Origin: Escherichia virus TH55
Direction: 5' to 3' (one strand)
Length of the DNA stretch: 64,000 bases
Sequence record: MT446421.1
Shown: positions 1-64,000 of the stretch, piece by piece
How the letters are laid out: each line of letters begins with the position of its first letter
Numbering within the stretch: position 1 is the first letter of the stretch
Notes under the pieces: generated by a model
The model's database searches: none
What the model was told of the DNA's origin: nothing
The model's input: only the letters and a program-made list of their open reading frames with translations
Translations under genes and position numbers: made by a program

Positions 1-240
1 AAATTCATCACCAAAAATAAGACCGGTTCCATTACGACTATGGAAAGAAAATCCAGTTCCATCGATAGTACTAAATTCCGTCACAACATTTGCTTCCATC
101 TTGGTGACTGAAAACTCTTTGGTAGTAATCAAATCAATGATAGAGGTTCCTTGCTGGTTCAAAATGCAACCGGGCATACCGACATGTTTAAGGAAGCCAT
201 CTAAATCTTTAATGCAATAACTCTTTCCAATTTTAAACAT
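1..240 (-). CDS. hypothetical protein, 3' end cut by window edge
   Basis: ATG at 238-240 preceded by GAGGA; minus frame open to position 1 (MFKIGKSYCIKDLDGF...). Confidence 0.45.
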   Translation of the reverse strand, partial: MFKIGKSYCIKDLDGFLKHVGMPGCILNQQGTSIIDLITTKEFSVTKMEANVVTEFSTIDGTGFSFHSRNGTGLIFGDEF

Positions 241-247
241 AATATCC

Positions 248-508
248 TCATTCAAATCGGATGGTTGAATTCTTGAACAACAAACCAGAACAAACAGTTC
301 CTTCAACTTTCTTACCAGTTGGACCCACGGCCGTAAAGCCTGTGTGTTGGAAATCATCTTTACCACAAGAGAACCAATTATATCCGGTGATTTGGATTTG
401 CTCATAGCCGTTTGCATCTAATACACGAATGGCGTTATCTGCATCAGTACAACCAGCTAATGAAACTGCCAGAACCAGCGCAGCAATAGAACGATTAATG
501 TATTTCAT
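248..508 (-). CDS. putative lipoprotein
   Basis: 86-aa ORF; N-terminal signal peptide with lipobox LAGC. Confidence 0.55.
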   Translation of the reverse strand: MKYINRSIAALVLAVSLAGCTDADNAIRVLDANGYEQIQITGYNWFSCGKDDFQHTGFTAVGPTGKKVEGTVCSGLLFKNSTIRFE

Positions 509-514
509 AATTTC

Positions 515-691
515 TCACTTAGTCAGCAGGTCGTAAAAACCGCCATTAACATGTTTGGGAGCCGAGACTAACCGAACAGCCAGCCGATGACAATCAGGAC
601 AAACATCATTATCTCTTTCAGAGATTTTCTTGATTTTTTCGTATTCTTTCGCGCAGTCATCAGATTGGCATTTGTAATCATAAAGTGGCAT
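515..691 (-). CDS. FmdB-like zinc-ribbon small protein (58 aa)
   Basis: Not in ORF track (<60 aa); MPLYDYKCQSDDC...CPDCH CxxC/CxxC pattern; fills gap between neighbours. Confidence 0.45.
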   Translation of the reverse strand: MPLYDYKCQSDDCAKEYEKIKKISERDNDVCPDCHRLAVRLVSAPKHVNGGFYDLLTK

Positions 692-692
692 G

Positions 693-1064
693 TTATTCCT
701 TAAAGTGTGCTTTCAACATCTGGTAAACGGTCCAGGCTTCAGAGTTATTAGAAATGGTGATTTTAGTCAAAGGGAATTCGCTTGGTTCAGATGTAGCTGC
801 GTCTTCGCATTCATCTTCAGTATCGTCATCTTTTTCTTCTTCAAAGAAACGGAATTCGTCTTCCTTTATGAATAGACTCACAAATTCACCAGTTGATAAT
901 TCCATTTTATACACATCACCATCTTCAATTCTGACTGGTCTAAATCCCTCGCCATTGATTATAGCATTGGCTATATTATCATTATCTGTGCATAACAAAC
1001 GGAATCTGCTTTCAGCAACATTATCTTTAAAATAATACCACTTATCAGTTTCAAATTTAGACAT
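693..1064 (-). CDS. hypothetical acidic protein
   Basis: ORF 693..1187 trimmed to internal ATG (1062-1064) with AGGAGA SD; resolves overlap with 1057..1281. Confidence 0.5.
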   Translation of the reverse strand: MSKFETDKWYYFKDNVAESRFRLLCTDNDNIANAIINGEGFRPVRIEDGDVYKMELSTGEFVSLFIKEDEFRFFEEEKDDDTEDECEDAATSEPSEFPLTKITISNNSEAWTVYQMLKAHFKE

Positions 1065-1281
1065 TATAAATCTCCTTCCAAAAATCTGTACCATCTTCTG
1101 ATTCTTCGCGGAACAGCGCATAGCTAGGTAATTCTGCGTCTTTGTCTGCATACACATAAATGATATCAGTGGTGCAAAGAAATTCATTGATGTTTTTCTT
1201 CACAATCACTTTATCACTTTCAGCAGTGTCCCAAAACTCTTCAGCGGTCAGGGAAGTGGTCACACAATCTTCATTAAACAT
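1057..1281 (-). CDS. hypothetical protein
   Basis: 74-aa ORF, ATG with GAGGAG SD. Confidence 0.5.
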   Translation of the reverse strand: MFNEDCVTTSLTAEEFWDTAESDKVIVKKNINEFLCTTDIIYVYADKDAELPSYALFREESEDGTDFWKEIYNV

Positions 1282-1329
1282 AATATTCTCCTCATTGATA
1301 GGGCAAAATTACCCTATCATTTTTATAAT

Positions 1330-1821
1330 TTAGGCACGATGAATATCAGCATACTCAACGATAAAGCTTTCAGGAACCACCTTAAAGGTTCCAAGGAACA
1401 CAATGTTATAGAGCTTAACGCCTTCTTCAACCCACTGGTCTGTGATGTAACCAGACATGCTAGTGGTTTCATAAGTACCAAAAGGTTCGTCAACATATTC
1501 AAACGGTTTAGGTGAAACAAAAAAGACACCTTTGCCCAATTTCCATTTAAAATCAACCCCAACATGAGACTGGTCAATGGTTTCAACTTCTTCGGTCACA
1601 GGAGCGATGTACCCAGTAAATTCGGTTGATTCCAGGAATTTAGGATGCACATAAGCCAATTGAGTTTCAGTCTGACCATTTTTAGGAATAATACGCACTT
1701 TAACTTCTTTAATTCCACCTACTAAATTAGTGCGAAGACCCACAACCTCAACAAAACGACCAGCAGCTTTAGAACGAGATTCTTTAGAAACACGTACAAT
1801 ATCACCAGCTTCAACTTTCAT
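1330..1821 (-). CDS. hypothetical protein, paralog of 1900..2652
   Basis: 163-aa ORF; C-terminal ITDQWVEEGVKLYNIV block shared with next gene; own promoter motif upstream. Confidence 0.6.
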   Translation of the reverse strand: MKVEAGDIVRVSKESRSKAAGRFVEVVGLRTNLVGGIKEVKVRIIPKNGQTETQLAYVHPKFLESTEFTGYIAPVTEEVETIDQSHVGVDFKWKLGKGVFFVSPKPFEYVDEPFGTYETTSMSGYITDQWVEEGVKLYNIVFLGTFKVVPESFIVEYADIHRA

Positions 1822-1863
1822 AATTTTCTCTCTTGGTTAATAAGTTTATTCTCCAGTGGGGTC

Positions 1864-1892
1864 ATTATACTCTGACCCCAAGAGTTTGTACA
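1864..1892 (-). promoter_or_regulatory. early-type promoter (sigma70-like)
   Basis: -35 TGTACA 1887-1892, 17-bp spacer, -10 TATAAT 1864-1869; upstream of 1330..1821. Confidence 0.55.
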
Positions 1893-1899
1893 CTTAAAT

Positions 1900-2652
1900 T
1901 TAATTAAAAATTTCAACAACCATGGAACGTGGAACAACAGTAAATTCACCAGCATGAACAACGTTCAGGAGTTCAACGCCATCTTCAATCCACTGGTCTG
2001 TTACCCAACCACAAATGGAACTGTTAAATGGGCGTTTGATTTGAACTGGTTTACATAACAAGTCAATAGGGTCACCCAGTTCGCTAACTTCTTCCAGCAG
2101 TACAGATTCACGCGGATAAAGGATAGCTTCAAGATTGTCACCTGATTCATTGACCGCAGTAAATTCAAAGATGCTTTGGTGATTGTGGTACTTAACTGTT
2201 TTAACGGTAAATGGAGCAAATCCAAAAATACCTTTCAGTACGCGCCAACCGGCATTCAATGCATTAGTATTATCAAAATCACCATATCCAACAAGTTGAT
2301 AGATTTTGCCAACTTTGATAGGAGTTTCTTCAACTTCCTTGAAGAGCTCAATCTCAGCTTCATAAACAATAATTTTTTCTACTTCATTAGTATCAAGGCG
2401 ACGTGCATGCAGAATATATGCGTTATAAAACCAGTTACTTTTTACAAAAGTTTCAACAATAAATTCACCTTCACCTAAAGCATCAGCCAGAGTATTATAC
2501 CCAGAAATCATAGCTGCGTTTTGAGTAATAGGTTTAACCAGATGATAAGTTTTGTTAATTTCAATAGTCATATTTTGTTTCTCAAGTTTTAATGGTTTAA
2601 TTGGGCGAACATACATACTTACAACATCAAAGTCAATAAATTCTGGTTTCAT
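1900..2652 (-). CDS. hypothetical protein
   Basis: 250-aa ORF; C-terminal VTDQWIEDGVELLNVV block shared with 1330..1821. Confidence 0.6.
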   Translation of the reverse strand: MKPEFIDFDVVSMYVRPIKPLKLEKQNMTIEINKTYHLVKPITQNAAMISGYNTLADALGEGEFIVETFVKSNWFYNAYILHARRLDTNEVEKIIVYEAEIELFKEVEETPIKVGKIYQLVGYGDFDNTNALNAGWRVLKGIFGFAPFTVKTVKYHNHQSIFEFTAVNESGDNLEAILYPRESVLLEEVSELGDPIDLLCKPVQIKRPFNSSICGWVTDQWIEDGVELLNVVHAGEFTVVPRSMVVEIFN

Positions 2653-2909
2653 TATGCAACCTTATTGAACATCGCCAGTTGATTAGGTTGTACAACCATA
2701 ATTTCACGACGACCTTTGGCGTTTGACACGTTCAGGTAGATGCCTTTGTTCATGTCTGTTTCTTTATCATATACCGCAATTTTATTGACAGTAAAGATTT
2801 TACCACGAATATTTGTAAATGCACATTCAAACGCTTCAGTCAGACCTGCTTCAGCAGCTTGAAGAGCAGACATTTCATATTGTTGGCCAATTTCAAAAGA
2901 AGTAATCAT
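2652..2909 (-). CDS. hypothetical protein
   Basis: ORF 2652..2957 trimmed: upstream 48 nt is the promoter/leader motif; ATG 2907-2909 has GAGGA SD. Confidence 0.55.
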   Translation of the reverse strand: MITSFEIGQQYEMSALQAAEAGLTEAFECAFTNIRGKIFTVNKIAVYDKETDMNKGIYLNVSNAKGRREIMVVQPNQLAMFNKVA

Positions 2910-2940
2910 TTTGTTATCCTCATCAGTAGTTGATGAGATG

Positions 2941-2969
2941 ATTATGTCTCTTTCCATTGGCCTTGTACA
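2941..2969 (-). promoter_or_regulatory. early-type promoter
   Basis: -35 TGTACA 2964-2969, 17 bp, -10 CATAAT 2941-2946; conserved leader CATCAACTACTGATGAGGA. Confidence 0.55.
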
Positions 2970-2976
2970 CTACTTT

Positions 2977-3660
2977 TTATCGTTTTTTCGGTAAAGATAA
3001 CGGGTCTGCATCTTCTTCGGAAGGAACTTCATCTAAACCAAGAGCATAGCGCTGGGCGTACTTAAGCATCAAAATATCTTTCGCGCAGTCATGCACCGAA
3101 TCATGCGCCACAAATCCATCTAAAGTCCCCTTTGGTAATGGAGTTTCACACATCTTACGGACGAGTGATAGGGCTTCGATTGCTGTCCTGATATCTCGCT
3201 GGTTCCAGAATACAACCGGCTCCAGGCCATAGGTATTCAATTCACGCTCGGGAATACCCTCATTGCGCTGTAGGTCACGGATAAGGTCAACAAACAACGG
3301 GAAGTCAAAAGACATTCCACGACACCACATAAGGCTTTCGTATTTGTTAATTCCATTACCATTCAGATAATCAATTGCCTGTTGGATACCGGTCAGAGTA
3401 TCAACATCTTGCGCAGAAGGAGCCAAGTTAACACGGGCTTCTGCTGATTGCTTTTTCCACCAACCCATGGTTGTTGTATCGAACAGACGCTTACCTTTTT
3501 GGTATTCAAGGCTAAACTTGATACGTTTGCCGCGATTAACCAGGGTTTCGAATGATTCCACAATAGCAGGGTCAGATTCGAATGTAATCAGAGCCAGGTC
3601 AATAACGGCTCCCTTCGAGCCGTTTCCCAGAGTTTCAAAGTCAATAATAGCATCAATCAT
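2977..3660 (-). CDS. dexA: exonuclease A (DexA)
   Basis: 227 aa; near-colinear with recalled T4 DexA (MxDxIIDFET...GFVAHDSxHDCAKD...). Confidence 0.85.
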   Translation of the reverse strand: MIDAIIDFETLGNGSKGAVIDLALITFESDPAIVESFETLVNRGKRIKFSLEYQKGKRLFDTTTMGWWKKQSAEARVNLAPSAQDVDTLTGIQQAIDYLNGNGINKYESLMWCRGMSFDFPLFVDLIRDLQRNEGIPERELNTYGLEPVVFWNQRDIRTAIEALSLVRKMCETPLPKGTLDGFVAHDSVHDCAKDILMLKYAQRYALGLDEVPSEEDADPLSLPKKR

Positions 3661-3737
3661 CGCACATCTCTTTTAATTTTTGAATTTCACCAGCAACCAT
3701 CGCACATCTCTTTTAATTTCTGAATTTCACCAGCAAC
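3658..3737. repeat. 40-bp tandem direct duplication (2 copies, 1 mismatch)
   Basis: catcgcacatctcttttaattt[t/c]tgaatttcaccagcaac at 3658-3697 and 3698-3737; spans dexA start. Confidence 0.85.
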
Positions 3738-3932
3738 ATAGTCGGAGATAAAAATCCCTGGCTCTTCATTGTTAAAATATTCAATCGCGGCCATACGTTT
3801 CCGAATAAGATTCAGTTCCAGCAAAACGTAATTACCCTGCACGACGATAGTCGGATTATCTTCGAAAAATTCAACCGCGTCCTGAATACCATAGATAAGA
3901 TTATCTAAATCTTCTTTATGTACTTTATACAT
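3687..3932 (-). CDS. hypothetical protein (dda.1 position)
   Basis: ORF trimmed to ATG at 3930-3932 with GAGGT SD; 3' end lies in the 40-bp tandem repeat. Confidence 0.5.
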   Translation of the reverse strand: MYKVHKEDLDNLIYGIQDAVEFFEDNPTIVVQGNYVLLELNLIRKRMAAIEYFNNEEPGIFISDYVAGEIQKLKEMCDGCW

Positions 3933-5253
3933 AATATGCGTCGTACCTCGCTCGTGTGATTCCAACATAAGCCAACTGGCTCGCTAATGAAGCTTCGGCC
4001 ATATGGATGCATGGAGTATAGATGAATGCTTTGTCCACTGAAACGCCTTGGGCCTTGTGGATTGTACTGACCGGAAGAGCACGGACTTTCAAGAAGGTCC
4101 TGCGCGCTTTCCAGAAGTCTTTCCACTCTGGACGTTTACCAGCGGCTTTCATCTGTTTGTATGTGTCAGCAACTTTCGCCAGATATGCCTGGAATTTTGG
4201 TTGCTGGTCTTCTGGTAAAACTTTGATGCGGTCAACCTGATATTCTTCATCTTCATCAATTGACTCAACTTCCAGGTCCCAGTAATTAATCACTAACTGG
4301 TGCGATTCGCCTTTACAGCGGAGAATAGTGGAAGTGTATTTGCAATCCTTGATGCGAACCAACTGACCATTATTAAAAATGGTTTCGCTGAATTTCTTAC
4401 CTTCAAATTCCAGCTCTTTCATGTGCGGCTCTTGCATAACCAGGACTTCATACGGTAAAAATGCTTTATCCGTTTCATAGAGCTTGCGACGAATAATATT
4501 GTTCAGTTTTTCAACTGATTTATTCGTGTATGCATACATCCTGTTTTCCATCAACATATCAGCATCTTTTACAATACTGAAATAGTTTACCATGAAATCC
4601 TTTAAAGCGGTTTGTGAGGTGAAACCTTGCACGCCATGACCTTCATACATACAGTCACGGAACCAGCCGCCATTGCGAATTTCTGTCGCCACTTCAATGA
4701 TAGGAGCATTGCTTCGCATGACCTCAGTCAGATGAATCTGTTTGAACTTAGGATGCGTAAAGAACGGGCTTATCTTTTGCTGTGTGCTTCCCGGGTCAAC
4801 TGGCTGCAGCTGGTGCATATCACCAATTCCAAGAATAGTGCACCATTCAGGAACAGAGTTAAGAATAATCTTAAACAGAGACCCGTCATACATACTTGCT
4901 TCATCACAAACCAGAACATTGCATTTTGACATGTCAGGCATTTCGCGCTGTTCAAAAACGTTTTGGTCTTCATATGTCGTTGGGTTAATCTTCAAGATAC
5001 TATGGATTGTATTCGCTGTTTGACCAGACAATTTAGATAAAACTTTTTTCGCCTGGTGAGTTGGTGCAGCAAGCACAATTCCCATAACTCCATTACGCAC
5101 TAAGTGGTCAATGACAAATTTTGTCAGAGTGGTCTTACCTGTGCCAGCTGGACCATTCAGAGTGATACATTCCCCTGAACGTCGCTGAATAGCTTCAGTA
5201 ATATAATCAAAAGCTTCTTTTTGTCCTGTGTTCAAGTCTTCAAATTTAATCAT
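3925..5253 (-). CDS. dda: Dda DNA helicase (SF1)
   Basis: 442 aa; Walker A GPAGTGKTT; colinear with recalled T4 Dda. Confidence 0.9.
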   Translation of the reverse strand: MIKFEDLNTGQKEAFDYITEAIQRRSGECITLNGPAGTGKTTLTKFVIDHLVRNGVMGIVLAAPTHQAKKVLSKLSGQTANTIHSILKINPTTYEDQNVFEQREMPDMSKCNVLVCDEASMYDGSLFKIILNSVPEWCTILGIGDMHQLQPVDPGSTQQKISPFFTHPKFKQIHLTEVMRSNAPIIEVATEIRNGGWFRDCMYEGHGVQGFTSQTALKDFMVNYFSIVKDADMLMENRMYAYTNKSVEKLNNIIRRKLYETDKAFLPYEVLVMQEPHMKELEFEGKKFSETIFNNGQLVRIKDCKYTSTILRCKGESHQLVINYWDLEVESIDEDEEYQVDRIKVLPEDQQPKFQAYLAKVADTYKQMKAAGKRPEWKDFWKARRTFLKVRALPVSTIHKAQGVSVDKAFIYTPCIHMAEASLASQLAYVGITRARYDAYYV

Positions 5254-5549
5254 GCCAATTTTACTCGCTTAACATATAAAGTATCTAAAATTAATTTCAA
5301 TTCTCGTGCGTGTTCTTCAGTAGGAAAAACAGTTTTTGTTCCCCACTTATCAAACCACCATTTTCTAGGTGTGCATACTGTTTCAATACGTCCCATGCGT
5401 AAATAGCGGCTTGTAGTATATGAATAGTTGGCAAGTTCATATTCTGCGCCCACTTTTGTGGTGTATAAGGTAACCTTTCCATCATACTCCAATGGGTGTT
5501 CAAAACCATCTTTATCTTTGTGGACCAGCACATATGCGTAGTACATCAC
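5250..5549 (-). CDS. hypothetical protein
   Basis: 99-aa ORF abutting dda. Confidence 0.5.
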   Translation of the reverse strand: MMYYAYVLVHKDKDGFEHPLEYDGKVTLYTTKVGAEYELANYSYTTSRYLRMGRIETVCTPRKWWFDKWGTKTVFPTEEHARELKLILDTLYVKRVKLA

Positions 5550-5550
5550 A

Positions 5551-6297
5551 TTAACCTCTAATCAGTTTAAAAATTGACGCGTTCAAAGGCAGACCACGTT
5601 TCAGTTTTAATTTACCAATAAAACCAATCTTCTCAAAACGCTCAAGACCTTGAATGATTTTATCATAGCAATCAAAAAGCGTTTCAGCATTAGTTAATTT
5701 CTTGGTAACTTTCCAGTCATTACCTTTGAGCAAGACGTTCAATTTAGTAAGCTCATGACCTTCCGCAATACGGGAACCATCAATGCGAGCCTTCAGAGCA
5801 ACCATTTTTAATTGGTTTTCTTTGGACTGCTCTGATTTACTCATTTGAGCATAATGCTTAACGCGATTCTCACGTTTGTGTTGGATGTTCTTGATATGGG
5901 TATATGACTTTTTAATCTGTTCCCATTTCTCTGCAGTCAGATTTAACTTTTCAATCTTCTTGACAGATGGACGAGCAATTTTTACAGCAACATCATCACG
6001 ACGTTGTTTAAGCTCATCCAGGGACCAATCAGAACGCATGGTGTTGTATTTCTTTTTAACAGGAATAACATTACCTTTGATATAACCAATGTCATTGTTA
6101 AAACGCTCTAATGATAACTTCTCACCTTCAATAGAGTTATTAAATGTTTCACCAGAATAAGCACAAACTTTTTGGTCAAGAATGTTAACCAGGTAATTGA
6201 AATCCAGGTTAAAGTCCTTGCCACGACGTTTAGCAGAAGCTTGAGTGTGTTCCAGGCGACGTTTAACTTTCAGCGTTTTGGTTTTTGATAAAGTCAT
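5551..6297 (-). CDS. hypothetical basic protein (T4 srd position); weak HNH-like segment
   Basis: 248 aa; LSLERFNNDIGYIKGNVIPV resembles degenerate HNH_3 motif; position between dda and the ARTs. Confidence 0.5.
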   Translation of the reverse strand: MTLSKTKTLKVKRRLEHTQASAKRRGKDFNLDFNYLVNILDQKVCAYSGETFNNSIEGEKLSLERFNNDIGYIKGNVIPVKKKYNTMRSDWSLDELKQRRDDVAVKIARPSVKKIEKLNLTAEKWEQIKKSYTHIKNIQHKRENRVKHYAQMSKSEQSKENQLKMVALKARIDGSRIAEGHELTKLNVLLKGNDWKVTKKLTNAETLFDCYDKIIQGLERFEKIGFIGKLKLKRGLPLNASIFKLIRG

Positions 6298-6344
6298 GAT
6301 ATTTTTCTCATCTTACGGACGATTTGGTAACTCAGTATGAAATT

Positions 6345-6372
6345 ATTATACACCGTTCATCTTTCATGTACA
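6345..6372 (-). promoter_or_regulatory. early-type promoter
   Basis: -35 TGTACA 6367-6372, 16 bp, -10 TATAAT 6345-6350; leader TACTGAGTTACCAAA. Confidence 0.5.
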
Positions 6373-6432
6373 CCACTTTTTCGCCTTTAACGCTTTTATT
6401 TTTACTGTGTATAATGGTTCTAAGGTCTTTGG

Positions 6433-7047
6433 TTAGTTCAAAACAGTCAAATGCCAAACAGTATACAGGTTATTCAATGGGTGTGTTTCAATCAAGTCTA
6501 CGCGGAGCGTAGTCCCAGCGGGAAACATAAACTCATCTTCATCATTAACCAGGTGCAAGTTTGACTTCCTGGTTGCTTCTGGATATGCACCATTGAACTC
6601 TTCAGGAGGAGCACCACAAATCATTTTGAAGATTGCTTCCTGATAGTTATACGCATATGGTGCATTGTTTATGCAGAAAATATTCCTTGTTCCATAGAAA
6701 CTGTATGATGCGAAATTTCTTGCAACCTGCCAGTCCCTGGAAAAACTCATTACACGATTGAATTCAATCGTTGCACCAACATATCTTAAATCTTCCAGGT
6801 ATTCCATAGTTTTCTTTGATATACCACGGAACAACGCCGGGGGTGGTGCAGTATTCAGATTGTTGCGGATAATCCTGGACAAGTCTTCTTGAATCAGGTC
6901 AGGTTTATTTTCCATACACTGCCAGAGTACTGATTGCTCATTATCTGTATAAAGAGCATCAATCTCCGCTTGGCATTGGTTACGAAAAGACTCACTAGAA
7001 GCGGCAGTGTCAATAATTCCATTCAAAACGTCATCAGTGTACAGCAT
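6433..7047 (-). CDS. ADP-ribosyltransferase, ModA/ModB-like
   Basis: R-S-E triad: LFRG, MSFSRD, DEDEFMF; start trimmed to ATG 7045-7047 (GAGGA SD). Confidence 0.65.
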   Translation of the reverse strand: MLYTDDVLNGIIDTAASSESFRNQCQAEIDALYTDNEQSVLWQCMENKPDLIQEDLSRIIRNNLNTAPPPALFRGISKKTMEYLEDLRYVGATIEFNRVMSFSRDWQVARNFASYSFYGTRNIFCINNAPYAYNYQEAIFKMICGAPPEEFNGAYPEATRKSNLHLVNDEDEFMFPAGTTLRVDLIETHPLNNLYTVWHLTVLN

Positions 7048-7078
7048 TTTATTATCCTCATCAGTAGTTGATAGGAAC

Positions 7079-7107
7079 ATCTTAACGTGTCTTATTGCTC
7101 TTGTACA
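7079..7107 (-). promoter_or_regulatory. early-type promoter
   Basis: -35 TGTACA 7102-7107, 17 bp, -10 TAAGAT 7079-7084; upstream of ART gene. Confidence 0.5.
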
Positions 7108-7652
7108 CAGTCAAGAACATAATAATCATCAATAAATCCAGCATCAACTACCACGAATTTCTGGTCAACTGGAACAAACCATTCAAGCTCGGAATCAATC
7201 ATGTCCATGTATTCTTCACGCCTTAATGTAGCTGCCCGTGCGGAACCAGAAGCTGTATTGAAGAATTCAAGTGGAACATCAAGTGCGATTTTGCGCATCG
7301 CATCATGGTAACAAAAAGCTTTGGTCTGATTCAATCTGACGATAGTCCTAGTCACATATTCCATTGCAGCAAAATCCCTGGCAATACCATAGTCTTCTGT
7401 AAAGGAGGTTATCCGTCCAAATTCAAAAGGTTGCATTGATTCTTTTGCTTCATCTAACAAATCAATCTCTTGCTGGGTTACCCCGCGCCACAAGACTGTA
7501 TCGGGTATAGACAACCTTGACTTGATGATTGAGTTGACATTTGAATGCAAGGTCTTATCAACCTTTGATGTACGGCATTCAAATAATGAAGCTATCTCCA
7601 TTTCACTAAATTTTAACTGGTTGGGTTCGGTATCAGATTTGATGATGTTCAT
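7092..7652 (-). CDS. ADP-ribosyltransferase, ModA/ModB-like
   Basis: R-S-E triad: LWRG, ITSFTED, DSELEWF; tandem with 6433..7047. Confidence 0.65.
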   Translation of the reverse strand: MNIIKSDTEPNQLKFSEMEIASLFECRTSKVDKTLHSNVNSIIKSRLSIPDTVLWRGVTQQEIDLLDEAKESMQPFEFGRITSFTEDYGIARDFAAMEYVTRTIVRLNQTKAFCYHDAMRKIALDVPLEFFNTASGSARAATLRREEYMDMIDSELEWFVPVDQKFVVVDAGFIDDYYVLDCVQEQ

Positions 7653-7708
7653 AATGGTCTCTCTGTTGTAAGAAAGACCATTATGTCATTAGGAGGGGAG
7701 TAAGTAAA

Positions 7709-7978
7709 CTACTTAAACACTCCAAGTGGAACGCCAAAGACTGCAATGTCTACGGCCATACCAATCGGAGATTGGTATGATGGAGATTGATATGATGAGT
7801 AAGAACTTTTCGATTTTATCGGGGTTTCGACTTTAATTGTCTCGGATTCAGTCTTAAGCCTTTGTAAACGATTAATTTTTTGTTGCTCGATTTCCTTATG
7901 AGCATGTTTACGGTCGATATCCAGCGCCGATGTGGGAATATTTGTTAACCAGTTCATTGTTTCACCCATGGTGCCCAT
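7709..7978 (-). CDS. hypothetical protein
   Basis: 89-aa ORF. Confidence 0.45.
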   Translation of the reverse strand: MGTMGETMNWLTNIPTSALDIDRKHAHKEIEQQKINRLQRLKTESETIKVETPIKSKSSYSSYQSPSYQSPIGMAVDIAVFGVPLGVFK

Positions 7979-8133
7979 GGAGGTGGGTCATCGTAATATG
8001 AGGCCAGGTCGCGTAGAACTTCCATTGGGAGGCTAAAACCGTGCTTCTGTATAATCGCATCAAGTTCGTCAACTAGGTCCACACGGGCTTCCGTAGGAGC
8101 TTTAGGCTCTTCAAAAAGTTCAAATAAATCCAT
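7954..8133 (-). CDS. small acidic protein (59 aa)
   Basis: Not in ORF track; ATG overlaps upstream stop (TAATG). Confidence 0.3.
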   Translation of the reverse strand: MDLFELFEEPKAPTEARVDLVDELDAIIQKHGFSLPMEVLRDLASYYDDPPPWAPWVKQ

Positions 8134-8615
8134 TAGTAACCACCGATAGGGCCGTAACCATACATACGAGCTCGGACTTTAGTATCGTGCAGAGCTTCTT
8201 CTGTTAAAGTAAAGCGCAGACCAATATCAAAGTGTTTCCAAATCTGACGTTCGACTTCAGCAAGGTCGTCGGTAGTGGAAATCAGATATGTGCGACCTTG
8301 AAGACGTTCAGTGGCCATTTTATCTCTATCTTTATAGAAAATGGTATCTTCGCCATAAAGGTCTGGGTGACGATAGCCTTTGATGTGCAGAGCTTCAGAA
8401 ACAGTAAACGGACACCCTTCGGCAACATCAACGTTTTTTCTATGAAATACCTTCAGCATAACGTTTTCTGGCATCGTCAAGTTCATTAATTTTGTTTCCA
8501 ATGCAGTGACCGAATCCATGCCATTGTAAACCATGATAAGGCATGCGGTAGCATCGTAAGGTCGTGTTTGACCTGCCGAATCACGGACATAGAATTCTAA
8601 TTCATATACTTTCAT
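8133..8615 (-). CDS. hypothetical protein (T4 mrh position)
   Basis: 160-aa ORF; AAGAGGA SD. Confidence 0.5.
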
Positions 8616-8761
8616 AATGTTTTCCTCTTACCGACTAATGGACCATCAGGAACTTTATTTTCCTTGATGTACTTTTCGTTTTCTTCCATCATTTTACTGC
8701 CAATTTTCAAAAGCAAATCCAGTGCTTCTTTTGCTCGGCGTTCAGCATCTTCTTGTGTCAT
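8612..8761 (-). CDS. small protein (49 aa)
   Basis: Not in ORF track; ATGA stop/start overlaps at both ends. Confidence 0.3.
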
Positions 8762-8952
8762 GATTTATCTCCGTAGATATCACGCATCAGTTTAAGCGCT
8801 GCTCGTTCGGTCTTCTTTTCCTGCATGGCTTTAAGCCCGTTAACGGCCCATTCTTCGGCTTCGCGCTGCATTTCTTCCTCGGCTCTGGCCACCCAGGAAT
8901 CATCAATCCCTGGAGTAACCAACCAATCTTTAAGCCAACTTGTAATTCTCAT
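8758..8952 (-). CDS. hypothetical protein
   Basis: 64 aa; N-terminal SWLKDW similar to next gene (SWLKNL). Confidence 0.45.
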
Positions 8953-9294
8953 TTAATCACACGAGCTGGAAGACGAATCACAGCTTCCCGAATCATAGGA
9001 GGAATAAGACGAATCACCGGTCCACGAACTAACTGCGGCAGCGGTGACCACAATCGAAGTAGTATCGATACTGCTTTGCGCTTGGGCTCTTTGTTCTTGC
9101 AGTCGAGTTAAACGTTTTTGTAAGTCTTCTTCTGACATTGTAGAATATAGGTCTTTTGATTTCGATTTGACCACTTCTTCCATCATACCATCACCCATGT
9201 AAGCATATTCTCTTAGCTTAACATCTGGCGGGCTAACTGGAACCACGCCCTCGTTTGGTTTAGTCTTGAATAAATTCTTGAGCCAACTAATCAT
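8953..9294 (-). CDS. hypothetical Ser-rich protein
   Basis: 113-aa ORF. Confidence 0.45.
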   Translation of the reverse strand: MISWLKNLFKTKPNEGVVPVSPPDVKLREYAYMGDGMMEEVVKSKSKDLYSTMSEEDLQKRLTRLQEQRAQAQSSIDTTSIVVTAAAVSSWTGDSSYSSYDSGSCDSSSSSCD

Positions 9295-9488
9295 AGGAAA
9301 CCTCGTTTAAATTCAACTTGACCATCATCATAACTGATTTCAATATTGAATTCTAAAGAGTCATCGTCATGCATCATGAATGAATGTACGATAACTTCAT
9401 CAAACACACCCAGACCATACTTAAAATGGACATCATGCGCAATAATTTCATCTAAAGCTTTGTTTGGTTTAATCCAACGGTTTAACAT
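9291..9488 (-). CDS. hypothetical protein
   Basis: 65-aa ORF. Confidence 0.45.
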   Translation of the reverse strand: MLNRWIKPNKALDEIIAHDVHFKYGLGVFDEVIVHSFMMHDDDSLEFNIEISYDDGQVEFKRGFL

Positions 9489-9513
9489 AGTATTCTCCTC
9501 TGTAATTGAAATA

Positions 9514-9538
9514 ATTATACCGCTTCTATTAAAAGCAA
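9514..9538 (-). promoter_or_regulatory. possible middle-type promoter (MotA-box-like TTGCTT plus -10)
   Basis: -10 TATAAT 9514-9519 with TTTTTGCTTTTA about 11 bp upstream; no -35. Confidence 0.3.
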
Positions 9539-9541
9539 AAA

Positions 9542-9559
9542 GGGACTCCGAAGAGTCCC
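9542..9559 (-). terminator. rho-independent terminator after soc
   Basis: GGGACTC-TTCG-GAGTCCC hairpin followed by TTTTTGCTTTT on minus strand. Confidence 0.7.
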
Positions 9560-9564
9560 TATAA

Positions 9565-9798
9565 TTAAACTACTGGGGTAGGCGTAAACATCGCCGCGTT
9601 CTTAGTTCGCCAATCAGCTGCACTAGACGCTACGGTGACATAAGCGGCCTTTTCGGAAGGAAAAGTCTGATAGTGTGCATTTGCAATACGATGCTCATTT
9701 GAATAGATTTCAAACGGAACAGATACTTCAACACCTTTAACTTCTTTACCTTCACCAGCTGGATGCGTAAAGGTTTTGATATTAACGAAACCACCCAT
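9565..9798 (-). CDS. soc: small outer capsid protein Soc
   Basis: 77 aa; VNIKTF...HYQTFPSEKAAY matches recalled T4 Soc; TATAAATA late motif upstream. Confidence 0.85.
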   Translation of the reverse strand: MGGFVNIKTFTHPAGEGKEVKGVEVSVPFEIYSNEHRIANAHYQTFPSEKAAYVTVASSAADWRTKNAAMFTPTPVV

Positions 9799-9829
9799 AA
9801 TTAACTCCTTTGTTGTTTAATTACGGGTG

Positions 9830-9837
9830 TATTTATA
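9830..9837 (-). promoter_or_regulatory. T4-type late promoter motif TATAAATA upstream of soc
   Basis: Exact TATAAATA on minus strand about 32 nt upstream of soc ATG. Confidence 0.55.
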
Positions 9838-9839
9838 AC

Positions 9840-10358
9840 TTAATAACCCCGGTCCTGACGAGCAAAGTTCTCAGCGTTTTTCAGGTAATACAATTTAAAG
9901 ATTTCTTCTGCAGTCAGTCCAAGGCCATGGAACATGTTCAGAACAAAGTGCAGGATATCAATCATCTCAAATTTAATTTCGAGCTGGTCTTCGGGAGACA
10001 ACTCATCAATACGACGATTACGGAATTCAGCATGTTGGACTTTCCATGGTTTCCATACACTAGATGCAGCTTTCTCGCCATTAGACATACCACCGAGAGA
10101 AGTCAGAAGTTCACGGAATTCGTCGTCGACATAATCTTTCTGGTTACGAAGCCATGCAACAACATCACCTGCAGTAGCCAATTCATCTGGATGTGAGTTA
10201 TATTCTGGTTTTTCAGTAGCCAGACGAACTTGCAATGATTTCTGCATATCAAGCATAATCTGCAGCGGGTCAGTACCTTTTGTAATTGCATTGTCATAAG
10301 CTTCTTCAGCTTTATCAACACCGGCAATCAGTTGTGAACATTCATTAAAATGAGCCAT
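9840..10358 (-). CDS. 56: dCTP/dUTP pyrophosphatase gp56 (MazG-like)
   Basis: Trimmed to ATG 10356-10358 (AAGGAAA SD), 172 aa; MazG-like helical motifs; T4 gene 56 position. Confidence 0.7.
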   Translation of the reverse strand: MAHFNECSQLIAGVDKAEEAYDNAITKGTDPLQIMLDMQKSLQVRLATEKPEYNSHPDELATAGDVVAWLRNQKDYVDDEFRELLTSLGGMSNGEKAASSVWKPWKVQHAEFRNRRIDELSPEDQLEIKFEMIDILHFVLNMFHGLGLTAEEIFKLYYLKNAENFARQDRGY

Positions 10359-10443
10359 TATATTTTTCCTTATCAATTCATGTTATTTTGTATGTTAATT
10401 ATATCATATTGGTTTGAAGCATAAATACACGGAAGGAGGATAT

Positions 10444-10641
10444 ATGCTCAAACTATCTAGTCTAATTCAAGCCATCAAAGGCAGTCGTAAGCGAACGATT
10501 CTGGTCCTTTCGATACTCTGTTTAGTTCTACTCTGGAACTTCGTTGTTGCCCCTGTTGCATTGACACATGGTGTTATATTACCAGTCATTGCACTCGAAT
10601 CAGTTGTAGATATTTTACTGGCATTAATCGGCCTTATATAG
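10444..10641 (+). CDS. small hydrophobic protein on plus strand
   Basis: ATG 10444 preceded by GGAAGGAGGA; two hydrophobic helices; only plus-strand candidate, in the 56-61 gap. Confidence 0.35.
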   Translation: MLKLSSLIQAIKGSRKRTILVLSILCLVLLWNFVVAPVALTHGVILPVIALESVVDILLALIGLI

Positions 10642-10759
10642 ATGGAATAATGTGAATATTATTCCATCGGATTTGGAAATTAACCAGTAAGAAAGACAAG
10701 AAACATCATGGGCTTTTTAGCTCTTGATGTTTTTCTGTGGAACTTACCGGAATCCCTTC

Positions 10760-11788
10760 CTAAACTTTTGCGTACTTCGAAAGTCGCATTCTCGCCATCA
10801 ACCCTTGAGCAATGTTATCGGCCATATATGATTCGATTTGTTCAGGGGTTGCGCCCTCCGATTTAACCATCTCATTTATGTCTTTCGTATGCCATGGTGC
10901 ATTGTCCCAGAACATAACGGCTTCACCCGCTTCAACGAGCTTCTTCATACGTTTAATCGTATCCGGATGTCTTGGCTCGTTGTCCATTACCCATACTCGG
11001 GTTTCAGCATAAGGAACGGCTTCCAATGCTAATGTTCCACCGGTTATCGCAATGCTGTTAGGGATAAACAAACTATCAATCGGACCTTCCATTACCCACA
11101 CGCGCTTGCGCTCATCAATCTTGTCTACGCCATAGACTTTGGAAGCTTCTGGGTGAGCTTTGATTGTGATATATTTTTGTGGTGCATCTTTGCGAAGAGC
11201 TCGTCCTTGGAAAGATTCGATTTCTTTTTTGCCGTTGAAGATAGGAATAACCAAGCGTGGTTCATTCGTTTCATTCTTATACGTCCCAGGATTAACGGAG
11301 TTAACTAATGCAGGCCATTTGTTTGTAAACCATAACCGGTTCCAAACATTGCTCGGAATACACCGACTTTTCACATACTTAACTATCGGATGCGCTTCTG
11401 GTAAAGTATCGATTCTTTCGCAAAAAGCAAGCTCTTCAATAACCGGAGTTTTTTCTTGTTCTTTCGGAGCTTCTGCAACTTCATTACGTTGTCGACCGAA
11501 GGCGTTTTCCTTGTACTTCTCAACCATATATTCCCGGTGCAAATCCGGCTCAAACTCTTTTATGTATTTGCTTATATGCGTGGAGTAGTCACAGTTAAAA
11601 CATTTCACGTAAACCGCACCATCAGACGGATTGGTATACGCCCAGAATCGAGCCTTGTGCGAATCTTTCTGGGAGTCACCACAAACCTTGCAACGACAGT
11701 TTGCCTTAAATGTGCTCCCGGTGACTTCTCTATAACGTGGTTGATACGATAAAGCTCTGACTGCAAATTCTCTATCAATATATGACAT
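10760..11788 (-). CDS. 61: DNA primase gp61
   Basis: 342 aa; N-terminal Cys4 zinc-binding CRCKVCGD...CFNCDY; T4 gene 61 position and length. Confidence 0.85.
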   Translation of the reverse strand: MSYIDREFAVRALSYQPRYREVTGSTFKANCRCKVCGDSQKDSHKARFWAYTNPSDGAVYVKCFNCDYSTHISKYIKEFEPDLHREYMVEKYKENAFGRQRNEVAEAPKEQEKTPVIEELAFCERIDTLPEAHPIVKYVKSRCIPSNVWNRLWFTNKWPALVNSVNPGTYKNETNEPRLVIPIFNGKKEIESFQGRALRKDAPQKYITIKAHPEASKVYGVDKIDERKRVWVMEGPIDSLFIPNSIAITGGTLALEAVPYAETRVWVMDNEPRHPDTIKRMKKLVEAGEAVMFWDNAPWHTKDINEMVKSEGATPEQIESYMADNIAQGLMARMRLSKYAKV

Positions 11789-12007
11789 AGTTTCCTCATT
11801 TCAATGGCCCCGAAGGACCATTATACTGTAGGTTTATCGTCTTTATTCTTACGCTTTTTTGATGGGATTTGTTCAGGGCCTTTATTGACAACTGCCCCGG
11901 AAGTGGTACCTGTTGCGATATTAGTTGGGTTTCCACCTGCATCACCGGCAGCCATATCTTCGTTGATAAAATCTTTGAATGTTTTCATAACACCCCCTTT
12001 CCGCTAT

Positions 12008-12199
12008 TTATACAACGAAGATAGCTTTATCACCATTTGCATCAGTCACTTCATAAGTGTCTTCATGATACAACGGAATAATCCAGGTAACACCATCATC
12101 AGCGATAACATGGATTGCTTCTTGGTCTTGCGACACGATTTCATATTCTTCAAAAATCTGGAAGACCGAAATCTTAGAGCCCGTACACATTGCACTCAT
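12008..12199 (-). CDS. hypothetical protein
   Basis: 63-aa acidic ORF. Confidence 0.4.
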   Translation of the reverse strand: MSAMCTGSKISVFQIFEEYEIVSQDQEAIHVIADDGVTWIIPLYHEDTYEVTDANGDKAIFVV

Positions 12200-12395
12200 A
12201 TTGTTCCCTTCTTTTAATCAATTGACGATGTGCCTTTTTAAGTTTACGAATCTGACGTTTGGTCGGTCGTGCAACATAAGCTTGAGTAGTTACTCGTCCA
12301 AAAACTCCATACTTGGGAGACGGAGTATCAATAAAGACTTCCCACTGACAAGAGTAACTATATATTGCTTTAGAGAATTGGGTCAAAACAAACAT
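12174..12395 (-). CDS. small basic protein, PTKRQIR family
   Basis: 73 aa; W-E-V-F-I ... RPTKRQIRKLKK shared with 13548..13787 and 35532..35708. Confidence 0.5.
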   Translation of the reverse strand: MFVLTQFSKAIYSYSCQWEVFIDTPSPKYGVFGRVTTQAYVARPTKRQIRKLKKAHRQLIKRREQYECNVYGL

Positions 12396-12396
12396 A

Positions 12397-12756
12397 TTAA
12401 CCTCGCTTCATGAAGGCATTAAAAATCTGGTCATCAATATCAGTAGGCGGTTCTTGAGCTTTAACCCAAGCCCCTTCCAGAATGTCATTTGCTTCAGTAG
12501 ATATCATGACCCCAATTTCAGGGTTTCCGGTTATCCATACTGCACAATCGCGTACGTTCTTTTTATCAAATGGATAACCACGATTATCTTCACAAGGCCC
12601 ATTCATTGTCATAAACGAACGAGCCTTTATGATAACACCATCTTTAACGATGATATAACCAATCGCCTGATTATAACGGGGCTCACGAAATTCATAGTGA
12701 GCATTACCATTATTATTGCTCACCAGTTCAAAATTCAGAAAATTATAATAACTCAT
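12397..12756 (-). CDS. hypothetical protein
   Basis: 119 aa; C-terminus DDQIFNAFMKRG identical to that of next gene. Confidence 0.5.
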   Translation of the reverse strand: MSYYNFLNFELVSNNNGNAHYEFREPRYNQAIGYIIVKDGVIIKARSFMTMNGPCEDNRGYPFDKKNVRDCAVWITGNPEIGVMISTEANDILEGAWVKAQEPPTDIDDQIFNAFMKRG

Positions 12757-12757
12757 A

Positions 12758-13195
12758 CTAATCTCGCTTCATGAAGGCATTAAAAATCTGGTCGTCAACT
12801 GAATAAACAGGATTTTCCAGAATTTTCAAAAGACTGTTTTTGATGTACTTGCCAGGGATACCCATATTAACAATACTGTCATTCAATTCATTGTCAGGGT
12901 TGATGTCTTTAAATTCAAACCCTTCAAACTCAACCTTGTCAGGAATACCATCAGCGAAAAAATAAACCAATTGGTGCATTGTATTGCGCGAAAATAATTT
13001 AGACTTGACTGCAATAAGTTCTTTCCAATGGTTTAATTCTTTGTTAAGAAGTTTATGAGCAAACGTAATTCTATCATCACTATCAACAAGAAAATAACCC
13101 AGATATTGAATTTCGTCGCTCCAAAACACCCTGTATGCCTGCGCATTTGGATTTTTACAACGAAGTTTTTTGATAACCAAATTTCTGTTAATCAT
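12758..13195 (-). CDS. hypothetical protein
   Basis: Trimmed to ATG 13193-13195 (AGGTGA SD); C-terminus DDQIFNAFMKRD. Confidence 0.45.
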   Translation of the reverse strand: MINRNLVIKKLRCKNPNAQAYRVFWSDEIQYLGYFLVDSDDRITFAHKLLNKELNHWKELIAVKSKLFSRNTMHQLVYFFADGIPDKVEFEGFEFKDINPDNELNDSIVNMGIPGKYIKNSLLKILENPVYSVDDQIFNAFMKRD

Positions 13196-13196
13196 T

Positions 13197-13490
13197 TTAT
13201 TCACCTGTAACCCATTGAACAATTTTGCTATTGTCAAATGAAGCATCGCAATACAGAACATAGTTATACTGCATAACGTCACCAGAAGTCAATTGGTCAG
13301 ATACTTCTTTAACCATATCAGGGCGGTCACGTTTAGTAATATTCATGATGTCAGCGCGAATTTGAGTTTCAACATCAGTTTGGTCCGCAGTCATAGACCA
13401 CTCACAAAGGTTTTTATCAAGTCCAGCAGTAACTGGAGCTGTACCACATGATGCTACGGTAAGAATTGCCGCGATTAATAACTTTTTCAT
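13197..13490 (-). CDS. putative lipoprotein
   Basis: 97 aa; signal peptide with lipobox VASC; GGAG SD. Confidence 0.55.
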   Translation of the reverse strand: MKKLLIAAILTVASCGTAPVTAGLDKNLCEWSMTADQTDVETQIRADIMNITKRDRPDMVKEVSDQLTSGDVMQYNYVLYCDASFDNSKIVQWVTGE

Positions 13491-13518
13491 TTCAATCTCC
13501 TCAGTAGTTGATATGGAT

Positions 13519-13547
13519 AATATACAGCATTATCCCTTTGTTGTACA
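13519..13547 (-). promoter_or_regulatory. early-type promoter
   Basis: -35 TGTACA 13542-13547, 17 bp, -10 TATATT 13519-13524. Confidence 0.5.
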
Positions 13548-13787
13548 CTATTTTAATGCATCTTCCAGATAAATTTTACGGAATTTGCGTTTTGTCTGAC
13601 GAATCTGACGCTTGGTAGGTTTCACAGGAAATTCGAAGAACTCTACGTATTCTTGTTCATAACCGCCATGGTCTTCCGAAAGAACTAGTTCCCAGCTGCT
13701 TACGGTGCGTTGGATAAACATATTATGCTTACCAAAAGATTTATTCCAAAAAGAACTAGGGGTAGGTTTCATTAATGTGATATTCAT
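13548..13787 (-). CDS. small basic protein, PTKRQIR family
   Basis: 79 aa; ...KPTKRQIRQTKRKF. Confidence 0.5.
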   Translation of the reverse strand: MNITLMKPTPSSFWNKSFGKHNMFIQRTVSSWELVLSEDHGGYEQEYVEFFEFPVKPTKRQIRQTKRKFRKIYLEDALK

Positions 13788-13991
13788 TTAAATTTCCTCA
13801 ATGCGGGCATCATATTCAAAAACTTTATTGTCATTAACAAAGGCTTTAACCAGCGCATTATTCACTTCTGCATACTGCACTGTAACCCATTCAATCATAT
13901 TTTGGTCACTAACATCCAGCGCGGTTTCTTTGGTAAACATATTACCATTTTCAAACCAACCAATAAACACTACGTTCTCTAATTTATACAT
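13788..13991 (-). CDS. dmd: Dmd antitoxin (inhibitor of RnlA/LsoA)
   Basis: 67 aa; VVFIGWFENGNMFTKE...QYAEVNNALVKAF matches recalled T4 Dmd; sits between 61 and 41. Confidence 0.8.
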   Translation of the reverse strand: MYKLENVVFIGWFENGNMFTKETALDVSDQNMIEWVTVQYAEVNNALVKAFVNDNKVFEYDARIEEI

Positions 13992-14309
13992 TTAGATTTC
14001 CTCACAGAAGGCCCAGGCGGCGTGATAAACGGTTGCGCCTTTAGTATCATTTAAACAAACCACGTCAACAGGTGCAATCACACGATAAAGACGGGGTTCT
14101 CCTCCATATGAGCGAGCTGCTCTTCCTGCATAGATACGCGCCAAACCAATATCTTCAGTAAAAAACACACGCCCTAAATTTTTCTTACGCCCAACTTCTG
14201 ACAGAACACCAGTTGCATCAGGAGGGCAAAGCATATTTTGGATTCCAGCATTAGAGCTTGAGCCATGATAATAAACTTTGTATTCCGCCTTGCAATCAAT
14301 AGTTTTCAT
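13992..14309 (-). CDS. hypothetical protein with H-G-S motif (possible Arr/Tpt1-like ART fold)
   Basis: 105 aa; YYHGSSSN ... GRVFFTEDIGLARIYAG; functional call speculative. Confidence 0.45.
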   Translation of the reverse strand: MKTIDCKAEYKVYYHGSSSNAGIQNMLCPPDATGVLSEVGRKKNLGRVFFTEDIGLARIYAGRAARSYGGEPRLYRVIAPVDVVCLNDTKGATVYHAAWAFCEEI

Positions 14310-14353
14310 TTTATTCTCCAGTAGTTGATAGGGTCATTATAACATAAGAAAAA

Positions 14354-14368
14354 GGGGCCGTAAGCCCC
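14354..14368 (-). terminator. rho-independent terminator after gene 41
   Basis: GGGGC-loop-GCCCC hairpin with T-run. Confidence 0.65.
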
Positions 14369-14380
14369 TTTTAAAATATT

Positions 14381-15820
14381 TTAAAATTTCATTTGAGCAG
14401 CAAGGTCATCCAGGTCGCTCCTGTTGACCCTGGTTTGTCGATTCATTTCGGCCTGGCGATTCATCTCACCGGTGGCTTCTTTAACCGTAGGGCCTTGTTT
14501 AGGAGCCGAATCATCATCAACCTCATACCAGCGCTGATTACCTTTCTTAACACCCATCTTGAATTTATTATAGTAGTTCTTATCACCATAACGAGACTTA
14601 AGCTGTTTGATTAACTGCAGCCCCATTTGAGCGAATTCTTCGGTCTCAACAACACCCAGCATAAAGTCAGCCGTGTGAGCAATACCAAAGGATTCTGCAA
14701 TGTCAGCCATATCAATCTCGGCTGCAACGTTCGCGCCCCTGGTTGTCTGCGCTGCAGTCCACAAGACCACATTTTTCTCAACTGCCAGACCACGAAGTTC
14801 TTCTGCAACCATCTTAATCAGGCCGTAACTGTTTTCGGTAAACGTTTTCAGTCTTGAGCTTGCACAGATTGCCAGGTAGTCAACAATAATCACATCCGGT
14901 ACAAACCCTTGCTTCAGTTTGTACTCGTTCAGTAATGCACGGAAGGTATCCGCATGAGCACCACCAGTTGGATATTGTTTTATCTTCAGAGTCCCGAGAG
15001 TCCCGGAAGCACGCCATTTTTCCATCTTAGCTTTATATTCCGCCCATGATATATGACCTTCATCAATATCATCCAGAGATACATCCAGCAAGTTGGCATC
15101 AATACGTTTGGCACATACTTCTTCGGCCATTTCCATGCTTATATAAAGAACGTTATGACCAGTCTGAAGATAGTCAGCCGCTAACGAACAAAGCCCCAGA
15201 GATTTACCGACATTCGTCCCGGCTAGTAAAACGTTCTCTGTACCGTACTCAACCCCGCCTTTCGTAATTTTATTCAGGATGTTAATGCGGAACGGAACTT
15301 TCTTCGATTTGTTCAGATAAGTCTGGAATCGAGCCTCGTAATCGTTTAACCAGTCATGACCAAGGGCAGAATCAAAACAGATGGACAATGCATCACGCAT
15401 GATGTCAGGGATAGCACCGATATCCGGGATTCGTTTATCACGTTTATCTTTAGGAAGTTCGGCATTACTCTGGATTTCGATAATCCTGGATGTGGCATTG
15501 AACATCGCAGACTTCTGTACATACTTTTCGGTTTCTCTAACCAACCATTCCTGGTCTTCTGGAGTATCGGCCAGGACTCCTAAAAGTTTCTTTGTGCCTT
15601 CATATTCGACTTCAGAAAGGTCAGAGTTGTCAAGTGCAATATCAAGTGCAGTCTTAGTTGGTACAGCTTGATATTCTTTTACGTGTTCGTTAATCGTATT
15701 AAAAAGGGTCTTCGCGGGACCCTTTTCAAAATATGTGCTATTCAGATATGGCCAGACTTTAACAAAATATTCCTTGTTAAAGAGTAGCTGGGATAAAATA
15801 GTTTCTACCACTTCCACCAC
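14381..15820 (-). CDS. 41: replicative DNA helicase gp41 (DnaB-like)
   Basis: 479 aa; Walker A GTNVGKS; colinear with recalled T4 gp41. Confidence 0.9.
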   Translation of the reverse strand: MVEVVETILSQLLFNKEYFVKVWPYLNSTYFEKGPAKTLFNTINEHVKEYQAVPTKTALDIALDNSDLSEVEYEGTKKLLGVLADTPEDQEWLVRETEKYVQKSAMFNATSRIIEIQSNAELPKDKRDKRIPDIGAIPDIMRDALSICFDSALGHDWLNDYEARFQTYLNKSKKVPFRINILNKITKGGVEYGTENVLLAGTNVGKSLGLCSLAADYLQTGHNVLYISMEMAEEVCAKRIDANLLDVSLDDIDEGHISWAEYKAKMEKWRASGTLGTLKIKQYPTGGAHADTFRALLNEYKLKQGFVPDVIIVDYLAICASSRLKTFTENSYGLIKMVAEELRGLAVEKNVVLWTAAQTTRGANVAAEIDMADIAESFGIAHTADFMLGVVETEEFAQMGLQLIKQLKSRYGDKNYYNKFKMGVKKGNQRWYEVDDDSAPKQGPTVKEATGEMNRQAEMNRQTRVNRSDLDDLAAQMKF

Positions 15821-16149
15821 CTCTTTTTCATTTTAATCTTATCAATTTCATCTTGTATTTGCATTGTAACACACTTTTCTACATGCACTGCAAGCTCCGC
15901 TTTGCGGTCTTCAGAAGGGGTGCCGAAATCAACTGAAACTTTTCCAGATGGTTCAATTTTAATTCCGGTTACGTACACAATGTGATTGGACCCATCAGGG
16001 AGTGATAACAGAATTTCCTGTCGTACGGTTCCCATGGATTGCCGGATAATCTCCAAACTTTTTTCGTAGTAAGGCACAGAAGGAGCCTTAGCTCCCTCCG
16101 CATCTTTCTCGAAATTATCTAAATCAGATAAATCGATATCATTCATCAA
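15805..16149 (-). CDS. hypothetical protein (T4 gene 40 position)
   Basis: 114-aa ORF between 41 and uvsX; assignment positional only. Confidence 0.45.
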   Translation of the reverse strand: MMNDIDLSDLDNFEKDAEGAKAPSVPYYEKSLEIIRQSMGTVRQEILLSLPDGSNHIVYVTGIKIEPSGKVSVDFGTPSEDRKAELAVHVEKCVTMQIQDEIDKIKMKKRWWKW

Positions 16150-17317
16150 GGTCTTCCATCATATCTAAATCGTTTTCGATATCTGCCGCAGATGGTTTTG
16201 CCTTACCTTCAGGGGCAGAGTATTTTTCAACCTTGGAGGCAATAAGCGCATCAACTTCGGCGTCAACAACAGCATTGCTATCGATTGCACCCAGCTGGTA
16301 ATGTCGTTTGATTGCATCACGGAAAGGTTCGTGCTTGAACAATGGACCCCAGAATTCGGTACAGTTAGTATCTTTTGCACGCCATGATTTTTCTTCGCGG
16401 ACCATTTCACCGGTCTCAACATCAAGATATTCACGGTTATACCAACCAACTTTCGGTTTCACCACAAATCCAATTTCCATTGCCATATCAAGCAGGCCAG
16501 AATACGGGTCAATACCCCCATCGAATTTTACATCAATGAAGAATTTACTTTTCTCTTTGACCATACGAGATTTTTCGGCGTTCAGAACAAATTGGAAACC
16601 TTCAAGTTCTTTACCAGTTTCTTTAATCTGACGTTTACCGATAATGAATACGGTGTCTGCAGAATACATAACACCTGTACCACCGGTCATAACGGTTTTG
16701 CTGTACATCTCAATCGTCTCAATTGTATGGTTAACCGCGACACAAGGGATATCCTTGATACTAAAATATGGGGTAACAATACGGAATAGAGATTTCAGGG
16801 ATTTAGCGCGAGTCATATCGCCAACGACTTTTTCGTTCATCGCATCTTCTGTTTCTTTTTTAGACGCCATGTTACCGATTGAGTCAATAAAGATAATGAC
16901 TTTTTCACCACGCTCAATTGCTTCAAGCTGGTTAACCATATCAACTTTCAATTGTTCAACCGACTGGATTGGTGTGTGAATAACACGTTCCGGGTCAACT
17001 TTCATTGCACGAAGATATGCTTCTGTGATACCAAATTCTGAATCATAGAACAAACAGATTGCATCGGGGTATTTGTTCATATATGCAGAGACCATCGTTA
17101 AACCCATATTGGATTTAAAGTGTTTTGACGGACCAGCAAAAATAGTCAAACCTGACTGCATACCACCATCTAGTGCACCGCTGATTGCAATGTTCAGCAT
17201 CGGGATTTTTGTACGAACTACATCTTTATCATTAAAAAACTTGGACTTAGTAAGAGTCGCAGTCATTTTGGATGTAGAAGCTTTAATCAAACGGGATTTC
17301 AAATCTGCAATAGACAT
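16139..17317 (-). CDS. uvsX: UvsX recombinase (RecA-like)
   Basis: 392 aa; colinear with recalled T4 UvsX (MSIADLKSRLIKASTSK...GPSKHFKSN). Confidence 0.9.
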   Translation of the reverse strand: MSIADLKSRLIKASTSKMTATLTKSKFFNDKDVVRTKIPMLNIAISGALDGGMQSGLTIFAGPSKHFKSNMGLTMVSAYMNKYPDAICLFYDSEFGITEAYLRAMKVDPERVIHTPIQSVEQLKVDMVNQLEAIERGEKVIIFIDSIGNMASKKETEDAMNEKVVGDMTRAKSLKSLFRIVTPYFSIKDIPCVAVNHTIETIEMYSKTVMTGGTGVMYSADTVFIIGKRQIKETGKELEGFQFVLNAEKSRMVKEKSKFFIDVKFDGGIDPYSGLLDMAMEIGFVVKPKVGWYNREYLDVETGEMVREEKSWRAKDTNCTEFWGPLFKHEPFRDAIKRHYQLGAIDSNAVVDAEVDALIASKVEKYSAPEGKAKPSAADIENDLDMMEDLDE

Positions 17318-17402
17318 TCATTTTTTCCATAGGCACCATTATATTTTTCTCACAGGTTTAAGATAGGATAATTATATCACTGTATTTTTAGAGCAATTAA
17401 TG

Positions 17403-17906
17403 TTAGTTAATACCTTGGCGTGCTTTCTCTTTAGCTACACATTTATTAATATAGCTCAGACGGTTTTGAGCAGAACGCTGATACATATCGCGATACTCAT
17501 TAGCTTTTGGAGAACCAGCCTCTGCTGCCTGATAAGCTTCCGCGCGCATGATGTTTATCTGCATATTGATGTATGACATACAGACCTGTGAAATCTGGTT
17601 AACAGTATCCAAGTCATTTTGTCGCTTAGTTTCTGCTTCTAATTTAGCGATTACTTCATCATGCTTCGCAGCTTGCTCGCGTTTGTACTCAATTTCTTGT
17701 TGAGCATATTTCGCGCAGTTATTTCCACATTGATTGTTGTCGCGTTTGTAGATAAGTCCAGTACCACCTTTGAAATCAAAGGAACCATTATGCACCTGAC
17801 GGTCTGCAGCAATTCGCGCTTTACCAATCTCACTGGCATTAACTACATCACCCTGGTAAGCACAACCAGATAACAGTATAACAGCTGCGATAGCTAACTT
17901 TTTCAT
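17403..17906 (-). CDS. putative lipoprotein with coiled-coil
   Basis: Trimmed to ATG 17904-17906 (GAGGA SD); MKKLAIAAVILLSGC lipobox; sits where T4 has beta-gt/42. Confidence 0.55.
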   Translation of the reverse strand: MKKLAIAAVILLSGCAYQGDVVNASEIGKARIAADRQVHNGSFDFKGGTGLIYKRDNNQCGNNCAKYAQQEIEYKREQAAKHDEVIAKLEAETKRQNDLDTVNQISQVCMSYINMQINIMRAEAYQAAEAGSPKANEYRDMYQRSAQNRLSYINKCVAKEKARQGIN

Positions 17907-17916
17907 TGTATTTTCC

Positions 17917-18060
17917 TCAATTAAAACATTCATAGCGGGCTTGGAGCCCCAAAAATACCCAACCCAAAATTAAAGTTGGAATCATATGTGGAGTCATTAT
18001 TGCCCAATAGATTGACATACCAAAAAATGCAATCAGTACAATAATTGTAATCATCTTCAT
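17917..18060 (-). CDS. small membrane protein (47 aa)
   Basis: Not in ORF track; ATGA overlap with stop of 18057..18299; hydrophobic. Confidence 0.35.
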   Translation of the reverse strand: MKMITIIVLIAFFGMSIYWAIMTPHMIPTLILGWVFLGLQARYECFN

Positions 18061-18299
18061 TTGGTTTCCTTGATGATAATTACTTGTGCGTTTGATTTAC
18101 GTTCAGCAACGAGTGCCCAGATAAATGCAATAAACCACCCGACCATTGTCCAACCTAACAGGAGGTTAACAAAGAAGATTCCGCAATTACTTTTGGTTCC
18201 TCGCAGTAGCGCGATAATCCACGGCAGAAAATATGCCAGTGCAGCCAGGAAGAAAGAACCAGCACCAAGAACAACAGTACCTGCAATTAATGTTTCCAT
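18057..18299 (-). CDS. small inner-membrane protein, Imm-like (by position and size)
   Basis: 80 aa, two predicted TM helices, directly downstream of gene 43 as T4 imm. Confidence 0.45.
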   Translation of the reverse strand: METLIAGTVVLGAGSFFLAALAYFLPWIIALLRGTKSNCGIFFVNLLLGWTMVGWFIAFIWALVAERKSNAQVIIIKETK

Positions 18300-18339
18300 T
18301 TTAATATCCTTAATTTAATCATCAGTAGTTGATGGAGTA

Positions 18340-18368
18340 ATCATACGGCAATCCTTTGCCGTTGTAAA
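18340..18368 (-). promoter_or_regulatory. early-type promoter
   Basis: -35 TTTACA 18363-18368, 17 bp, -10 TATGAT 18340-18345; upstream of imm-like gene. Confidence 0.55.
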
Positions 18369-18371
18369 CAC

Positions 18372-21086
18372 TTAAAAGTCAAACATATCAAAAAGAGTTG
18401 CTTTCTTTTCGTAATCAACCTTTGCTGCTTCAGAGAACCCCGTTAACGGTTTGACAAAAGTCTTCTGGAACAGTGTGTTGTAGTCCATCCACTGCAGAAC
18501 CTGGTCACGAATTTCAATCGGGAGTTCAATCCCTGATGGCCATGCAATCACAGTTTCGCCAAACGGGTTACCAACTTTAAGAGGAAGCACATACACCTTT
18601 TCCCCTTCCATGATTTGTGGAACAGTCTTCAACCCTTTGGTTGCACGCATGTAAGCGAGCACGCCTTTGATATGAGCCGGACACTTAAATCCAGGGAAAC
18701 CACCCTCATTATATTTCTGGATGTTGTTAACCGATGATACACCTGCGATTGTCATGTAGTTAAGCTCATTAAATTCCTTATTGAATTCCTTGAAGTATGT
18801 CTGCAGAGATTCTTCACCTTCTTGCAGCATGCGACGGATACATTCTTTCAGGGCTTTCTGACATGCTTTTGGCGTACTCGACTTTTGAGTTTCCAGACCC
18901 ATGATTTTCAGTTTCGGAACAGCATATCGGGTGCCTTCCATATCGTACACGTTCAGAGCATAACGCTTCTTCGCCGTCCAGAATCCACCAACACCTTTAG
19001 AACCCAACGGAGGACATGCAATCGCTTCACGGTCCATAAACATAAGGTGCTGTTTGTTGTTCATGTATTCAGCCAGCTCACGGAAAGCTTTATCGATTGC
19101 TGGTTCCAGACGGTCTTTCGCAAACTTGTCCATGAAGTCAACCAGGTGGTTTGTATCGCGGAATTTAGATTCGCCACCAACCTTTTTAATCAGGTTATCG
19201 CACTGGATATAAATGGAGTCAGTATCGCCATAGAATACATATGTTTCACCACTTGTACCACAAACACTATCAAAATATTCGTTAACTTTACGCTCAATCC
19301 ACTGCAATGTAAGTTGTCCGAAAGATGTAATCGCGGTTGCATTTCGCAGGTCAAAGTAACGGAACCAGATATTACCCAGAGCGCCATAACAACTGTTGAT
19401 AAGCAGTTTACGGTTAATCTGTGCGGTCATGCCTGCAACTTCTTCCATCTGCGCTTTGTACAACATACCATTCAGAACTGTTTGATTCAGACCATGCAAG
19501 GTTGTTTTCATATTATCATCAAAGTCATAACGATAATCAACTTCAGGCTCGGTTGTACCAGTTCCTGGATTACGCAGGGCTTCCTTAATCAGTTCACCAT
19601 TACGTTGAGCCGCAAGCATATAACCTTTGTGCTCTTTACGCTGATTAAACACCTTGGTGACTTCTGTTGGAATAATACCCGCAACATCTTTAAAATACAT
19701 CATACCGTTTGGAGCACAACTAAATGTATCAGATGGACGGTCAGCAGTTCCTGCGATGTATTCGTACATTGGCGCTGGTGTAAATGACCCGGCAATCGTT
19801 TCTGGACTAATGTTAATCTGTCGGATGATGCTCGGATACAGAGATGTTAAGTCACAGCTCATAACGTATTTGTATGCGTTCGGAATCGGTTCCTTAACAA
19901 ATGCACCTGGGAACGATTGACGAACATGTGATTTGGTTTCCGGAATGACTTTATTTTGAGTCTTCAGGCTGTTAAAGATAATCGCATCCCAAGTTTTGAT
20001 TGGGCTGAATACAGACTGAATCTGCATTTTTGCATAATAACCCATTGACTGGCTAAGGTTAATAAACTGACGCTTACGGTCAATCTGTACAACACGATAA
20101 ACATCGATGATGTTATAAGAAATATACCGTTGGTGATTTGATTCGCGCAGTTTAGAAATCGGGCCATCATACGGGAGTTTACCAACACCCAGCTCAGATT
20201 CCGCAACATAATCCAACGAATAAGACGGTTGGTTTGTGAAGCTGAACTTTTTATACAGGTCCAGATAATCCAGAACAGAGATACCCAGAATCTGAACGAT
20301 TTCTTGTTCTTCACCGAAACCGTTGTTAATGACCTTAACTTTTGTACGACGATGTGGACTCAAACGTTTTGCCGTAGCTTCACCAAATACATTTTTAAGG
20401 CGGTTGTAGATATATGGAATATCAAACTTCTCGATGTTCCAACCAGTTAACATAACCGGAGTTTTCTCGTTCCAGAATACCAAATACTGTTGGAGCATTT
20501 CTTCTTCTGAATCGAAAGCCATATAAACAATTTTTTCCAGGATTTCTTCAGGGACTTCATCACCGCCATCTTCTTGCAGCTTAGCAGCAATATCGATAGA
20601 CCATTGCTCCACAGTGGCGTATGGTGAGCCCAAAAGGTCAAAGACATAGAATTTATCGTCTATCGAATCATAGTGCGTCAGGGCATCAATAGGGTGACGT
20701 GCTTCAGACGGCTCAGGGAACCCATCAGGAGATGTCACCTCGATATCGAAGTTAGCCACACGGATTTTACTTGAATCGTATTTGATTTCGTGCGGGTAAC
20801 GGTCGGACAAGTATGCGAGTTTAAAGTCATCCATACCCATAGCTTCGAGACCCATGTCATTCATTCGCTTCATCCACTGGGATGCATCACGCATGGAATC
20901 GAATTCTTTTTTCACGCAACCTTTATTATAGATGTCTGTATATTTTGCAGCTTGGTCTTCGCGGGCATGCATAAACAGGCATGGGGCATAGGGGATTTCA
21001 CGAACACGTTCATGACCATTCTTGTCAATGTATCGTTCGAGTAGGTTGTCACCGATTTGTTCGATAGTTAAATAAAATTCTTGCAT
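18372..21086 (-). CDS. 43: DNA polymerase gp43 (family B)
   Basis: 904 aa; colinear with recalled T4 gp43 including exonuclease and YGDTDS polymerase motifs. Confidence 0.95.
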   Translation of the reverse strand: MQEFYLTIEQIGDNLLERYIDKNGHERVREIPYAPCLFMHAREDQAAKYTDIYNKGCVKKEFDSMRDASQWMKRMNDMGLEAMGMDDFKLAYLSDRYPHEIKYDSSKIRVANFDIEVTSPDGFPEPSEARHPIDALTHYDSIDDKFYVFDLLGSPYATVEQWSIDIAAKLQEDGGDEVPEEILEKIVYMAFDSEEEMLQQYLVFWNEKTPVMLTGWNIEKFDIPYIYNRLKNVFGEATAKRLSPHRRTKVKVINNGFGEEQEIVQILGISVLDYLDLYKKFSFTNQPSYSLDYVAESELGVGKLPYDGPISKLRESNHQRYISYNIIDVYRVVQIDRKRQFINLSQSMGYYAKMQIQSVFSPIKTWDAIIFNSLKTQNKVIPETKSHVRQSFPGAFVKEPIPNAYKYVMSCDLTSLYPSIIRQINISPETIAGSFTPAPMYEYIAGTADRPSDTFSCAPNGMMYFKDVAGIIPTEVTKVFNQRKEHKGYMLAAQRNGELIKEALRNPGTGTTEPEVDYRYDFDDNMKTTLHGLNQTVLNGMLYKAQMEEVAGMTAQINRKLLINSCYGALGNIWFRYFDLRNATAITSFGQLTLQWIERKVNEYFDSVCGTSGETYVFYGDTDSIYIQCDNLIKKVGGESKFRDTNHLVDFMDKFAKDRLEPAIDKAFRELAEYMNNKQHLMFMDREAIACPPLGSKGVGGFWTAKKRYALNVYDMEGTRYAVPKLKIMGLETQKSSTPKACQKALKECIRRMLQEGEESLQTYFKEFNKEFNELNYMTIAGVSSVNNIQKYNEGGFPGFKCPAHIKGVLAYMRATKGLKTVPQIMEGEKVYVLPLKVGNPFGETVIAWPSGIELPIEIRDQVLQWMDYNTLFQKTFVKPLTGFSEAAKVDYEKKATLFDMFDF

Positions 21087-21150
21087 TTGGTTTCCTTTAT
21101 AGTCGAGTGATTGACTTTTGTTTATGACTTGATGTTATTATACTACAAAA

Positions 21151-21164
21151 GGGACCGAAGTCCC
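21151..21164 (-). terminator. rho-independent terminator after regA
   Basis: GGGAC-TTCG-GTCCC hairpin then TTTTGT. Confidence 0.65.
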
Positions 21165-21175
21165 TTTGCTTTAAA

Positions 21176-21544
21176 TTAATTGCCAATTGTGTATTTGGCT
21201 ACGAGCTTCCAGTCGTCTTTTTGTTTAAAGGAGATAACACGGAAGTTGTTTGTTACTGCAAACAATTCATTATGCTCTTCTTCTTTGATAGTGATTAAGC
21301 CCCAGTCTTCGAGCAGTTGAGCGATGGAATCACGGCGCTGATAGTCTTCACCATCAATATCCACCTGGCGGCCATCCATGCGCAGCATTTCTTTGAAGTG
21401 AACAATATAGTAACGGCCTTGCTTTTGGAGGATGTGACAGCTCTGGTAAAGTACACGGTCTTTATTATTTGCGATGCCCATACGGGTCAGAGTTTCTTTA
21501 ACTTTCAGGAAGTCTTCAGGTTGCTTTAATGTAATTTCAATCAT
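21176..21544 (-). CDS. regA: translational repressor RegA
   Basis: 122 aa; near-identical to recalled T4 RegA. Confidence 0.9.
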   Translation of the reverse strand: MIEITLKQPEDFLKVKETLTRMGIANNKDRVLYQSCHILQKQGRYYIVHFKEMLRMDGRQVDIDGEDYQRRDSIAQLLEDWGLITIKEEEHNELFAVTNNFRVISFKQKDDWKLVAKYTIGN

Positions 21545-21545
21545 T

Positions 21546-22124
21546 TTACCATTCCAATATTTGTTTTTTAATTTCTTTTTGTTCTTTCACATTACTGGTA
21601 ACGGTCTTTAAGAATTCATCCGTCACCAGACCTTTTGTCTTTTTCAAAACATCTTTAAGACTACCTTTGACTTTCAATGTTTCCATATACATCAAAGCAT
21701 CATCTGCATTAATTGTATAATATTTCATTAAAAGCTTTAACACAAGCTGGACGCTGACTACATCCGGCTCAGCCTTAGCCCATTTGCCATAACGCTTGCC
21801 TTGTGGAACCGCATGCAGCAAATAATTATAATGCTGTTGGTCTGTTAACCCGGAACCGATTAAGTTCATCACGTTCACCTGCATGATGCAATCGACATGT
21901 TGGCTCAATGCGTTTTCTAACCAGAATTTATTGTAGTTTTCCGATTGAATCAGGTTTCGTGGTTTTTTACTAACGGTTATGTCATTAAGAATCGCGAACA
22001 ATTCATTTTCTGCTTTCTCTTTGTATGAATCGGACAATTCCTGAATTTTGTTAAAGTCGCGTGATTTCCACGCAACCTCATGTTCGTTTAATTGAACGTC
22101 ATCATCAAAGAGACTTACAGCCAT
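21546..22124 (-). CDS. 62: clamp loader small subunit gp62
   Basis: 192 aa; colinear with recalled T4 gp62. Confidence 0.85.
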   Translation of the reverse strand: MAVSLFDDDVQLNEHEVAWKSRDFNKIQELSDSYKEKAENELFAILNDITVSKKPRNLIQSENYNKFWLENALSQHVDCIMQVNVMNLIGSGLTDQQHYNYLLHAVPQGKRYGKWAKAEPDVVSVQLVLKLLMKYYTINADDALMYMETLKVKGSLKDVLKKTKGLVTDEFLKTVTSNVKEQKEIKKQILEW

Positions 22125-23074
22125 TTCATTTCCCCAGCCAGTTGAGCAAACAGATAAGTCAAGTGAACTTCGGTATTGGCTGCAATGCCATGGTACTGAT
22201 TATTCTCACCCACAATCTCATACATACGGATGATGCTTGCACCAGTCAGTTTGCCATACATTTCATCAGCCAGCTTTGCAATGAAGCTTGAATAATCATT
22301 TGCATGCTTAGGAGCCAGGCCACGGAGAACTTTAAAGTTACGGTCTTTAAGGGCATCAATCACATCATCAATTGGTGTGCGATTGTTTGTCACGATGCTT
22401 AGAATACCAGAATCGATAACACCCTTTGCGGAGTAACGGTCAAGCTCATTAATTGTCTTACGCAGGTCCGGGAAATTATGCTTAACCAGAGCAGCAACAA
22501 CTTTCAGGTCTTCGATTTCAACGCCTTCGTTTTTACATATCGCGACTGCACGATGAATCATCTCTTTCATCATAGTGGTCTGGTCAGCTGGAGTTGCTTC
22601 ACCAAACTTAATTACGCGACAACGAGACTGCAGCGGAGTGATGATGCCATCGATATTGTTCGCGGTCATAATGATTGAACAGTTGCTCGAATAAGCTTCC
22701 ATAAAGCTACGAAGGTGTCGTTGTGATTCAGCCAGACCCGCGCGGTCGAACTCATCGATAACGATTACCTTGCGGCGACCTTCGATTGATTTAGATGATG
22801 CAAAGCGAGTCAATTCATTACGCACAAAGTCAATTCGGCAATCGGAGCCGTTAACAAACAGCATATCGGAATTTGTATCCGCACACATAGCTTTCGCAAC
22901 TGTTGTCTTACCAGTACCAGGGGAACTACTGACCAGAATCAAGTTGGGAATCAAACCTTTTTTAACAATCGCCTCTAATGTTTCTTTATCATGAGCCGGA
23001 AGAATACACTCTGATAATGTACCTGGGCGGTATTTTTGTTCCCACATGAATTCTTTGTCATTAACCGTTAACAT
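22115..23074 (-). CDS. 44: clamp loader ATPase gp44 (AAA+)
   Basis: 319 aa; Walker A SPGTGKTT, Walker B VIVIDEFD. Confidence 0.9.
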   Translation of the reverse strand: MLTVNDKEFMWEQKYRPGTLSECILPAHDKETLEAIVKKGLIPNLILVSSSPGTGKTTVAKAMCADTNSDMLFVNGSDCRIDFVRNELTRFASSKSIEGRRKVIVIDEFDRAGLAESQRHLRSFMEAYSSNCSIIMTANNIDGIITPLQSRCRVIKFGEATPADQTTMMKEMIHRAVAICKNEGVEIEDLKVVAALVKHNFPDLRKTINELDRYSAKGVIDSGILSIVTNNRTPIDDVIDALKDRNFKVLRGLAPKHANDYSSFIAKLADEMYGKLTGASIIRMYEIVGENNQYHGIAANTEVHLTYLFAQLAGEMKWL

Positions 23075-23130
23075 ATATTTTCCTCATATTAGTTTCTACT
23101 TTGTACTCCATGGGGCCGAAGCCCCATTTA

Positions 23131-23826
23131 TTAATCTTGGAATTCGTGGCTAGAGCCTTGTTCCATTGCAATCACATAGCTTGCTTGTGTGCCTTCAAAC
23201 TTCGTAGCAAATTTATCATCTTTCGCCCAAAGCATAACACGGTAATCGGCCGGAATCATTTTCATGTTCAGTTTGTTAATGATAAATTTAAACGCTGCAT
23301 CACCTTCGTAGTCGCCGCACACCAGGGAATACAATGGACGCGCTAACTCTTTATCTTCGAGCTGATTATAACCATGGATAACAATCTTACCGTCTTTGTT
23401 GGTGATTGCAAAAGTATCCAGAGACAAACCACCAGCCACACGCAGAAGCTGCTGCAGGTCACTACCTTTCAGGTCGAAGATAACCTTAGCTACCGGGAAA
23501 GGAATCTTCTTAGCAGGGAACACGATAGTGCTCGGGTCTGCTGCAGGCCAGTGAATCGTTGAACGTTGGTCTTTGATAATGATGTTTGATGCGTCTTCAG
23601 CCAGAGATACTTCAGCTTGGTCAGTTACCAGGCTAAGAATACTTAAGAAGCCGTTCAAGTCATAAATTGCAGCTTCAAAGTCAATTGTATCATTGATTTC
23701 GGCTTCGCCGTATGACGCTCCAGTTACGGAACGAGTCAGGATGGTATTACCTGGCTTAAGCATAATGCCAGAGTAAATGGAAGTGAAGTTTTTCAGAACT
23801 GTGATAGTGTCTTTAGAGAATTTCAT
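23131..23826 (-). CDS. 45: sliding clamp gp45
   Basis: 231 aa; colinear with recalled T4 gp45. Confidence 0.9.
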   Translation of the reverse strand: MKFSKDTITVLKNFTSIYSGIMLKPGNTILTRSVTGASYGEAEINDTIDFEAAIYDLNGFLSILSLVTDQAEVSLAEDASNIIIKDQRSTIHWPAADPSTIVFPAKKIPFPVAKVIFDLKGSDLQQLLRVAGGLSLDTFAITNKDGKIVIHGYNQLEDKELARPLYSLVCGDYEGDAAFKFIINKLNMKMIPADYRVMLWAKDDKFATKFEGTQASYVIAMEQGSSHEFQD

Positions 23827-23856
23827 TTAATTACCTTTTATTCAAATCAAAATTAA

Positions 23857-24288
23857 TTAAGCAACAACTGCCATTTGTTTGCGGATAGCTTCCGGAAGAG
23901 ATTCAATATACTCTGGAAGTTGCGCAGCAATAATAGAACCAGCTTGCACCAGATGGTCGTCAGAATTAACACAATAATCATCTTCAAGACGTTCGGAACC
24001 GTCACGGTCGATAACCAGTTTAGCACCAGCAGCCAGTGAATCGTTGTAGTGATTACGCATCAGTTCAATCCACTTATCAGATACATCAGTATCAATCACA
24101 CCGTACAGCATGAATTTAATTTCTTGCGGCAGAGACTGCAGACGGGTAGCAGATGCTTCATCACAGGCCAGAACCCAGGATTTGCGCACACGGTTTTGGT
24201 TATGTGGGTTAGCGTCGGTGCGGATGGTTTTAACTTGGATATCTTTAGCAGTTACGTTGTTCATAATATTCTCTCTATTCATTATCAA
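23857..24288 (-). CDS. rpbA: RNA polymerase-binding protein RpbA-like (positional)
   Basis: ORF between 45 and 46 as T4 rpbA; TTG-initiated in track, true start probably ATG at 24282 or 24264. Confidence 0.5.
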   Translation of the reverse strand: MIMNRENIMNNVTAKDIQVKTIRTDANPHNQNRVRKSWVLACDEASATRLQSLPQEIKFMLYGVIDTDVSDKWIELMRNHYNDSLAAGAKLVIDRDGSERLEDDYCVNSDDHLVQAGSIIAAQLPEYIESLPEAIRKQMAVVA

Positions 24289-24540
24289 TTAATCAAAGTA
24301 TTCATATGCGAACCAGGCATTGTGTCTGTTCGCGATTATTTTAACATATTCTTCACCGAAAGCGTTTTGCAAGTCACGTTCAGTGACAAGGTGTTCATCT
24401 TTCGAAAAGGTATTAACTAACACATACCGTTTAATTTCAGGGACAGCCAGTAAATGCTGCCCGGTTAAGAAGTCAGCCATAATAGCCTCTATTATAACAT
24501 CCTTGTTTAAAGCATTATTCCATAACAGTGAATCGACCAA
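24289..24540 (-). CDS. hypothetical protein (45.2 position)
   Basis: 83-aa ORF; 5' end overlaps gene 46 by 26 nt, start uncertain. Confidence 0.45.
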   Translation of the reverse strand: MVDSLLWNNALNKDVIIEAIMADFLTGQHLLAVPEIKRYVLVNTFSKDEHLVTERDLQNAFGEEYVKIIANRHNAWFAYEYFD

Positions 24541-26197
24541 CTTTTTTCATCTGGAGATGTTGCCCGTATGCTTCCGGGTCATGGTCTCGGTGGCTGATGA
24601 TAAAGATGTTGGTGTCTTCCAATTTGTTCAGGATGGTAGCAATTGCTTTAACACCCTCTACGTCAGTGGCCGAGTCAAAAACTTCATCCAGAATCAATGT
24701 GTTAATATTAACACCAGATACTTTCGCAGCAATATCGCGCCATGTAAACAGCAATGCAATATCTATACGAGCTTTTTCACCCTGGCTAAATGATGCATAA
24801 CTAAAGTCTTCACGACCACGAGATTTAATCGTTTCGTTGAACTCTTCATCTAACGTAAAGCTATAATCAGCTTCCATAACTTTAAGATAAGCGTTTATCT
24901 GCTTATTAAAGATAGGAATATATTTCTTAATAATCGCGCCCTTAATACCAGAATCTTTCAGCATATCCGTTAGGATACCACGTTGATATTTTTCCATCAC
25001 AAGGTCGGATTTCTGTTTGACTATTTTATCAAGCTGGTCTTGAAGCATTTTAATGTCTGCTGCATGGTCAATAAATTCTGACTTAGCTTGCTCGATTAAT
25101 GCTTTAACCTTTTTAGCTTTTTCGACAGTCTGGACTAAGGTTTGTTTCTTAGTTTGAATGTCTTGAGCTATTGTACGCTGGTTTTGTCTTGCCTTGGTAT
25201 ACGCATCAAATTGCTCTTGAACAGCATTCTGGCGAGCTTTATGCTTATCAGCTGATGCATTACATTCTTCAATCTTTGACTCAATCCTGGCGACAATAGG
25301 GTCTCCTGGATGCAACTGACTGGCACAAGTCTGACAACAACCGCCCTTCTCGTACAGACCAACAACCTTTCGGTAATCGTCAATCTTCGATTTAATCAGG
25401 AATGATTCCTGCTTTAACTTTGTGAGTTCGTGCTCGGGGTCTTCTCCCAAAATTATCTCGGTCAGTCTTGTTGTTGCTTCTTCGATAGTTGCCTTGATTC
25501 CACGTGCTTCTGTAGCAAGTTCATCATACATCGTTTGCAGCCGCAACAGATTATCACCTGACAATTTTCTTTGACGGTCTTCGTTGTCCTGATAGATTTT
25601 AATCTGTTGAACGATACCATCATGCTGCACATCCATTACCTGGATTTGACTATTGACTTCGCGGATAAGAGATTTGTTCAGCTTATCCATATCGGCCAGT
25701 ACAGAAACCTCTAACAGGTCTTCGACGAGTTTTCTTCTTGCAGGAGTGGATAGGCCCATAAAAGGGGTATATCCAGCTGTGCCGAGTACGACAATTTGTT
25801 TGAAGCTTGCGTAGGACATTCCGATAAGCTGTTCAAATTCCGCTTGGAAGTCTTTACTGCTGGCAGATTCATCAAGACGTTTACCGCCACAAGAGATTTC
25901 AAAAACATTGGGTTTTTGCCCGCGTTTGATATAGTATTCTTTTCCATCATATTCCATCCACAATTCAACGAGCATATCTTTTTTGTTGCTCGAGTTAATC
26001 AGCTGACCTTTCTTTACATCACGGAAAGGCTTACCGAACATAGCAAAGGTAACCGCTTCAAGGAACGTAGATTTACCTGCGCCATTCTTGCCAGTTACAA
26101 GAGTTTTCTGGACTTTATCCAGTTCAACAGTAATCGGTTGAGCACCAACCGACATAATATTTTTATAGATAACTTTCTTAAGCTTAAAAGTCTTCAC
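24515..26197 (-). CDS. 46: recombination nuclease subunit gp46 (Rad50/SbcC-like)
   Basis: 560 aa; Walker A GKNGAGKST, coiled-coil, CxxC hook, C-terminal signature/D-loop. Confidence 0.9.
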   Translation of the reverse strand: MKTFKLKKVIYKNIMSVGAQPITVELDKVQKTLVTGKNGAGKSTFLEAVTFAMFGKPFRDVKKGQLINSSNKKDMLVELWMEYDGKEYYIKRGQKPNVFEISCGGKRLDESASSKDFQAEFEQLIGMSYASFKQIVVLGTAGYTPFMGLSTPARRKLVEDLLEVSVLADMDKLNKSLIREVNSQIQVMDVQHDGIVQQIKIYQDNEDRQRKLSGDNLLRLQTMYDELATEARGIKATIEEATTRLTEIILGEDPEHELTKLKQESFLIKSKIDDYRKVVGLYEKGGCCQTCASQLHPGDPIVARIESKIEECNASADKHKARQNAVQEQFDAYTKARQNQRTIAQDIQTKKQTLVQTVEKAKKVKALIEQAKSEFIDHAADIKMLQDQLDKIVKQKSDLVMEKYQRGILTDMLKDSGIKGAIIKKYIPIFNKQINAYLKVMEADYSFTLDEEFNETIKSRGREDFSYASFSQGEKARIDIALLFTWRDIAAKVSGVNINTLILDEVFDSATDVEGVKAIATILNKLEDTNIFIISHRDHDPEAYGQHLQMKKVGRFTVME

Positions 26198-26412
26198 AAA
26201 AGATTCCTTTTAATGTATCTTTTAGACCATTCTATCATATCATCATAATCTAAAAAGCATTCATCAAATTCAGCCATGCAAACCACTCCCTGCGCCGTTT
26301 TTGATGTGATATAAATTATTCCGACATATCTAGAATCTTCTTCGGTATAATCAATATTTGCTACAAATTCATCATCAAGATTAAATTCAAAAGTCTTCAT
26401 CGTAATAAGCAT
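26194..26412 (-). CDS. hypothetical protein
   Basis: 72-aa acidic ORF. Confidence 0.45.
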   Translation of the reverse strand: MLITMKTFEFNLDDEFVANIDYTEEDSRYVGIIYITSKTAQGVVCMAEFDECFLDYDDMIEWSKRYIKRNLL

Positions 26413-26650
26413 CCTTGATGCATGATTCAGCCATATGAATTAATGTCTCTGGAGTATCATCTTCCATTACATTAAAACTAAATTCTACGGCCCAATCGGT
26501 GACTACATAGACTTTGATAAGTTGACCGGTTTCCCGGTCAGTGATAGCTTCAAACCAATACTTAATAGTATTCGGTTGATTATCGTCGTCAACCACATCA
26601 CATTCGCGGATATGTTCAAGCCCCGCTTCATTAAAATCATAAAGTCTCAC
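26387..26650 (-). CDS. hypothetical protein
   Basis: 87-aa acidic ORF. Confidence 0.45.
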   Translation of the reverse strand: MRLYDFNEAGLEHIRECDVVDDDNQPNTIKYWFEAITDRETGQLIKVYVVTDWAVEFSFNVMEDDTPETLIHMAESCIKDAYYDEDF

Positions 26651-27666
26651 GGTTGCACCTCAAGATATAATTTGTTGGCCAATGCTTTAAGAGCTTTTGA
26701 TTCTTTCTCATTGGTGTCAGGTAATGCATCAATATATTCTGCCATCATATCAGTTAAGCGTTTTATGTCTAACTCTTCTTCGGAGTCAGTCGTATCAACA
26801 CTGTTATCAACCTTATTGACAACACGCAATTCATGTACACGCTTTTCTAATTCAGATTCGAACTTGGTCAGGTCTTTATCGACTTTTTCTACAATAACAC
26901 GGACTGATAAGTCTTTGAAGTCGTCGTAGTTAATAGTTTCGTTTGGATAGAAAATCTTCCGATGCCAAGTGGTTTCATTCGGAATAAATTTCATCTCTTC
27001 GGTTTCTGTATCAAATTCCCAGAATCCGCGCGGGTCATTCTCATCACCTGCTGTTAATGTCCATGGCGTTCCTATGTACTTAACGTTCGCAGCTTCCGAA
27101 ATGGTATGGAAGTGCCCAGACCAAACTTGCTTGTACTTCTTAAGGAAATCAGGCTCAAGCCCGTGGGATTTCAATCCTTTATAGAAATAAAACCCGGTTA
27201 ATTCCCAGTGACCGATGCAATATTCGGCACCAGAAGTTTTGATGTGTTGATGAATGTCAGTCGCGTTCTCGTCACACATCCATGGAATCATATCAATCTG
27301 ACAACCGTCAAAATCAACAGTCGTTGGCTTGTCGTAGATTTTAACATGGTCATACTTATTCAGGAGTTCGGTGATAGCATTAGGATGAATCTTATTCTTC
27401 AGATTCATGTCATGGTTCCCGACTATCGTGTGCATAGTAATTCCTGCTTCACGAAGGAGTTCCATAATCTCGCGGCTGAATTCCATTGTCTTATGCGTTA
27501 CAGCCTTACGGACGTCAAAAATATCACCATATTGAATCCAGACTTTAATTCCATTTGCTTTGGAATATGCAATCGCCTGTAAAATACCATCACGTTGAAT
27601 GTTTTGAGCCCATGGGTCGTCAGCTTTGACACCCAAGTGCCAATCACCTAAATTTAAAATTTTCAT
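26647..27666 (-). CDS. 47: recombination nuclease subunit gp47 (Mre11/SbcD-like)
   Basis: Trimmed to ATG 27664-27666 (MKILNLGDWHLG); phosphoesterase motifs GDxxD, GNHD. Confidence 0.9.
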   Translation of the reverse strand: MKILNLGDWHLGVKADDPWAQNIQRDGILQAIAYSKANGIKVWIQYGDIFDVRKAVTHKTMEFSREIMELLREAGITMHTIVGNHDMNLKNKIHPNAITELLNKYDHVKIYDKPTTVDFDGCQIDMIPWMCDENATDIHQHIKTSGAEYCIGHWELTGFYFYKGLKSHGLEPDFLKKYKQVWSGHFHTISEAANVKYIGTPWTLTAGDENDPRGFWEFDTETEEMKFIPNETTWHRKIFYPNETINYDDFKDLSVRVIVEKVDKDLTKFESELEKRVHELRVVNKVDNSVDTTDSEEELDIKRLTDMMAEYIDALPDTNEKESKALKALANKLYLEVQP

Positions 27667-27806
27667 AAGCCAAGCGCCGTTATCGCAGTGCAAAATAAAA
27701 TTATTGAAATGAACCCGTCAGGAGTAGAAAAGAATCCTATCCAACAAGCTCGTGTGAATGTGTAGAATGCCATGAATAACACAACATATCCTAAAAATAA
27801 TTCCAT
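27663..27806 (-). CDS. small membrane protein (47 aa)
   Basis: Not in ORF track; GAGGAG SD; stop overlaps gp47 ATG (ATGA). Confidence 0.4.
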   Translation of the reverse strand: MELFLGYVVLFMAFYTFTRACWIGFFSTPDGFISIILFCTAITALGL

Positions 27807-27855
27807 ATAATCTCCTCAGTTGGTTCATTTTATCATCCCGAATATAAAGCAAAAA

Positions 27856-27872
27856 GGAAGCACTAGGCTTCC
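27856..27872 (-). terminator. terminator-like hairpin
   Basis: GGAAGC-loop-GCTTCC followed by TTTTT on minus strand. Confidence 0.5.
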
Positions 27873-28036
27873 TTTCCAATTAATACACCATACAGAGGTT
27901 CGCGATTAGACTTGAACTTGATTTTCTTATGGGTAATAGTACCTTCATTTTCTGCTTTAATACGAGCGGCTTCAAATTGAAGTATCATCTCATTTTTATC
28001 AGATTTAATCTTATCAAAATCCGTCGAATTCGTCAT
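27863..28036 (-). CDS. small protein (57 aa)
   Basis: Not in ORF track; GAGGT SD; stop lies in loop of terminator hairpin. Confidence 0.3.
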   Translation of the reverse strand: MTNSTDFDKIKSDKNEMILQFEAARIKAENEGTITHKKIKFKSNREPLYGVLIGKEA

Positions 28037-28191
28037 TCATATGACCTCTTAAAAATCAGGATGTTCGTCTTGAAATATATTACCCAATCGTTTTAATTCG
28101 TCGGAAGTAAGAATATTTACATCATCAATAGTCATAATACACCTCTTAAACTTTTTCGTATTCGTCATTCATTAACCGGCAGTCCATGTTA

Positions 28192-28392
28192 TCATCGTTG
28201 CCACCACTTCTTAAGTTGATGTGAATCCACCCAAACCTTGGCTACAGGCTCAATCCGAAAAATTTCATCGGAATACTGCCCAACCATTTTATATTCGGTT
28301 TCAGTCTGCTTGATACAGATATTACCATATGAGCGAAGTCTGAAAGCGGCTCCAACAAGAAGCCGTTTAAAAGGTTTATTTACTAATGCCAT
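28192..28392 (-). CDS. hypothetical basic protein
   Basis: 66-aa ORF. Confidence 0.4.
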   Translation of the reverse strand: MALVNKPFKRLLVGAAFRLRSYGNICIKQTETEYKMVGQYSDEIFRIEPVAKVWVDSHQLKKWWQR

Positions 28393-28687
28393 TTACGATT
28401 TCCCAAATTTGTTTGCGAGTAGTTTCCCACATCAACTTAATCAGGTCTTCCGTAACTGGTTGGCGGTAAATTCCACGCAGTTTAACTAAAGCATATTTGT
28501 ATGCTTCAAAATTGTTTTCCAGCACTGCCCCTTGAGCATGCTTATTCAGTCGTGCAATTTCACGAGCATTCTTTTTCAGAATCTTTGCCGCTTGACTCTG
28601 TGCTTCGAGTGCGTTCGCTTCTTCGAGACGTTCCTGTGCTTCTTCAATCTGCTTATCGGTCAGTTGAGAAATATCTGGAGCTTGCAT
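28376..28687 (-). CDS. hypothetical coiled-coil protein
   Basis: 103-aa ORF. Confidence 0.5.
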   Translation of the reverse strand: MQAPDISQLTDKQIEEAQERLEEANALEAQSQAAKILKKNAREIARLNKHAQGAVLENNFEAYKYALVKLRGIYRQPVTEDLIKLMWETTRKQIWEIVNGISK

Positions 28688-28688
28688 A

Positions 28689-28940
28689 TTAATCCTTGGG
28701 AGTTAACTCAATTGTAAAATATAGATTAGCATTATCTACATGATAACGGTAATCAACGTTATTATCCGGTGAAGTAAATTCCAGATTCCGGACGTTTAAA
28801 GGGTCGATATCAATTGGAAGACCTTTTATGTCTCGCAGATAAAGTTTAATGAAATATGGGAGCGCAGTAAAGTCTTCCTCGATTTTATCTAAAAAATCGG
28901 TAATATCAAATTGATGTTCCATATAAAAAATCCAAATCAC
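28689..28940 (-). CDS. hypothetical protein
   Basis: 83-aa ORF; 5' end overlaps gene 55, start uncertain. Confidence 0.45.
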
Positions 28941-29463
28941 CTTCTTTATCTTTGGCGCTCTTATCAGACCCTGGCGCTTTAACTAAAGAGGATTCGTACT
29001 GTGTCATTTTGTCATAGATGTCCTGGATAAATGTTTCATCAGCCAGAGCCACCATATCGTCATCACGTGAATCATACACGTTATGGACGAAGTAGCTATA
29101 TTTCTTTGCCATTTCTTTACGTTCTTTTTTGATACGCTGAACGAAAGCATTGAAGCAAGCCATTGTTATGTAAGCATGTGGATTATCGTATTTTGTTTCG
29201 TCGAAGTTGTGAAGACCTTTTATTGCGGCCTCAATTCCGTCTGCAATCATTTCTTGCTTCCAGGATTGGGTATATCCGGAGAAGTTGAAACGTTTGCTAA
29301 GACCTTCGGCTATAAGCATAATTGCCAGACCAATAACGTCGTTCTGGCGAATAATTTTATTCGGGTCGGTGTTCGCATTCAGCTTCTGTTTCCACTCCGA
29401 AATAGCTTTCAGAAGCTCTTTATTATTTACATAGTTATTCTTGGTTAATTTAATTTCGTTCAT
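28906..29463 (-). CDS. 55: late-transcription sigma factor gp55
   Basis: 185 aa; NYVNNKELL...[36 protein letters not shown] matches recalled T4 gp55. Confidence 0.9.
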
Positions 29464-29511
29464 ATCGCCTCGCTTAGTATATGAATATTATATCATCCTT
29501 AATACAAAGCA

Positions 29512-29778
29512 TTAGCGAAGTAAACAGTAAGCCTGAAAGACCTTCTCCATAATTGCCTTAAATTCATGAATGTCAATATAAGGGATAACCTCGGCATCGC
29601 TAATGAATTCCATCAGGCGGTCATGTTCGTTGCGGTATTGCCCTTCATTCAGCATACTAATATGGGACTCCCAAGAGCCGTACCCTTCTGCGTGCGGGAA
29701 GAATGTTATTTTCATAAATTCATCCACCCAAAACGTTCCCAGGTCCTGGACGGATATCATTGTATGATTGATGTGCAT
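29512..29778 (-). CDS. hypothetical protein
   Basis: 88-aa ORF. Confidence 0.45.
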   Translation of the reverse strand: MHINHTMISVQDLGTFWVDEFMKITFFPHAEGYGSWESHISMLNEGQYRNEHDRLMEFISDAEVIPYIDIHEFKAIMEKVFQAYCLLR

Positions 29779-30044
29779 CAGTACACCATCTGAGCAGCTT
29801 CTAAAACATCGTCAAGCTTATCAAACTGGTCAACATAATCAATCCCACCTACTTCATCTTTAGCATACAACCAATACTGATGAAATTCATATTCAATAAT
29901 AAAGTGGTCACCTTCAATCTGGAGGACACCAACATCATTGACACAAACAGCATAACCTGCCAGACGTACATCATTCAGGAGTTCTTCTTTCATAGCAATC
30001 ATTTCCAGGTTTTTCTCATAATGAGAGAGTTTAATTTTAATCAT
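29778..30044 (-). CDS. hypothetical protein
   Basis: 88-aa ORF. Confidence 0.45.
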   Translation of the reverse strand: MIKIKLSHYEKNLEMIAMKEELLNDVRLAGYAVCVNDVGVLQIEGDHFIIEYEFHQYWLYAKDEVGGIDYVDQFDKLDDVLEAAQMVY

Positions 30045-30294
30045 TTAAGTAGTCCAGGAATTCGTCTAATGTCATACCTTCCCCCCAAGCTTCCCAAGCA
30101 TCGATTTTAGTGTACTTGGTTTTAGTACACATAGGATAGATTCTGAATTCATATCCCATTGAAATGAAATAATTTAAAATCCTTTGTAAATAGTAACCGT
30201 GACTAATTTTATGAGCTCGGCGAATTCCATTAGCATACTTGTAAGATACTATTACCGCAACACCTTCAGGTAATTCAATAGCAGGACACATCAT
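30037..30294 (-). CDS. hypothetical protein
   Basis: 85-aa ORF. Confidence 0.45.
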   Translation of the reverse strand: MMCPAIELPEGVAVIVSYKYANGIRRAHKISHGYYLQRILNYFISMGYEFRIYPMCTKTKYTKIDAWEAWGEGMTLDEFLDYLND

Positions 30295-30617
30295 TTCGCA
30301 CCCTTAACAATTTTCAGGTCAACAAACCCCTTCTTGCGCTGGGCCTTCATACGCTTGATAGCTTTATCAGAAACTTCTTTGTTTTCACGCAGAAGCGGTA
30401 AACCAAACGCTACTACATCAAATTCATTCAGGATATACTGGACAAGGCTTTCACGAATACGCGCTTTGCCCATTGTCTGACCTTCTGCAATAATCAGTTT
30501 CTGTACATCGCCTTCCCACTGGTCCAGAATCTCAGGAGTAACAAAACCAGATTTCATCAGAGTGTTAACTTTAGCAAATGCGAAATTAGCGATGATGTTA
30601 GTGATAGATGCAGTCAT
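30291..30617 (-). CDS. hypothetical protein
   Basis: 108-aa ORF. Confidence 0.5.
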   Translation of the reverse strand: MTASITNIIANFAFAKVNTLMKSGFVTPEILDQWEGDVQKLIIAEGQTMGKARIRESLVQYILNEFDVVAFGLPLLRENKEVSDKAIKRMKAQRKKGFVDLKIVKGAK

Positions 30618-30689
30618 GATATATTCCTCAGTCTCATTAAATTAAAATTTTATTATCCTAGGGTCATTATACCATGACCCCGTTGGTTT

Positions 30690-30887
30690 TTACTGCGCTT
30701 TAGCGCCTTTCCAGCCTTCGTACATCAATGCGGCCGATAATAATATTGTTCCTGCACATTTTGAATAATAGAGATTCCAAAACCAGTTCAGAAAAACTTC
30801 ATCATCAATACCTTGAGCTATCATATTTTCAAAGAACTGACGACGAGATTCAGCAATTCGCTGTGATAATTTAGATTCAGGATTCAT
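30690..30887 (-). CDS. hypothetical protein
   Basis: 65-aa ORF. Confidence 0.45.
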   Translation of the reverse strand: MNPESKLSQRIAESRRQFFENMIAQGIDDEVFLNWFWNLYYSKCAGTILLSAALMYEGWKGAKAQ

Positions 30888-31019
30888 TTAAATTTTCCAG
30901 TTACCGTTTTCATCAATAAATTTAATCCAGTCATTTACTGACCACTTAGTTGTATCGCCTTTTGGAGCAGAATTTAAAGCGTATAATCCTTGTTTAAAAA
31001 GCATTCGTTTGATATTCAT
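30888..31019 (-). CDS. small protein (43 aa)
   Basis: ORF 30888..31112 trimmed to ATG 31017-31019 with GAGGA SD. Confidence 0.35.
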   Translation of the reverse strand: MNIKRMLFKQGLYALNSAPKGDTTKWSVNDWIKFIDENGNWKI

Positions 31020-31026
31020 GTTTTCC

Positions 31027-31320
31027 TCAGCTGTAACGATAGCACTCGTTTGATTTACGTTTTGCAACAAGATGAGAAGTATTATAATCCAAATCATCCT
31101 CAACGTATACATCTTTTTTCAACTGACGAACTTCTTTACGCAGTTGACGATTCATCTCATTCTTGACTTCTGAATCAACGCCACGCATACGCTTCCATTT
31201 GTCTGAACGGAAGATATTTTCGTTTAAAGTTTCTTCTGATACACCATCAGGCGCTTTACGTCTAGCTATGCAATTAAAATCTTTAGAAGACAAATCTTTA
31301 CGACGAATAGTTTTACCCAT
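31027..31320 (-). CDS. hypothetical basic protein
   Basis: 97-aa ORF. Confidence 0.45.
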   Translation of the reverse strand: MGKTIRRKDLSSKDFNCIARRKAPDGVSEETLNENIFRSDKWKRMRGVDSEVKNEMNRQLRKEVRQLKKDVYVEDDLDYNTSHLVAKRKSNECYRYS

Positions 31321-31322
31321 AG

Positions 31323-31577
31323 TTACCTCAACAGTTTGTATCCAATAAGATTTTTAATGTACTGAATATCTTTGACATCCAAATCCAACTTAAGGTCTTT
31401 CAGACGGTCGCACAGGGTCAAAAAGGTTACATGCTTCCAATTCTTCACTGGGCAACAATAAGTCTTAGGACCATTTGCAATTTCAATATTCTTATCAGTG
31501 ACGGTGAGAAAAATTAGGCGCTCATCATCCAGATTAAGGGTAATGATATTTTTCATTGAGTGTAATTTCAGGCTCAT
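31323..31577 (-). CDS. hypothetical protein
   Basis: 84-aa ORF. Confidence 0.45.
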   Translation of the reverse strand: MSLKLHSMKNIITLNLDDERLIFLTVTDKNIEIANGPKTYCCPVKNWKHVTFLTLCDRLKDLKLDLDVKDIQYIKNLIGYKLLR

Positions 31578-31750
31578 AATTTAATTTCCTTAGCTATCGA
31601 ACAAAACACTCCACGGTCACAAATCATTTTAATACCAAGGTCAATTATGGTATACCACACATCCAGGCTAGATATTTCAGTTACTAAAACAGCTTTGCCG
31701 TTGATTGAATAATACTGGTTGACTTTAATTTCTTTATCTTCAATAACCAT
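31574..31750 (-). CDS. small protein (58 aa)
   Basis: ORF 31574..31828 trimmed: upstream part is the promoter/leader motif; ATG 31748-31750 with GAGGA SD. Confidence 0.45.
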   Translation of the reverse strand: MVIEDKEIKVNQYYSINGKAVLVTEISSLDVWYTIIDLGIKMICDRGVFCSIAKEIKL

Positions 31751-31781
31751 TTTGTTTTCCTCATCAGTAGTTGATGGGATA

Positions 31782-31810
31782 ATGATACACCGTTCAAAGG
31801 GGCTTGTACA
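31782..31810 (-). promoter_or_regulatory. early-type promoter
   Basis: -35 TGTACA 31805-31810, 17 bp, -10 TATCAT 31782-31787. Confidence 0.55.
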
Positions 31811-31817
31811 CCCCTTT

Positions 31818-32135
31818 TTAATCTTCAATTAAGTCCTGGTCGTACCCCAGGGATATCAGTTTTGTTTTAAAGGCAGGAATATTGGTCATTTTTTCATCAT
31901 TGACAAAAATCACCGGGTAACGAATGTTAAGAGTAGGATATCCACCACGCTTAGCCAAAGACACGATTAAAGGCCTGTCATAAGCGATTTCAGAGCCTTG
32001 TTTGTTAAGGACTGAATAGAATGTATAAGGAAGGTTTAAGGAGCCCAGAAGGCTCCTGACGTGCATACAACCAGGGCATCGACCGACTTCTTCGGGGATA
32101 CCATAGATTTCAATCTTAGTCGAGTTTTGGCCCAC
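31818..32135 (-). CDS. nrdH: glutaredoxin/NrdH-like redoxin
   Basis: 105 aa; CPGC active-site motif; adjacent to nrdG/nrdD. Confidence 0.6.
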   Translation of the reverse strand: MGQNSTKIEIYGIPEEVGRCPGCMHVRSLLGSLNLPYTFYSVLNKQGSEIAYDRPLIVSLAKRGGYPTLNIRYPVIFVNDEKMTNIPAFKTKLISLGYDQDLIED

Positions 32136-32415
32136 AGGAAATCACTCCTTGGTAGTTCCAGGTTTTAATAACTTCTTCATCGCTGGCGGTTGCATACGGG
32201 ACATAAACCTGAATAAGGAAACCTGTGTCATCGAAAGAGAAATAAACCGTCGGTTTGATTCCATGAATCTCAGATAGAGCATAGATATCTTTAAGGTCTT
32301 CTTCTTTATCAGCAAAGAATTTCGGGTCCAAGTCACAGTCATGGAAGTACCATTCATCACCGAACTTGTCCCATGCGGTCCAATTAGTAGCTACATATTC
32401 TTCGAAACGTTTCAT
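32116..32415 (-). CDS. hypothetical protein
   Basis: 99-aa ORF. Confidence 0.45.
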   Translation of the reverse strand: MKRFEEYVATNWTAWDKFGDEWYFHDCDLDPKFFADKEEDLKDIYALSEIHGIKPTVYFSFDDTGFLIQVYVPYATASDEEVIKTWNYQGVISCGPKLD

Positions 32416-32651
32416 TCTTTCACCTTCATCATTTTAGCAATAACACTATGGACAGCCTGGATTCGTTTGTCGAACTCAGACCCTTCAAGGCCCTTTTCAG
32501 TACTCAGGGCACCAATCATCACAAACAGCAATCCAAATGGGATAACCAGGATTAAAAGGCACACAATAAACAGGACAAATGTAATATTGGCCAGGATATC
32601 AGAAACAGCATTACGAAATTTATTCATATTTACCCTTAATTGATTAACCAA
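32412..32651 (-). CDS. small membrane protein
   Basis: 79 aa; central hydrophobic helix. Confidence 0.45.
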   Translation of the reverse strand: MVNQLRVNMNKFRNAVSDILANITFVLFIVCLLILVIPFGLLFVMIGALSTEKGLEGSEFDKRIQAVHSVIAKMMKVKE

Positions 32652-32741
32652 GCATTGATAAGCACTAAACTATACTGCGAATAAAATTCTGGACCAAAAT
32701 GAAAAATCATATCATTTATAGTATCCATAATATAATTAAAT

Positions 32742-33212
32742 TTAATCATGTTTCCACACCCCATCGGTATTTGACCAAAGTCGCTGATTATCTGACCCTC
32801 GCCACAGTTTTTTGGTCGGAAGATTTTTCTCATACTTCCCATCAATAATAACATCAACATATTTAAGCATTTCTAGTTGTTTAATATCTTCAAACTTATA
32901 TCCTGTCCACATCCAAATGCTTTTATTTGGATAAAGATTTTTAACAGTTTGAACCACAGAGTGAATAACATCTCGGTTATCAGGATAGAGAGGGTCTCCT
33001 CCAGTTATAGTTAATCCTTCTATATAATCATTATTCAAACATTCAATTAATTGTTCTAGTGTTTCACCAGTGAATGGAACCCCATTTCTAGCATTCCATG
33101 TTGATTTATTATAACACCCTTCACATTTATGCAAACAACCTGTAACGAAAAGAACGACCCTGCATCCAGGGCCATTCACAAAATCACAAGGATAAAATCT
33201 ATCATAATTCAT
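32742..33212 (-). CDS. nrdG: anaerobic ribonucleotide reductase activase NrdG (radical SAM)
   Basis: 156 aa; CxxxCxxC cluster CLHKCEGC. Confidence 0.85.
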   Translation of the reverse strand: MNYDRFYPCDFVNGPGCRVVLFVTGCLHKCEGCYNKSTWNARNGVPFTGETLEQLIECLNNDYIEGLTITGGDPLYPDNRDVIHSVVQTVKNLYPNKSIWMWTGYKFEDIKQLEMLKYVDVIIDGKYEKNLPTKKLWRGSDNQRLWSNTDGVWKHD

Positions 33213-35026
33213 TGGTGTTTAACCCTATGCATGATTTCTTTATTTTTGCCGAGATTAAATCCACGTTCGTTCGGATTTCCCAAATAACCGCAAGTTCTTC
33301 TTATTGTGTTCATCTTTTTAGGGTCAGTTTCTCCACAAATAGAACAAACAAATCCGTTTTCAGTAGGAGTCATTTCATGGGTACTTCCACACGTAAAACA
33401 TTTATCTACTGGCATATTAACACCAAAATAATCTAAATGTTGCGCGGCATAATCCCATACAGCCTCAAGACCTTTTAAGTTATTTTTCATATCAGGAAGT
33501 TCAACATAAGAAATGTGACCACCTGTCGCAATGAAATGATATGGGGCTTCGCGAGAAATCTTTTCAAACGGAGTAATATTTTCTTCTACTGAAACGTGGA
33601 AACTGTTAGTGTACCATCCTTTATCGGTAACATCTTTTACACTTCCATATTTTTCAGTATCAAGTTTACAGAAGCGATAACAAAGGTTTTCAGCAGGTGT
33701 AGAATACAAACTAAAAGCAAAACCGGTTCTTTCAGTCCACTGCTTAAGACGAGCATTCATTTTAGTTAAAATTTCTTGCCCAATATCACGACCGGCAAGA
33801 ATATTCAATTCGTGAATACCAATGTATCCCAAAGACACTGAACTTCTACCGTTTTTAAATAACTCAATTATATCATCATCAGGTTTAAGACGAACCCCGA
33901 ATGCACCTTCTTGGTAAAGAATAGGAGCAACAGTCGCTTTAACTCCTTTTAAAGAACTAATTCTACACATCAAAGCTTCAAAACACAAATCCATTCGCTC
34001 ATTGAACAATTCGATAAATTTCTGTTCATTGAACTGTGTTCCAATATAAGAATCTAACGCAATGCGAGGAAGATTCAGTGTTACAACACCAAGATTATTA
34101 CGTCCATCAAGAATTTCATTACCAGTCGAATCTTTCCATACGCCCAAGAAACTACGGCAACCCATTGGAGAAACAGGAATAGATGAACCAGTGATAGCTT
34201 TATTGTTCTTAGCTGAAATAATATCAGGATACATTCTTTTGCTTGCACACTCTAGAGCAAGCTGCTTAATATCATAGTTCGGGTCGTCTTTATAAAGATT
34301 AACACCTTCTTCAACGAACATAACAAGTTTAGGGAAAATAGGAGTTATCCCATCGCGACCAAGACCTTTGATACGATTTTTCAGAATTGCTTTCTGAATC
34401 ATTCGTTCAGTCCAGTCAGTTCCCGTGCCAAACGTAATTGTCACAAAAGGCGTTTGCCCATTTGAACTAAAGAGCGTATTTACTTCATATTCATAAGCTT
34501 GGAATGCATCGTATACGTCTTTTTCTGTTTTAGATTGGGCATAATTCAATGCATCAGTGATTTGCCATTTTTCTGCATCTTCAATATGTTTTGCGTATGT
34601 ACGTTTAACATAAGGAGAAAATACTTTGTCTACATTAGCAAAAGTCGTTCCGCCATATTGGTGAGAAGCAACCTGTGCAGTAATTTGTGCCATAATTGCA
34701 GTAGCAACACCGATTGATTTAGGAGTTTCAATCTGTGCATTACCAAGCTTAAATCCGTTCTCAAGCATTCCTTTTAAATCTACTAAACAGCAATTAGTAA
34801 ATGGAAGAGCAGGGGAATAATCAATATCATGGAAATGAATAATTCCACTTTCATGTGCTTTCATAATAAAAGACGCGACCATATTTTTGGCAATGTGTTT
34901 AGATACAATACCAGCCATAAGGTCCCGTTGAGTTGGAAAAACACGAGAATCTTTATTAGCATTCTCGTTTAAAAGGTCTTTATTAGTTTTATGAATCAAT
35001 CCTTCAATTTCGTTTTCAATTGTCAT
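33209..35026 (-). CDS. nrdD: anaerobic ribonucleoside-triphosphate reductase NrdD
   Basis: 605 aa; C-terminal glycyl-radical motif RTCGYLG; Cys4 zinc ribbon; uninterrupted (no intron). Confidence 0.9.
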   Translation of the reverse strand: MTIENEIEGLIHKTNKDLLNENANKDSRVFPTQRDLMAGIVSKHIAKNMVASFIMKAHESGIIHFHDIDYSPALPFTNCCLVDLKGMLENGFKLGNAQIETPKSIGVATAIMAQITAQVASHQYGGTTFANVDKVFSPYVKRTYAKHIEDAEKWQITDALNYAQSKTEKDVYDAFQAYEYEVNTLFSSNGQTPFVTITFGTGTDWTERMIQKAILKNRIKGLGRDGITPIFPKLVMFVEEGVNLYKDDPNYDIKQLALECASKRMYPDIISAKNNKAITGSSIPVSPMGCRSFLGVWKDSTGNEILDGRNNLGVVTLNLPRIALDSYIGTQFNEQKFIELFNERMDLCFEALMCRISSLKGVKATVAPILYQEGAFGVRLKPDDDIIELFKNGRSSVSLGYIGIHELNILAGRDIGQEILTKMNARLKQWTERTGFAFSLYSTPAENLCYRFCKLDTEKYGSVKDVTDKGWYTNSFHVSVEENITPFEKISREAPYHFIATGGHISYVELPDMKNNLKGLEAVWDYAAQHLDYFGVNMPVDKCFTCGSTHEMTPTENGFVCSICGETDPKKMNTIRRTCGYLGNPNERGFNLGKNKEIMHRVKHQ

Positions 35027-35496
35027 TTTAAACTCTTTCTAAGCTGCTTCTTAAATGAAGCCATTAATTGTGTTTTGGTGTCAGATTCATTATAAGTCAT
35101 ACCATTCAAAAGCATTTCCCGAATCATTTCTTCTTTCCCCAGACGACCGAACTCTTTGGCTTTGTCTGTTACAAAATTGGGGTGAATATTGTTTTCGGTA
35201 TAATCAGATTTCAGATAGACAAGCAAACTCTCTAACCATTCCAGGTAGTCAACATCGCGACTTTTCAGACCCGAACGGCTGAACTTATGCTTCATTTGTC
35301 CTTCTGTCCCATTGCACAGATTGCATAGTAACCCGCGAACCTTACCAGCTTTTGGCCCGTTCAATTCGTGGTCATGGTCAAGATGGTTGGCCTGAACATC
35401 GGAGTCCAAATCACGGTGGCAAATTGGACACTTACCAGCTTGTGCATCATAAAGTTTTTGTTTTTCTTCTTTGTATAATTTGCCAGTCAACAACAT
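35023..35496 (-). CDS. 49: recombination endonuclease VII gp49
   Basis: 157 aa; zinc-binding CPICHRDL...HLDHDH...CNLCN. Confidence 0.85.
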   Translation of the reverse strand: MLLTGKLYKEEKQKLYDAQAGKCPICHRDLDSDVQANHLDHDHELNGPKAGKVRGLLCNLCNGTEGQMKHKFSRSGLKSRDVDYLEWLESLLVYLKSDYTENNIHPNFVTDKAKEFGRLGKEEMIREMLLNGMTYNESDTKTQLMASFKKQLRKSLK

Positions 35497-35531
35497 AATA
35501 AACCCTTACCATTATTAGATAAGGGTATTTA

Positions 35532-35708
35532 TTAAATCTTATAAAACGCGCGGTGTAACCGTTTAAATTGACGAATCATCTTTTTAGTAGGACGAGTATA
35601 CAATCCTACACAGGTGGCCATAAACTGGTCGGTAGGACTTCCTTTAATAAGAAGTTTCCAGACCTTGACACCATTTAACTTTTCGGTATAGACTAATGCA
35701 GTTTTCAT
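35532..35708 (-). CDS. small basic protein, PTKRQIR family (58 aa)
   Basis: Not in ORF track; ...RPTKKMIRQFKRLHR; ATGA overlap with upstream stop. Confidence 0.4.
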   Translation of the reverse strand: MKTALVYTEKLNGVKVWKLLIKGSPTDQFMATCVGLYTRPTKKMIRQFKRLHRAFYKI

Positions 35709-36007
35709 GCGACCTCAAATTCATTATCATCGTTAGTCCAAAAACACCAGAATGAAGCTTTAGTATCTTCAAACATTTCTTTAGTGTATTCGTATACCTT
35801 ACCATTGAATTCGATAGCAGTTACGCCAATGATTTCAGGATTGCCCCATGGAGAAATCTCCACCTTCAAGATTTTAACTTCAGCACCTTCACAGAGCTCG
35901 CCTGACTCAAAACCGCGATTGCCGTTTAATTCAGGCCAGTCAACATAATGGTCAACATCTTCTTCAGTAATACGAACAGTTTTACCTTCAAATTCAAATA
36001 AATTCAT
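35705..36007 (-). CDS. hypothetical acidic protein
   Basis: 100-aa ORF. Confidence 0.5.
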   Translation of the reverse strand: MNLFEFEGKTVRITEEDVDHYVDWPELNGNRGFESGELCEGAEVKILKVEISPWGNPEIIGVTAIEFNGKVYEYTKEMFEDTKASFWCFWTNDDNEFEVA

Positions 36008-36180
36008 CAGAAGGCCTCATCAGCAAAGCGAAGTTGAGCTTCAAGCCAATGGATATAATCCGCCGCGGCAAAAATTAAAGCAGATTCTTCATCAGGTAAC
36101 TTACGGGAATCCGACAGTTCATAAAGTGATTTTTCAATCAGGCGGCCTTTATGACGGCCAATTTCAATTTTGGTACTCAT
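36007..36180 (-). CDS. small protein (57 aa)
   Basis: Not in ORF track; stop overlaps downstream ATG. Confidence 0.3.
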   Translation of the reverse strand: MSTKIEIGRHKGRLIEKSLYELSDSRKLPDEESALIFAAADYIHWLEAQLRFADEAF

Positions 36181-36297
36181 ATCCAAACTCCATATCGATT
36201 AAATCATTGTTTGAAGGTTCATTATAATCTATTTCGGAATCGTTGTAAACAGGTTCCTCTGGCTCGACGGTTTCCCATCGAGCGGTATACCATGGTT

Positions 36298-36618
36298 TTA
36301 TAGCGTAATCCATTCTCTGATAGTTTGGGTTACGACACGTTCTTGGAGCTTAACCAGTTCAACAGTCGGGACCATATGGTCCCAGTCGGTATGATAAGAA
36401 CCGGTACGAGTTTCGTTTACAGCCACATGCACATTATGTTTTTTGCTGAAATAAATTGCCTGGCGATATTGGTATTTGCCGGTTTGTGTCCATTCGCCTA
36501 ATTCAACCGGAACCAGGTAGTCCGAAAATTCAAACTCGTATGATTCAGTAAACGCATCATGGTCTTCAATGATTTCGCTTAAAACAGCATCAACATCTAA
36601 TTCATTTTCAATAGTCAT
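36298..36618 (-). CDS. hypothetical acidic protein
   Basis: 106-aa ORF. Confidence 0.5.
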   Translation of the reverse strand: MTIENELDVDAVLSEIIEDHDAFTESYEFEFSDYLVPVELGEWTQTGKYQYRQAIYFSKKHNVHVAVNETRTGSYHTDWDHMVPTVELVKLQERVVTQTIREWITL

Positions 36619-36923
36619 TGGTCACTCCAATAGCTTGATACTTCAAAATCAGGCTCGCCGTCGTCCCAGTACCAGGGACCCACCGGATGCCAATCGCCAT
36701 GCTTATCTTCTTCATATTCTATAGATTCAAGCCCAACGTATTGCCATTGGACTTCATAAGCAGTGCCACCAATTACAACAGTGTTCTCACCATACGGGTT
36801 AGCCACAGCAAAGTCAATACCTTCTTCCTTTGCCAGGGCGACCATGTATTCGTATAGTTTATATTCCAGGTCGTCTTCGTTGCCATCGCCCAGATAAATT
36901 GTTTGTCCGTCTAATTCACTCAT
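36615..36923 (-). CDS. hypothetical acidic protein
   Basis: 102-aa ORF. Confidence 0.5.
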   Translation of the reverse strand: MSELDGQTIYLGDGNEDDLEYKLYEYMVALAKEEGIDFAVANPYGENTVVIGGTAYEVQWQYVGLESIEYEEDKHGDWHPVGPWYWDDGEPDFEVSSYWSDQ

Positions 36924-37096
36924 AATTCCACCATAAATTCAAATAACTGGTCGCGTACACAAGTATCAGTCCAACCCCATTCGTTGGCTTCTTCTTTTAA
37001 CCAATCCGGGAGATTTGCCAATACGGTTTCTTTACTAGGCGCAGGAGTATCAAACTCTCTTGCGCAGGTTTTATAAGCCATATCAAATTCGGTCAT
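36920..37096 (-). CDS. small acidic protein (58 aa)
   Basis: Not in ORF track; ATGA overlap with downstream start. Confidence 0.3.
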   Translation of the reverse strand: MTEFDMAYKTCAREFDTPAPSKETVLANLPDWLKEEANEWGWTDTCVRDQLFEFMVEL

Positions 37097-37260
37097 TTAA
37101 AGTTCCAGAATGAAGCACCAACCAGAAATAAAGGCCAACAAATCATAGACGTCAGCCACCAGCAAAAGTCACCTGCACCGAAATCATCTAATTTAGCTAG
37201 GGTCTTAGCATAACCAATACCGATGATAAGATACAAAACACCCAACGATAATTCAATCAT
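37093..37260 (-). CDS. small membrane protein (55 aa)
   Basis: Not in ORF track; ATG overlaps nrdC stop; two hydrophobic segments. Confidence 0.3.
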   Translation of the reverse strand: MIELSLGVLYLIIGIGYAKTLAKLDDFGAGDFCWWLTSMICWPLFLVGASFWNFK

Positions 37261-37520
37261 TTAAAATATTCTCGCAGTTGGTCAAAGCCGCCAATATGAC
37301 TTCCGTCAGGAGCAAATACTTGCGGCATGGTCAAACCAATTTGAGATTCGCGACCAAGTGCAGCCAGGAGTTGGGCAATCTTCTCATCATCAAACACACC
37401 TTTTTCTGGCATAACGTTGATGAACTCGTAAGGTTGTTTTTTAACATCCAAAAAACGTTTTGCATTATCGCAGAATACACAGCGATGAATAGATGAATCA
37501 TAACCATATACTTTAAACAT
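37257..37520 (-). CDS. nrdC: thioredoxin/glutaredoxin NrdC
   Basis: 87 aa; near-colinear with recalled T4 NrdC (MFKVYGYDS..C.(F/Y)CDNAKR). Confidence 0.85.
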   Translation of the reverse strand: MFKVYGYDSSIHRCVFCDNAKRFLDVKKQPYEFINVMPEKGVFDDEKIAQLLAALGRESQIGLTMPQVFAPDGSHIGGFDQLREYFK

Positions 37521-37521
37521 A

Positions 37522-37779
37522 TTATTCCTTAATTCCTAATACTTGTTTGAAGGTCTCAGTATAATCGGGGTATTGACCGGTTTGTTCTTTATGTTTGACC
37601 ATAATACCATAAACTTCTGAACGCATATTATTATATGAACGAGTTAAAGCAGATTTCAATACTGAATAACTATCCGGAAGTTTACCGTGTTCTTTATAAT
37701 AGGCCAGAGTTAATTCACGGACCGCCTTATCAGCAGTCTCAAGATATTCTTTACGCTTTGCCATTTTCGTCTCGCTCAA
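37522..37779 (-). CDS. hypothetical protein
   Basis: 85-aa ORF. Confidence 0.45.
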
Positions 37780-38044
37780 ATTTGTGTTTACAATGTCTGC
37801 ATTTGTAACGAAGAGTACTAGTCTGCCAATGGACTAACTGGACCTGTTCAGTTCCACATTCTGGACAGTTAGGAACGCTCTTAGAAGCACGTTCACGGCG
37901 GCGAACCATAGCCATTACCATATCCCAATCGGGAACCTGACTATAATCATCAGTCCAGTTTATAAGACCTTTATTAAACCCCGCTGCGGGGGTCCATTCT
38001 GGAAATGCAGTTTCTGCAATATCTTCAGCTAAACGTTGTTTCAT
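37751..38044 (-). CDS. zinc-ribbon protein
   Basis: 97 aa; CPECG...CRHCKH Cys4 pattern. Confidence 0.5.
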
Positions 38045-39030
38045 TTCAGTAGCTCCAGAGCCTGTTCCAGTTTATCCAGACGATTAGTTGATTCTTCCCA
38101 AAGTCGCTTGGCTTTGGTATAGTCTTCAGTTGCCTTTTTATTAACAGCAAGAGCTTTATTATACGCCATTTCCAGAGCAACAATTTCAGGCGCTTTTTGT
38201 TCCACTGGCTCATTATTCAGATTATCAATCAGGTCTTCAAGGGTGGTTTCTTGCGGAGCATTCATAATTTCCTCACTTTTCTTTTTATAAATTTCTGCAT
38301 CAGTTGGTTGTTTTGCGCATTTAACTTCGCGTAATGTCACCACAATTTTCCAACCTTTCCAACCATGAGTACTGGTGATAGGGTCTACTTTAATTTTTTC
38401 AACAGTGCGCATATAGTTAAGGGCGCACTGCATCTGTGAAGTAAGCGTGCTCGCGGCATCAAGATACTTTTTGACATTTTCTGGAGTAGCTACCGGCGTA
38501 AAGAATTCATACTTAACTGTAATAATTACCTGGTTTTCACCAGACTCTTTAACATTTATCATGTGCTCAGCCAAATGGGAGATAGTGCGATAATCGCTAC
38601 CCATCAATTTTGTCGCTGATTTGATGATAGACATTTTGTTATCTCTGAATTCACGAGCCCAGCAATTTGCGAATTCAGAAACAGTATAGCCTTGTTTATC
38701 AAGGTAGTATTTTTCAACATCACCAAACCAATGATATCCAATTGTACCTTTACCATGTCTGGATTCAACGCCAAACTTATTAAGAAGGTCTTTATTAACC
38801 AGGTATGCCAGGACTCGGGAACCTTTAAAAGTTTTCTTGATATCATCTTTACCGGCACGGCTCGCAATAGTCGCAATGTCTTTCTTGAAGCGCCCGGATG
38901 CAACAATCGTCGAGTCAATCTGATTTAACCAGTAATTGATAATTAAAAGGATAGCCGATTCACCTATTAATGGTTTTACTTTTGCATCGATAGTGGTGTT
39001 AAAGGCCTGGATATATTCGTTACGTGTCAT
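38041..39030 (-). CDS. hypothetical protein
   Basis: 329-aa ORF; C-terminal coiled-coil. Confidence 0.55.
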   Translation of the reverse strand: MTRNEYIQAFNTTIDAKVKPLIGESAILLIINYWLNQIDSTIVASGRFKKDIATIASRAGKDDIKKTFKGSRVLAYLVNKDLLNKFGVESRHGKGTIGYHWFGDVEKYYLDKQGYTVSEFANCWAREFRDNKMSIIKSATKLMGSDYRTISHLAEHMINVKESGENQVIITVKYEFFTPVATPENVKKYLDAASTLTSQMQCALNYMRTVEKIKVDPITSTHGWKGWKIVVTLREVKCAKQPTDAEIYKKKSEEIMNAPQETTLEDLIDNLNNEPVEQKAPEIVALEMAYNKALAVNKKATEDYTKAKRLWEESTNRLDKLEQALELLK

Positions 39031-39088
39031 AGTGTTCTCCTCATAAAGTAGGAATTCATTATACTCCCTCCATCCTTGGAAGTAAACA

Positions 39089-39970
39089 TTATTTTAATGC
39101 TAAAATCGCCGCCTGCAATTTATTGCGTTGTGTTTCCATATTCTTGATGCGATTCAGAACATCCTGAATACCCTTTTTCTCATCTTCAATCAGACCGTTT
39201 AAGCGGTTGACTGATTCCTGGATAGCATCAGCATGATAGCTCTCAATAGGCTTCATTGGTGGGTTAAAGATTTCAAGAGAGCTGTTTGGCTGGATTTTCC
39301 ATTGATACATATTTTTAACTTCCAGTGGTGAAATTTTAGCCTGGTCGTAAGATTTAAACTGACCTGTAACTGCTGGGTTATATGTCGCAGTAGGGATATG
39401 TTCTGCCATTTCTGGTTCCTTTTTCTCTTGATAAGGTGCATAAGACAAAAGATATTCTTTAGTTAATTTAATATCAATGACTATAGTTTTAAGGAATTTT
39501 TCCGTTTGGTGGATATAATTTGTATCTTCTTCAAACGTGTATGCTTCAACAGCATGGCGCATATAAAACAGCGCGATACCCATAACCTCTTTAAAGGTAT
39601 CACAAAGAGCAACGTCGCCCTTGGTGGTTGGTTTGAACTTAATCTGTATACCATCATTCTTGATATTGATAATCAAGTTGTCAGAGTTAAAATTATAGTT
39701 CTTGATGTTAACCGGAGCCTTGCGAATACGAAGCCCGCCAGCCAGGATTTCCTTAATGCTCTTACGAACTGTGGCACCAAACAAAAACGCAGGGCGGCGG
39801 CAGTAATCATTCAGAGAGTTAATTCTTACAATACGTTGCCCATACCCCTGGGTGGCAGAACCTGATTTGATTTTACCAAAGTTAACCAGAGAATTCATCG
39901 CGATAAGACGGGTTGCACGACCTTCACGCTGTTCAAATCGAGAATATTCTTTACGTGTTTTAATGTTCAT
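39089..39970 (-). CDS. hypothetical protein
   Basis: ORF trimmed to ATG 39968-39970; C-terminal coiled-coil. Confidence 0.5.
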   Translation of the reverse strand: MNIKTRKEYSRFEQREGRATRLIAMNSLVNFGKIKSGSATQGYGQRIVRINSLNDYCRRPAFLFGATVRKSIKEILAGGLRIRKAPVNIKNYNFNSDNLIINIKNDGIQIKFKPTTKGDVALCDTFKEVMGIALFYMRHAVEAYTFEEDTNYIHQTEKFLKTIVIDIKLTKEYLLSYAPYQEKKEPEMAEHIPTATYNPAVTGQFKSYDQAKISPLEVKNMYQWKIQPNSSLEIFNPPMKPIESYHADAIQESVNRLNGLIEDEKKGIQDVLNRIKNMETQRNKLQAAILALK

Positions 39971-39971
39971 A

Positions 39972-40208
39972 TCATAATCCAAATAATTTTTTATAGAGTT
40001 TAGCAAAAGGCCAGGCCACACACATTATAACAGCGACTACCCAGAATATAGGCCAGCAAAATGTTGTGAACACCGCATCATACTCGTCCCCACTTTCGTA
40101 GGGACTATCAAACTTGTGAAGTAACAGGGTAGTAATAAAACCTATCACAAGATAACCAAAAATAATGCTGATAATCAAAATAGTCATATTAATCCTTAAG
40201 CAATTCAA
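39972..40208 (-). CDS. small membrane protein
   Basis: 78 aa; two hydrophobic helices. Confidence 0.45.
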   Translation of the reverse strand: MNCLRINMTILIISIIFGYLVIGFITTLLLHKFDSPYESGDEYDAVFTTFCWPIFWVVAVIMCVAWPFAKLYKKLFGL

Positions 40209-41034
40209 TAACGTTCATCAGTTTCTGACGTTCGGCTTTCGCCGCGTTATTCAGTCCCGACAGACGGAAAATTTCATCATCTTGCTGCTGGATGGTGATG
40301 TTAAGCTCTTCAATCTGTTTAGTGAAAAGCTCAATTTGCTCTGAATATTTTTCATTGCTTCGCACTGGAACAGGTTCCATTTTAGGAGCTTGTTCTGAAG
40401 GGCTGACTTCAAATTGGTCTTTAATTTGACATAGTTTAATACGCTGGACGCCTCCAGTTTTAACATCATAAAAGGTAAGAACACCATGGCATTCCAGTAC
40501 AGACAATGCCAAACGAAGATGGAATTTCCAATTATCATATTGACATCCACTAAAAGAAGAAATACTGTATTCACCTTCTTTTTGACCTTTAATAACATTA
40601 AATAGTTTATAATCTAAAGAATTATTGGTTTTAAAGGTCATTTGTTTATCTTGACCGCTTGCTAAACGAGCGCCTAATGCCAATAAACGGCGCTGGTTTT
40701 TCCAAAGGTCTTTAACCACTTCATCAAACGTCATGGTGCTAATCGCACGACCATAAAGGTCATAGCCTTTGTTATAATTTTTAAGTAGAATTTTGGCATT
40801 AGCACGAGACAACATACCTGAACGATGAAGAGATTTCATGACTCGGTCTTCTAATGTAAGAAGACCAGTGGTCTTTTCAAAGATTTTAGTGAATTCAGCG
40901 GAATTAGTACAAACATTGAACTTATTCCACATCATATATAGAACATTTAAAACCACATCTTTAGTGCTTGGAATACTGTTAAATTTAACAACTTTTTTAA
41001 CTTCAGAACGAATTTCATTAATTGCTTGTGACAT
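40189..41034 (-). CDS. hypothetical protein
   Basis: 281-aa ORF; AGGAAA SD; C-terminal coiled-coil. Confidence 0.55.
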   Translation of the reverse strand: MSQAINEIRSEVKKVVKFNSIPSTKDVVLNVLYMMWNKFNVCTNSAEFTKIFEKTTGLLTLEDRVMKSLHRSGMLSRANAKILLKNYNKGYDLYGRAISTMTFDEVVKDLWKNQRRLLALGARLASGQDKQMTFKTNNSLDYKLFNVIKGQKEGEYSISSFSGCQYDNWKFHLRLALSVLECHGVLTFYDVKTGGVQRIKLCQIKDQFEVSPSEQAPKMEPVPVRSNEKYSEQIELFTKQIEELNITIQQQDDEIFRLSGLNNAAKAERQKLMNVIELLKD

Positions 41035-41097
41035 AATAATTTCCTCAATAGATTAATCAAAGGTCAGAACCATTATACCATCCTTGGTATAAAGCGT

Positions 41098-41622
41098 TTA
41101 TGCGAGAACCGTCTTTAAACGCTCTTCAAACTTCTGAAGGAGTACCTGGCGCTCTGCTCTTTGTTTGGTATAGGTTTCAATACGCTCTGAAGTGAGATTG
41201 TATTGTTCATTAACTGATTCCCTCATGAATTCAGGAATCTCTTTACATGCTTTGATTTCATTGAACTTATCAAGCACCGCTTGTTGTTCAGCAATCAGAC
41301 CATCATAATATTGGATATCTGATTTGATGTTTTGTACATCAGATTCAGTAGGCATATTTTTCTTCGCTCTTGTCGCCTGATACTCAGCATTAGTCTCTCT
41401 TGACCAGAACAGGGAGCGGTTTTTATTGGTGTTTTTATACACATCAACAATACCAACTGAATCAACAGTCACAATCCAGTTCCAGGCGTTTTTATAAGTT
41501 TGACCACCTGATACTGTAATCTCACCCGCACAAGCAACATCATTAAAGAACTTGCTTTGTGCTTCTGATTTAAAATTACCATTATTGTAATTAATCAGAT
41601 TAAAGATTGATTTAGCTTCCAT
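41098..41622 (-). CDS. hypothetical protein
   Basis: 174-aa ORF with own promoter motif. Confidence 0.55.
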   Translation of the reverse strand: MEAKSIFNLINYNNGNFKSEAQSKFFNDVACAGEITVSGGQTYKNAWNWIVTVDSVGIVDVYKNTNKNRSLFWSRETNAEYQATRAKKNMPTESDVQNIKSDIQYYDGLIAEQQAVLDKFNEIKACKEIPEFMRESVNEQYNLTSERIETYTKQRAERQVLLQKFEERLKTVLA

Positions 41623-41658
41623 TTTATTCTCCAGTATTTGGTAACTCAGTATGGGAAC

Positions 41659-41687
41659 ATTATACGTCTATCCCCATACCATGTACA
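41659..41687 (-). promoter_or_regulatory. early-type promoter
   Basis: -35 TGTACA 41682-41687, 17 bp, -10 TATAAT 41659-41664. Confidence 0.55.
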
Positions 41688-41690
41688 CAT

Positions 41691-41993
41691 TTAATTAAAA
41701 GTTCTTTCAGTATTTTCACCACTGAACCAGACGCTCTTAACGGCTTGCTGGGCGCGATGGAGCTGCTCTGCCATATAAACACCAAGGGCCTCAGCTTTAC
41801 GTGCCCTGTGAGCTTCTGCGGCGACTATTTGCAACTTATCCATCATGATAAGAGCTTTACATTTCTCCTTCAGAGCATATCGCTTCTTCTCTTCTGGAGT
41901 TTTGACCATTCCTCTTAACTTGTGCATTTTCAACTTAAAATGGTCAGCAGATTTCAGACATGCGTCAGTCATGTCAAGTTCATACTTTTTCAT
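41691..41993 (-). CDS. hypothetical basic helical protein
   Basis: 100-aa ORF. Confidence 0.5.
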   Translation of the reverse strand: MKKYELDMTDACLKSADHFKLKMHKLRGMVKTPEEKKRYALKEKCKALIMMDKLQIVAAEAHRARKAEALGVYMAEQLHRAQQAVKSVWFSGENTERTFN

Positions 41994-41999
41994 AATTCC

Positions 42000-42206
42000 T
42001 CACTTGCGACGACGTTTTGGTAATGGTTTAGGGAAGAACATTGCTTTACCTGCAGGGGTCAAAGTCACACGCAAAGCATTACCAATACCAAGGGATGCTT
42101 TAACCAGACCTTTGGCTTTTAACTCACCAAATGCTTGACGTTGTTCGGGGTCACGAGTGTTAACCATCAGACCTTTTTCACCAGCAGCTTTGATTAATTC
42201 TAACAT
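42000..42206 (-). CDS. hypothetical protein
   Basis: 68-aa ORF; GGAGA SD; own promoter motif. Confidence 0.5.
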   Translation of the reverse strand: MLELIKAAGEKGLMVNTRDPEQRQAFGELKAKGLVKASLGIGNALRVTLTPAGKAMFFPKPLPKRRRK

Positions 42207-42255
42207 TTTATTCTCCGTTTGTTCGTTTGTTTATTTGGTAACTCAGTATGGAATC

Positions 42256-42284
42256 ATTATGCATCATGACCATCTGGTTGTACA
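42256..42284 (-). promoter_or_regulatory. early-type promoter
   Basis: -35 TGTACA 42279-42284, 17 bp, -10 CATAAT 42256-42261; just downstream of terminator. Confidence 0.55.
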
Positions 42285-42304
42285 CTACTTTTTAAAATAA
42301 AAAA

Positions 42305-42320
42305 GGACCCCGAAGGGTCC
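42305..42320 (-). terminator. rho-independent terminator
   Basis: GGACCC-TTCG-GGGTCC hairpin followed by TTTTTTATTTT. Confidence 0.75.
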
Positions 42321-42563
42321 TTAGATTACACTCCAAAAATTATGGAAGCGGATATCATCGATAGCCCAGTTAACAAACATGCGAGTTTGTTTGGGTGTTG
42401 GTTTACATGAGTACTTGTTATTGACCCGACGACCAGTTTCTCGACAGACTGCTTCGAGATACCATCGGCGGCCTTTATGAGGTCTTCCGTATGATAAGAA
42501 GACCTTGATTTCTTTGTTAACGATAATAGGAATTGTGGTTGTCAAGGTATACCTCTTCAACAA
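42321..42563 (-). CDS. hypothetical basic protein
   Basis: 80-aa ORF followed by strong terminator; 5' end overlaps upstream gene. Confidence 0.45.
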   Translation of the reverse strand: MLKRYTLTTTIPIIVNKEIKVFLSYGRPHKGRRWYLEAVCRETGRRVNNKYSCKPTPKQTRMFVNWAIDDIRFHNFWSVI

Positions 42564-43527
42564 ACTTGTCCCAGAACTTCATGTCCACCTTCACAGGCAT
42601 ACCATTCTTAGCAGCCTGGATGGCCAGAACTTCAACTAAATCGACAGTATCTTCAAGAAGTTCTTGAACTTCTTTAAATGGTAATTCACCAGCTTTAATC
42701 AGCTTAATGATAGAGGCTTCACGCAATGGGAATACCAAGTCACCTGTTTGGTAGATTTCCATCAATTGATACCCTGCACGATATGCATGGCTCAGTGCTT
42801 TCCAGTCAATACCTTCATTAGCTTCAGCCTTACGAGCACGTTCACCATATTCGGCGTCGAGTTTATTCAGAGATTGCTTGAGCTCGATTAATGATAGAGT
42901 AGTTTGGTATTTACGACCGAGGACAGTATAGAACGTTTGAGGACCTGTTTTCTCATGGTTATGAAATACCCATTCGCAGAACTCGTTTTCAGGGAGCCTG
43001 TGTTTGATATCTTCTACCTTAGTACGTCGTTGCTTAGTGGAACCATCTTCTTGATAATCAACCCATTGTTCAGGAATCTGGTTAACAATTTCCAATACAC
43101 CACGCAGTGCAGCCAATCGAGAACCTTTAACACCATATTTGGAAGCTTGCTTACGGACGTACCCCAAATAGGCTTTCATGTTAGTTGTATAGAACCGCGA
43201 ACGGTTGTCTTGAATAAACTTCCATACATCTGGTAAATCGGATTTGACTACCAGGTCAGCCGGTGTGTGAATCATATCCAGAGCAACGGTTTCGCCTTCG
43301 GCTGCCAGTTTAAAGAAATATTTCAGGCTATAAAGTTCATGGTCAACATCATCTTTTGTATTTTTGGTAGCCGTGTTATTCGTGTTCAGGTTGGTATGGT
43401 TCATCGCGGTTCCGAGCAGGATATCTCGCGGATGAGGAACAAAGATTTCTTTAAAATCAACATCAGATTCCGGAGTGCTTGTTCCATAAAGATGGCTACC
43501 GAAGTAGCCTTTCATAACTGTTCTCAT
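42517..43527 (-). CDS. predicted nucleotidyltransferase (pol-beta superfamily fold)
   Basis: 336 aa; N-terminal GSHLYGTSTPESDVD fits hG[GS]x9-13Dh[DE] motif. Confidence 0.5.
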   Translation of the reverse strand: MRTVMKGYFGSHLYGTSTPESDVDFKEIFVPHPRDILLGTAMNHTNLNTNNTATKNTKDDVDHELYSLKYFFKLAAEGETVALDMIHTPADLVVKSDLPDVWKFIQDNRSRFYTTNMKAYLGYVRKQASKYGVKGSRLAALRGVLEIVNQIPEQWVDYQEDGSTKQRRTKVEDIKHRLPENEFCEWVFHNHEKTGPQTFYTVLGRKYQTTLSLIELKQSLNKLDAEYGERARKAEANEGIDWKALSHAYRAGYQLMEIYQTGDLVFPLREASIIKLIKAGELPFKEVQELLEDTVDLVEVLAIQAAKNGMPVKVDMKFWDKFVEEVYLDNHNSYYR

Positions 43528-43976
43528 TTCTTCGCCTCAAAATGGATTACCGGGCACATCTTAGATTTACGAGCTTTGATATATTGAATGAAAACGTTTT
43601 CTTTAATTTCCTTTCCTTCGCGTTTGGCTAGAATGCGTTGCCATTCCTTTTCTTCTTTACGTAAATCATACCAGGACCATAAATTCATTAGACCGTACAT
43701 AATGCCAAAGGATACCACTAGAATAAGGGCCAGTGTAGCCAGTCCTAAAATAAATCCTAAGCTTAAACCAACCGGCATGCTTAATACAAAGAAATGCTCT
43801 AATACACCAGCCCCCGCGACAGTTAATCCAAAAACCATACTACCGATAAAAACGGCACAAACAAAACAAGCCCAAACCATTTTCCAGAAGTAAGCACACA
43901 AAGAGTGTGGTCGAGAATGACGGTCATAAAAACGGTCGTGTAATTTAACGTGCCAAGAGTTTGCATTGATAATCAT
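43524..43976 (-). CDS. membrane protein
   Basis: 150 aa; multiple hydrophobic helices. Confidence 0.5.
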   Translation of the reverse strand: MIINANSWHVKLHDRFYDRHSRPHSLCAYFWKMVWACFVCAVFIGSMVFGLTVAGAGVLEHFFVLSMPVGLSLGFILGLATLALILVVSFGIMYGLMNLWSWYDLRKEEKEWQRILAKREGKEIKENVFIQYIKARKSKMCPVIHFEAKK

Positions 43977-43986
43977 AATATTTTCC

Positions 43987-44547
43987 TTAAGAGTTCATAG
44001 TTGGGATAACAGAGTTCAGATAAGAGACTAAAACTTTTAGCTCGTCCTTAGTAAATACCACTTCATTAAAACCATCGTGTACTTGGGTAATACATAGTTG
44101 GTCACGACCGTCATGTTGAACAACAGTCAGTTCAGTATTATAATTTAATTCTTCTTCGTCGCCGTCAAAGGTTTCGCTGGAGCGAATCAGTGCATCTTGG
44201 CCTGGTACTTTCCATTCGACTTCTGGCTTACATTCTTCCTGGAACAGTTTGAAAATACAATCAAAGAATTTATCAGAATCGCTAATGCTCAGACATTTTT
44301 CATCTGTTTCAATATTAAACCCACCATCGTGCTTATAAATGCGAGCGCATACATCATCGTTAATATCAAATACACCACTAAAACTACCGCTAAGATAATC
44401 CTGTTTATCTAAAACCTTTAAAGCATAAAGTGGTTTAATATCTTGGATAGTCAGTACGATTTTATCGTCTTCTTGACAAAGCTCAATTGCATTATTAACT
44501 ACTTCAGCGGTCAGTTCGCCAAACAATTCAGTTGTTTCAATAATCAT
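43987..44547 (-). CDS. hypothetical acidic protein
   Basis: 186-aa ORF. Confidence 0.5.
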   Translation of the reverse strand: MIIETTELFGELTAEVVNNAIELCQEDDKIVLTIQDIKPLYALKVLDKQDYLSGSFSGVFDINDDVCARIYKHDGGFNIETDEKCLSISDSDKFFDCIFKLFQEECKPEVEWKVPGQDALIRSSETFDGDEEELNYNTELTVVQHDGRDQLCITQVHDGFNEVVFTKDELKVLVSYLNSVIPTMNS

Positions 44548-44557
44548 TTTCTGTTCC

Positions 44558-44842
44558 TCAACGGTTATGTTTTAAAATACTATAAAGTGCTTCTACTTGG
44601 CTTGCATCCAGGTAAATAACATCATCATCTTGCTCAATGGAAATCCCACCGGTATTACCTTTAACAAAATTACATTCGCATACTTCAACTGGGCGGTATA
44701 CGTCACCAACTGGATGCTCAGGCTCCAGAACAATCACACCATTTTCAGAATTGCCGCTTGGGTCATATAACATTACATTTTCCTCACTAACCACGAAAAG
44801 AATAAACCGATTAAAATAGGACCTATAATCATTGTTGACCAA
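44558..44842 (-). CDS. hypothetical protein
   Basis: 94-aa ORF. Confidence 0.45.
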   Translation of the reverse strand: MVNNDYRSYFNRFILFVVSEENVMLYDPSGNSENGVIVLEPEHPVGDVYRPVEVCECNFVKGNTGGISIEQDDDVIYLDASQVEALYSILKHNR

Positions 44843-44864
44843 GCCCAGGGTTCTAAGTAATAAA

Positions 44865-45122
44865 TCATCTCATGCTCCTGTGCCAACAATTTCTTGGTTC
44901 ACGTTTAAAAATTTCATCATGCATTGATTGACAACCAACACAATATATCACACCTTTAATCGCTTGTCTCCGCGCTTCAGGAATTTTTTCGTCGCAGTCA
45001 AAACAGAATTCAGCAGACTCCCTTTCAACTGCAACTTGTGCTCGTGCGTGAACGATAGCGGCTTGGACAACCGCTTCCATCTCTAACTGTTCAGCACCAT
45101 CTTTTGCAAATCCAACAGCCAT
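44865..45122 (-). CDS. TraR/DksA-family C4 zinc-finger protein
   Basis: 85 aa; CFDC-x17-CVGC with IPEARRQA core typical of TraR/DksA. Confidence 0.65.
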   Translation of the reverse strand: MAVGFAKDGAEQLEMEAVVQAAIVHARAQVAVERESAEFCFDCDEKIPEARRQAIKGVIYCVGCQSMHDEIFKREPRNCWHRSMR

Positions 45123-45304
45123 TATTCTTTCAACTCATTCAGATAAGCAATTAATTCTTCTTTAGAACTATTCAAATCACGCTTGCACTGTTCTATTCCA
45201 GAATATGAATAACCTTCACAATATTCAACAGCCAGGTCATTGGATGCATTTTCAATGTGCCAGGCGAGTTTGATAATTTTTTCAATCTGTTCAGTAGTTA
45301 ACAT
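45122..45304 (-). CDS. hypothetical protein
   Basis: 60-aa ORF. Confidence 0.4.
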   Translation of the reverse strand: MLTTEQIEKIIKLAWHIENASNDLAVEYCEGYSYSGIEQCKRDLNSSKEELIAYLNELKE

Positions 45305-45308
45305 AATA

Positions 45309-45545
45309 TCACCAGTATTTTTTGATAGTAGAAATTAATTCTTGGACTTGAGTGGTCTTCAGCTTACACCCACAACCTTTTAAGGTGTCTTTAAGGAGCC
45401 ATGGCTCTTTGAGCTCATCCTTTTCCAGGCGAATTCTATATCCGCGGTAATCAGCAAATATGCTTCCGTCATCAAATATCTTAATTTCAAGAATATGATT
45501 ATTGGTTTCATATTCCAATGAAACCATGGTATTTGTAAGTTTCAT
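45309..45545 (-). CDS. hypothetical protein
   Basis: 78-aa ORF. Confidence 0.45.
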   Translation of the reverse strand: MKLTNTMVSLEYETNNHILEIKIFDDGSIFADYRGYRIRLEKDELKEPWLLKDTLKGCGCKLKTTQVQELISTIKKYW

Positions 45546-45748
45546 TATTCCACCACATATGATAATGAGAAAATTGCTGATGAAAGATGAGTAGCATCTT
45601 CTTCACACAGTTCAAATGGAGCTTTCTGCAAGAGTTCAACAACTTCTTCATCAGTGGCACTGTCCATAAAGATTGCATAATCATTAAGATAGATAACAAC
45701 CTCATCACCAGTATTAACTGCATCAATCTTGATATTTTTAATTCTCAT
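45545..45748 (-). CDS. hypothetical acidic protein
   Basis: 67-aa ORF with own promoter motif. Confidence 0.45.
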   Translation of the reverse strand: MRIKNIKIDAVNTGDEVVIYLNDYAIFMDSATDEEVVELLQKAPFELCEEDATHLSSAIFSLSYVVE

Positions 45749-45776
45749 TGTATTCTCCTCAGTAGTTGATGGGATA

Positions 45777-45805
45777 ATAGTACACCCTTTTTATGAGGAT
45801 GTAAA
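45777..45805 (-). promoter_or_regulatory. early-type promoter
   Basis: -35 TTTACA 45800-45805, 17 bp, -10 TACTAT 45777-45782. Confidence 0.5.
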
Positions 45806-45848
45806 CCCCTAAATGAAAAAAGGCCCACCCGAAGGCAGACCTTTTGAA

Positions 45849-46232
45849 TTACTCTAGTGTTAACAGATACTTAGTCTGAAAGAAAACTCCAACGATATCG
45901 TCCAGAGTCGATTGAATAGCCTTAGGTACAACTTTATAGACTCTTTCCGAGCTTTTAATCATTTCATCTAAAAACAAAATTGTATCTTTCGGCAAGTCCG
46001 AGGCGGACGGTAATGCAGCTTTGTATTGTTTCCCGCTGTAACCTAACCATTGCTCACTGAACTGGTCGAGTGGACCTTGGATTTCTGTGAAGTAGAAATC
46101 ATAAGCTTTATGGCGGGCGTAACTTTTGGTTTCAAGATGGGCGGATTTAAAATAAGCCAAAGAGACTAACAACCACCCAATATATGAATCCACCTCAGAC
46201 CCACGACCCGTTACGAAATCATCAAATTTCAT
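45849..46232 (-). CDS. hypothetical protein (rI.-1 position)
   Basis: 127-aa ORF downstream of rI. Confidence 0.5.
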   Translation of the reverse strand: MKFDDFVTGRGSEVDSYIGWLLVSLAYFKSAHLETKSYARHKAYDFYFTEIQGPLDQFSEQWLGYSGKQYKAALPSASDLPKDTILFLDEMIKSSERVYKVVPKAIQSTLDDIVGVFFQTKYLLTLE

Positions 46233-46515
46233 CTTCCAATTTTACCTTCATTAATTTAGCGTATTCGACTGCAGCAGCACGGCCATCAATTTGACATGTG
46301 ATTTCATTTACACATTGACTCTTATTGTTCCATTCAGTTTTAATAAAAGCCCAAAATTGTTCGGACTGCTCGACGCTGGGTTCTTTGAATTGCGAATAGA
46401 TTTGCATCGCACTATCTGCATACTGGGTAAATTTACCATCTGTCGCAGAGGACATATTTGGGCCTAAACAGCCCATTAGTAATAGACTTAGAGAAAGTCC
46501 TCGAATAAGGTCCAT
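46222..46515 (-). CDS. rI: lysis-inhibition regulator RI (antiholin)
   Basis: Trimmed to ATG 46513-46515 (AAGGAG SD), 97 aa; signal-anchor plus C-terminal region resembling recalled T4 RI. Confidence 0.7.
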   Translation of the reverse strand: MDLIRGLSLSLLLMGCLGPNMSSATDGKFTQYADSAMQIYSQFKEPSVEQSEQFWAFIKTEWNNKSQCVNEITCQIDGRAAAVEYAKLMKVKLEDEI

Positions 46516-46589
46516 AAAGGACTCCTTATTGTTGGTCATGATTACGCTTTGCAGCCTTAACATAGCGGAATACTAGTTAGTAACTGTAT

Positions 46590-46865
46590 TTATAATCTTT
46601 TAAATTTGAAACAATACATTGCAAATAAATCAGAAAAATGTCTATCAACCCATATTCTTTGCACTGGACTAGTCACAGTCAGCATATAATGTGATTTTTG
46701 TAAATTTATTCCATTTTTATTCGGGCATTCTTTATTAACAGAATGGTACGTGCTTGCTACTATTTCAATTTCCCTTTCATATCTCTCGCTATCTGTTTGT
46801 GTGGGAATAAATGCAATTCCAGCAATAACAAAAATAGAGATATACGTCCAAACCTTGTATACCAT
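46590..46865 (-). CDS. membrane-anchored protein
   Basis: 91 aa; N-terminal TM helix. Confidence 0.45.
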   Translation of the reverse strand: MVYKVWTYISIFVIAGIAFIPTQTDSERYEREIEIVASTYHSVNKECPNKNGINLQKSHYMLTVTSPVQRIWVDRHFSDLFAMYCFKFKRL

Positions 46866-46872
46866 GCGAACC

Positions 46873-47445
46873 TCAGCTTGTTAATTCGAGCCAGTGTTTT
46901 CTGCATAAAGATACGTACGATTCATTCCCACCGACTAACACTTGCTCGCCGTCCTTTACAGCAGCACCGTCGATTACTCTCGCGGTCATGGTTGCTTTCC
47001 GGCCGCAATGACAGACGCCCTTTAATTCAACCAGTTTATCCGAAATAGCCAGAAGTCTGGCTGAACCGGGAAATAATTGACCCCGAAAATCTGTTCTTAA
47101 CCCGTAACACATAACGGGGATATTGTAATTATCAACCACTTGAGCTAACTGGTCAATTTGCTCTGGTAACAAAAATTGAGCTTCATCGACCAGGACACAA
47201 TGGATATCCTTTTGAGACTCGGCCCATTTATAGAATTCAAACAGGTTCATGTCGGCCGTTACCAGGTTTGCTTCCTGGCTAATACCAATACGTGATTTAA
47301 TTTCAGATTCCGAGTCCCGATTATCAATAACAGGTTTTAGCAAAAGCACACTCATTCCACGCTCTTTATAGGAATAAGCTGCAGTCAGCAATGAAGCTGT
47401 TTTGCCTGCATTCATTGCTGCGTAATGATAAATTAAACTCGCCAT
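46873..47445 (-). CDS. tk: thymidine kinase
   Basis: 190 aa; P-loop AAMNAGKT, C-terminal Cys/His zinc site CHCGRKA. Confidence 0.9.
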   Translation of the reverse strand: MASLIYHYAAMNAGKTASLLTAAYSYKERGMSVLLLKPVIDNRDSESEIKSRIGISQEANLVTADMNLFEFYKWAESQKDIHCVLVDEAQFLLPEQIDQLAQVVDNYNIPVMCYGLRTDFRGQLFPGSARLLAISDKLVELKGVCHCGRKATMTARVIDGAAVKDGEQVLVGGNESYVSLCRKHWLELTS

Positions 47446-47454
47446 ATCACCTTC

Positions 47455-47640
47455 TTAAAGCGTATTCACATAAGCTATTAATTCGTTTTCTTTCGCATCA
47501 AATCGATTAGCAAATTCTTCTTGCTGTTCGGGAGATAGCGGGCCATATTCATCGTAAAAAGCGTTTGCTTCTGTATGCTCATCCAAAAGCTCATGGATAA
47601 GCTCAAACAATCTACTTTTCTGACTAATACTTAAACTCAT
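47455..47640 (-). CDS. hypothetical acidic protein
   Basis: 61-aa ORF. Confidence 0.4.
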   Translation of the reverse strand: MSLSISQKSRLFELIHELLDEHTEANAFYDEYGPLSPEQQEEFANRFDAKENELIAYVNTL

Positions 47641-47843
47641 TTCGGTTCACCATATCGCACAAATTTAGGATGTTCGCAATAACCAGAATGAAAACCTTCA
47701 CCCTTATGATTAGAACATCCTTTATTAGAACAGTACCACCAGTAATCAAATTCACATTCCATTTCGTCGTTGCATAAAGCTGCGATTACTGGCCATTCGC
47801 ATTTTTCACATTTGGCCGTTTTAAGAATTCGGGCTTGACTCAT
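47637..47843 (-). CDS. Cys-rich small protein
   Basis: 68 aa with 8 Cys (CEKCEW...CSNKGC...). Confidence 0.45.
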   Translation of the reverse strand: MSQARILKTAKCEKCEWPVIAALCNDEMECEFDYWWYCSNKGCSNHKGEGFHSGYCEHPKFVRYGEPK

Positions 47844-48016
47844 AATTCAATTCCATCCATAACCAAAATTCTTTTTCGTTGGGTCTTGAGAGCTTCGTTA
47901 GCCCGGTCATAATCTTCTTGACTACCGCTAGGCTGTAAAGCCGCTACCTTTTTGGCCAAGTGAATAAGCTTATCCAAGTTTTCAACAATACGTTCTTGTT
48001 CTTCATTCAGGCTCAT
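47840..48016 (-). CDS. small protein (58 aa)
   Basis: Not in ORF track; ATGA overlap with downstream start. Confidence 0.3.
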   Translation of the reverse strand: MSLNEEQERIVENLDKLIHLAKKVAALQPSGSQEDYDRANEALKTQRKRILVMDGIEL

Positions 48017-48467
48017 AATCCACCACTATTAAATCAATATCAGGAGTAAACATGTCGATTAATTTAGAAACCTTTTCCCAATCTCCACCTGCAATACCAC
48101 AACCAATGCGAGGAATGTAAATTACCGGTTTAAACAAAAGGGTTTCTGCTTGTAGATTTAATTCTATCATACAATTTACTAAAGCACCATAATCAAGATT
48201 AGGGCCCGGTTCATATTGAGTGTACAAATTATAACACATACCAAACCCAGTAGGTTTATGTTTAAAAACAATAGACATATCGCCTAATTTATCACGAGAA
48301 CCATATTCAGTGGTGGTTTTATCTATTTCTAAAACTTTTGGATAGGCCTTCGCCAACTGTCCAGCTACACCAGAACCCATTGTGTGGAAGCAGTTACAAC
48401 CATGAGCAATAATATTGCCTTGAAGAAAGAGGGCGACGATATCGCCCTTAATATACTGGGTAATCAT
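48003..48467 (-). CDS. macro-domain-like protein (possible ADP-ribose binding/processing)
   Basis: 154 aa; IAHGCNC...MGSGVAG and IGCGIAGG glycine-rich segments resemble macro-domain motifs; tentative. Confidence 0.5.
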   Translation of the reverse strand: MITQYIKGDIVALFLQGNIIAHGCNCFHTMGSGVAGQLAKAYPKVLEIDKTTTEYGSRDKLGDMSIVFKHKPTGFGMCYNLYTQYEPGPNLDYGALVNCMIELNLQAETLLFKPVIYIPRIGCGIAGGDWEKVSKLIDMFTPDIDLIVVDYEPE

Positions 48468-48823
48468 TTAGAGTTCAATCCTCTATTATATGAATCCACT
48501 AACCTGTCAACCATACTGGTGCAGGCCGCCTTATATTTTGCACTTGAAAGAATGCAATCCATTTCAAATAATTTCTTTTCATATTTGTTGGATAATACAT
48601 TCTTTTTCAAAAGTGTATGTTCAACATCATTTTGGCCATCTTTATATGCCGCGGTGAGCTTGGCGCTGAACTGGATTACACAATCCACATTGCTTGGTGC
48701 GCAATAATCTTTAGCCGTCCTCGTTGCATATTCTATGATGCTGTTGTTGTCATCGCTCTGTACTGAAGCTATTCCTCCCATGCTGAATACTAACCCTATG
48801 GCTAAAGTGATAACTCTTACCAT
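48464..48823 (-). CDS. secreted/periplasmic protein
   Basis: 119 aa; N-terminal signal peptide. Confidence 0.5.
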   Translation of the reverse strand: MVRVITLAIGLVFSMGGIASVQSDDNNSIIEYATRTAKDYCAPSNVDCVIQFSAKLTAAYKDGQNDVEHTLLKKNVLSNKYEKKLFEMDCILSSAKYKAACTSMVDRLVDSYNRGLNSK

Positions 48824-48825
48824 TT

Positions 48826-49368
48826 TTAATCCACCGTTTTTAATAGGCCTCGTGATTTTAAGTAGTTAGCTTTTTCTAGGACCTGTGAAGCATACGTATT
48901 ACCAGCTTTCACATTCCATCCTGCGTTATATGATGATAGTGTTTTCCTTATATCCCCCTTATGAATATTCAACCAGTATGAAAGCTCAATGTAAGCCCAG
49001 CGTGCACTGTTCTCTCTCTTGCTTATCATTTTGATTATTTCTTTATCTGTCATTGTCCACCCAACCTGTTTCACGCGTTCGCGCACGGTTGGAAGATAAT
49101 TTTGGAATATACCATATGCATGATGCTTATCTTTATTTAATCCAGTATTAATCCCAGCAGAACTCTCCTGCCAGGTTAAACCAGCCATGATATATCCCAA
49201 ACCATTATGTTGGTGCGGATTTTCTTTGTACTTACCATTTTTCTGGAACTGTTCTCCAAACGCATAAGCATATTGGAGGTTTTCCATTTGTTCATTACTG
49301 AAAGTAGGCTCTACGCTATGGGCAGACATACTAACTGTCAATAGTAAGGTGGCGATTACTTTTTTCAT
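48826..49368 (-). CDS. lytic transglycosylase-like periplasmic protein (SLT domain)
   Basis: 180 aa; signal peptide; TWQESSAG ... GIFQ catalytic-motif pattern. Confidence 0.6.
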   Translation of the reverse strand: MKKVIATLLLTVSMSAHSVEPTFSNEQMENLQYAYAFGEQFQKNGKYKENPHQHNGLGYIMAGLTWQESSAGINTGLNKDKHHAYGIFQNYLPTVRERVKQVGWTMTDKEIIKMISKRENSARWAYIELSYWLNIHKGDIRKTLSSYNAGWNVKAGNTYASQVLEKANYLKSRGLLKTVD

Positions 49369-49378
49369 GAATTCCCCA

Positions 49379-49837
49379 TTAGATATAAATCACTTTTGTG
49401 CTAATTTTTCCTTCCAGACGATTAGAGTTAACAAACGCCATACGACAACACATGGTCGGAGACTTCCCAGGAATAGCGGGGTTAACTGTCATTCCTAACC
49501 ATAGGTTCTTGTCCGTGATTTCCAGACGAAGTGGACGGTAGTTCACATTCGGGTCAATTTGTGCTTCAACTTCCGGGAGTGGTTTCATCTCCAAGAATTC
49601 AACGATTTCTTTTACATGTGGTGTGATTTTTCCAAACAAGTCAAAAACATATTGTTCATCAATTTCACGCTGGATTGCACGGTCCAACAGGTGTGGACTG
49701 TACTTAATGAAGAATGCCTCAAGGCCTGCTTCTTTACAAGCCTTGTTGATAGCATTATTAATTTTGAGGAACTCCGTTTCAAAAATGCGACGAAGTTTAT
49801 TGCGGCGAATGTAAACACTTGAATCGATAGTAGTCAT
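49379..49837 (-). CDS. regB: endoribonuclease RegB
   Basis: Trimmed to ATG 49835-49837 (AAGGAGA SD), 153 aa; VYIRRNKLRR...HLLDRAIQREIDE matches recalled T4 RegB. Confidence 0.85.
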   Translation of the reverse strand: MTTIDSSVYIRRNKLRRIFETEFLKINNAINKACKEAGLEAFFIKYSPHLLDRAIQREIDEQYVFDLFGKITPHVKEIVEFLEMKPLPEVEAQIDPNVNYRPLRLEITDKNLWLGMTVNPAIPGKSPTMCCRMAFVNSNRLEGKISTKVIYI

Positions 49838-49864
49838 GATTATCTCCTTTTGTTTGATGGGATA

Positions 49865-49893
49865 ATCATAACTCATTTCAATCTGCTTGTACA
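49865..49893 (-). promoter_or_regulatory. early-type promoter upstream of regB
   Basis: -35 TGTACA 49888-49893, 17 bp, -10 TATGAT 49865-49870. Confidence 0.55.
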
Positions 49894-50473
<580 letters not shown>

Positions 50474-50477
<4 letters not shown>

Positions 50478-50692
50478 TTCACTTCCTCATCAGATGCAAT
50501 ATCATATTCTACAAAACGAAGGCCATCATATCCACCCCGAACAGAGATATACGTAGTCGGGTAAACAATTTCTTTACCATTCCATTGGCCACCGTCCCAA
50601 CATTCCATAAAGCCTTGTTCGCCCTGTTCGTGGAACCAGTCAACAAACATCTTCAGAGCTTCTTCAGAACCTTCAATAGTCAATTTAGACAT
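50474..50692 (-). CDS. hypothetical protein
   Basis: 72-aa ORF. Confidence 0.45.
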
Positions 50693-50981
50693 ATTTTTTC
50701 CAGTCAGAAATCATGTGAATCTCCTGGTCATATGCCAGGAGACTGCGAGTAATAATACCCTTACAAGGTCCAGAAATAAATTCCAGAGTAAAGTAAGGAA
50801 CCTGTTTCATTAATCGGATACTTGGAGCATGACATCTAAAACGAGAGCCCTTAAAGGGCCCTGACATGAATACATATTCTAATGGATAGAAATAAGCATA
50901 TTCAAAATTAACGGTAAGGTCCTCTCTTCGGACCTTACGTGAGAAATAGCAAAACTCAAAAAGTTCTTCATCAGTCATCAT
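50685..50981 (-). CDS. hypothetical protein
   Basis: 98-aa ORF. Confidence 0.45.
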   Translation of the reverse strand: MMTDEELFEFCYFSRKVRREDLTVNFEYAYFYPLEYVFMSGPFKGSRFRCHAPSIRLMKQVPYFTLEFISGPCKGIITRSLLAYDQEIHMISDWKKYV

Positions 50982-51505
50982 TGCATTCCTATCACAAAGA
51001 ACAACGGCAAAGGCTTATCACCTTGACACATAAATTTATTCATCATTACCTGATAAGCTTCATAGAACTTATCCATTGCAGGGAGGCGAATAGGTTCTTC
51101 AATAATGATTAAAAGACGCGTAAAACGCAATCCACGGTACTTATGGAAATTATCTTCATCAAGGAAACTGCGTACAGTATCATAGACAACGAATCCAGGT
51201 CGTTCAACTTGAAGATGTGGTTGTGCCTTAGAAACCCGCTTTATTATATTACAGATTTCTCGTGAGCGATGCGAAGAACTCGACATAACAATCACATCAT
51301 TACCTTTAGAAACCCAATCCGCAGCAAACTGCGCAATAGCACTTGTTTTACCTGTTTGTCTTCCACCATCAAGTCTAAGAGTACCAAACTCTTGCATTCT
51401 TGAAGCGGGTTCATACCAGGTGTATTGGTCTGAATCTAAACGTTCAATGGCGCGTTCAGCGAAGGCGTGCATTAAGGTTAGATAAATGGGAGTTAAAAAT
51501 TTCAT
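50978..51505 (-). CDS. P-loop NTPase
   Basis: 175 aa; Walker A GGRQTGKT, Walker B-like LLIIIEE. Confidence 0.55.
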   Translation of the reverse strand: MKFLTPIYLTLMHAFAERAIERLDSDQYTWYEPASRMQEFGTLRLDGGRQTGKTSAIAQFAADWVSKGNDVIVMSSSSHRSREICNIIKRVSKAQPHLQVERPGFVVYDTVRSFLDEDNFHKYRGLRFTRLLIIIEEPIRLPAMDKFYEAYQVMMNKFMCQGDKPLPLFFVIGMQ

Positions 51506-51666
51506 AGTTGTCTCTTAATTGTGGGGCCATTCCTTGGCACATTAATTCGTCCATGTATCCGTATGTAAACCCTTTACCGCACTTGGGCTCGACCTTATTA
51601 CAGGTAGGGAAAGGTCCATCACTCAGAGGACGCGACGTTCATGAGGAGAGGGCCGGCTTGCCTTTA

Positions 51667-51966
51667 TTAGAAAGAACCAGAACCTTTAATTGTGTTCTGG
51701 CGACCTTTATTTTCTAATTCAGAATGGTCGATTTCGTATGCTTGTGCTACACCAAAGGCCTTTTTAACTTTAGCTAAAGAGCCTTTAGATGTGACAATAT
51801 TAAAAGTATTGCCTTTAGTAAAATCAACCAAATCCACTTGTACACCCTGTTTACCGAGGCTTGCTACAATAGCATCAACATATTGTTGGTCTAAATTGCC
51901 CTGGACTCCGATTTGAAATGCTTTGGGAGCTTTGGCTTCAGTAATAAATTCTTGATAAGTTTTCAT
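51667..51966 (-). CDS. internal protein (IP) with capsid-targeting sequence
   Basis: Trimmed to Met of MKTYQEFITEAK, the T4 IP capsid-targeting N-terminus. Confidence 0.6.
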   Translation of the reverse strand: MKTYQEFITEAKAPKAFQIGVQGNLDQQYVDAIVASLGKQGVQVDLVDFTKGNTFNIVTSKGSLAKVKKAFGVAQAYEIDHSELENKGRQNTIKGSGSF

Positions 51967-52014
51967 TTTATATTCCATTGTTTGGTTAATAAAATCATTA
52001 TACAACCTTTTTAG

Positions 52015-52431
52015 TTAAGCGTACACAGCTTTCCCATAGTATTTGTACCAAGCAGGCTTTTGAGAAATTTTCTCATTCAGTCTAGCTTGACTGATTTCAA
52101 TTGACCAGATTGATGGTTGATAATCATTCTTCCATTCATCAGGAATATCAGTTAAATCTTGGGTAGAAATATCTTTTATGTTAAACCCTCGCTTTAAACA
52201 TTCCGCAATAAGTTCTTGATGCCGGTTTTTAAGGAACAAAAGCTTATCATAAAAGAAGGTGACATGACCAGTCCCTAAAAGGAAAGATGATGGGATTTTA
52301 AAGTCAGAAACCTTTTTACCATTTTGTACATGCTTACGAACAGCACCAAACACGCGAGGAAGCTCACGATATTCAGCCATAAGATGTTGGTCAGCGAGTT
52401 CAGATACCAGGGTTAAGTTAATGCGAGTCAT
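52015..52431 (-). CDS. denV: endonuclease V (pyrimidine-dimer glycosylase) DenV
   Basis: 138 aa; N-terminal [35 protein letters not shown] near-identical to recalled T4 endo V. Confidence 0.9.
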
Positions 52432-52457
52432 GTTTGTTCTCCGTAGTTGATAGGGTC

Positions 52458-52486
52458 ATTATAACCCTATCATTTGGAGATGTACA
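52458..52486 (-). promoter_or_regulatory. early-type promoter upstream of denV
   Basis: -35 TGTACA 52481-52486, 17 bp, -10 TATAAT 52458-52463 in loop of GATAGGGT/ACCCTATC inverted repeat. Confidence 0.55.
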
Positions 52487-52756
52487 TCATTTCTTAGAGT
52501 ATTGACCCATAAGTTTAGCGATATCACCCAATTTCTGATTAAACAAATAATCCACTTCTTTGCCAGATTTATCTACAATTTGCCACTGACCATTTCCTTT
52601 GTTGCCAAAGGTCCAATCACCGACTTTAAATGAAGTTCCATTAACTTTTTTAATAGAAGTAAACTCAAAGCCTTCTTTCTTAGCTAAAAATGCCATGCGG
52701 CTTTCATCTGATTCATTTAATACAGATTCAGCCAAAAATTCTTGATACGTTTTCAT
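52487..52756 (-). CDS. internal protein (IP) with capsid-targeting sequence
   Basis: 89 aa; N-terminal MKTYQEFLAE capsid-targeting motif. Confidence 0.65.
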   Translation of the reverse strand: MKTYQEFLAESVLNESDESRMAFLAKKEGFEFTSIKKVNGTSFKVGDWTFGNKGNGQWQIVDKSGKEVDYLFNQKLGDIAKLMGQYSKK

Positions 52757-52764
52757 ATTTTACC

Positions 52765-53256
52765 TTATTTGTATGCGTCAAAAGTTCCGGTGCGGAAAGT
52801 TTCAATAACTCGTTTAGCCCGGTTCGGAGTCTGGACTTTATACCATCTTGAGTCTGCCAGTTCCTTGGCAGCCGCTTCCCATGATTTAGCCTTCAGCAAT
52901 CGCATACCCTTAGGAAAACCCGCAACACCAGCAACACCCATCTGGAATACCATATTAATGAGTGCACAACGACGAACTTCATCAAGTACATCATAAACAG
53001 GTTTTAAGACAGGATGTCTCAAGATTCCGGCTTTAGCCTTTTCGACCGAACGGTTAAACAGTGTTTCGGCTTCGTGTTGGGTTATACGACCATTACAGAC
53101 GCGACCCATGAGCTTATCGAGCTCGGCGCGAGCAACATCTTTAGATGGGTTCTTAGTTATCAGTTGCCCGATGCCAATGGTCCAATAGCCTTCAGTATCT
53201 TTATACAAATCCAACTTACAACCTTCATCTATGCGTAACATTTCGAATATATTCAT
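52765..53256 (-). CDS. e: lysozyme (endolysin), T4 e-type
   Basis: 163 aa; near-colinear with recalled T4 lysozyme ([12 protein letters not shown]...catalytic E11/D20/T26). Confidence 0.95.
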
Positions 53257-53258
53257 AA

Positions 53259-53278
53259 TACCCCCTTATATAGGGGTA
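53259..53278 (-). promoter_or_regulatory. RBS-sequestering hairpin at lysozyme start
   Basis: Inverted repeat UACCCC/GGGGUA with 8-nt loop; SD AAGGGGG in 3' arm; AATAAATA overlaps 5' arm. Confidence 0.5.
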
Positions 53279-53282
53279 TTTA

Positions 53283-53741
53283 TTATCCGAAAATTTGAGT
53301 CATTACCTTGTACATCGATTTGCCCATCACATACTGCCATTGACTCGGTTTAATCAGAGCAAATGCATCGAACTCTGGAACCGAACTACCATCCGGGAAG
53401 GTATGATAGGCAGAGCATTTACTATGTCTAAACTGCTCATGCTCAACCGGAACCGTGTACAAAAACAGGTGAAGATTTTTGTTATCTGAATAACGGAACT
53501 CACCCAGGTCCTTTAAGAATGCCGGGTCGTATTGGGTAAACCCGGTTTCTTCTTCGGTTTCACGGATAGCCGCTTCAATCGGGGATTCACCAGCTTCAAC
53601 ATGGCCCTTAGGGATGTCCCATTTATGTGCAGGCATACCTGGTTTACGAGAACAAGTCACACGACCCATGAATAACTCTTTATCTTCAGTCATGAAAATA
53701 ATGCCAGCAGATAATTCTTTCACCTTGTTTTTCTTACTCAT
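53283..53741 (-). CDS. nudE: Nudix hydrolase NudE
   Basis: Trimmed to internal ATG; Nudix box GHVEAGESPIEAAIRETEEETG. Confidence 0.8.
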   Translation of the reverse strand: MSKKNKVKELSAGIIFMTEDKELFMGRVTCSRKPGMPAHKWDIPKGHVEAGESPIEAAIRETEEETGFTQYDPAFLKDLGEFRYSDNKNLHLFLYTVPVEHEQFRHSKCSAYHTFPDGSSVPEFDAFALIKPSQWQYVMGKSMYKVMTQIFG

Positions 53742-53970
53742 CGTCACGTTTCCATGATTGGTTAAAAATATCACTCATTAAAAATTCAAGTCTATTTTCC
53801 AATGAAGGGCTTTCACTACTAGAAACTTGAACCATGTAGTCGGAAATAGGTCGGAACATATCCAAGTCAGTTTCTAAATCATCTTTGATTTTCTCTTCTG
53901 ATGTACCTGTATCATAGGAATACAGATAAGAATCACATGACTCTGATTTAATATAAATTGCAATACTCAT
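53734..53970 (-). CDS. hypothetical acidic protein
   Basis: 78-aa ORF. Confidence 0.45.
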   Translation of the reverse strand: MSIAIYIKSESCDSYLYSYDTGTSEEKIKDDLETDLDMFRPISDYMVQVSSSESPSLENRLEFLMSDIFNQSWKRDDE

Positions 53971-54554
53971 TTACGGCATTCCTCAATAAAGGAGTTCAAT
54001 GTATTTTTCTTAGTGATATCGTCATATACCTTTTTAACTTTAGAAATACGAAAAGGTACTTCAATAACCATAGTCCATAAAAATGATGCAATAAGTCCAG
54101 CAAGAGCAGTAGAAAAGCACGCACCCATTACAGCTACGGGTGCTTCATTTTTGCCTGTCAAGAAAAACCACAGGAATGGTAAAAATAAGATTCCAGCCCA
54201 GGCATAAAACCTGGAACAAATTAACTTATCAAATTCATCACTCCAGGTACGAAATCCATATTTCTTGCTATAAGAAATTAATGGGTCGGGTGTCTGTTCT
54301 TTGAGTGGTTCTGGTTGATACCCATTAATGATATATCCCATTTTATATTCCTTAATTAAAAGCTCTTTCACATGACGATTGCATCGCGACCAATCAACAT
54401 TTTCCACCTTGATTCCTTCATCACCATCATCAAGGTTCGCCCAATATTTTTTGGTAATCATAAATTCATCTCTTGATACAATTATACCTGCATTTTCCGA
54501 CCGACGGATGAAGTTTACATCAACACCCATACAACCCGGCTCATAAAGGGCCAT
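53967..54554 (-). CDS. membrane protein, FI-x-EC-K/R tail family
   Basis: 195 aa; TM helices; C-terminus ...NSFIEECRK. Confidence 0.5.
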   Translation of the reverse strand: MALYEPGCMGVDVNFIRRSENAGIIVSRDEFMITKKYWANLDDGDEGIKVENVDWSRCNRHVKELLIKEYKMGYIINGYQPEPLKEQTPDPLISYSKKYGFRTWSDEFDKLICSRFYAWAGILFLPFLWFFLTGKNEAPVAVMGACFSTALAGLIASFLWTMVIEVPFRISKVKKVYDDITKKNTLNSFIEECRK

Positions 54555-55240
54555 TACCAGCCCTCCATAGGGAATTCCAGATATACTTGAGCATTAACGC
54601 GGATTTCATTTGTAATCTTTTTAACACGGTCGGTATTACGAGACACACGACCAAACCAGCGCCAACCGTTACTTACTGCGCGAGAACCTGTATGCCATGT
54701 CTGCCAATCAAACTGGAGCAACGTGCGGTCAGGAGCATCCCACTTGGCTAATTCATTGGACTCAATTTTTTCCAGAACTTCTTTATGCCACTGACGATAG
54801 ATAAGTTCGCCTTCAGGAATCTGACTAAATTGTGCAGTTCCGGTTGCAAAATAAGTAGGACACACATCAGCGTTAACAAGACCAAGAATATGTTCAGAAT
54901 GGTAACGAGGATTATCATAATCAGGTTGCCCTGCAGTAATAAAGTGTTGACCAACCGGAATATCCGGGCGTGGTACATCGTCATGGTGATAACCTGGGAT
55001 AGCAGGATACCAACCAGGCATCAGCATATGAACCCGAGAATCAAATACAACCTGGTCGGTGTTCCAATCATCCGGCAGACTCATAATAAAGCTACGAGTA
55101 ATAGGACCGCCATTGTCAAAAGCGAAAGCCAATGAGCTGTTGAAGAACATAGTTTCGTTTTTGATTTTATCATTAGAAATTTTACCAGCGAAACTGCCTA
55201 CTGCATGAGCTTGAGAATTAAAAGTTTTTGGACCGTTCAT
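54554..55240 (-). CDS. hypothetical protein
   Basis: 228-aa ORF; GAGGA SD; His/Asp-rich, no confident family call. Confidence 0.5.
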   Translation of the reverse strand: MNGPKTFNSQAHAVGSFAGKISNDKIKNETMFFNSSLAFAFDNGGPITRSFIMSLPDDWNTDQVVFDSRVHMLMPGWYPAIPGYHHDDVPRPDIPVGQHFITAGQPDYDNPRYHSEHILGLVNADVCPTYFATGTAQFSQIPEGELIYRQWHKEVLEKIESNELAKWDAPDRTLLQFDWQTWHTGSRAVSNGWRWFGRVSRNTDRVKKITNEIRVNAQVYLEFPMEGW

Positions 55241-55267
55241 AATATTTTCCTCATTGATTGTGGGACC

Positions 55268-55296
55268 ATTGTGTCATAGTCCCACTTGGATGTACA
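55268..55296 (-). promoter_or_regulatory. early-type promoter (weak -10)
   Basis: -35 TGTACA 55291-55296, 17 bp, -10 CACAAT 55268-55273. Confidence 0.35.
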
Positions 55297-55299
55297 CAC

Positions 55300-56280
55300 T
55301 TATTTTTCGAAAGGACGAATTAAATGTTGGTTAGCCTTGAAACGTTTAACATAGTCTTCGTGACCCAGGGTGTTGTACATATTAACCACTTCCTGGTAAT
55401 GTTCCCAGGCATACTCGCGGAACCATCCAGAAGTAATGGAGGTGCAGACTTTTTCCAGCGCAATATGGAAGCTCACGGATGGAGAGATATTGAACTCATT
55501 GGGAACCTGCGAACGCTCCAGAGCGAGTACACATGCTTCTTCATAAACCCCTGCCAGTTTAATAATCTCAGGGAGTGCTTCAAATTTTTCACGCGAGGTC
55601 ATAACTTCTGAATCATCTTTCATATAGAACTTATATGCAGGCTTATCAGCAAGCGCCACGGCCTCGTGGATGGAGTCATGGTCAAGGGTATAGATTGTAT
55701 CATTAAAGAAAGTTTTCTTGCCCACGTCTAGTTTAGGGTGACTATATGACAATGTTTCTGCCTGGCGCTGCAGCATGATTTTATGCAGTTCGTCATTAAG
55801 AACAACCCCCTTATTGCGAAGGTAATTAATATGACTCATGGTCTTCAGGAAGAATGGATTGTTCTTCAGGTAACGATGAGACAATTTAATTGCCAGACAA
55901 ATATCAGGAGTCGCCCAGTAAAAACCAGATAGACGGTCTTTCTGAATATTTGCCTTCGCATATTTGAGTAAACGATAACTGGAGGTAAAATCTTCCTCTT
56001 GTAGCTCATCAGTCAGCTCACGAACACTTGTCAATGCGCGGACGATGTACGCTTCAAAATAGGTTTCTTTACCATTGTGCATACATTTAAAAGCTTGAAC
56101 ATCTGGGTTATCCACATGCACATGTTGTCCCATCATCTGGGTTTTAAAGCTATTCCAGGAGCCCTGGTCAGCGATAAAGTCCCAATCAGAGTTTTCAATT
56201 TTCTGACTTTCAATCAGACCAGCGTTATGTAATGCACGAGAACCAATAACTAACATCATAATATTTTCCTCAAATAACAC
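55300..56280 (-). CDS. hypothetical protein
   Basis: 326-aa ORF. Confidence 0.55.
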   Translation of the reverse strand: MLFEENIMMLVIGSRALHNAGLIESQKIENSDWDFIADQGSWNSFKTQMMGQHVHVDNPDVQAFKCMHNGKETYFEAYIVRALTSVRELTDELQEEDFTSSYRLLKYAKANIQKDRLSGFYWATPDICLAIKLSHRYLKNNPFFLKTMSHINYLRNKGVVLNDELHKIMLQRQAETLSYSHPKLDVGKKTFFNDTIYTLDHDSIHEAVALADKPAYKFYMKDDSEVMTSREKFEALPEIIKLAGVYEEACVLALERSQVPNEFNISPSVSFHIALEKVCTSITSGWFREYAWEHYQEVVNMYNTLGHEDYVKRFKANQHLIRPFEK

Positions 56281-56511
56281 TTAAATTTCAGCAGCAGAGA
56301 TATTAGATTCATCTATCATCTCAGAGGCGGACCCCTTAACGATAGGAACCAATTTGCCATAGAGGTCTTCATTATAAGGGTCGTTGATACAGTGTGCATC
56401 TTCAAAACGAACACCGTAATCAGACTTCTTATAAACGAGACCGTAAATCTTTGTAAACTTAGCACGACTAATTTTTACAGGCTCATCAGTCATTGGGGCG
56501 TAATACCACAT
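56281..56511 (-). CDS. hypothetical protein
   Basis: 76-aa ORF with own promoter motif. Confidence 0.45.
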   Translation of the reverse strand: MWYYAPMTDEPVKISRAKFTKIYGLVYKKSDYGVRFEDAHCINDPYNEDLYGKLVPIVKGSASEMIDESNISAAEI

Positions 56512-56539
56512 AATGTTTTCCTCATTAGTTGACGAAATA

Positions 56540-56568
56540 ATGATACTACATTTCTTTAGGCTTGTACA
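56540..56568 (-). promoter_or_regulatory. early-type promoter
   Basis: -35 TGTACA 56563-56568, 17 bp, -10 TATCAT 56540-56545. Confidence 0.55.
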
Positions 56569-56614
56569 CTAAATTTCTGCACATAAGTCCTCCTATCACA
56601 TCCTTGTGATTAAA

Positions 56615-56842
56615 TTATTTTCCTAACGAAATACGAGTAGGTTTTTTACCGAAATATTCTTCATAGGAACCATCTAAACGACCTGCTTTAGACCGACAGT
56701 ATGAATCATACTTTTTGTAATAAGTCAACTCTGTATTGTAACGTGGATGTCTATCAGCCATAATAATACTTAACGGCCAGCCTTTAGCATAATCGATAAG
56801 ACCATTTATTTTACGAATATATCTTTTCTTTAATTTTAGCAT
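56615..56842 (-). CDS. hypothetical basic protein
   Basis: 75-aa ORF. Confidence 0.45.
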   Translation of the reverse strand: MLKLKKRYIRKINGLIDYAKGWPLSIIMADRHPRYNTELTYYKKYDSYCRSKAGRLDGSYEEYFGKKPTRISLGK

Positions 56843-57069
56843 GAGCTTGGGTACCAGATTTTACCATCGGCACGAGCAACGAAGGTGCGACCAGCTTCTT
56901 CACCATAACAAGAGCTGTTCAACCAGTCTTCAAGACGGACTTCGCCGTCATAATCATCAAGCTCGACACCGAAATCTTGAGCAGAAGCCATATCTTTTAC
57001 TTTCTTATACAGCGCGGCCAGTTCAAGGGCAGCTTTTTCTAATTCAGCATGTTCAACAGCAGTAGTCAT
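56836..57069 (-). CDS. small acidic protein, WxSSxC-tail paralog 1
   Basis: 77 aa; AAGGTGA SD; C-terminus ...GKIWYPSSC. Confidence 0.55.
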   Translation of the reverse strand: MTTAVEHAELEKAALELAALYKKVKDMASAQDFGVELDDYDGEVRLEDWLNSSCYGEEAGRTFVARADGKIWYPSSC

Positions 57070-57078
57070 TTTATCACC

Positions 57079-57309
57079 TTAGCAAGTCATAGAGGAGTTA
57101 AACCAGAAACCCTGGCCATCATTGATGCCGTAATCACTGCGAATCCAGTCATATTCTTCATATTCTTCGCTAGAAGCCGGAATATAACGTTGGAAACGGT
57201 CTGCGGCGTGTAAATTAAAAATTTCACCGGTTTTATCGGCTAACTGCTCACCTTCACAGATTAGTGCACGGATTTGGTCTTCAATTTCTTTAACAGTTTT
57301 AGTAGTCAT
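57079..57309 (-). CDS. small acidic protein, WxSSxC-tail paralog 2
   Basis: 76 aa; AAGGT SD; C-terminus ...GFWFNSSMTC. Confidence 0.55.
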   Translation of the reverse strand: MTTKTVKEIEDQIRALICEGEQLADKTGEIFNLHAADRFQRYIPASSEEYEEYDWIRSDYGINDGQGFWFNSSMTC

Positions 57310-57318
57310 TTTATAACC

Positions 57319-57516
57319 TTAGCATTCATAAGAGGAGGACACCCAAGAGGTACCGCTAATAGTAATACAACCATTATAAAGCGTAATATGTTGTTCCAGA
57401 TTACGCTGACCGTCAATATAGATATCAGCTTCTTCGCGTTCTTCTTTGCAAATCTGGATAACGTTTTCAATAGCTGCCGCGGCAGTACGGATTGCACAAT
57501 CTAATTCACGAGACAT
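57319..57516 (-). CDS. small acidic protein, WxSSxC-tail paralog 3
   Basis: Trimmed to ATG 57514-57516 (AAGGAA SD); C-terminus ...GTSWVSSSYEC. Confidence 0.55.
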   Translation of the reverse strand: MSRELDCAIRTAAAAIENVIQICKEEREEADIYIDGQRNLEQHITLYNGCITISGTSWVSSSYEC

Positions 57517-57524
57517 ATAATTCC

Positions 57525-57806
57525 TTAACATTCAGAAGAGGAGGACACCCAACCGCCATTTTCTAGGTCGGTTGTGTAGTCATGAGTATTAACAATAGCC
57601 CATTCAGGATGACCATCTTCTTCCCAATGAGCAAGGTCAGCTTTCAAGGCGCCAGGAGAATAATAGTCACCGCCCATACCGCGAGCAGGGTATATATTAA
57701 AATGAGTCTCATATTTGTCTGCAATTTCCTCAGCACGGCGAATGGCTTCATGGATTTCTTTTACTGCGGCCAGAAGCTCTGGTTGGTTATGGTTATCATT
57801 CATCAT
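57525..57806 (-). CDS. small acidic protein, WxSSxC-tail paralog 4
   Basis: Trimmed to MMNDNHN start abutting upstream stop; C-terminus ...GGWVSSSSEC. Confidence 0.55.
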   Translation of the reverse strand: MMNDNHNQPELLAAVKEIHEAIRRAEEIADKYETHFNIYPARGMGGDYYSPGALKADLAHWEEDGHPEWAIVNTHDYTTDLENGGWVSSSSEC

Positions 57807-57807
57807 A

Positions 57808-58098
57808 TTAGCACATCTCAGAAGAGGAAACCCAGGCACCAACAGTAACAACGCCGTTTTCAACTCGCCCGCCGTTGTTTTCAATATGGTGAGCGAACCA
57901 TTCGGAACATTCATAACCAACTGGATGATATGTACGGCCGGTGCCGTAATCACCAGTGCTGAATTCGATACCATATTCATCTGCGATTTCTTCACAGTGT
58001 TTTTCAATTTCAGAGGTCTTATTTAGAAGAGAATAGATGGCTTTTTCTGCAGATTTCTCATCATAATACTTGGGGATAGCAATTTCAATTTTATTCAT
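57808..58098 (-). CDS. small acidic protein, WxSSxC-tail paralog 5
   Basis: 96 aa; AAGGAA SD; C-terminus ...GAWVSSSEMC. Confidence 0.55.
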   Translation of the reverse strand: MNKIEIAIPKYYDEKSAEKAIYSLLNKTSEIEKHCEEIADEYGIEFSTGDYGTGRTYHPVGYECSEWFAHHIENNGGRVENGVVTVGAWVSSSEMC

Positions 58099-58448
58099 GA
58101 TTTACATTCCTTAATAAAGGTTTCAAGGTCATTACGTTTTGTTTTGTCTAGGAACTTATTATACTCAGCCATTGCCAAAGCGTATCTCTTTCGGCTGGGA
58201 GCATTCACGGCATTTGTGTGACAGATATCATACACAACCGGGATAAAATAAGCCACAACAGCCGGAGCAATTATCATAAAGAAGCCCATCTCAATAGGCA
58301 TGACTCCCTCGATTGCAGCCATAACCGTGGTCATTACCAGACCAACCAAACCACCAAGCATGGCAGTGACAATCCCCAATAATAAATTGCCGCCAATATC
58401 ATATTCAGCCAATTGATAAACATGTGATGCAAGACTAGGCCGTTCCAT
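58095..58448 (-). CDS. membrane protein, FI-x-EC-K/R tail family
   Basis: Trimmed to ATG 58446-58448 (AAGGAGG SD); TM helices; C-terminus ...LETFIKECKS. Confidence 0.5.
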   Translation of the reverse strand: MERPSLASHVYQLAEYDIGGNLLLGIVTAMLGGLVGLVMTTVMAAIEGVMPIEMGFFMIIAPAVVAYFIPVVYDICHTNAVNAPSRKRYALAMAEYNKFLDKTKRNDLETFIKECKS

Positions 58449-58794
58449 TACGAACCTCCTTAATAAATTCTTCGGCACATTTAATTTTGTGCTCTTCTTG
58501 TAGGGAAACACATTTTTGTTCCCACTCTTTAACTCGTCCACGGTATCCTTTATTCATATGATTTTGATGCCACACATTTATCAAAATCATACTCAGGACT
58601 GTAATAAAAGGAGCTGCGATTATTAGCGCCCAGGCAACTCCAACACTAATGATACTCATATCCCCACAAAGCACCATCATTATAACCCCAACGATGCATA
58701 TGGACAGGGCCCCAAATGCTGGCATAAGGTCTTTATCAATTTTGTCTGCGTATACAAATTTTTCTGGTTTACTTGGCAGATATAACGTTCGCAT
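58435..58794 (-). CDS. membrane protein, FI-x-E tail family
   Basis: Trimmed to ATG 58792-58794 (AAGGGG SD); TM helices; C-terminus ...AEEFIKEVRNGTA. Confidence 0.5.
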   Translation of the reverse strand: MRTLYLPSKPEKFVYADKIDKDLMPAFGALSICIVGVIMMVLCGDMSIISVGVAWALIIAAPFITVLSMILINVWHQNHMNKGYRGRVKEWEQKCVSLQEEHKIKCAEEFIKEVRNGTA

Positions 58795-59341
58795 TTTGAA
58801 CCCCTTTAGCATATTCACGACATTCAGCAATAAAACGATTAAGCTTACGTTTCCGTTTACGACCCTCTAATGTATACTCAGCCGCCAAATCAAGAAGCTC
58901 ATCTTTATCATAATTTTTAATATCAGTATAAGTTGGGCGGCGGTCAACCATTCCAAAGTGGTCACCATTTTCCAACATCAAATAACACACCAAATGGTCA
59001 TCATCGTCCGCATTAATAAGCTGCTTATAATCACTTGGTTCATTTAACGCATACACAGAATAACTCAGCCCAGCGAATTCCACTCGTTGAATACCCAGAT
59101 TTACGTCAATAATTTCCAAGGCATCTGCAAAAGAAAGGTCTTCAGCTAAAGCAAAAATAAAAGGCAATTTGGTAGTATCGCCGCGACTTGTTGTTCTTCT
59201 TAAGAAATCATTGGAATAGCCCAAGTCGCGGCGGATTCTATAAAGAACTGTGTTAGTTTCAGTGGCAAGACCACTACCGCCAAACCATTCCACATTTGAT
59301 AAAAGATTATCATATAAAGTCATAATTTTCTCCTCTCCCAA
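58769..59341 (-). CDS. hypothetical protein with FI-x-EC-R motif
   Basis: 190 aa; C-terminal KRKRKLNRFIAECREYAKG. Confidence 0.5.
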   Translation of the reverse strand: MGEEKIMTLYDNLLSNVEWFGGSGLATETNTVLYRIRRDLGYSNDFLRRTTSRGDTTKLPFIFALAEDLSFADALEIIDVNLGIQRVEFAGLSYSVYALNEPSDYKQLINADDDDHLVCYLMLENGDHFGMVDRRPTYTDIKNYDKDELLDLAAEYTLEGRKRKRKLNRFIAECREYAKGVQNANVISAK

Positions 59342-59365
59342 TTAGGGGGCTTTGCCCCCTTTATC

Positions 59366-59959
59366 TTACTTAAGTGAATTGATGTATTCTTCAATGTCAG
59401 CGGACGTGGTATCCACACCAACCTGTGGACCTTTGAAGGTTTCAACACGCATCAAGGTGTCTTCAATATCAATCTTAGTCAATGCAGCGATTTCAACAAC
59501 ATCATCTGCAGTCGCAATACCCAGGGCAGATACCTTACGGGTTTCGCGGATGTATTCCAGTTTAACAGCTAGTTCCTGACGAGAATCATCCAGCTCTTTA
59601 ACTTTCAATTTAATTTCATTACGCATTTCAACATAATCGTCTGCCTTCTTACGAAGTTGTTTAGCAGTGCGACGATACAGGAGACCCAGTTTAGCATGGA
59701 CCTGGACATCAGCACCATCAGCAATCAGTTTGCGGATTTCACGCTCTTTTGAGGCGGCGAGTTGGTCTTTTTCATTCGCTAACTCGCGGATGCGTTTTTC
59801 TTCATTAACAGACTTAACGTGGGCGGTCTGGAGCTCAGTAATCTTGTCAATCAGGGTAGACGCCGCTTGAGTATATTGGTCTTCAATAGACAGGTTTTTT
59901 GCCATTGCAGTACCCAGTTTGGAGCGGATGAATTCAACAAGTTTCTTTAAAGTATTCAT
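59366..59959 (-). CDS. coiled-coil protein
   Basis: 197 aa; extended heptad-like helical sequence. Confidence 0.5.
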
Positions 59960-60031
59960 GGTATTTCCTTCAGTTGGTTAATGTTTTATTATCCAGGGAA
60001 CATACTATCATGTTCCCATTAAAGCACTAAT

Positions 60032-60337
60032 TTAGATTTTGTTTTCCTGCACACCATAGTAAAGTTCATCAGACACAATATCCAGGATGCGGCGAACATA
60101 TTCATCATGGTATTGGCAGTCAAAATCAAATGCAACAGTAGTTTCCGCTTCACGAGTGAATTTAACTTGCACATTCAGGTGATTAACAACGTTAGTTAAT
60201 TTATCAGTAAAGAACTCTTTTGCTACCGCCTGTTGGACTTGTACTTTGAACTTGGTGTTGCGAATCATATTTTCAGCAGATGCGAAATTACCAGTTTTAT
60301 CAAAGTCAACAAGCGCCAGGTTGATGATGAATTTCAT
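60032..60337 (-). CDS. hypothetical protein
   Basis: 101-aa ORF; own promoter motif. Confidence 0.5.
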   Translation of the reverse strand: MKFIINLALVDFDKTGNFASAENMIRNTKFKVQVQQAVAKEFFTDKLTNVVNHLNVQVKFTREAETTVAFDFDCQYHDEYVRRILDIVSDELYYGVQENKI

Positions 60338-60378
60338 TTTATTCTCCAGTGTTTTATTTGGTAACTCAGTATGGAATC

Positions 60379-60407
60379 ATTATGCCTTAAAGCAGGGGGC
60401 TTGTATA
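60379..60407 (-). promoter_or_regulatory. early-type promoter
   Basis: -35 TATACA 60402-60407, 17 bp, -10 CATAAT 60379-60384; leader TACTGAGTTACCAAA. Confidence 0.5.
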
Positions 60408-60423
60408 CCCCCCCCTTTTTGAA

Positions 60424-60867
60424 TTAAATTTCAAATTCTTTGCGGAAGTTGGAAGCATAAGACTGAACTGATGCTTTGTTGAACCCAAACTCACGCACAA
60501 TCATATCAATAACAGCTCTGCGAGCAGCACCATTAGACATATTAACAGTTTTGAACATATCATAGCATAAATCTTTGTTGCTCATACCGGAGCGTTTAGG
60601 TGCCTTACGTTCAGCTTTTGGTTCAGCTTTAGGAGTAGGTTTAACTTCTGGTTTAACCTGTCCATCATTCAGACCTTTAAAAATTTTACCTGCCAGAGTT
60701 GCCAGTTTAGCAGCTTCGCCACGAGTGATACCAAATACTGCCGGGTTAAATGAAATACCTTCAGCTGTCAGACGTTTGAAGAACATACGGGCTGCGGATT
60801 GTGCTTCAGCTTCAGAAGAGTTGTTTAATGCCAGTTTAACGTACTTAACCAGTTTTGAAGTTTTCAT
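60424..60867 (-). CDS. hypothetical protein, paralog of 60951..61376
   Basis: Trimmed to MKTSKLVKYV start; shared C-terminal GAARRAxIDxxV...VQSYASNFRK. Confidence 0.5.
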   Translation of the reverse strand: MKTSKLVKYVKLALNNSSEAEAQSAARMFFKRLTAEGISFNPAVFGITRGEAAKLATLAGKIFKGLNDGQVKPEVKPTPKAEPKAERKAPKRSGMSNKDLCYDMFKTVNMSNGAARRAVIDMIVREFGFNKASVQSYASNFRKEFEI

Positions 60868-60909
60868 TTTATTATCCCGTTTGTTTATTTGGTAACTCAG
60901 TATGGGATA

Positions 60910-60938
60910 ATTATACATTATCCCACCTGGAAGTAAAA
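60910..60938 (-). promoter_or_regulatory. early-type promoter
   Basis: -35 TTTTAC 60933-60938, 17 bp, -10 TATAAT 60910-60915. Confidence 0.5.
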
Positions 60939-60950
60939 CACTTTTCTCAA

Positions 60951-61376
60951 TTATTTTTGAGCTTTGCGGAAGTTGGAAGCATATGACTGAACAACAGTCT
61001 TTTTGATATCATGGGTGTTAACCAGAACATCAATCAGAGCGCGACGAGCTGCACCATCTGCCATATCAATTTCTGCAAATGCCTGGAAGCAAATGTCACG
61101 AGCATTACCAGATTTTGACTGGATTTTTTCTTCTTTAACTTCTTCAATTGGGAATTCAATCATTTCAGCTTGGATTAATTCAATGATAGATTCTTTTGAC
61201 TGTTTGGTGTTTACCTTCAGTTCAGAATTAAGGGACTTGGCGATGGCAACAATCTGGGTTGAAGTCAGATGAATAAGTGCATCTTCACGAATGCAGATTT
61301 CACATACTTCATCGGCAACCATTTTGTTGGTGATGCGGGTAACAGAGAATGCAGAGGTCAGGGTCAGGAAGTTCAT
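60951..61376 (-). CDS. hypothetical protein, paralog of 60424..60867
   Basis: Trimmed to ATG 61374-61376 (GGAGA SD); shared C-terminal domain. Confidence 0.5.
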   Translation of the reverse strand: MNFLTLTSAFSVTRITNKMVADEVCEICIREDALIHLTSTQIVAIAKSLNSELKVNTKQSKESIIELIQAEMIEFPIEEVKEEKIQSKSGNARDICFQAFAEIDMADGAARRALIDVLVNTHDIKKTVVQSYASNFRKAQK

Positions 61377-61427
61377 TTTATTTCTCCAAAGTTTTGTTTG
61401 ATTCAGTGTGTAACTCAGTATGGAATC

Positions 61428-61456
61428 ATTATGCATCCAGTCAATTCGGATGTACA
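61428..61456 (-). promoter_or_regulatory. early-type promoter
   Basis: -35 TGTACA 61451-61456, 17 bp, -10 CATAAT 61428-61433. Confidence 0.55.
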
Positions 61457-61500
61457 CTACTTTTTGAAGAAAATTTCAAATTTATTCGGGGTATAAAAAA

Positions 61501-61515
61501 GCCCGCAATGCGGGC
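61501..61515 (-). terminator. rho-independent terminator
   Basis: GCCCG-loop-CGGGC hairpin followed by TTTTTT. Confidence 0.65.
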
Positions 61516-61517
61516 TG

Positions 61518-62072
61518 TTAGTTCTTATAAAAGCGGAACGGATTTATATGAAAGGCGAGCATAGCCTTAGGGATTGGTCGGGACAGAAGGCTCTTGAGCT
61601 TCCAACCACAATAAACGCGCAGATAAAAGGTGATTCCACCGACCTTGAGATAAGGAACAGAAGCAAAAACACCCCAGGCATTATCCGTCCACATCCAGAG
61701 CCATCCGTGATGAGCTTTATCCGGGGAACCGGATTCAACATCAGGATTGCCTTTATAATGGAATTCTGAATTGCAATCACGACCGAGCTTGTGGTAAGCA
61801 AAATTGTATGCTTTGTTTCGCCAGAGCCAAGCTACTCGTTGGAAGTAAACACCTAACGGCCATTTTCGGATTTTTGACCAACGTTTGACATGACCCCGGT
61901 CACCATCAATCGGATTATCATAAGTCATCATCCAATCAAACCCGAACGGAAGTTTACCAGTCTTTTTATTATAGAATGGAACTACAAATGGAGCCAGGAT
62001 AACGGCCAGAATCATGGAGATAAAATCCAGTGGAACTAACAGAATCCAACTCAAATATTTTAACAGTTTCAT
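61518..62072 (-). CDS. membrane-anchored protein
   Basis: Trimmed to ATG 62070-62072; N-terminal TM helix; Trp/His-rich. Confidence 0.5.
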   Translation of the reverse strand: MKLLKYLSWILLVPLDFISMILAVILAPFVVPFYNKKTGKLPFGFDWMMTYDNPIDGDRGHVKRWSKIRKWPLGVYFQRVAWLWRNKAYNFAYHKLGRDCNSEFHYKGNPDVESGSPDKAHHGWLWMWTDNAWGVFASVPYLKVGGITFYLRVYCGWKLKSLLSRPIPKAMLAFHINPFRFYKN

Positions 62073-62101
62073 ACGTTTCTCTTTAGTTGATTTATAAAAA
62101 A

Positions 62102-62123
62102 GCCCCAACCTTTCGGAAGGGGC
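62102..62123 (-). terminator. rho-independent terminator
   Basis: GCCCC...GGGGC interrupted hairpin followed by TTTTTT. Confidence 0.6.
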
Positions 62124-62161
62124 TATACCTTGTCGGGGTTCCACCTGCAAGGCAAGTGTTC

Positions 62162-62557
62162 TTATCCGCGAGCGAATGCCATTGCAGCGCGTTCGTTAGC
62201 ACGGTCGGTGATGTTCAAGAATTTATCACGAGCGATTTCGATTGGAGCACCAACCCAGTCAGCAGCACCATTACCTGGAGACTGTTTAGGGCGAACCATA
62301 TAAGTTGAAACTTTGGAACCGGCTAGTTTGGCACCAGGTGCCGCGGCATTTTTAACGTCTTTAGCTTTGATGCCAAACCCAGTTACGATACCCCAAGAAA
62401 CGCCATTAACTGGTTTCTTGAACATAACACGGTCACCAATTGAAACACCGGCTTTTTCTGGAGCCACTAAAGAAAATTTACCAGCTTCAGTCAGTACGGA
62501 TTCGGTGATGGTATTGCGATTTAAAAATTCTGCATATGTAAGCATTTTGTTTTCCAT
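62162..62557 (-). CDS. hypothetical protein, possible internal/virion protein
   Basis: 131 aa; N-terminus MLTYAEFLN loosely resembles IP targeting sequence; TATAAATA late motif upstream. Confidence 0.45.
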   Translation of the reverse strand: MENKMLTYAEFLNRNTITESVLTEAGKFSLVAPEKAGVSIGDRVMFKKPVNGVSWGIVTGFGIKAKDVKNAAAPGAKLAGSKVSTYMVRPKQSPGNGAADWVGAPIEIARDKFLNITDRANERAAMAFARG

Positions 62558-62575
62558 TATTAGGGTTGTTGTTAA

Positions 62576-62583
62576 TATTTATA
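62576..62583 (-). promoter_or_regulatory. T4-type late promoter motif TATAAATA
   Basis: Exact TATAAATA on minus strand 19 nt upstream of ATG 62557. Confidence 0.4.
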
Positions 62584-62594
62584 TTCCATAGTAC

Positions 62595-62643
62595 CGGATG
62601 CACCATCCGCTCGGATTTCTCATACTACCGGACGCACCGTCCG
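62595..62643. repeat. two tandem related stem-loops in ORF-free region
   Basis: CGGATG-CAC-CATCCG (62595-62609) and CGGACG-CAC-CGTCCG (62629-62643), each within a ~30-bp repeated unit. Confidence 0.6.
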
Positions 62644-62781
62644 CTCTGGAAAAACTCCGTAAAAGGGTGCGCCGTTTCAGCTGTGATATAAGGGGGCATC
62701 AACAAATCGTAAAGATTTATTAATGCCAGTCCTTAAACAGGGAACTTCAGTCCGACGACTTACCGGTAGCGACCCGGTTTC

Positions 62782-63021
62782 TCATTCAATTGTAATAGCT
62801 AATTTGACTTTAACAACCTTATAATTGGAATCAAGGTCATTGAATTCCATAAAATTTGTTGCTAATCTGCGAGTCGGGAAACTTAGATATTTATTATGCT
62901 CAGGTGGAGCGGTTAATGCAAACCATGGGACTTGTTTATCATTTTCATCAAACTCATCAAAGCTATAAACCAACTCGTTGTTGGTTATATCCATAACTGC
63001 ATATGATTCACTAATAACCAT
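62782..63021 (-). CDS. hypothetical acidic protein
   Basis: Trimmed to ATG 63019-63021 (GAGGA SD); track N-terminal extension runs through tRNA-Arg. Confidence 0.45.
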   Translation of the reverse strand: MVISESYAVMDITNNELVYSFDEFDENDKQVPWFALTAPPEHNKYLSFPTRRLATNFMEFNDLDSNYKVVKVKLAITIE

Positions 63022-63036
63022 AATATCCTCGGTAAT

Positions 63037-63113
63037 TGGTCGGGGTGGTGGGATTCTAACCCACAACCTACGGTTTAGAAGACCGTTGCTCTATACAATT
63101 GAGCTACACCCCG
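63037..63113 (-). tRNA. tRNA-Arg (anticodon UCU)
   Basis: Hand-folded cloverleaf: acceptor CGGGGTG/CACCCCG, anticodon stem ACGGT/ACCGT, loop CTTCTAA, T-arm GTGGG/CCCAC, encoded CCA. Confidence 0.75.
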
Positions 63114-63189
63114 GGTGGCCCCATCCGGACTTGAACCGGAAACCTGCCAGTTATGAGCCGGATGCTCTAACCAATTGAGCTACAGGGCC
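63114..63189 (-). tRNA. tRNA with CAU anticodon (Met or lysidine-type Ile)
   Basis: Hand-folded: acceptor GGCCCTG/TGGGGCC, D-arm GCTC/GAGC, loop CTCATAA, T-arm TCCGG/CCGGA; abuts tRNA-Arg. Confidence 0.7.
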
Positions 63190-63194
63190 TAAAA

Positions 63195-63464
63195 TTAAAT
63201 TACAAATCCAGCGGGAGCATTATCATCTTTAACCATATGCTGAATTGTATGATAAGTCATTTCTTCTGGTGCAACCAGATAAGCCGCAGTGTTAACCAAC
63301 GGGATTAATTTGACTTTATTGAATGTTGAACAACCAATTGACATAAAGGTTTCGCCTGTTGGATGCTGAATTTCGCCAAATTGGCACTCATACGAAATAG
63401 AGCAACGTTTGGTAGTGGTTGTCTTTGTTTTAGGGTCGTAAAAAGCTAATTTTAATACTAACAT
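63195..63464 (-). CDS. hypothetical protein
   Basis: 89-aa ORF upstream of tRNA pair. Confidence 0.45.
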   Translation of the reverse strand: MLVLKLAFYDPKTKTTTTKRCSISYECQFGEIQHPTGETFMSIGCSTFNKVKLIPLVNTAAYLVAPEEMTYHTIQHMVKDDNAPAGFVI

Positions 63465-63584
63465 AACACCTCAAATAAAATTAAGTAAAGTAAGTTTGAT
63501 TAATAGCACATGCTATTATGAAAGGTTCTTTGAGGGAAGAACCTTTGGTAATAGAGGGTACTTATTAATAATAACGCGTTTTTA

Positions 63585-64000
63585 TTAAAGCATATCAAGC
63601 GCTTTAACAGATGGGATTTGGATTTCTTCTTCGATTATATATAGCTTAACATAAGAAATTACACGCATGAAATCACCATCATTTTCACAAGCCATGCCTA
63701 AAAGTTCGGTCAGGGCTTCATTCAGGTAGTATTCTTCATCATCGCCATTTAGCAATGCATCTAAATCTTCTACACCCAGAACCTTACTTAAAAATTCATG
63801 GGTTAACTGACCAGATTTTACACCAGATGCAATGTAGTCGATAACCAAGTGTTTAACCACATCCCATTCTGAATTACCACATTTGTTGCGGTTATTGCAA
63901 TGCGAACCATAGAAAAGTTCCAGGATATATTTGTACTGTTGTATTTCTTGTTCTTCTACACCAAATACAGTCTGGGTTTTATAATTATCACCATCATTTT
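63585..64000 (-). CDS. hypothetical protein, 5' end cut by window edge
   Basis: Frame stays open upstream of the GTG at 63860 to position 64000. Confidence 0.45.
   Translation of the reverse strand, partial: NDGDNYKTQTVFGVEEQEIQQYKYILELFYGSHCNNRNKCGNSEWDVVKHLVIDYIASGVKSGQLTHEFLSKVLGVEDLDALLNGDDEEYYLNEALTELLGMACENDGDFMRVISYVKLYIIEEEIQIPSVKALDML

Follow-up and report, generated by a model that had tools for sequence, protein, structure and literature searches.

Three paralogous members of the TifA family encoded by a T4-like Escherichia phage

Three small ORFs at two loci

The DNA analysed here (the window) is a stretch of 64,000 nucleotides from Escherichia virus TH55 (MT446421.1). We observed that it carries three small ORFs on the minus strand, here called A, B and C, which encode proteins of 73, 79 and 58 aa. 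The proteins are basic (pI 10.1, 9.7 and 10.5, respectively), and a GAGG Shine-Dalgarno sequence is present 5-9 nt 5' of the ATG in each case. The original prediction had described three small basic proteins with a PTK(R/K)xIR motif at these positions and had likened them to proteins of early regions. The ORFs, the motif and the early-gene setting were confirmed, the phage being T4-like; the neighbouring genes 61, 41, dmd and 49 had also been named correctly.

A and B are found in the interval between genes 61 and 41, which has been described as a possible "anti-TA island" (PMC9391042). The sequence from 11800 to 14400 is shared at 100% identity with the Escherichia phages TH22 and UPEC07, and at 84-86% with T-even phages of the JS98 group. 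The genes at this locus, following the JS98 annotation, are gene 61 (primase), 61.1, sp, 61.4, dmd and gene 41 (helicase). The features of the interval are as follows:

12174..12395, minus strand: paralog A, 73 aa (DUF7279, E 3.3e-20)
12234..12269, minus strand: motif of A, RPTKRQIRKLKK, the Pro-Thr helix cap and basic face of the helix (from the translation; aligns with R52-R63 of T4 and RB69 TifA)
13548..13787, minus strand: paralog B, 79 aa (DUF7279, E 2.4e-19; phrog_2375, E 1.8e-34)
13587..13622, minus strand: motif of B, KPTKRQIRQTKR (from the translation; aligned with TifA)
13788..13991, minus strand: dmd, antitoxin against RnlA/LsoA (Pfam Dmd, E 1.6e-20), co-operonic with B and directly upstream of it
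14337..14308, minus strand: promoter-like site after the gene 41 hairpin (consensus scan only)
14372..14350, minus strand: terminator-like hairpin 3' of gene 41 (consensus scan only)

The ATG of B directly abuts the stop codon of dmd with no gap, as that of tifA does in T4. The dmd-tifA order is the same as in the T4 genome, and corresponds to the arrangement described by Srikant et al. in 2022 (PMC9391042). B is thus the positional ortholog of T4 tifA (gene 61.4), and the ortholog of B is labelled 61.4 in the JS98 annotation. The gene 41 hairpin and the promoter-like site (14308..14372) both lie upstream of a 105-aa ORF, dmd and B. This 105-aa ORF (13992..14309) had been considered as an Arr-type ADP-ribosyltransferase because of a resemblance to these enzymes; searches of Pfam, NCBIfam and the PDB sequences all gave no support, and the candidate was dropped.

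A lies downstream of B among ORFs with AdfA-like tails, and begins 1 nt past the stop codon of one of them, a 119-aa ORF. Of AdfA itself, only the C-terminal tail motif was seen in the window, carried by two ORFs. The distance from A to dmd is 1.2 kb, with sp and two other ORFs in between. Two of the three proteins had been predicted to lie next to dmd; both are indeed in the 61-41 interval, but only B adjoins dmd.

C lies at a separate locus, about 22 kb from dmd, where it closes a small pin-like unit:

35502..35526, minus strand: terminator-like hairpin, 6 nt past the stop codon of C (consensus scan only)
35532..35708, minus strand: paralog C, 58 aa, the shortest member of the TifA family (DUF7279, E 3.8e-16; phrog_3272, E 4.7e-33)
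35559..35594, minus strand: motif of C, RPTKKMIRQFKR (from the translation; aligned with TifA)
36007..36186 and 35705..36007, minus strand: two pin-like ORFs upstream of C (Pfam PinA Inhibitor_I24, E 1.7e-6 and 3.2e-6; tblastn with T4 and RB69 Pin)
36221..36249, minus strand: promoter-like site opening the pin-like/C unit, with TTTACA-17-TATAAT and 11 of 12 matches (consensus scan only)

The pin-like ORF at 35705..36007 overlaps the start codon of C (ATGA). The third protein had been placed after gene 49, and it does adjoin this gene; in the direction of transcription, however, C is just upstream of it. RB69 ORF087c and a gene of RB33 are C-type genes in the same pin-X-49 position as here, and C is 53% identical to ORF087c. 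NCBIfam gave no match for A, B, C or their neighbours.

Assignment to the TifA family

The motif (R/K)PTK(R/K)xIRxxK(R/K) is exact in all three proteins, with the core PTKRQIR in A and B and PTKKMIR in C. The W-x-(V/L)-(F/L)-I element that had been proposed to precede it holds for A (WEVFI) and C (WKLLI), while B, with WELVL, departs from it. A six-frame translation of the window contains three instances of the motif, where 4.7e-5 are expected analytically, and none of 200 composition-matched shuffles contained it. Pairwise Smith-Waterman comparisons of A, B and C gave z values of 6.6-7.9, and in none of 2000 shuffles was the observed score reached. The motif similarity had been open to refutation by such shuffles and it withstood them; chance similarity as the source of the shared motif is excluded.

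The pairwise signal is confined to the motif and the helix, about 15 residues. The N-terminal halves of A, B and C showed no significant pairwise similarity (z -0.5 to 0.8), and the mutual identity of the three proteins is only 24-28%. Homology along the whole proteins was taken from profiles, DUF7279 covering 50-51 residues of each.

Against Pfam PF23945 (DUF7279), which has a gathering score of 24.5 bits, A, B and C scored 72.2, 69.4 and 59.2 bits (E values in the lists above), and T4 gp61.4 (TifA) scored 72.7 bits (E 2.3e-20). The N-terminal halves of A and B could also be related directly to that of T4 TifA (z 7.5 and 10.1, respectively); for C, no pairwise N-terminal similarity to TifA was found. 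A, B and C are thus shown to be paralogous members of the TifA family (T4 gp61.4, DUF7279). A family HMM detected no fourth copy, leaving exactly three members in the window; beyond the stretch that corresponds to the window, the identical genome of UPEC07 likewise yielded none. T4 has a single family member in its whole genome, and JS98 carries both A-type and B-type genes.

The family has already been described. The name tifA (ToxN inhibitory factor A) was given to gene 61.4 by Srikant, Guegler and Laub (eLife 2022, PMC9391042), who found that amplification of the dmd-tifA operon lets T4 overcome toxIN, a type III toxin-antitoxin system, and that the endoribonuclease ToxN is inhibited by the TifA protein. 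Guegler et al. (NAR 2023, PMC10853763) identified a C-terminal basic helix with a conserved Pro-Thr cap as the RNA-binding part of TifA. The P53A T54A and the K55A R56A R59A mutants both lost RNA binding, ToxN rescue and co-precipitation of ToxN (PMC10853763). The original prediction had given the function of these proteins as unknown; this no longer holds, since the family is that of TifA, for which inhibition of ToxN and binding of RNA have been published (PMC9391042, PMC10853763).

In our alignments, the shared motif falls on R52-R63 of T4 TifA, including P53, T54, K55, R56 and R59. Across the family, conservation reaches 98% for P, 96% for T, 93% for K and 100% for R59. These alignments show the motif to match the Pro-Thr N-cap and the basic face of the TifA RNA-binding helix, a correspondence read from aligned residues.

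The predicted structures are in agreement with this. The AlphaFold2 model of A (pLDDT 77.5) has strands at residues 2-9, 16-24 and 34-40 and a helix at 46-61, and that of C (pLDDT 81.7) has strands at 2-9, 15-22 and 31-36 and a helix at 42-55. Both models support the published TifA topology, a three-stranded sheet followed by a C-terminal helix. The beta2-beta3 loop has 8 residues in the C model, versus about 20 described for T4 TifA. A profile and sequence search of the PDB gave no match and no solved structure for the family. With the A model, Foldseek found nothing significant in the PDB; the best match was the DHX9 dsRBD (E 1.0, TM 0.42), and a dsRNA-binding domain fold was rejected on this ground. 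The C model had no significant or informative match in BFVD. C had also been considered as the chromatin protein Cren7 (PF11520), and was discarded at E 0.13 and 12.7 bits, below the gathering score of 25 bits.

We also evaluated the distribution of the family. When 1.84 billion representative proteins were searched with a profile, only 38 clusters were returned at E up to 0.001, among which P0015 and P0023 were discarded as translated repeats. Word-indexed homolog searches retrieved only 5 and 12 close relatives. Three tblastn searches of a phage collection matched 339-655 records each, the C-type genes occurring in 339 records. Escherichia phages made up most of the matches; phages of Shigella, Yersinia, Salmonella, Citrobacter and Klebsiella accounted for some, and a few phages that are not T4-like, e.g. 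IME11 and Moogle, were matched as well. With homologs in other phage types, adjacency to dmd is not needed for membership of the TifA family. In a 2026 survey, tifa is counted with the anti-defence genes that characterise the genomes of Tevenvirinae.

PHROGs matched only families of unknown function, and the UPEC07 annotations call these proteins "DNA polymerase" and "nucleotidyltransferase". Literature searches with DUF7279, ORF087c and the PHROG identifiers returned nothing relevant. Neither of the TifA papers (PMC9391042, PMC10853763) mentions paralogs within one genome, and we found no study of a C-type protein in the literature, including the test panel of Guegler et al. The three-copy state and the C clade are thus modest new details of a family that is already described.

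Selection, variability and presence of individual copies

In a neighbour-joining tree each of the three proteins belongs to a different clade: A forms one of its own, and B groups with the T4, RB69 and VR7 proteins. B is 45% identical to T4 gp61.4 (tblastn) and 92% identical to JS98 TifA. A shares 71 of 73 residues with TifA_vB_EcoM_005 (Table S2 of Guegler et al. 2023). All three genes are under purifying selection (dN/dS 0.06-0.28); the values are 0.06 for A against JS98 orf29, 0.11 for B against JS98 TifA, and 0.27 for C.

Variation is unevenly spread along the proteins. Over 56 family sequences, column entropy was low in the cap and helix (1.09 bits) and higher at the N-terminus (2.83 bits) and in the beta2-beta3 loop (3.19 bits). 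When B was compared with its 95%-identical ortholog from phage pEC-M719-6WT.2, all four amino acid differences were in residues 38-42, within the beta2-beta3 loop (SEDHGG against SVGHND, two alleles of the B clade). In T4 TifA, this loop contains F41, the substitution of which tunes ToxN inhibition.

A and B also vary in their presence. A is cleanly absent from pEC-M719-6WT.2 and EAWsc9, which are about 95% identical across the locus. In UPEC01 and EAWsc9, a 113-aa ORF with a Dmd-like segment replaces B at its exact boundaries. All four combinations of presence and absence of A and B occur among the genomes of about 95% identity. A and B thus behave as accessory cassettes that are gained and lost independently, as is typical of counter-defence genes.

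At the C locus, we noted a repeat in RB33. Pin and the C-type protein of this phage end in duplicated stretches of 16 residues (QMIRQYKRLHQMFYNT and KMIRQYKRLHRMFYNT, respectively), which gives a direct repeat of about 51 nt with a copy on each side of the C-type gene. T4 has one chimeric copy of this repeat, and the C-type gene is absent. The lack of a C-type paralog in T4 may be explained by recombination between the repeats of about 51 nt, T4 having either lost the gene or never gained it.

Candidate function and comparison with known systems

Close homologs of two of the three proteins have been assayed. TifA_vB_EcoM_005, which is A with 2 substitutions, and TifA_JS98, which is 92% identical to B, neutralised none of 7 toxins in E. 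coli (PMC10853763). The toxin panel comprised six ToxN homologs and TenpN, and the only TifA proteins that neutralised any of them were those of T2, T4, T6 and RB69 (PMC10853763). Expression was confirmed for two of the homologs that did not neutralise, and the TifA homologs were found to be toxin-specific (PMC10853763). A- and B-type proteins are therefore already in print as "TifA homologs" with negative results, and the panel did not include a C-type protein (PMC10853763). RNA binding has been demonstrated for RB69 and T4 TifA only; the ToxN mutations that escape TifA map to the toxI-binding pocket (PMC10853763).

The reading that we favour, and regard as probably correct, is that A, B and C are TifA paralogs which bind RNA through the helix and which each act against a different RNase toxin. 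From the conserved residues, A, B and C would each bind RNA via the basic helix. As proposed by Guegler et al. for TifA, which may use an abundant RNA such as 16S rRNA to trap ToxN (PMC10853763), the toxin would be held in an inactive RNA-protein complex, a step modelled on T4 and RB69. Strand 1, the beta1-beta2 hairpin and the beta2-beta3 loop may form the surface that recognizes the toxin. Each copy would then neutralise a different RNase toxin of an abortive-infection or toxin-antitoxin system early in infection, with B expressed in the dmd-tifA operon, A as an extra cassette of the same anti-toxin island, and C expressed together with the pin-like genes. The division into a conserved helix and variable recognition parts is drawn from the entropy profile, the loop differences of B and the accessory-cassette behaviour. 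The reading is further favoured by the counter-defence neighbourhood, with dmd next to B and AdfA-like tails around A, by the toxin specificity of the published TifA homologs and by the placement of A, B and C in different clades.

A more specific version of this is tentative. The three paralogs might be a set of RNA-dependent anti-toxins whose targets do not overlap, A and C each acting against a distinct RNase defence (for example, CptN/TenpN-like type III toxins or other abortive-infection nucleases). C and the pin-like genes would then constitute a second anti-TA module, and recombination at short direct repeats, which code for C-terminal tails in common, would allow the gain and loss of the cassettes. 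Pin is an inhibitor of the Lon protease, which degrades antitoxins.

Other explanations were weighed against the preferred one. If all three proteins, or at least B, were plain ToxN inhibitors, the extra copies would serve to raise the dose, as in the tandem amplification of tifA in evolved T4. The position of B in the tifA slot after dmd and the intact RNA-binding helix residues of A, B and C fit with this, as does the finding that plasmid-borne toxIN is overcome by a higher dose of TifA (PMC9391042). However, at 24-28% identity and in separate clades, A, B and C are not recent dosage duplicates, and the A and B homologs did not neutralise the E. coli ToxN or five other ToxN homologs (PMC10853763), so that we consider the dosage explanation unlikely. 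The three could instead be general RNA-binding or host-takeover proteins that bind, for example, 16S rRNA or mRNA and alter translation or RNA stability. TifA shows little sequence preference in its binding of RNA, ssDNA and dsDNA, and 16S rRNA is among its partners (PMC10853763), the proteins are strongly basic (pI 9.7-10.5), and anti-ToxN activity is absent in the A and B homologs. Yet the published TifA is toxin-specific, and its authors argue against simple coating of RNA (PMC10853763); moreover, A and B behave as dispensable cassettes among near-identical genomes, and sequence variation is concentrated in the loops. This second explanation is rather unlikely, and the term "host-takeover factor", which the original prediction had suggested, is not the best label, since those members that have been characterised counter a toxin-antitoxin defence and do not act in host shutdown.

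Finally, the limitation of the pairwise similarity to about 15 residues might suggest a chance or low-complexity basic motif, or that A and C are decaying, non-functional duplicates; decay is known in the family, where RB69 ORF089c is a truncated member of 38 aa. The probability that we assign to this is close to nil. The motif was observed 3 times against about 5e-5 expected per window, the profile E values range from 1e-16 to 1e-20 over 50 residues, and AlphaFold2 predicts the same fold for A and C. With dN/dS of 0.06-0.28 and intact ORFs with ribosome-binding sites, gene decay of A or C is excluded. The finding of three TifA paralogs bears on a question left by the TifA papers, namely the role of the many homologs that fail to inhibit ToxN. 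Here one phage has three divergent, selectively maintained copies, of which the C type is absent from T4 and two vary among near-identical phages, and A, B and C thus offer a natural set for finding new RNase-based defence systems and their inhibitors. In practical terms, the assignment tells annotators what these "hypothetical proteins" are.

Among known systems, TifA of T4 (gp61.4) and RB69 is the closest to the proteins described here. It shares with A, B and C the Pfam family, the Pro-Thr cap and the basic helix residues, along with the predicted fold (A and C modelled) and an early-gene location, and B occupies the same slot after dmd. It differs in that A and C are at other loci, and in that there are three copies here versus one in T4. 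Further, the T4 and RB69 proteins inhibit ToxN, whereas close homologs of A and B inhibit none of the ToxN and TenpN toxins tested.

Dmd (T4 gp61.5) resembles TifA in being a small early phage protein directed against a host endoribonuclease toxin (the RnlA and LsoA RNases). Its gene shares an operon with B, and a Dmd-like ORF fills the exact slot of B in close relatives. In sequence and in Pfam family (PF17587), however, Dmd is unrelated to TifA. Dmd binds its toxins directly, without RNA. ToxI, the RNA antitoxin of the type III ToxIN system, inhibits the same class of toxin as TifA, but ToxI is a host-encoded repetitive RNA, while TifA-family proteins come from the phage and take cellular RNA as their co-factor. 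AdfA (T4 gp61.2, anti-DarT) is likewise an accessory small protein of the "anti-TA island" with allele-dependent specificity; it is unrelated to TifA, and its target is a DNA ADP-ribosyltransferase.

AdfA-like tails and ORFs around dmd

The C-terminal tail of the T4 anti-DarT factor AdfA (gp61.2) was observed at the end of both of two neighbouring ORFs in the window. These and the other features near dmd are as follows:

12397..12756 and 12758..13282, minus strand: the two AdfA-tailed ORFs
12392-12437 and 12753-12798: direct repeats encoding the AdfA-like tails
13992..14309, minus strand: conserved ORF (105 aa) flanked by gene 41 and dmd
2048..2389 in the UPEC01 locus (L008) and 2563..2904 in the EAWsc9 locus (L002): 113-aa ORF in the tifA slot

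The tails of the pair read DDQIFNAFMKRG/D, and that of T4 AdfA reads DDQIFNAFMNRG; no full-length AdfA homolog was found in the window. Both tails are encoded by direct repeats of about 46 nt that share 93% identity, and the segment between them (12439..12753) is exactly what the related phage JS98 is missing.

The JS98 annotation likens the 105-aa ORF to RB69 orf040c; searches of Pfam, NCBIfam and PDB sequences gave no match to it. A resemblance to Arr-type ADP-ribosyltransferases was considered and not supported by these searches.

When we examined the close relatives UPEC01 and EAWsc9, the tifA slot after dmd was seen to be taken by a 113-aa ORF, which replaces the stretch corresponding to window positions 13555..13783. 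Since part of this ORF, YNALVEAFVDDKLIHKVDMRKG, is Dmd-like (a sub-threshold match to Pfam Dmd, E 0.0017), the ORF may represent a second, extended Dmd-like gene.

Annotation and RB69 members of the family

The UPEC07 record MW250787, which is identical to the window, gives the TifA-family genes and their neighbours unrelated names (including 'DNA polymerase', 'nucleotidyltransferase' and 'clamp loader subunit'), and these appear to be annotation errors. We also observed a truncated member of DUF7279 (E 2.6e-10) upstream of pin in RB69, the 38-aa ORF089c (960..1076 in the RB69 locus, L007), so that RB69 holds TifA, ORF087c and the ORF089c fragment.

Pin and the C-type gene

The window homolog of pin, the Lon protease inhibitor gene, consists of two successive ORFs with the domain order reversed. 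The match to the PinA profile is C-terminal for the upstream ORF (59 aa; profile positions 88-136) and N-terminal for the downstream one (100 aa; positions 3-74).

36007..36186 and 35705..36007, minus strand: pin-like ORFs
35532..35600: window segment compared with the RB33 and T4 repeats
817-881 and 1030-1094 in the RB33 locus (L010): direct repeat flanking the C-type gene
About 46881-46961 in AF158101: single chimeric repeat of T4

In tequatroviruses, the C-terminus of the C-type TifA paralog is duplicated as the last 16 aa of the adjacent Pin (RMIQQYKRLHQMFYNT in T4). The window has no counterpart of this Pin/C-type direct repeat, and RB69 Pin (137 aa) has no C-type-like C-terminal tail. 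In RB33, the duplicated C-terminus gives rise to direct repeats, each about 51 nt in length, that flank the C-type gene on both sides. T4 has one chimeric repeat only and lacks the C-type gene, which is consistent with loss of the gene through recombination between the repeats.

Follow-up and report, generated by a model that had tools for sequence, protein, structure and literature searches.

Genes at the locus and their common 3' end

The stretch of DNA analysed here (the window, 64,000 nucleotides) comes from a Gaprivervirus-type T4-like phage. Two small genes, A and B, lie between spackle (sp) and the primase gene (gene 61), in a region that has been described as an anti-TA island (PMC9391042). 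Their coordinates agree with CDS annotations in SP18, VR7 and MN01; gene A matches phrog_4122 with E = 1e-52 and gene B matches phrog_8539 with E = 4e-93. The genes and repeats of the locus are as follows.

13197..13490, minus strand: spackle gene (sp), conserved left border of the variable slot (Pfam T4_Spackle, E = 4e-43)
12758..13195, minus strand: gene B, 145 aa, phrog_8539, JS98 ORF030c-like (open reading frame; start MINRNL as in the annotation of relatives)
12761..12796, minus strand: tail codons of gene B, DDQIFNAFMKRD (from the sequence)
12397..12756, minus strand: gene A, 119 aa, phrog_4122 (open reading frame; annotated CDS in SP18 and VR7)
12400..12435, minus strand: tail codons of gene A, DDQIFNAFMKRG (from the sequence)
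12174..12395, minus strand: DUF7279 (gp61.4/TifA-like) gene, right neighbour of the A tail (Pfam DUF7279, E = 3e-20; 61.4-like in VR7)
12402..12432, no strand assigned: exact 31-nt repeat, copy 1 (exact match)
12763..12793, no strand assigned: exact 31-nt repeat, copy 2 (exact match)
12393..12437, no strand assigned: extended 45-nt repeat, copy 1, with tail, stop codon and ATG of the next gene (family D1, 93% identity)
12754..12798, no strand assigned: extended 45-nt repeat, copy 2 (family D1)

The 31-mer CTCGCTTCATGAAGGCATTAAAAATCTGGTC is present in exactly two copies in the window, and none of 100 shuffled sequences contained a match to it, even when up to 3 mismatches were tolerated. Both genes encode the same tail, DDQIFNAFMKR, and the two proteins are identical in their last 12 amino acids; the protein encoded by 12397..12756 ends in TDIDDQIFNAFMKRG and that encoded by 12758..13195 in YSVDDQIFNAFMKRD, each directly before the stop codon. 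The common 3' end reported by the sequence-only reading was hereby confirmed. The longer repeat of 45 nt (12393-12437 against 12754-12798) takes in both stop codons as well as the ATG of each next gene.

Among related phages the number of tail-bearing genes in this slot ranges from zero to two, and the breakpoints between these states lie at the tail joints. T4 carries only AdfA, T2 carries only A, and both are present in Shfl2; VR26 carries only B, the window carries B together with A, and contig L048 lacks them all. A scar of the AdfA tail end, TTAGAGGTTAGT, is present upstream of A in T2, and the tail and junction DNA of T4 AdfA and T2 A are identical. The array in phiD1 (AdfA, A, remnant, A) was not counted as evidence, since its sequence has runs of N at this place. 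All cassettes end in the same approximately 45 nt, and the joints are the sites of cassette gain, loss and truncation among relatives.

Relationship of genes A and B to AdfA

T4 gene 61.2 is adfA, encoding the anti-DarT factor A, and a two-hybrid assay showed that AdfA(R164H), the active variant from RB69, associates with DarT1 (PMC11257639). T4 gp61.2 scored 450 bits on the Pfam AdfA profile (PF23813). Window A reached 20.7 bits on the same profile, which is below the gathering threshold of 27 bits, and the match comprised the tail only (residues 106-119 against profile positions 198-211). The T2 ortholog of A, a protein of 118 aa and of a type 44% identical to window A, scored 32.5 bits over profile positions 113-211 and was above the threshold. 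Window B gave no match at E<=1 to any Pfam profile, PF23813 included, and NCBIfam holds no model for A, B or AdfA.

Comparison of family profiles by hhalign aligned the A family with AdfA over 108 colinear columns (A 2-119 to AdfA 96-208) at a probability of 98% and E = 3e-13. When the tails were removed, A and B still scored 26.4, a value reached by none of 150 column shuffles, while A and AdfA scored 22.3 (1 of 150 shuffles) and B and AdfA 19.4 (4 of 150). AdfA position 164 was not mapped onto a single A residue, as the hhalign alignment is unreliable in that stretch. In Foldseek searches against BFVD the predicted structures of A and B reciprocally matched each other's families (E = 1e-4 from B to A, and 1.4e-3), and the AF2 models showed strands at matching positions, E18-25 and E30-38. 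The model of B had a pLDDT of 70. It matched nothing significantly in the PDB (best hit the acetate kinase N-domain, E = 0.025), so the fold gives no clue to its function.

Judged by these comparisons, gene A encodes one domain, homologous to the C-terminal half of AdfA, plus the conserved tail, and gene B encodes a diverged AdfA-like N-terminal sheet domain followed by a linker helix and the same tail. The assignment of window A and B to the AdfA superfamily rests on transitive and profile-profile comparison; the similarity of B is weaker than that of A, but significant. It is suspected that AdfA itself was built from two domains, one B-like and one A-like. The statement that A and B are unrelated over most of their length was correct at the level of plain sequence, since BLASTP aligned only the last 27 residues (52% identity); it did not hold against hhalign, the Pfam match of the T2 ortholog, the shuffle controls and Foldseek.

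Constraint on the tail and the origin of the identity

The C-terminal peptide ...[VI]DDQIFNAFM[NK]RG is present in window A, window B and T4 AdfA, gp61.2 of T4 ending in VSIDDQIFNAFMNRG before its stop codon. Across the superfamily the consensus is [VI]DDQIFNAFM[KN][RK][GD], and one form of the peptide is SIDDQIFNAFMNRG. The tail was kept in every member of all three families (A, B and AdfA) and in all lineages examined; even P0054, the domain of which is highly divergent from A, retains DDQIFNAFMNRG. The DNA encoding the 9-codon core occurred in 17 distinct 27-nt versions, in which 1, 0 and 8 sites varied at the first, second and third codon positions, respectively, and all degenerate third positions were polymorphic. 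Since 8 of the 9 variable core sites are third positions, the peptide must be held by selection on the protein. Non-synonymous variation of the tail was concentrated in the spacer codons [KN][RK][GD]. As far as sequence comparison can tell, the whole superfamily inherited the tail from its ancestor, and purifying selection at the protein level has preserved it. The proposal that one gene had acquired it recently does not agree with its presence in all members of the three families and with variation that is almost entirely synonymous.

When 1.84 billion representatives were searched exhaustively with a profile, only 9 proteins were retrieved, all of the A, B or AdfA type. For 4 of these, including 2 that were newly found, the encoding contigs were looked up, and in all of them the gene is located directly after sp. 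Word-indexed protein searches with A, B and the tail profile gave close relatives or fragments only, and the catalogue rests on the exhaustive search. A scan of 185,579 bacterial genomes for the tail yielded 3 matches, each internal to an unrelated protein; host mimicry or a bacterial origin of the tail was rejected, these internal matches being due to chance.

The tail was modelled by AF2 as an isolated helix after a low-confidence linker, at residues 108-117 of A and 133-142 of B; at a pLDDT of 35-52 in the tail, a detached helix is only suggested. Each protein would consist of a fast-evolving beta-sheet/helix domain, a variable and probably flexible linker, and a near-invariant C-terminal amphipathic helix. 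The R164H exchange that enables RB69 AdfA to bind DarT1 would fall in the fast-evolving domain. The tail peptide might then serve all of these proteins for docking or as an effector, and the variable domain would contribute the target specificity.

Exact identity of the 31 nt was found only in the window phage and its closest relatives, such as VR20. In SP18, VR7 and MN01 the A and B tails differ at 1 to 4 synonymous sites. The B-tail alleles are CAA..TTT in VR7 and VR26, CAA..TTC in SP18, and CAG..TTC in the window and VR20. From these alleles, exact identity needs just 2 to 3 synonymous steps starting from the state of the close relatives.

The most serious alternative is recent recombination or gene conversion, by which about 31-45 nt would have been copied between 3' ends that formerly carried different tails, or onto a tail-less gene. 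Recombination is very active in T-even phages, and several observations would fit such copying: the 31 nt are identical in both the window and VR20, the A-type alleles CAG and TTC are present in the B tails of some close relatives and absent from others, the tail and junction DNA are shared by T4 AdfA and T2 A, and both Gaprivervirus tails use AAG-CGA (Lys-Arg) where both Tequatrovirus tails use AAT-AGA or AAT-AAA (Asn-Arg/Lys). Nevertheless, each ortholog of A and of B carries a conserved tail in every lineage, and relatives show 1 to 4 synonymous differences between the copies; in contig L074 the tandem copies encode the same peptide although 5 of their 27 core nucleotides differ. Two conserved tails with divergent DNA, which the sequence-only reading had named as evidence against its own proposal, were thus essentially what was found. 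Silent variation is possible at only 8 sites, so identity can be reached by 2 to 3 point changes, and the phages in which the upstream sequences became identical are also those in which B changed its stop codon from TAA to TAG, so that it no longer matches the one of A. Distances between orthologs of different lineages (0-4 of 27) are as small as those between paralogs of one genome (0-5 of 27). A claim of strong concerted evolution was toned down because these distances overlap. Recent copying is therefore considered unlikely. The perfect identity would reflect a near-identical ancestral state plus 2 to 3 synonymous changes, or else a short gene-conversion patch; such short-patch conversion between the A and B tails is possible and not required. 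What stands of the suggested recombination or module shuffling at the 3' ends is that cassettes were gained and lost with breakpoints at these joints; exchange is unnecessary for the identity.

The tail DNA also carries signals for the downstream genes. P61 is a MotA-dependent T4 middle promoter for the primase gene, with a start site mapped at 19122 (Hinton 2010 review, PMC2988021, Table 1); such a start has been mapped only in T4. The MotA box, (a/t)(a/t)(a/t)TGCTTtA, is located 12 +/- 1 bp upstream of the -10 element, and deviations are tolerated by MotA (PMC2988021). In the T4 sequence, TAATAT at -12..-7 spans the 61.2 stop codon and the 61.1 ATG, the start site being exactly 7 nt past it, and TGCTT is found at -31..-27 within the Asn-Ala-Phe codons. 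The corresponding features in the window are as follows.

12394..12421, minus strand: positional homolog of P61 in the A tail, putative promoter (homology to T4 P61)
12755..12782, minus strand: second P61-like element in the B tail, putative (homology only)
12393..12404, minus strand: A/DUF7279 translational-coupling joint (Shine-Dalgarno sequence GAGG 12401-12404, stop TAA, one T, ATG 12393-12395)
12754..12765, minus strand: B/A translational-coupling joint (GAGA, stop TAG, one T, ATG of gene A)

The A-tail element consists of the MotA-box-like sequence TAATGCCTTC at 12412-12421, a 12-nt spacer and the -10 sequence TAATAT at 12394-12399, which has the form of an excellent sigma-70 -10 element (TAtaaT); transcription is predicted to start at about 12387. 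The same box-like sequence occurs in the B tail at 12773-12782 together with the weaker -10 sequence TAGTAT at 12755-12760. The box matches 8 of 10 positions of the MotA consensus at a spacing of 12, and reads TGCCTTC against TGCTTtA. The strict pattern TGCTTYA-N11-13-TANNNT matched 8 other sites in the window, compared to 1.5 expected, and neither tail was among them; canonical MotA-type promoters are thus used elsewhere by this phage. By analogy with P61, the tail elements may act as promoters in the window phage. The GAGG of the DUF7279 gene sits inside the Arg-Gly codons of the A tail. In this scheme, the Arg-Gly codons provide the Shine-Dalgarno sequence of the next gene, followed by stop codon, one base and the next ATG, and in T4 the Asn-Ala-Phe codons and the stop/start junction provide the MotA box and the -10 element of P61.

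These overlaps raise the question whether the repeat is primarily a regulatory DNA cassette (MotA-type middle promoter, ribosome-binding site and start codon) duplicated with each gene, the peptide being its incidental translation. The position of P61 relative to the T4 tail, the promoter annotation on both tails in the Lutter record, the GAGG in the Arg-Gly codons and the joint of stop, one nucleotide and ATG at nearly all tails examined (the exception being L075, with an 8-nt spacer) are in line with this idea. The pattern of variation is not. Substitutions are nearly confined to synonymous third positions, those in the core of the MotA box included, where the alanine codon reads GCT, GCC or GCA; the DDQIF codons upstream of the box are equally conserved, and the non-synonymous changes accumulate in the spacer codons. 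Dhakavirus tails have lost the -10 sequence (they read TGATAT) and the joint of L075 is wholly different, and in both cases the peptide is intact. Since the peptide persists where promoter elements vary or disappear, a purely DNA-level explanation was rejected as the general constraint, and a primarily regulatory repeat appears improbable. The possibility that the resemblance is due to chance, or is an artefact of assembly or duplication, for which nothing more than the low complexity of AT-rich phage DNA speaks, is practically negligible given the shuffling result and the recurrence of the A/B arrangement in dozens of independently sequenced phages.

A and B are therefore best regarded, with some confidence, as probable diverged tandem paralogs of the AdfA superfamily, the tail being a selected ancestral peptide on which downstream signals were overlaid. 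A bolder extension, which we regard as a long shot, is that the tail is a portable docking peptide by which swappable domains that neutralise toxins would be tethered, at the replication fork, to a partner that stays the same, e.g. the gp45 sliding clamp, the same nucleotides serving as primase middle promoter and coupling signals. If this were true, adaptor, promoter and recombination joint would be superimposed and anti-defence cassettes would be hot-swappable.

The analysis places two "hypothetical" families, phrog_4122 (332 phage records) and phrog_8539 (85), under the AdfA anti-defence superfamily, and T2, which was described as lacking adfA, encodes an AdfA-like protein of half the size. 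No element of AdfA-like proteins is more strongly conserved than the C-terminal 12 residues, which have so far received no study. A mapped T4 promoter overlaps with the tail, so that deleting or tagging the 3' ends of adfA-like genes may also change the expression of 61.1 and primase. The locus is a clear case of a counter-defence island in which cassettes are gained and lost at breakpoints that fall on a coding tail, a promoter and a translational-coupling joint at once.

Comparison with known systems

The C-terminal epitopes by which gp43, gp55 and gp33 bind the sliding clamp gp45 (Geiduschek and Kassavetis 2010, PMC2988020) resemble the tail in that a short acidic and hydrophobic C-terminal segment (DDQIFNAFM) follows a variable, apparently unstructured linker. 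QIFNAF of the tail is similar to TLFDMF at the C-terminus of gp43 of the same phage in about 3 of 6 residues, which is a lead only, and the motif match of the tail to gp43 and gp55 was obtained with a regular expression that had itself been derived from the gp43 and gp55 sequences. In contrast to these epitopes, which have an acidic or aromatic end, the tail ends in basic residues, K/N-R-G.

Like a PeSL, the tail element is a short conserved repeat containing a promoter, located beside non-essential genes and at breakpoints of insertion, deletion or replacement between related phages. PeSLs are intergenic and combine sigma-70-type early promoters with a terminator stem-loop, whereas the tail element is part of coding sequence, has a middle promoter as its counterpart and is under constraint as a peptide as well. 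No terminator-like site was found between 11700 and 13700, and no -35/-10 early promoter was reported at the tails. Identity of the tail element with a PeSL was rejected, as stem-loop and terminator are missing.

In the window, tail and junction DNA together are a positional homolog of T4 P61, with TAATAT across stop and start codons, a 12-nt spacer and the position of the box in the Asn-Ala-Phe codons. It differs from P61 in the box, which reads TGCTTTT in T4, and in that the element occurs twice, the upstream copy having the weaker -10 sequence.

Binding and neutralisation of DarT are known only for T4 AdfA and RB69 AdfA(R164H) (PMC11257639), and an anti-toxin function of A and B would follow by analogy. 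While AdfA has about 210 aa and two domains, A (119 aa) and B (145 aa) are single-domain proteins encoded in tandem, so that the tail occurs twice, and both are under the Pfam threshold. Like AdfA, both are encoded in the slot directly after sp, both carry the identical C-terminal peptide, and both contain the beta-hairpin motif GxIxVKDxxI.

The repeat and its locus

Scanning the whole window with the 31-mer CTCGCTTCATGAAGGCATTAAAAATCTGGTC gave two exact copies, at 12402-12432 and 12763-12793. A third copy was absent from the window with up to three mismatches tolerated, and shuffled sequences gave no match. The exact repeat and the common C-terminal tail of the neighbouring genes A and B, noticed in the sequence-only reading, were thereby confirmed. 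At 93% identity the repeat extends to 45 nt (12393-12437 and 12754-12798) and takes in the two stop codons together with the start ATG of the gene after each copy. By BLASTP the alignment of A and B was limited to the last 27 residues. The region was 100% identical to TH22 and UPEC07, 95-96% identical to Shigella phage SP18 and 88% identical to VR7, all four belonging to Gaprivervirus (Tevenvirinae).

Genes of the locus
10760..11788, minus strand: primase gp61
11821..11988, minus strand: 61.1
12008..12199, minus strand: RB69-ORF033c-like gene
12174..12395, minus strand: second DUF7279 gene
12397..12756, minus strand: gene A, 119 aa, C-terminus TDIDDQIFNAFMKRG, then stop
12758..13195, minus strand: gene B, 145 aa, C-terminus YSVDDQIFNAFMKRD, then stop
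13197..13490, minus strand: spackle (sp)
13548..13787, minus strand: DUF7279 (gp61.4/TifA-like)
13788..13991, minus strand: dmd
13992..14309, minus strand: 105-aa ORF without assigned function, between dmd and gp41
14381..15820, minus strand: gp41 helicase

The counterpart interval of T4 carries dmd (anti-RnlA), tifA (61.4, anti-ToxN) and adfA (61.2, anti-DarT) (PMC9391042, PMC11257639) and has been named the anti-TA island (PMC9391042). The two DUF7279 paralogs, both gp61.4/TifA-like, flank the sp-B-A block; they have the motif PTKRQIR in common and a 22-nt stretch of 91% DNA identity (12246-12267 and 13599-13620), and form a second diverged paralog pair with a conserved C-terminal segment in this island. 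The 105-aa ORF was conserved in SP18, MN01 and the fetched loci L071 and L076 and had no Pfam hit. A motif of about 20 nt, TTTTCATTTNAATNTCCTCA on the plus strand and TGAGGANATTNAAATGAAAA on the coding strand, recurs at successive gene starts (13482-13503, 13779-13800, 13985-14004 and 15823-15844); it is a conserved Shine-Dalgarno/start-codon context and not a mobile repeat.

Relationship of A and B to AdfA

The last 14 residues of A matched the end of the Pfam family PF23813, anti-DarT factor A (AdfA; profile positions 198-211 of 211). T4 AdfA, gp61.2, scored 450 bits with this profile and ends in VSIDDQIFNAFMNRG. In a full-length profile comparison residues 2-119 of A were aligned with residues 96-208 of T4 AdfA (probability 98%, E 3e-13, 108 columns), and the T2-type A protein, 44% identical to A of the window, exceeded the Pfam AdfA threshold (32.5 versus 27 bits, profile 113-211). 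Tail-less hhalign scores were judged against 150 column-shuffled controls. The A-B score of 26.4 was matched by none of the shuffles, the A-AdfA score of 22.3 by one and the B-AdfA score of 19.4 by four. A hairpin motif of the GyIIVKDxxII type is common to all three families and occurs twice in AdfA.

In the AF2 models of A (pLDDT 55) and B (pLDDT 70), strands occupy the same positions (E18-25 and E30-38). A helix comes next, then a linker of low confidence, and the tail forms a separate helix at the C-terminus. In reciprocal Foldseek searches against BFVD the B model retrieved an A-family protein (E 1e-4), and the A model retrieved a Yersinia phage protein of 157 aa (E 1e-3), the VR25 B protein (E 1.4e-3) and a protein of 212 aa (E 1e-2). 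The A-AdfA relationship is solid, that of B to AdfA and A weaker. Given the A-AdfA profile match, the tail-less A-B score and the reciprocal structure hits, A and B are diverged paralogs within the AdfA superfamily, and not unrelated genes as had been supposed. Taken in order, B and A match the two AdfA halves colinearly, which suggests a possible fission or fusion relationship.

T2 (L032, PV648364) encodes at 1552-1920 a 118-aa A-type protein that exceeds the AdfA threshold. According to the literature, adfA is naturally absent from T2. New are the placement of A and B in the AdfA superfamily and a half-size AdfA-like gene in T2.

A degenerate DNA scan of IMG/VR yielded 27 loci. In 18 of these, all on T4-like contigs, the match supplied the final few codons of an ORF; in the other nine it was internal and was dismissed as chance. 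Tail-bearing ORFs sort into three families: AdfA (about 208-216 aa; 642 phage records by tblastn, 487 of them full-length), A (phrog_4122; 117-125 aa; 332 records) and B (phrog_8539; 143-148 aa; 85 records). An exhaustive search of 1.84 billion representative proteins with a tail-centred profile returned only nine proteins with E<=0.001. Each was of the AdfA, A or B type, and two of them, P0053 and P0054, were new, divergent forms resembling A. On the contigs of P0043, P0044, P0053 and P0054 the gene directly follows sp in each case. A scan of 185,579 bacterial species genomes gave three motif matches, each internal to an unrelated protein. The tail family is small, phage-restricted and restricted to the sp locus. 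At 871-1491 in L071, the 173-kb contig encoding P0054, an HNH endonuclease gene separates gp41 from the ORF that precedes dmd; it is probably a homing-endonuclease insertion and is absent from the window.

Constraint on the tail and origin of the 31-nt identity

The 27-nt core encoding DDQIFNAFM occurred in 17 different DNA forms among the window and some 50 fetched loci. Variable sites numbered 1, 0 and 8 at codon positions 1, 2 and 3, and all degenerate third positions were polymorphic (GAT/GAC twice, CAA/CAG, ATT/ATA, TTT/TTC twice, AAT/AAC and GCC/GCT/GCA); the sole amino-acid change was D to Q in P0043. Since variation was almost entirely synonymous although just 11 of the 81 possible single changes are synonymous, the codon pattern indicates purifying selection on the core peptide. 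The three following codons vary in protein ([KNES][RK][GDSF]), the preceding linker varies in length and composition, and P0054 has kept DDQIFNAFMNRG on a domain highly divergent from A.

The tail would be a short C-terminal interaction helix, its hydrophobic face formed by I, F, F and M, attached to a recognition domain that varies. In RB69, the substitution that confers DarT1 binding, R164H, maps to this domain and not to the tail (PMC11257639). The C-termini of window gp55, the late sigma factor (28906..29463, minus strand), and gp43 (18372..21086, minus strand) are expected, by homology to T4 and RB69, to be sliding-clamp-binding epitopes. That of gp43, KKATLFDMFDF, is RB69-like rather than T4-like, and its TLFDMF resembles QIFNAF of the tail, which is a lead, drawn from literature and sequence, toward possible sliding-clamp binding. 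A regular expression derived from these sequences had gp43, gp55, A and B as its sole hits at coding-strand C-termini, which is a circular test. Alternatively, the tail may be a plug for a conserved toxin site or a self-association helix.

The A tail is constant across close relatives (CAG..TTC..TAA), while the B tail reads CAA..TTT..TAA in VR7, VR25, VR26 and MN01, CAA..TTC..TAA in SP18 and CAG..TTC..TAG in the window and VR20. Two synonymous changes in the B tail, along the series VR7, SP18 and window, thus made B equal to A over 31 nt; the B stop codon in the window and VR20 moved away from that of A (TAG versus TAA). Tails differed at 0-5 of 27 positions within a genome and, within a single family, at 1-3 of 27 between lineages. 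Short-patch gene conversion between the tails is an unlikely source of the identity. Codons common to both tails of one group (AAG-CGA in Gaprivervirus, AAT-AGA or AAT-AAA in Tequatrovirus) hint at occasional homogenisation, but L074 makes clear that it is unnecessary: its tandem B-like and A genes encode the same core peptide with tails that differ at 5 of the 27 core nucleotides and at 4 of the 9 that follow. We conclude that common ancestry and a very small silent-site space account for most of the 31-nt identity.

Promoter overlap and slot arrangements

At almost all tails a single base separates the stop codon from the ATG of the gene that follows, and the Arg-Gly codons (CGAGGT or AGAGGT) form the Shine-Dalgarno of that gene. 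The T4 middle promoter P61 starts at 19122 (PMC2988021, Table 1). In the T4 sequence TAATAT is found 7 nt upstream of this base and is made up of the stop codon of 61.2, a single T and the AT of the 61.1 start codon; TGCTT at -31 to -27 lies within the Asn-Ala-Phe codons, and the 12-nt spacer agrees with the published rule of 12 +/- 1 bp between MotA box and -10 element (PMC2988021). The Lutter genome record independently marks its two tails (AATGCTTTTATGAAT[AG/AA]AGGTTAATAT) as promoters. The homologous positions of the window A tail read TAATGCCTTC, 12 nt, TAATAT, and the -10 element of the B tail is TAGTAT. The pattern TGCTTYA-N11-13-TANNNT had eight matches in the window versus 1.5 expected, mostly just upstream of genes; seven are at 10398-10421, 24491-24514, 25023-25047, 27827-27851, 48161-48186, 60002-60026 and 63568-63592, all on the minus strand. 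The phage appears to use T4-type middle promoters, and the tail elements of the window are putative promoters with boxes off consensus. The promoter was rejected as a general cause of tail conservation because the peptide is kept where the box core varies (GCT, GCC or GCA), where Dhakavirus tails have a TGA stop and hence TGATAT, and where the joint differs (L075).

Arrangements of the slot after sp
AdfA only: T4
A only: T2, with an AdfA tail-end scar (TTAGAGGTTAGT, 12 nt) between sp and the A start
AdfA, A: Shfl2, Lutter, teqdroes, L029
AdfA, ORF033c: RB69
B, DUF7279: JS98-like phages, VR26
B, A, DUF7279: window, SP18, VR7
B, A', ORF033c-like: MN01
Empty (sp, TTAGAGGCTAAT, 61.1): L047, L048
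Frameshifted A: L049
Unrelated 69-aa ORF: L067-69, a genus with sp 48% identical

Tail-plus-junction DNA is identical in T4 AdfA and T2 A, as expected if single-gene states arise from the tandem by deletion at the tail joints. From these arrangements the tail joints are the breakpoints among slot states. Of the recent recombination, gene conversion or module shuffling originally proposed, the part that stands is the joints as cassette breakpoints; the identity itself is mostly attributable to ancestry and the two silent changes.

Yersinia phage phiD1 (L037, NC_027353, 1164-2700) is recorded with four successive tails, those of AdfA, A, an A remnant of 33 aa and another A copy; since the stretch has many N bases, the array may be a product of misassembly at the repeat rather than real. 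Some Tequatrovirus contigs (L049 2790-3162, P0047-P0049) have a 1-nt deletion in an A-run of gene A, and gene callers reduce it to a remnant of 33 aa (MLSDEINDLLND...DDQIFNAFMNRG). Gene A thus appears dispensable and decaying in some lineages.

The slot pattern resembles PeSL-mediated shuffling in the hyperplastic regions of T4-type phages (PMC2839356, PMC4122927), but the tail element was rejected as a PeSL, since it is part of the coding sequence, its promoter counterpart is of the middle class, and it lacks a stem-loop. What is already known, namely AdfA as a family and the P61 promoter/coupling joint of T4, explains most of the feature; new is that conservation in AdfA-like proteins is strongest in a tail of 12 residues, the codons of which overlap a promoter and fall at the cassette breakpoints.

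What the first reader, a model, noticed from the sequence alone, without database searches (positions are those of the whole stretch)
17403..18299. Envelope-protein module where T4 has gene 42 and beta-gt
Between uvsX and gene 43 the window has an Imm-like 80-aa two-helix protein, a 47-aa hydrophobic peptide and a lipoprotein, linked by ATGA overlaps. No dCMP hydroxymethylase or glucosyltransferase is present here, although gene 56 is retained. This suggests the phage lacks glucosyl-hmC or encodes it elsewhere, and that the locus is a superinfection-exclusion module.
Basis: partly seen in the sequence, partly recalled or inferred. Interest (0 to 1): 0.5.

Follow-up and report, generated by a model that had tools for sequence, protein, structure and literature searches.

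The report
Conserved T4 imm operon; gene 42 lost
The three small envelope genes are the ordinary superinfection-immunity (imm) gene cluster that T4 itself carries at this spot; what is unusual is that this phage genus has lost the neighbouring cytosine-modification genes, and its only thymidylate-synthase gene carries the one substitution known to turn that enzyme into a dCMP methylase.

Summary
The window is a Gaprivervirus (T4-like), 100% identical over all 64 kb to Escherichia phage UPEC07. The three minus-strand ORFs exist as described: Imm (18057-18299), a 47-aa membrane peptide (17917-18060) and a lipoprotein (17403-17906; the 17933 start is probably wrong). All three have T4 counterparts in the same interval: imm, an unannotated 48-aa ORF directly after imm ('42.1'), and imm.1. 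So the module is ancestral and did not replace gene 42 or beta-gt. T4 reads 43-imm.1-imm-42.1-42-bgt-segA-uvsX. The window reads 43-imm-42.1-lipoprotein-uvsX. The sister genus (JS98) has the same trio followed by five genes (a gp42-like enzyme plus sugar genes). These are cleanly absent here (about 4.2 kb). No gp42, alpha-gt, beta-gt or JS98-cluster homologue exists anywhere in the UPEC07 genome. This genus trait is already published (2021, 2025). VR7, a member of the genus, has 'modified, unglycosylated cytosines' by restriction analysis. New lead, outside the window: the genome's single TS-family gene ('td') has Asp where T4 Td and bacterial TS have Asn (E. coli N177). That change converts TS into a dCMP methylase. 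It is fixed in all Gaprivervirus-type Td clusters examined and absent from 114 of 116 other T4-like Td. Probable consequence: 5-methylcytosine DNA.

The parts
18340..18368 (-). Sigma-70-type promoter-like site (TTTACA-17-TATGAT) just downstream of the gene 43 stop and upstream of imm. It is a candidate early promoter of the imm operon.
   Evidence: Consensus scan, 10 of 12 matches. The number of sites in the region is not above the shuffled expectation, so this is only suggestive.
18057..18299 (-). imm: an 80-aa inner-membrane superinfection-immunity protein with two TM helices.
   Evidence: PF14373, 64.2 bits (cut-off 27.9). phrog_1039 'immunity to superinfection', E 1.8e-30. 52% identity to T4 Imm over 83 aa. 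Same position next to gene 43 as in T4, JS98 and VR7.
17917..18060 (-). 47-aa hydrophobic peptide (VR7 'gp42.1', phrog_3610), translationally coupled to imm by an ATGA overlap.
   Evidence: phrog_3610, E 9.6e-27, full length. 50% identical (E 9e-13) to an unannotated 48-aa ORF at T4 26230-26370 that overlaps the T4 imm stop in the same way. tblastn hits in 502 phage records across Tequatro-, Mosig-, Dhaka-, Gapriver- and Winklervirus.
17403..17906 (-). 167-aa lipoprotein precursor of the Imm.1 family (phrog_1754). Lipobox LLSG|C15, Ala at +2, four further Cys. UPEC07 annotates an upstream start at 17933.
   Evidence: phrog_1754, E 6.7e-46. T4 Imm.1 matches the same PHROG at E 6e-43, and JS98 orf43 at 9e-52. 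hhalign against the T4 Imm.1 subfamily aligns only residues 1-30 (94.7%). No Pfam DUF5481 hit. 124 phage records. The AF2 model has mean pLDDT 70.8: a disordered tether, a beta-hairpin and a helical bundle, with no Foldseek PDB match.
17318..17402 (-). Intergenic junction with a putative MotA-type middle promoter for uvsX (TTGCTCTA at 17389-17396, TATAAT at 17371-17376). This is the point where the sister genus carries five extra genes.
   Evidence: 92% identical to the JS98 sequence immediately downstream of orf38 and upstream of uvsX. The promoter reading is my inference from the sequence and the T4 MotA-box consensus recalled from memory.
9843..10358 (-). Gene 56 (dCTPase/dUTPase), retained.
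   Evidence: 68% identity to T4 gp56 over 172 aa, E 4e-78.
13200..13490 (-). sp (Spackle), the second T4 superinfection-exclusion gene, retained elsewhere in the window.
   Evidence: 66% identity to T4 Sp over 97 aa, E 1e-42.

Best explanation
The 897-bp interval is the conserved imm operon of T-even-type phages. It is not a new module that displaced gene 42.

Shown:
- It encodes Imm, the small membrane peptide 42.1 coupled to imm by an ATGA overlap, and an Imm.1-family lipoprotein.
- T4 and the sister genus Dhakavirus carry the same three genes in the same interval next to gene 43.
- The G+C content equals that of the flanks.

Inferred mechanism: the operon is transcribed early from a promoter just after gene 43. 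Imm inserts in the inner membrane and, as shown genetically for T4 Imm, prevents DNA of superinfecting T-even phages from crossing into the cytoplasm. The 47-aa peptide and the probably outer-membrane lipoprotein are co-expressed envelope partners. A role for them in exclusion is plausible but untested.

What distinguishes this phage is a clean loss of the adjacent cytosine-modification cluster. In T4 that cluster is 42 and beta-gt. In JS98 it is a gp42-like enzyme plus four sugar-activation or transfer genes, about 4.2 kb. The loss lies exactly between the lipoprotein stop and the uvsX promoter, and no copy exists elsewhere in the genome. This trait of the genus Gaprivervirus is already published.

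Inferred, about 0.55: the loss is tolerated because the phage's only thymidylate-synthase homologue (Td, outside the window) carries Asp at the Asn177-equivalent position and now methylates dCMP. Under this reading the phage replaces C with 5-methylcytosine while keeping dCTPase, Alc, DenA and DenB.
For: Identity of the window: 100% to UPEC07 over 64 kb; genus Gaprivervirus.

Gene identities.

Synteny:
- T4 is 43-imm.1-imm-(42.1)-42-bgt-segA-uvsX.
- JS98 is 43-imm-orf44-orf43-orf42..orf38-uvsX, with orf39 a gp42 homologue (E 1.8e-8).
- VR7 is 43-imm-42.1-ORF049c-uvsX.
- The junction upstream of uvsX is 92% identical to JS98.
- G+C is 0.405 in both the module and uvsX.

Absence of the modification genes:
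- No T4 gp42, alpha-gt, beta-gt or dam homologue, and no JS98 orf38-42 homologue, in the whole UPEC07 genome by tblastn, phmmer and profile search. Positive controls were found.
- Literature: Gaprivervirus lacks the hmC enzyme but keeps dCTPase, denA, denB, alc and ndd (PMC8056088, PMC12115623).
- VR7 has modified, unglycosylated cytosines and is BREX-sensitive (PMC6326788 and its Suppl. Fig. S4).

Td:
- D187 aligns with N187 of the solved T4 TS (1TIS) and with the Asn of bacterial TS.
- The motif FLGLPFDIGSYG is in all 4 Gaprivervirus-type clusters, against FLGLPFNIASYA in 114 of 116 other T4-like Td, including Dhakavirus.
- It is the only TS-superfamily ORF in the genome.
- N177D switches TS from dUMP to dCMP, giving 5-methyl-dCMP (PMC8670742, citing Hardy & Nalivaika 1992 and Liu & Santi 1992).
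Against: - No functional data exist for the 47-aa peptide or for any Imm.1-family protein.
- hhalign links the lipoprotein to T4 Imm.1 only over the first 30 residues, and it misses Pfam DUF5481. Orthology with imm.1 therefore rests mainly on PHROG clustering and position.
- Gene order differs from T4: the lipoprotein is downstream of imm rather than upstream.
- The promoter call is a consensus match only.
- The Td inference rests on one residue plus neighbouring clade-specific changes. Td is outside the window. His147, which differs in many natural cytosine-modifying TS homologues, is retained.
- The source of dTMP would then need explaining. Candidates are Cd deamination of 5-methyl-dCMP, residual dUMP activity, host ThyA or salvage.
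- The VR7 restriction data say 'modified cytosines' without naming the base.
Confidence: 0.8

Rival explanations
1. One reading: a novel three-gene superinfection-exclusion cassette was inserted in place of gene 42 and beta-gt.
For: Three envelope ORFs occupy the uvsX-43 interval, and gene 42 and beta-gt are not there.
Against: T4 has homologues of all three genes in the same interval alongside 42 and beta-gt. JS98 has the identical trio plus the modification cluster. G+C equals the flanks. The peptide and lipoprotein occur in 502 and 124 phage records.
Confidence: 0.05
2. The phage has ordinary unmodified cytosine. Gene 56 is kept only as a dUTPase, and Alc, DenB and DenA are relics or have been retargeted.
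For: No known cytosine-modifying enzyme of the gp42 type and no glycosyltransferase is encoded.
Against: VR7 DNA behaves as cytosine-modified in restriction analysis (PMC6326788 Suppl. Fig. S4). gp56 (68%), DenA (74%), Alc (52%) and DenB (46%) are all conserved as intact ORFs. PMC12115623 argues this gene set is incompatible with dC-DNA. Td carries the dCMP-specifying Asp.
Confidence: 0.08
3. Cytosine is modified, but by an unrecognised enzyme unrelated to the TS family and encoded elsewhere. The Td Asp is incidental, or gives a dual-specificity TS.
For: Two papers propose an unknown enzyme. Many ORFs of unknown function remain. gp1 dNMP kinase is only 47% identical to JS98 gp1, against a 78% median.
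Against: A Pfam scan of 48 ORFs that lack T4 homologues or have no assigned function found no methyltransferase, glycosyltransferase, TS or other base-modifying family. The few ORFs in the window part specific to Gaprivervirus are small non-enzyme-like proteins. The Asp substitution is fixed in the clade, lies with other active-site-proximal changes (F149L, A179G, A182G), and is the experimentally proven specificity switch.
Confidence: 0.25
4. Td D187 acts as a dCMP hydroxymethylase, so the DNA carries unglycosylated 5-hmC.
For: T4 gp42 and JS98 orf39 also have Asp at the aligned position. VR7 DNA is unglycosylated and BREX-sensitive like the hmC mutant T4-147.
Against: The protein is a 68%-identical Td orthologue that keeps His147 and the TS core rather than gp42-type residues (Thr after the catalytic Cys). 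The engineered N-to-D change gives a methylase, not a hydroxymethylase. The BREX paper's supplement labels T4-147 'hydroxymethylated' but VR7 only 'modified', after a beta-glucosyltransferase test. frd (DHFR) is retained next to td.
Confidence: 0.1

Closest known systems
Bacteriophage T4 imm region (43 - imm.1 - imm - unannotated '42.1' ORF - 42)
   Same: The same three gene families, next to gene 43 on the same strand. The same ATGA coupling of imm to the small peptide. Imm is 52% identical and the peptide 50% identical. The lipoprotein is in the same PHROG as Imm.1.
   Different: The lipoprotein lies downstream of imm rather than upstream. It is 167 aa rather than 125 aa and is recognisably similar only in the N-terminal 30 residues by hhalign. 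Gene 42, beta-gt and segA are absent.
Dhakavirus JS98 locus (43 - imm - orf44 - orf43 - orf42..orf38 - uvsX)
   Same: Identical order of imm, 42.1 and lipoprotein. The lipoprotein is about 51% identical. The uvsX upstream region is 92% identical.
   Different: JS98 has five extra genes between the lipoprotein and uvsX: a gp42-like enzyme (orf39), a product annotated phosphoheptose isomerase (orf41), a product annotated thymidylate kinase (orf40), a 557-aa protein (orf42) and orf38, both annotated hypothetical. None has a homologue in this phage.
T5 Llp and phi80/N15 Cor outer-membrane lipoprotein exclusion proteins
   Same: A small phage-encoded lipoprotein expressed early. This would be a precedent for a lipoprotein blocking superinfection at the outer membrane.
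   Different: The only similarity is the signal peptide (phrog_1119 Cor, E 0.015, residues 10-26). There is no fold match. No receptor-blocking evidence exists.
T4 Spackle (Sp, gp61.3)
   Same: The second T4 exclusion factor, also periplasmic. It is retained in this window at 13200-13490 (66% identity), so the T4-type two-component exclusion system (Imm plus Sp) is complete (PMC7677548).
   Different: A different locus and an unrelated protein. It acts on gp5 lysozyme, not on DNA transfer across the inner membrane.
Engineered TS N177D (E. coli) and N229D (L. casei), and natural Asp177 TS homologues of cytosine-modified phages (for example the XP12-type dCMP methylase)
   Same: The phage's only TS homologue has Asp at the equivalent position (D187), inside an otherwise canonical TS of 286 aa that is 68% identical to T4 Td.
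   Different: No biochemical test has been done. The gene lies outside the window. It arose by conversion of the resident td orthologue in a T-even lineage rather than as a separate gp42-like gene. His147 is retained.

Membership tests
Imm superinfection immunity protein (Pfam PF14373; T4 Imm) | Sequence match to the family model above the curated threshold | tested here: met
   64.2 bits against a cut-off of 27.9, E 1e-17. phrog_1039, E 1.8e-30. 52% identity to T4 Imm.
Imm superinfection immunity protein (Pfam PF14373; T4 Imm) | A protein of about 80 aa with two hydrophobic transmembrane helices | tested here: met
   80 aa. Hydropathy segments at about 3-33 and 39-66.
Imm superinfection immunity protein (Pfam PF14373; T4 Imm) | Position adjacent to DNA polymerase gene 43 | tested here: met
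   72 nt downstream of the gene 43 stop, as in T4, JS98 and VR7.
Imm superinfection immunity protein (Pfam PF14373; T4 Imm) | Blocks DNA entry of superinfecting T-even phage | not testable with these tools
   Needs plasmid expression with EOP and DNA-injection assays.
gp42.1 small membrane peptide (phrog_3610) | Full-length profile match and a T4 counterpart directly after imm with an ATGA overlap | tested here: met
   E 9.6e-27 over residues 1-47. T4 26230-26370 is 50% identical, E 9e-13, with the same overlap.
Imm.1 lipoprotein family (phrog_1754; Pfam DUF5481) | Match to phrog_1754, shared with T4 Imm.1 | tested here: met
   Window E 6.7e-46; T4 Imm.1 E 6.1e-43; JS98 orf43 E 9e-52.
Imm.1 lipoprotein family (phrog_1754; Pfam DUF5481) | Match to Pfam DUF5481 (PF17578) | tested here: not met
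   No hit at E <= 1 for the window protein, although T4 Imm.1 scores 239 bits. The window protein belongs to a divergent subfamily.
Imm.1 lipoprotein family (phrog_1754; Pfam DUF5481) | Independent profile-profile homology over the mature domain | tested here: inconclusive
   hhalign gives 94.7% probability but aligns only residues 1-30, that is the signal peptide plus the QGxVVNxSxxGK motif.
Imm.1 lipoprotein family (phrog_1754; Pfam DUF5481) | Lipoprotein signal peptide with lipobox Cys | tested here: met
   MKKLAIAAVILLSG|C15. Cys15 is invariant in the six-sequence alignment A1 and at least 90% conserved across the 17-sequence family alignment A2.
Llp/Cor-type outer-membrane lipoprotein exclusion proteins | Sequence or fold similarity beyond the signal peptide | tested here: not met
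   phrog_1119, E 0.015, restricted to residues 10-26. Foldseek PDB found no match at E <= 0.001.
T-even glucosyl-hmC pathway (gp42 dCMP hydroxymethylase, alpha-gt, beta-gt) | Presence of gp42, alpha-gt and beta-gt homologues in the locus, window or genome | tested here: not met
   tblastn, phmmer and a gp42 profile against the window and the whole UPEC07 genome gave no significant hit. The same profile finds T4 gp42 and JS98 orf39.
TS-type dCMP methyltransferase (Asp177 class) | Thymidylate-synthase fold and family membership | tested here: met
   E 1e-127 to the solved T4 TS 1TIS. PF00303 on the cluster representatives.
TS-type dCMP methyltransferase (Asp177 class) | Asp instead of Asn at E. 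coli position 177 | tested here: met
   D187 against N187 of 1TIS. Fixed in P0017-P0020. 114 of 116 other T4-like Td have Asn.
TS-type dCMP methyltransferase (Asp177 class) | dCMP methylation activity, and 5-methyl-dC in virion DNA | not testable with these tools
   The only indirect evidence is VR7 'modified, unglycosylated cytosines' (PMC6326788).

The most novel reading that the evidence does not exclude
Gapriverviruses are T-even-type phages that abandoned the hmC and glycosylation pathway. The clean deletion next to the imm operon is its footprint. They instead converted their resident thymidylate synthase into a dCMP methylase by an N-to-D change at the specificity residue, with accompanying F149L, A179G and A182G changes. 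Their DNA would then carry 5-methylcytosine in place of cytosine while still relying on dCTPase, Alc, DenA and DenB to discriminate against host dC-DNA. This would answer the question, left open in two papers, of which non-canonical base and enzyme this genus uses.
Probability: 0.55. Interest if true: 0.65.

Novelty: already known. Interest (0 to 1): 0.4.

Why it matters
The module itself is routine. It is the T4 imm operon, already annotated as imm and 42.1 in VR7. It does show that T4's RefSeq annotation omits a conserved 48-aa gene coupled to imm. It also shows that Imm always travels with a small membrane peptide and usually with a lipoprotein, which is worth testing in exclusion assays.

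The missing gene 42 matters more. Gapriverviruses are being considered for phage therapy, and their DNA chemistry determines three things: transduction risk, sensitivity to restriction, BREX and McrBC-type defences, and how their DNA can be handled in the laboratory. If Td D187 is a dCMP methylase, it would be a natural example of the classic N177D specificity switch. It would also show a one-step evolutionary route from hmC to 5mC DNA within the T-even phages.

Tried and rejected
- Structure of the lipoprotein: the AF2 model (pLDDT 70.8) followed by Foldseek against the PDB gave only generic helical hits with E > 1, so no functional clue.
- The Pfam hits of the lipoprotein (FerB, DUF553) and the Cor/Rz-like PHROG hits are sub-threshold or cover only the signal peptide. 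I rejected them.
- Search for an alternative modification enzyme: 48 ORFs lacking T4 homologues or of unknown function were scanned against Pfam. Only DUFs and T4-type families came up (FRD2, Gp30.7, Gp30.8, y05I, RlaP, PinA, DUF7275/7277, DUF7338). No methyltransferase, glycosyltransferase or TS was found.
- The 319-aa DUF7277+DUF7275 protein and its 228-aa neighbour (window 54554-56259) looked like candidates, but they are 85-98% identical to JS98 proteins, so they are not genus-specific.
- gp1 dNMP kinase is unusually divergent (47%), but T4 and JS98 gp1 are equally divergent from each other (51%), so this is not diagnostic.
- The terminator-like hairpin inside the 47-aa ORF (17958-17980) is at the chance expectation and I ignored it.
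- Literature searches for imm.1 function and for 5mC in SP18 or Gaprivervirus found nothing. One search call failed on a term that was too short.
- I did not fetch the rest of the JS98 genome or T4 96-120 kb. Genus-specific genes outside the window part were therefore screened only against T4 and Pfam.
Full report
**What the window is.** The 2.3-kb stretch around the finding is 100% identical to Escherichia phages TH22 and UPEC07, and 95-98% identical to SP18, VR7, VR20 and other members of the genus Gaprivervirus (Straboviridae, Tevenvirinae). After fetching the UPEC07 genome, blastn showed the whole 64-kb window to be 100% identical to it. The window corresponds to UPEC07 106539-170004 plus 1-625, reverse complemented. 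I therefore used UPEC07 as the complete genome of this phage.

**Observation check.** On the minus strand, gene 43 (18372-21086) is followed by three ORFs and then uvsX (16139-17317):
- an 80-aa ORF at 18057-18299;
- a 47-aa ORF at 17917-18060;
- an ORF ending at 17403.

The 80-aa protein matches Pfam Imm_superinfect well above threshold (64.2 against 27.9 bits). It is 52% identical to T4 Imm and has two long hydrophobic segments. The 47-aa protein is almost entirely hydrophobic. The third protein has a classical lipoprotein signal, MKKLAIAAVILLSG|C.

One detail is wrong. Only the imm/47-aa junction is an ATGA overlap. The ATG at 17906 follows a GAGGAAA Shine-Dalgarno sequence at the right distance, starts directly with the signal peptide, and is the start chosen in VR7. 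Gene 56 is present at 9843-10358 (68% identical to T4), and neither gene 42 nor beta-gt is in the interval. The G+C content of the module (0.405) equals that of uvsX.

**What the three genes are.** All three belong to families shared with T4.
- The 47-aa peptide is phrog_3610 (E 9.6e-27). VR7 annotators called it gp42.1. The T4 RefSeq record lists nothing between imm and 42. However, tblastn finds a 48-aa ORF at T4 26230-26370, 50% identical (E 9e-13), whose ATG overlaps the imm stop codon as ATGA, exactly as here. The peptide is detectable in 502 phage records across at least five genera.
- The lipoprotein is phrog_1754 (E 6.7e-46). T4 Imm.1, the lipoprotein gene between 43 and imm, matches the same PHROG over its full length (E 6e-43), as do JS98 orf43 and a Winklervirus protein.
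- The link to Imm.1 is weaker by other tests. The window protein does not hit Pfam DUF5481, which is built on T4 Imm.1. hhalign between the two subfamilies aligns only the first 30 residues, covering the signal peptide plus a conserved QGxVVNxSxxGK motif. I therefore call it an Imm.1-family lipoprotein of a divergent subfamily.
- This subfamily is found in 124 phage records: Gapriver-, Dhaka-, Winklervirus and T4-like phages of Enterobacter, Kosakonia, Edwardsiella and others.
- An AF2 model (mean pLDDT 70.8) shows a disordered tether, a beta-hairpin carrying the conserved GGTGL..NNQCGNNC motif, and a confident helical bundle. Foldseek against the PDB gives nothing below E = 1. Ala at +2 after the lipid Cys suggests outer-membrane sorting, which is my inference from the E. 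coli Lol rule.

**Synteny.**
- T4 reads 43 - imm.1 - imm - (42.1) - 42 - beta-gt - segA - uvsX.
- The window and VR7 read 43 - imm - 42.1 - lipoprotein - uvsX.
- JS98 (the sister genus Dhakavirus) reads 43 - imm - orf44 (42.1) - orf43 (lipoprotein) - orf42 - orf41 - orf40 - orf39 - orf38 - uvsX.
- In JS98, orf39 is a divergent gp42 homologue (E 1.8e-8 to T4 gp42). Its neighbours are a 557-aa protein (orf42, annotated hypothetical), a product annotated phosphoheptose isomerase (orf41), a product annotated thymidylate kinase (orf40) and orf38 (hypothetical). All are annotated as similar to RB69 ORFs.

The window's 85-bp spacer upstream of uvsX is 92% identical to the JS98 sequence immediately after orf38. 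The two genera therefore differ by a clean indel of about 4.2 kb, placed exactly between the lipoprotein stop and the uvsX promoter. The envelope trio is ancestral. It did not replace gene 42 and beta-gt; the modification cluster next to it is simply absent.

**Is the modification pathway elsewhere?** No homologue of the known pathway is. I searched the whole UPEC07 genome with T4 gp42, alpha-gt, beta-gt and Dam and with the five JS98 cluster proteins, using tblastn, phmmer with filters off, and a gp42 profile. None gave a significant hit. The same profile recovers T4 gp42 and JS98 orf39 at E < 1e-130.

This is a published genus trait. PMC8056088 (2021) and PMC12115623 (2025) both note that Gaprivervirus lacks the hmC enzyme yet keeps dCTPase, DenA, DenB, Ndd and Alc. 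Both suggest an unknown non-canonical base. In the BREX study PMC6326788, restriction analysis showed that VR7 DNA 'has modified cytosines' but is not glycosylated. VR7 is fully blocked by BREX, unlike the glycosylated VR5 and T4.

**A lead on how the phage copes (outside the window).** The genome has a single TS-superfamily ORF, annotated td (UPEC07 32227-33087). It is 68% identical to T4 Td. At the position where solved T4 TS (1TIS) and bacterial TS have the invariant Asn of the LPFNIASY motif (E. coli Asn177), it has Asp: LPFDIGSY.
- PMC8670742 summarises the classic work of Hardy & Nalivaika 1992, Liu & Santi 1992 and Graves 1992. This residue dictates pyrimidine specificity, and Asn-to-Asp switches a canonical TS from dUMP to dCMP, producing 5-methyl-dCMP. 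Natural TS homologues on cytosine-modified phage contigs mostly carry Asp.
- Among the best 120 Td clusters from a 5.8-billion-protein search, all four Gaprivervirus-type clusters (86-99% identical, including SP18 and Yersinia phage P8) have FLGLPFDIGSYG. Of the other 116, 114 have FLGLPFNIASYA, including the Dhakaviruses Bp7, IME540 and KIT01. One metagenomic relative (P0076) has FLGLPFDIASYA.
- Other clade-fixed changes lie beside the catalytic Cys and the specificity residue: F149L, A179G and A182G in E. coli numbering.
- The 32 phage records with a Td at least 80% identical equal in number the 32 records that share this imm locus.

My inference is that Gaprivervirus Td is a dCMP methylase and that the DNA carries 5-methylcytosine. 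That would fit the VR7 data: cytosine-modified, unglycosylated, and described differently from the hydroxymethylated T4-147 control. It would also explain why dCTPase, Alc, DenA and DenB remain useful. dTMP could come from Cd deaminating 5-methyl-dCMP (Cd is 86.5% identical to T4 Cd), from residual dUMP activity, from host ThyA or from salvage. These routes are speculation. I found no paper in the searchable library that makes this connection. It remains unproven, and the gene is not in the window.

**Mechanism of the module.** Shown: gene identities, coupling and conservation. Established for T4 and inferred here: Imm is made early and, together with Spackle, excludes superinfecting T-even phages (PMC7677548). 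That Imm acts at the inner membrane to block DNA transfer is my recollection of the T4 literature; the T4 RefSeq note says DNA of superinfecting phage is left in the periplasm. A Spackle orthologue is present at 13200-13490. A sigma-70-like site (TTTACA-17-TATGAT, 18340-18368) sits just upstream of imm. The role of the 47-aa peptide and the lipoprotein is unknown in any phage. Their tight, widely conserved linkage to imm makes an accessory role in envelope-level exclusion the most economical guess, at perhaps 0.4. Independent functions are equally compatible with the data.

**Verdict.** The feature at 17403-18299 is real but ordinary: it is the T4-family imm operon, already annotated in close relatives. 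The noted absence of gene 42 and the glucosyltransferases is correct, applies genome-wide, and is already published. The most interesting outcome is the testable Td D187 hypothesis for the unexplained cytosine modification of this genus.

Noticed in passing
Outside the window: UPEC07 MW250787.1 32227-33087 (locus L005): The phage's only TS-family gene ('td') has Asp (LPFDIGSY) at the Asn177-equivalent specificity residue. The change is fixed in all Gaprivervirus-type Td clusters and absent from 114 of 116 other T4-like Td. It predicts a dCMP methylase and 5-methylcytosine DNA.
   Followed up: yes
T4 NC_000866 26230-26370 (locus L002, about 7231-7371, minus strand): An unannotated 48-aa ORF (MKSKIIAALLLILMIIISIYYSVTVPLMIPTIILGWSLLLLQVKYECIN) lies directly after T4 imm with an ATGA overlap. 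It is homologous to the window's 47-aa peptide. The T4 RefSeq record lists no gene here.
   Followed up: yes
window 17371-17396 (minus strand): A MotA-box-like TTGCTCTA lies 12 nt upstream of a TATAAT, ahead of uvsX. The stretch is 92% conserved with JS98. It is a probable middle promoter and marks the right-hand edge of the 4.2-kb indel.
   Followed up: partly
VR7 HM563683 (locus L010 3505-3745): VR7 and several other Gapriverviruses carry an extra stretch of about 160 bp with a 42-aa hydrophobic ORF (MIGMLLISLWLLSAFGIGFMYWWDKRQTRKIVERAINRGFNR) between the lipoprotein and uvsX. The window lacks it.
   Followed up: partly
window 13200-13490 (minus strand): A Spackle (sp) orthologue, 66% identical to T4 Sp. 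The known T4 exclusion pair Imm plus Sp is therefore complete in this phage.
   Followed up: partly
window 54554-56259 (minus strand): An adjacent pair of genes absent from T4 but present in JS98 and annotated there as similar to RB69 ORFs. One is a 319-aa protein with DUF7277+DUF7275 whose N-terminus (IGSRAL...DWDF) looks nucleotidyltransferase-like. The other is a 228-aa protein with no Pfam hit.
   Followed up: partly
window 60424-61436 (minus strand): Two neighbouring ORFs of about 160 aa (both beginning M-x-N-x-x-ILSY) have no homologue in T4 or in the fetched part of JS98. Together with the 131-aa and 101-aa ORFs nearby (60032-62557), they are the only ORFs of at least 90 aa specific to Gaprivervirus in the region where both the T4 and JS98 counterparts had been fetched.
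   Followed up: no
window 13992-14309 (minus strand): A 105-aa ORF annotated in UPEC07 as 'clamp loader subunit DNA polymerase' has no T4 homologue and no Pfam hit. JS98 has an ORF of the same size at the equivalent position (orf34, annotated as RB69 orf040c-like). Many UPEC07 product names in this window look wrong, for example eight consecutive CDSs annotated 'thioredoxin', seven of which are nrdC.x-type ORFs rather than nrdC itself.
   Followed up: partly
Outside the window: UPEC07 103239-103916 (gene 1, dNMP kinase): gp1 is only 47% identical to both T4 and JS98 gp1, against a median of 78% identity to JS98 for other shared proteins. T4 and JS98 gp1 are also only 51% identical to each other, so each modification type may have its own kinase specificity.
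   Followed up: partly
Erwinia phage Vettismorki PQ464591 (locus L011 4995-6180): In this Winklervirus the Imm.1-family lipoprotein directly follows gene 43. The 42.1 peptide is separated from it by a gene annotated arabinose-5-phosphate isomerase, and no imm is annotated between them. The trio's internal order is therefore variable across genera.
   Followed up: no
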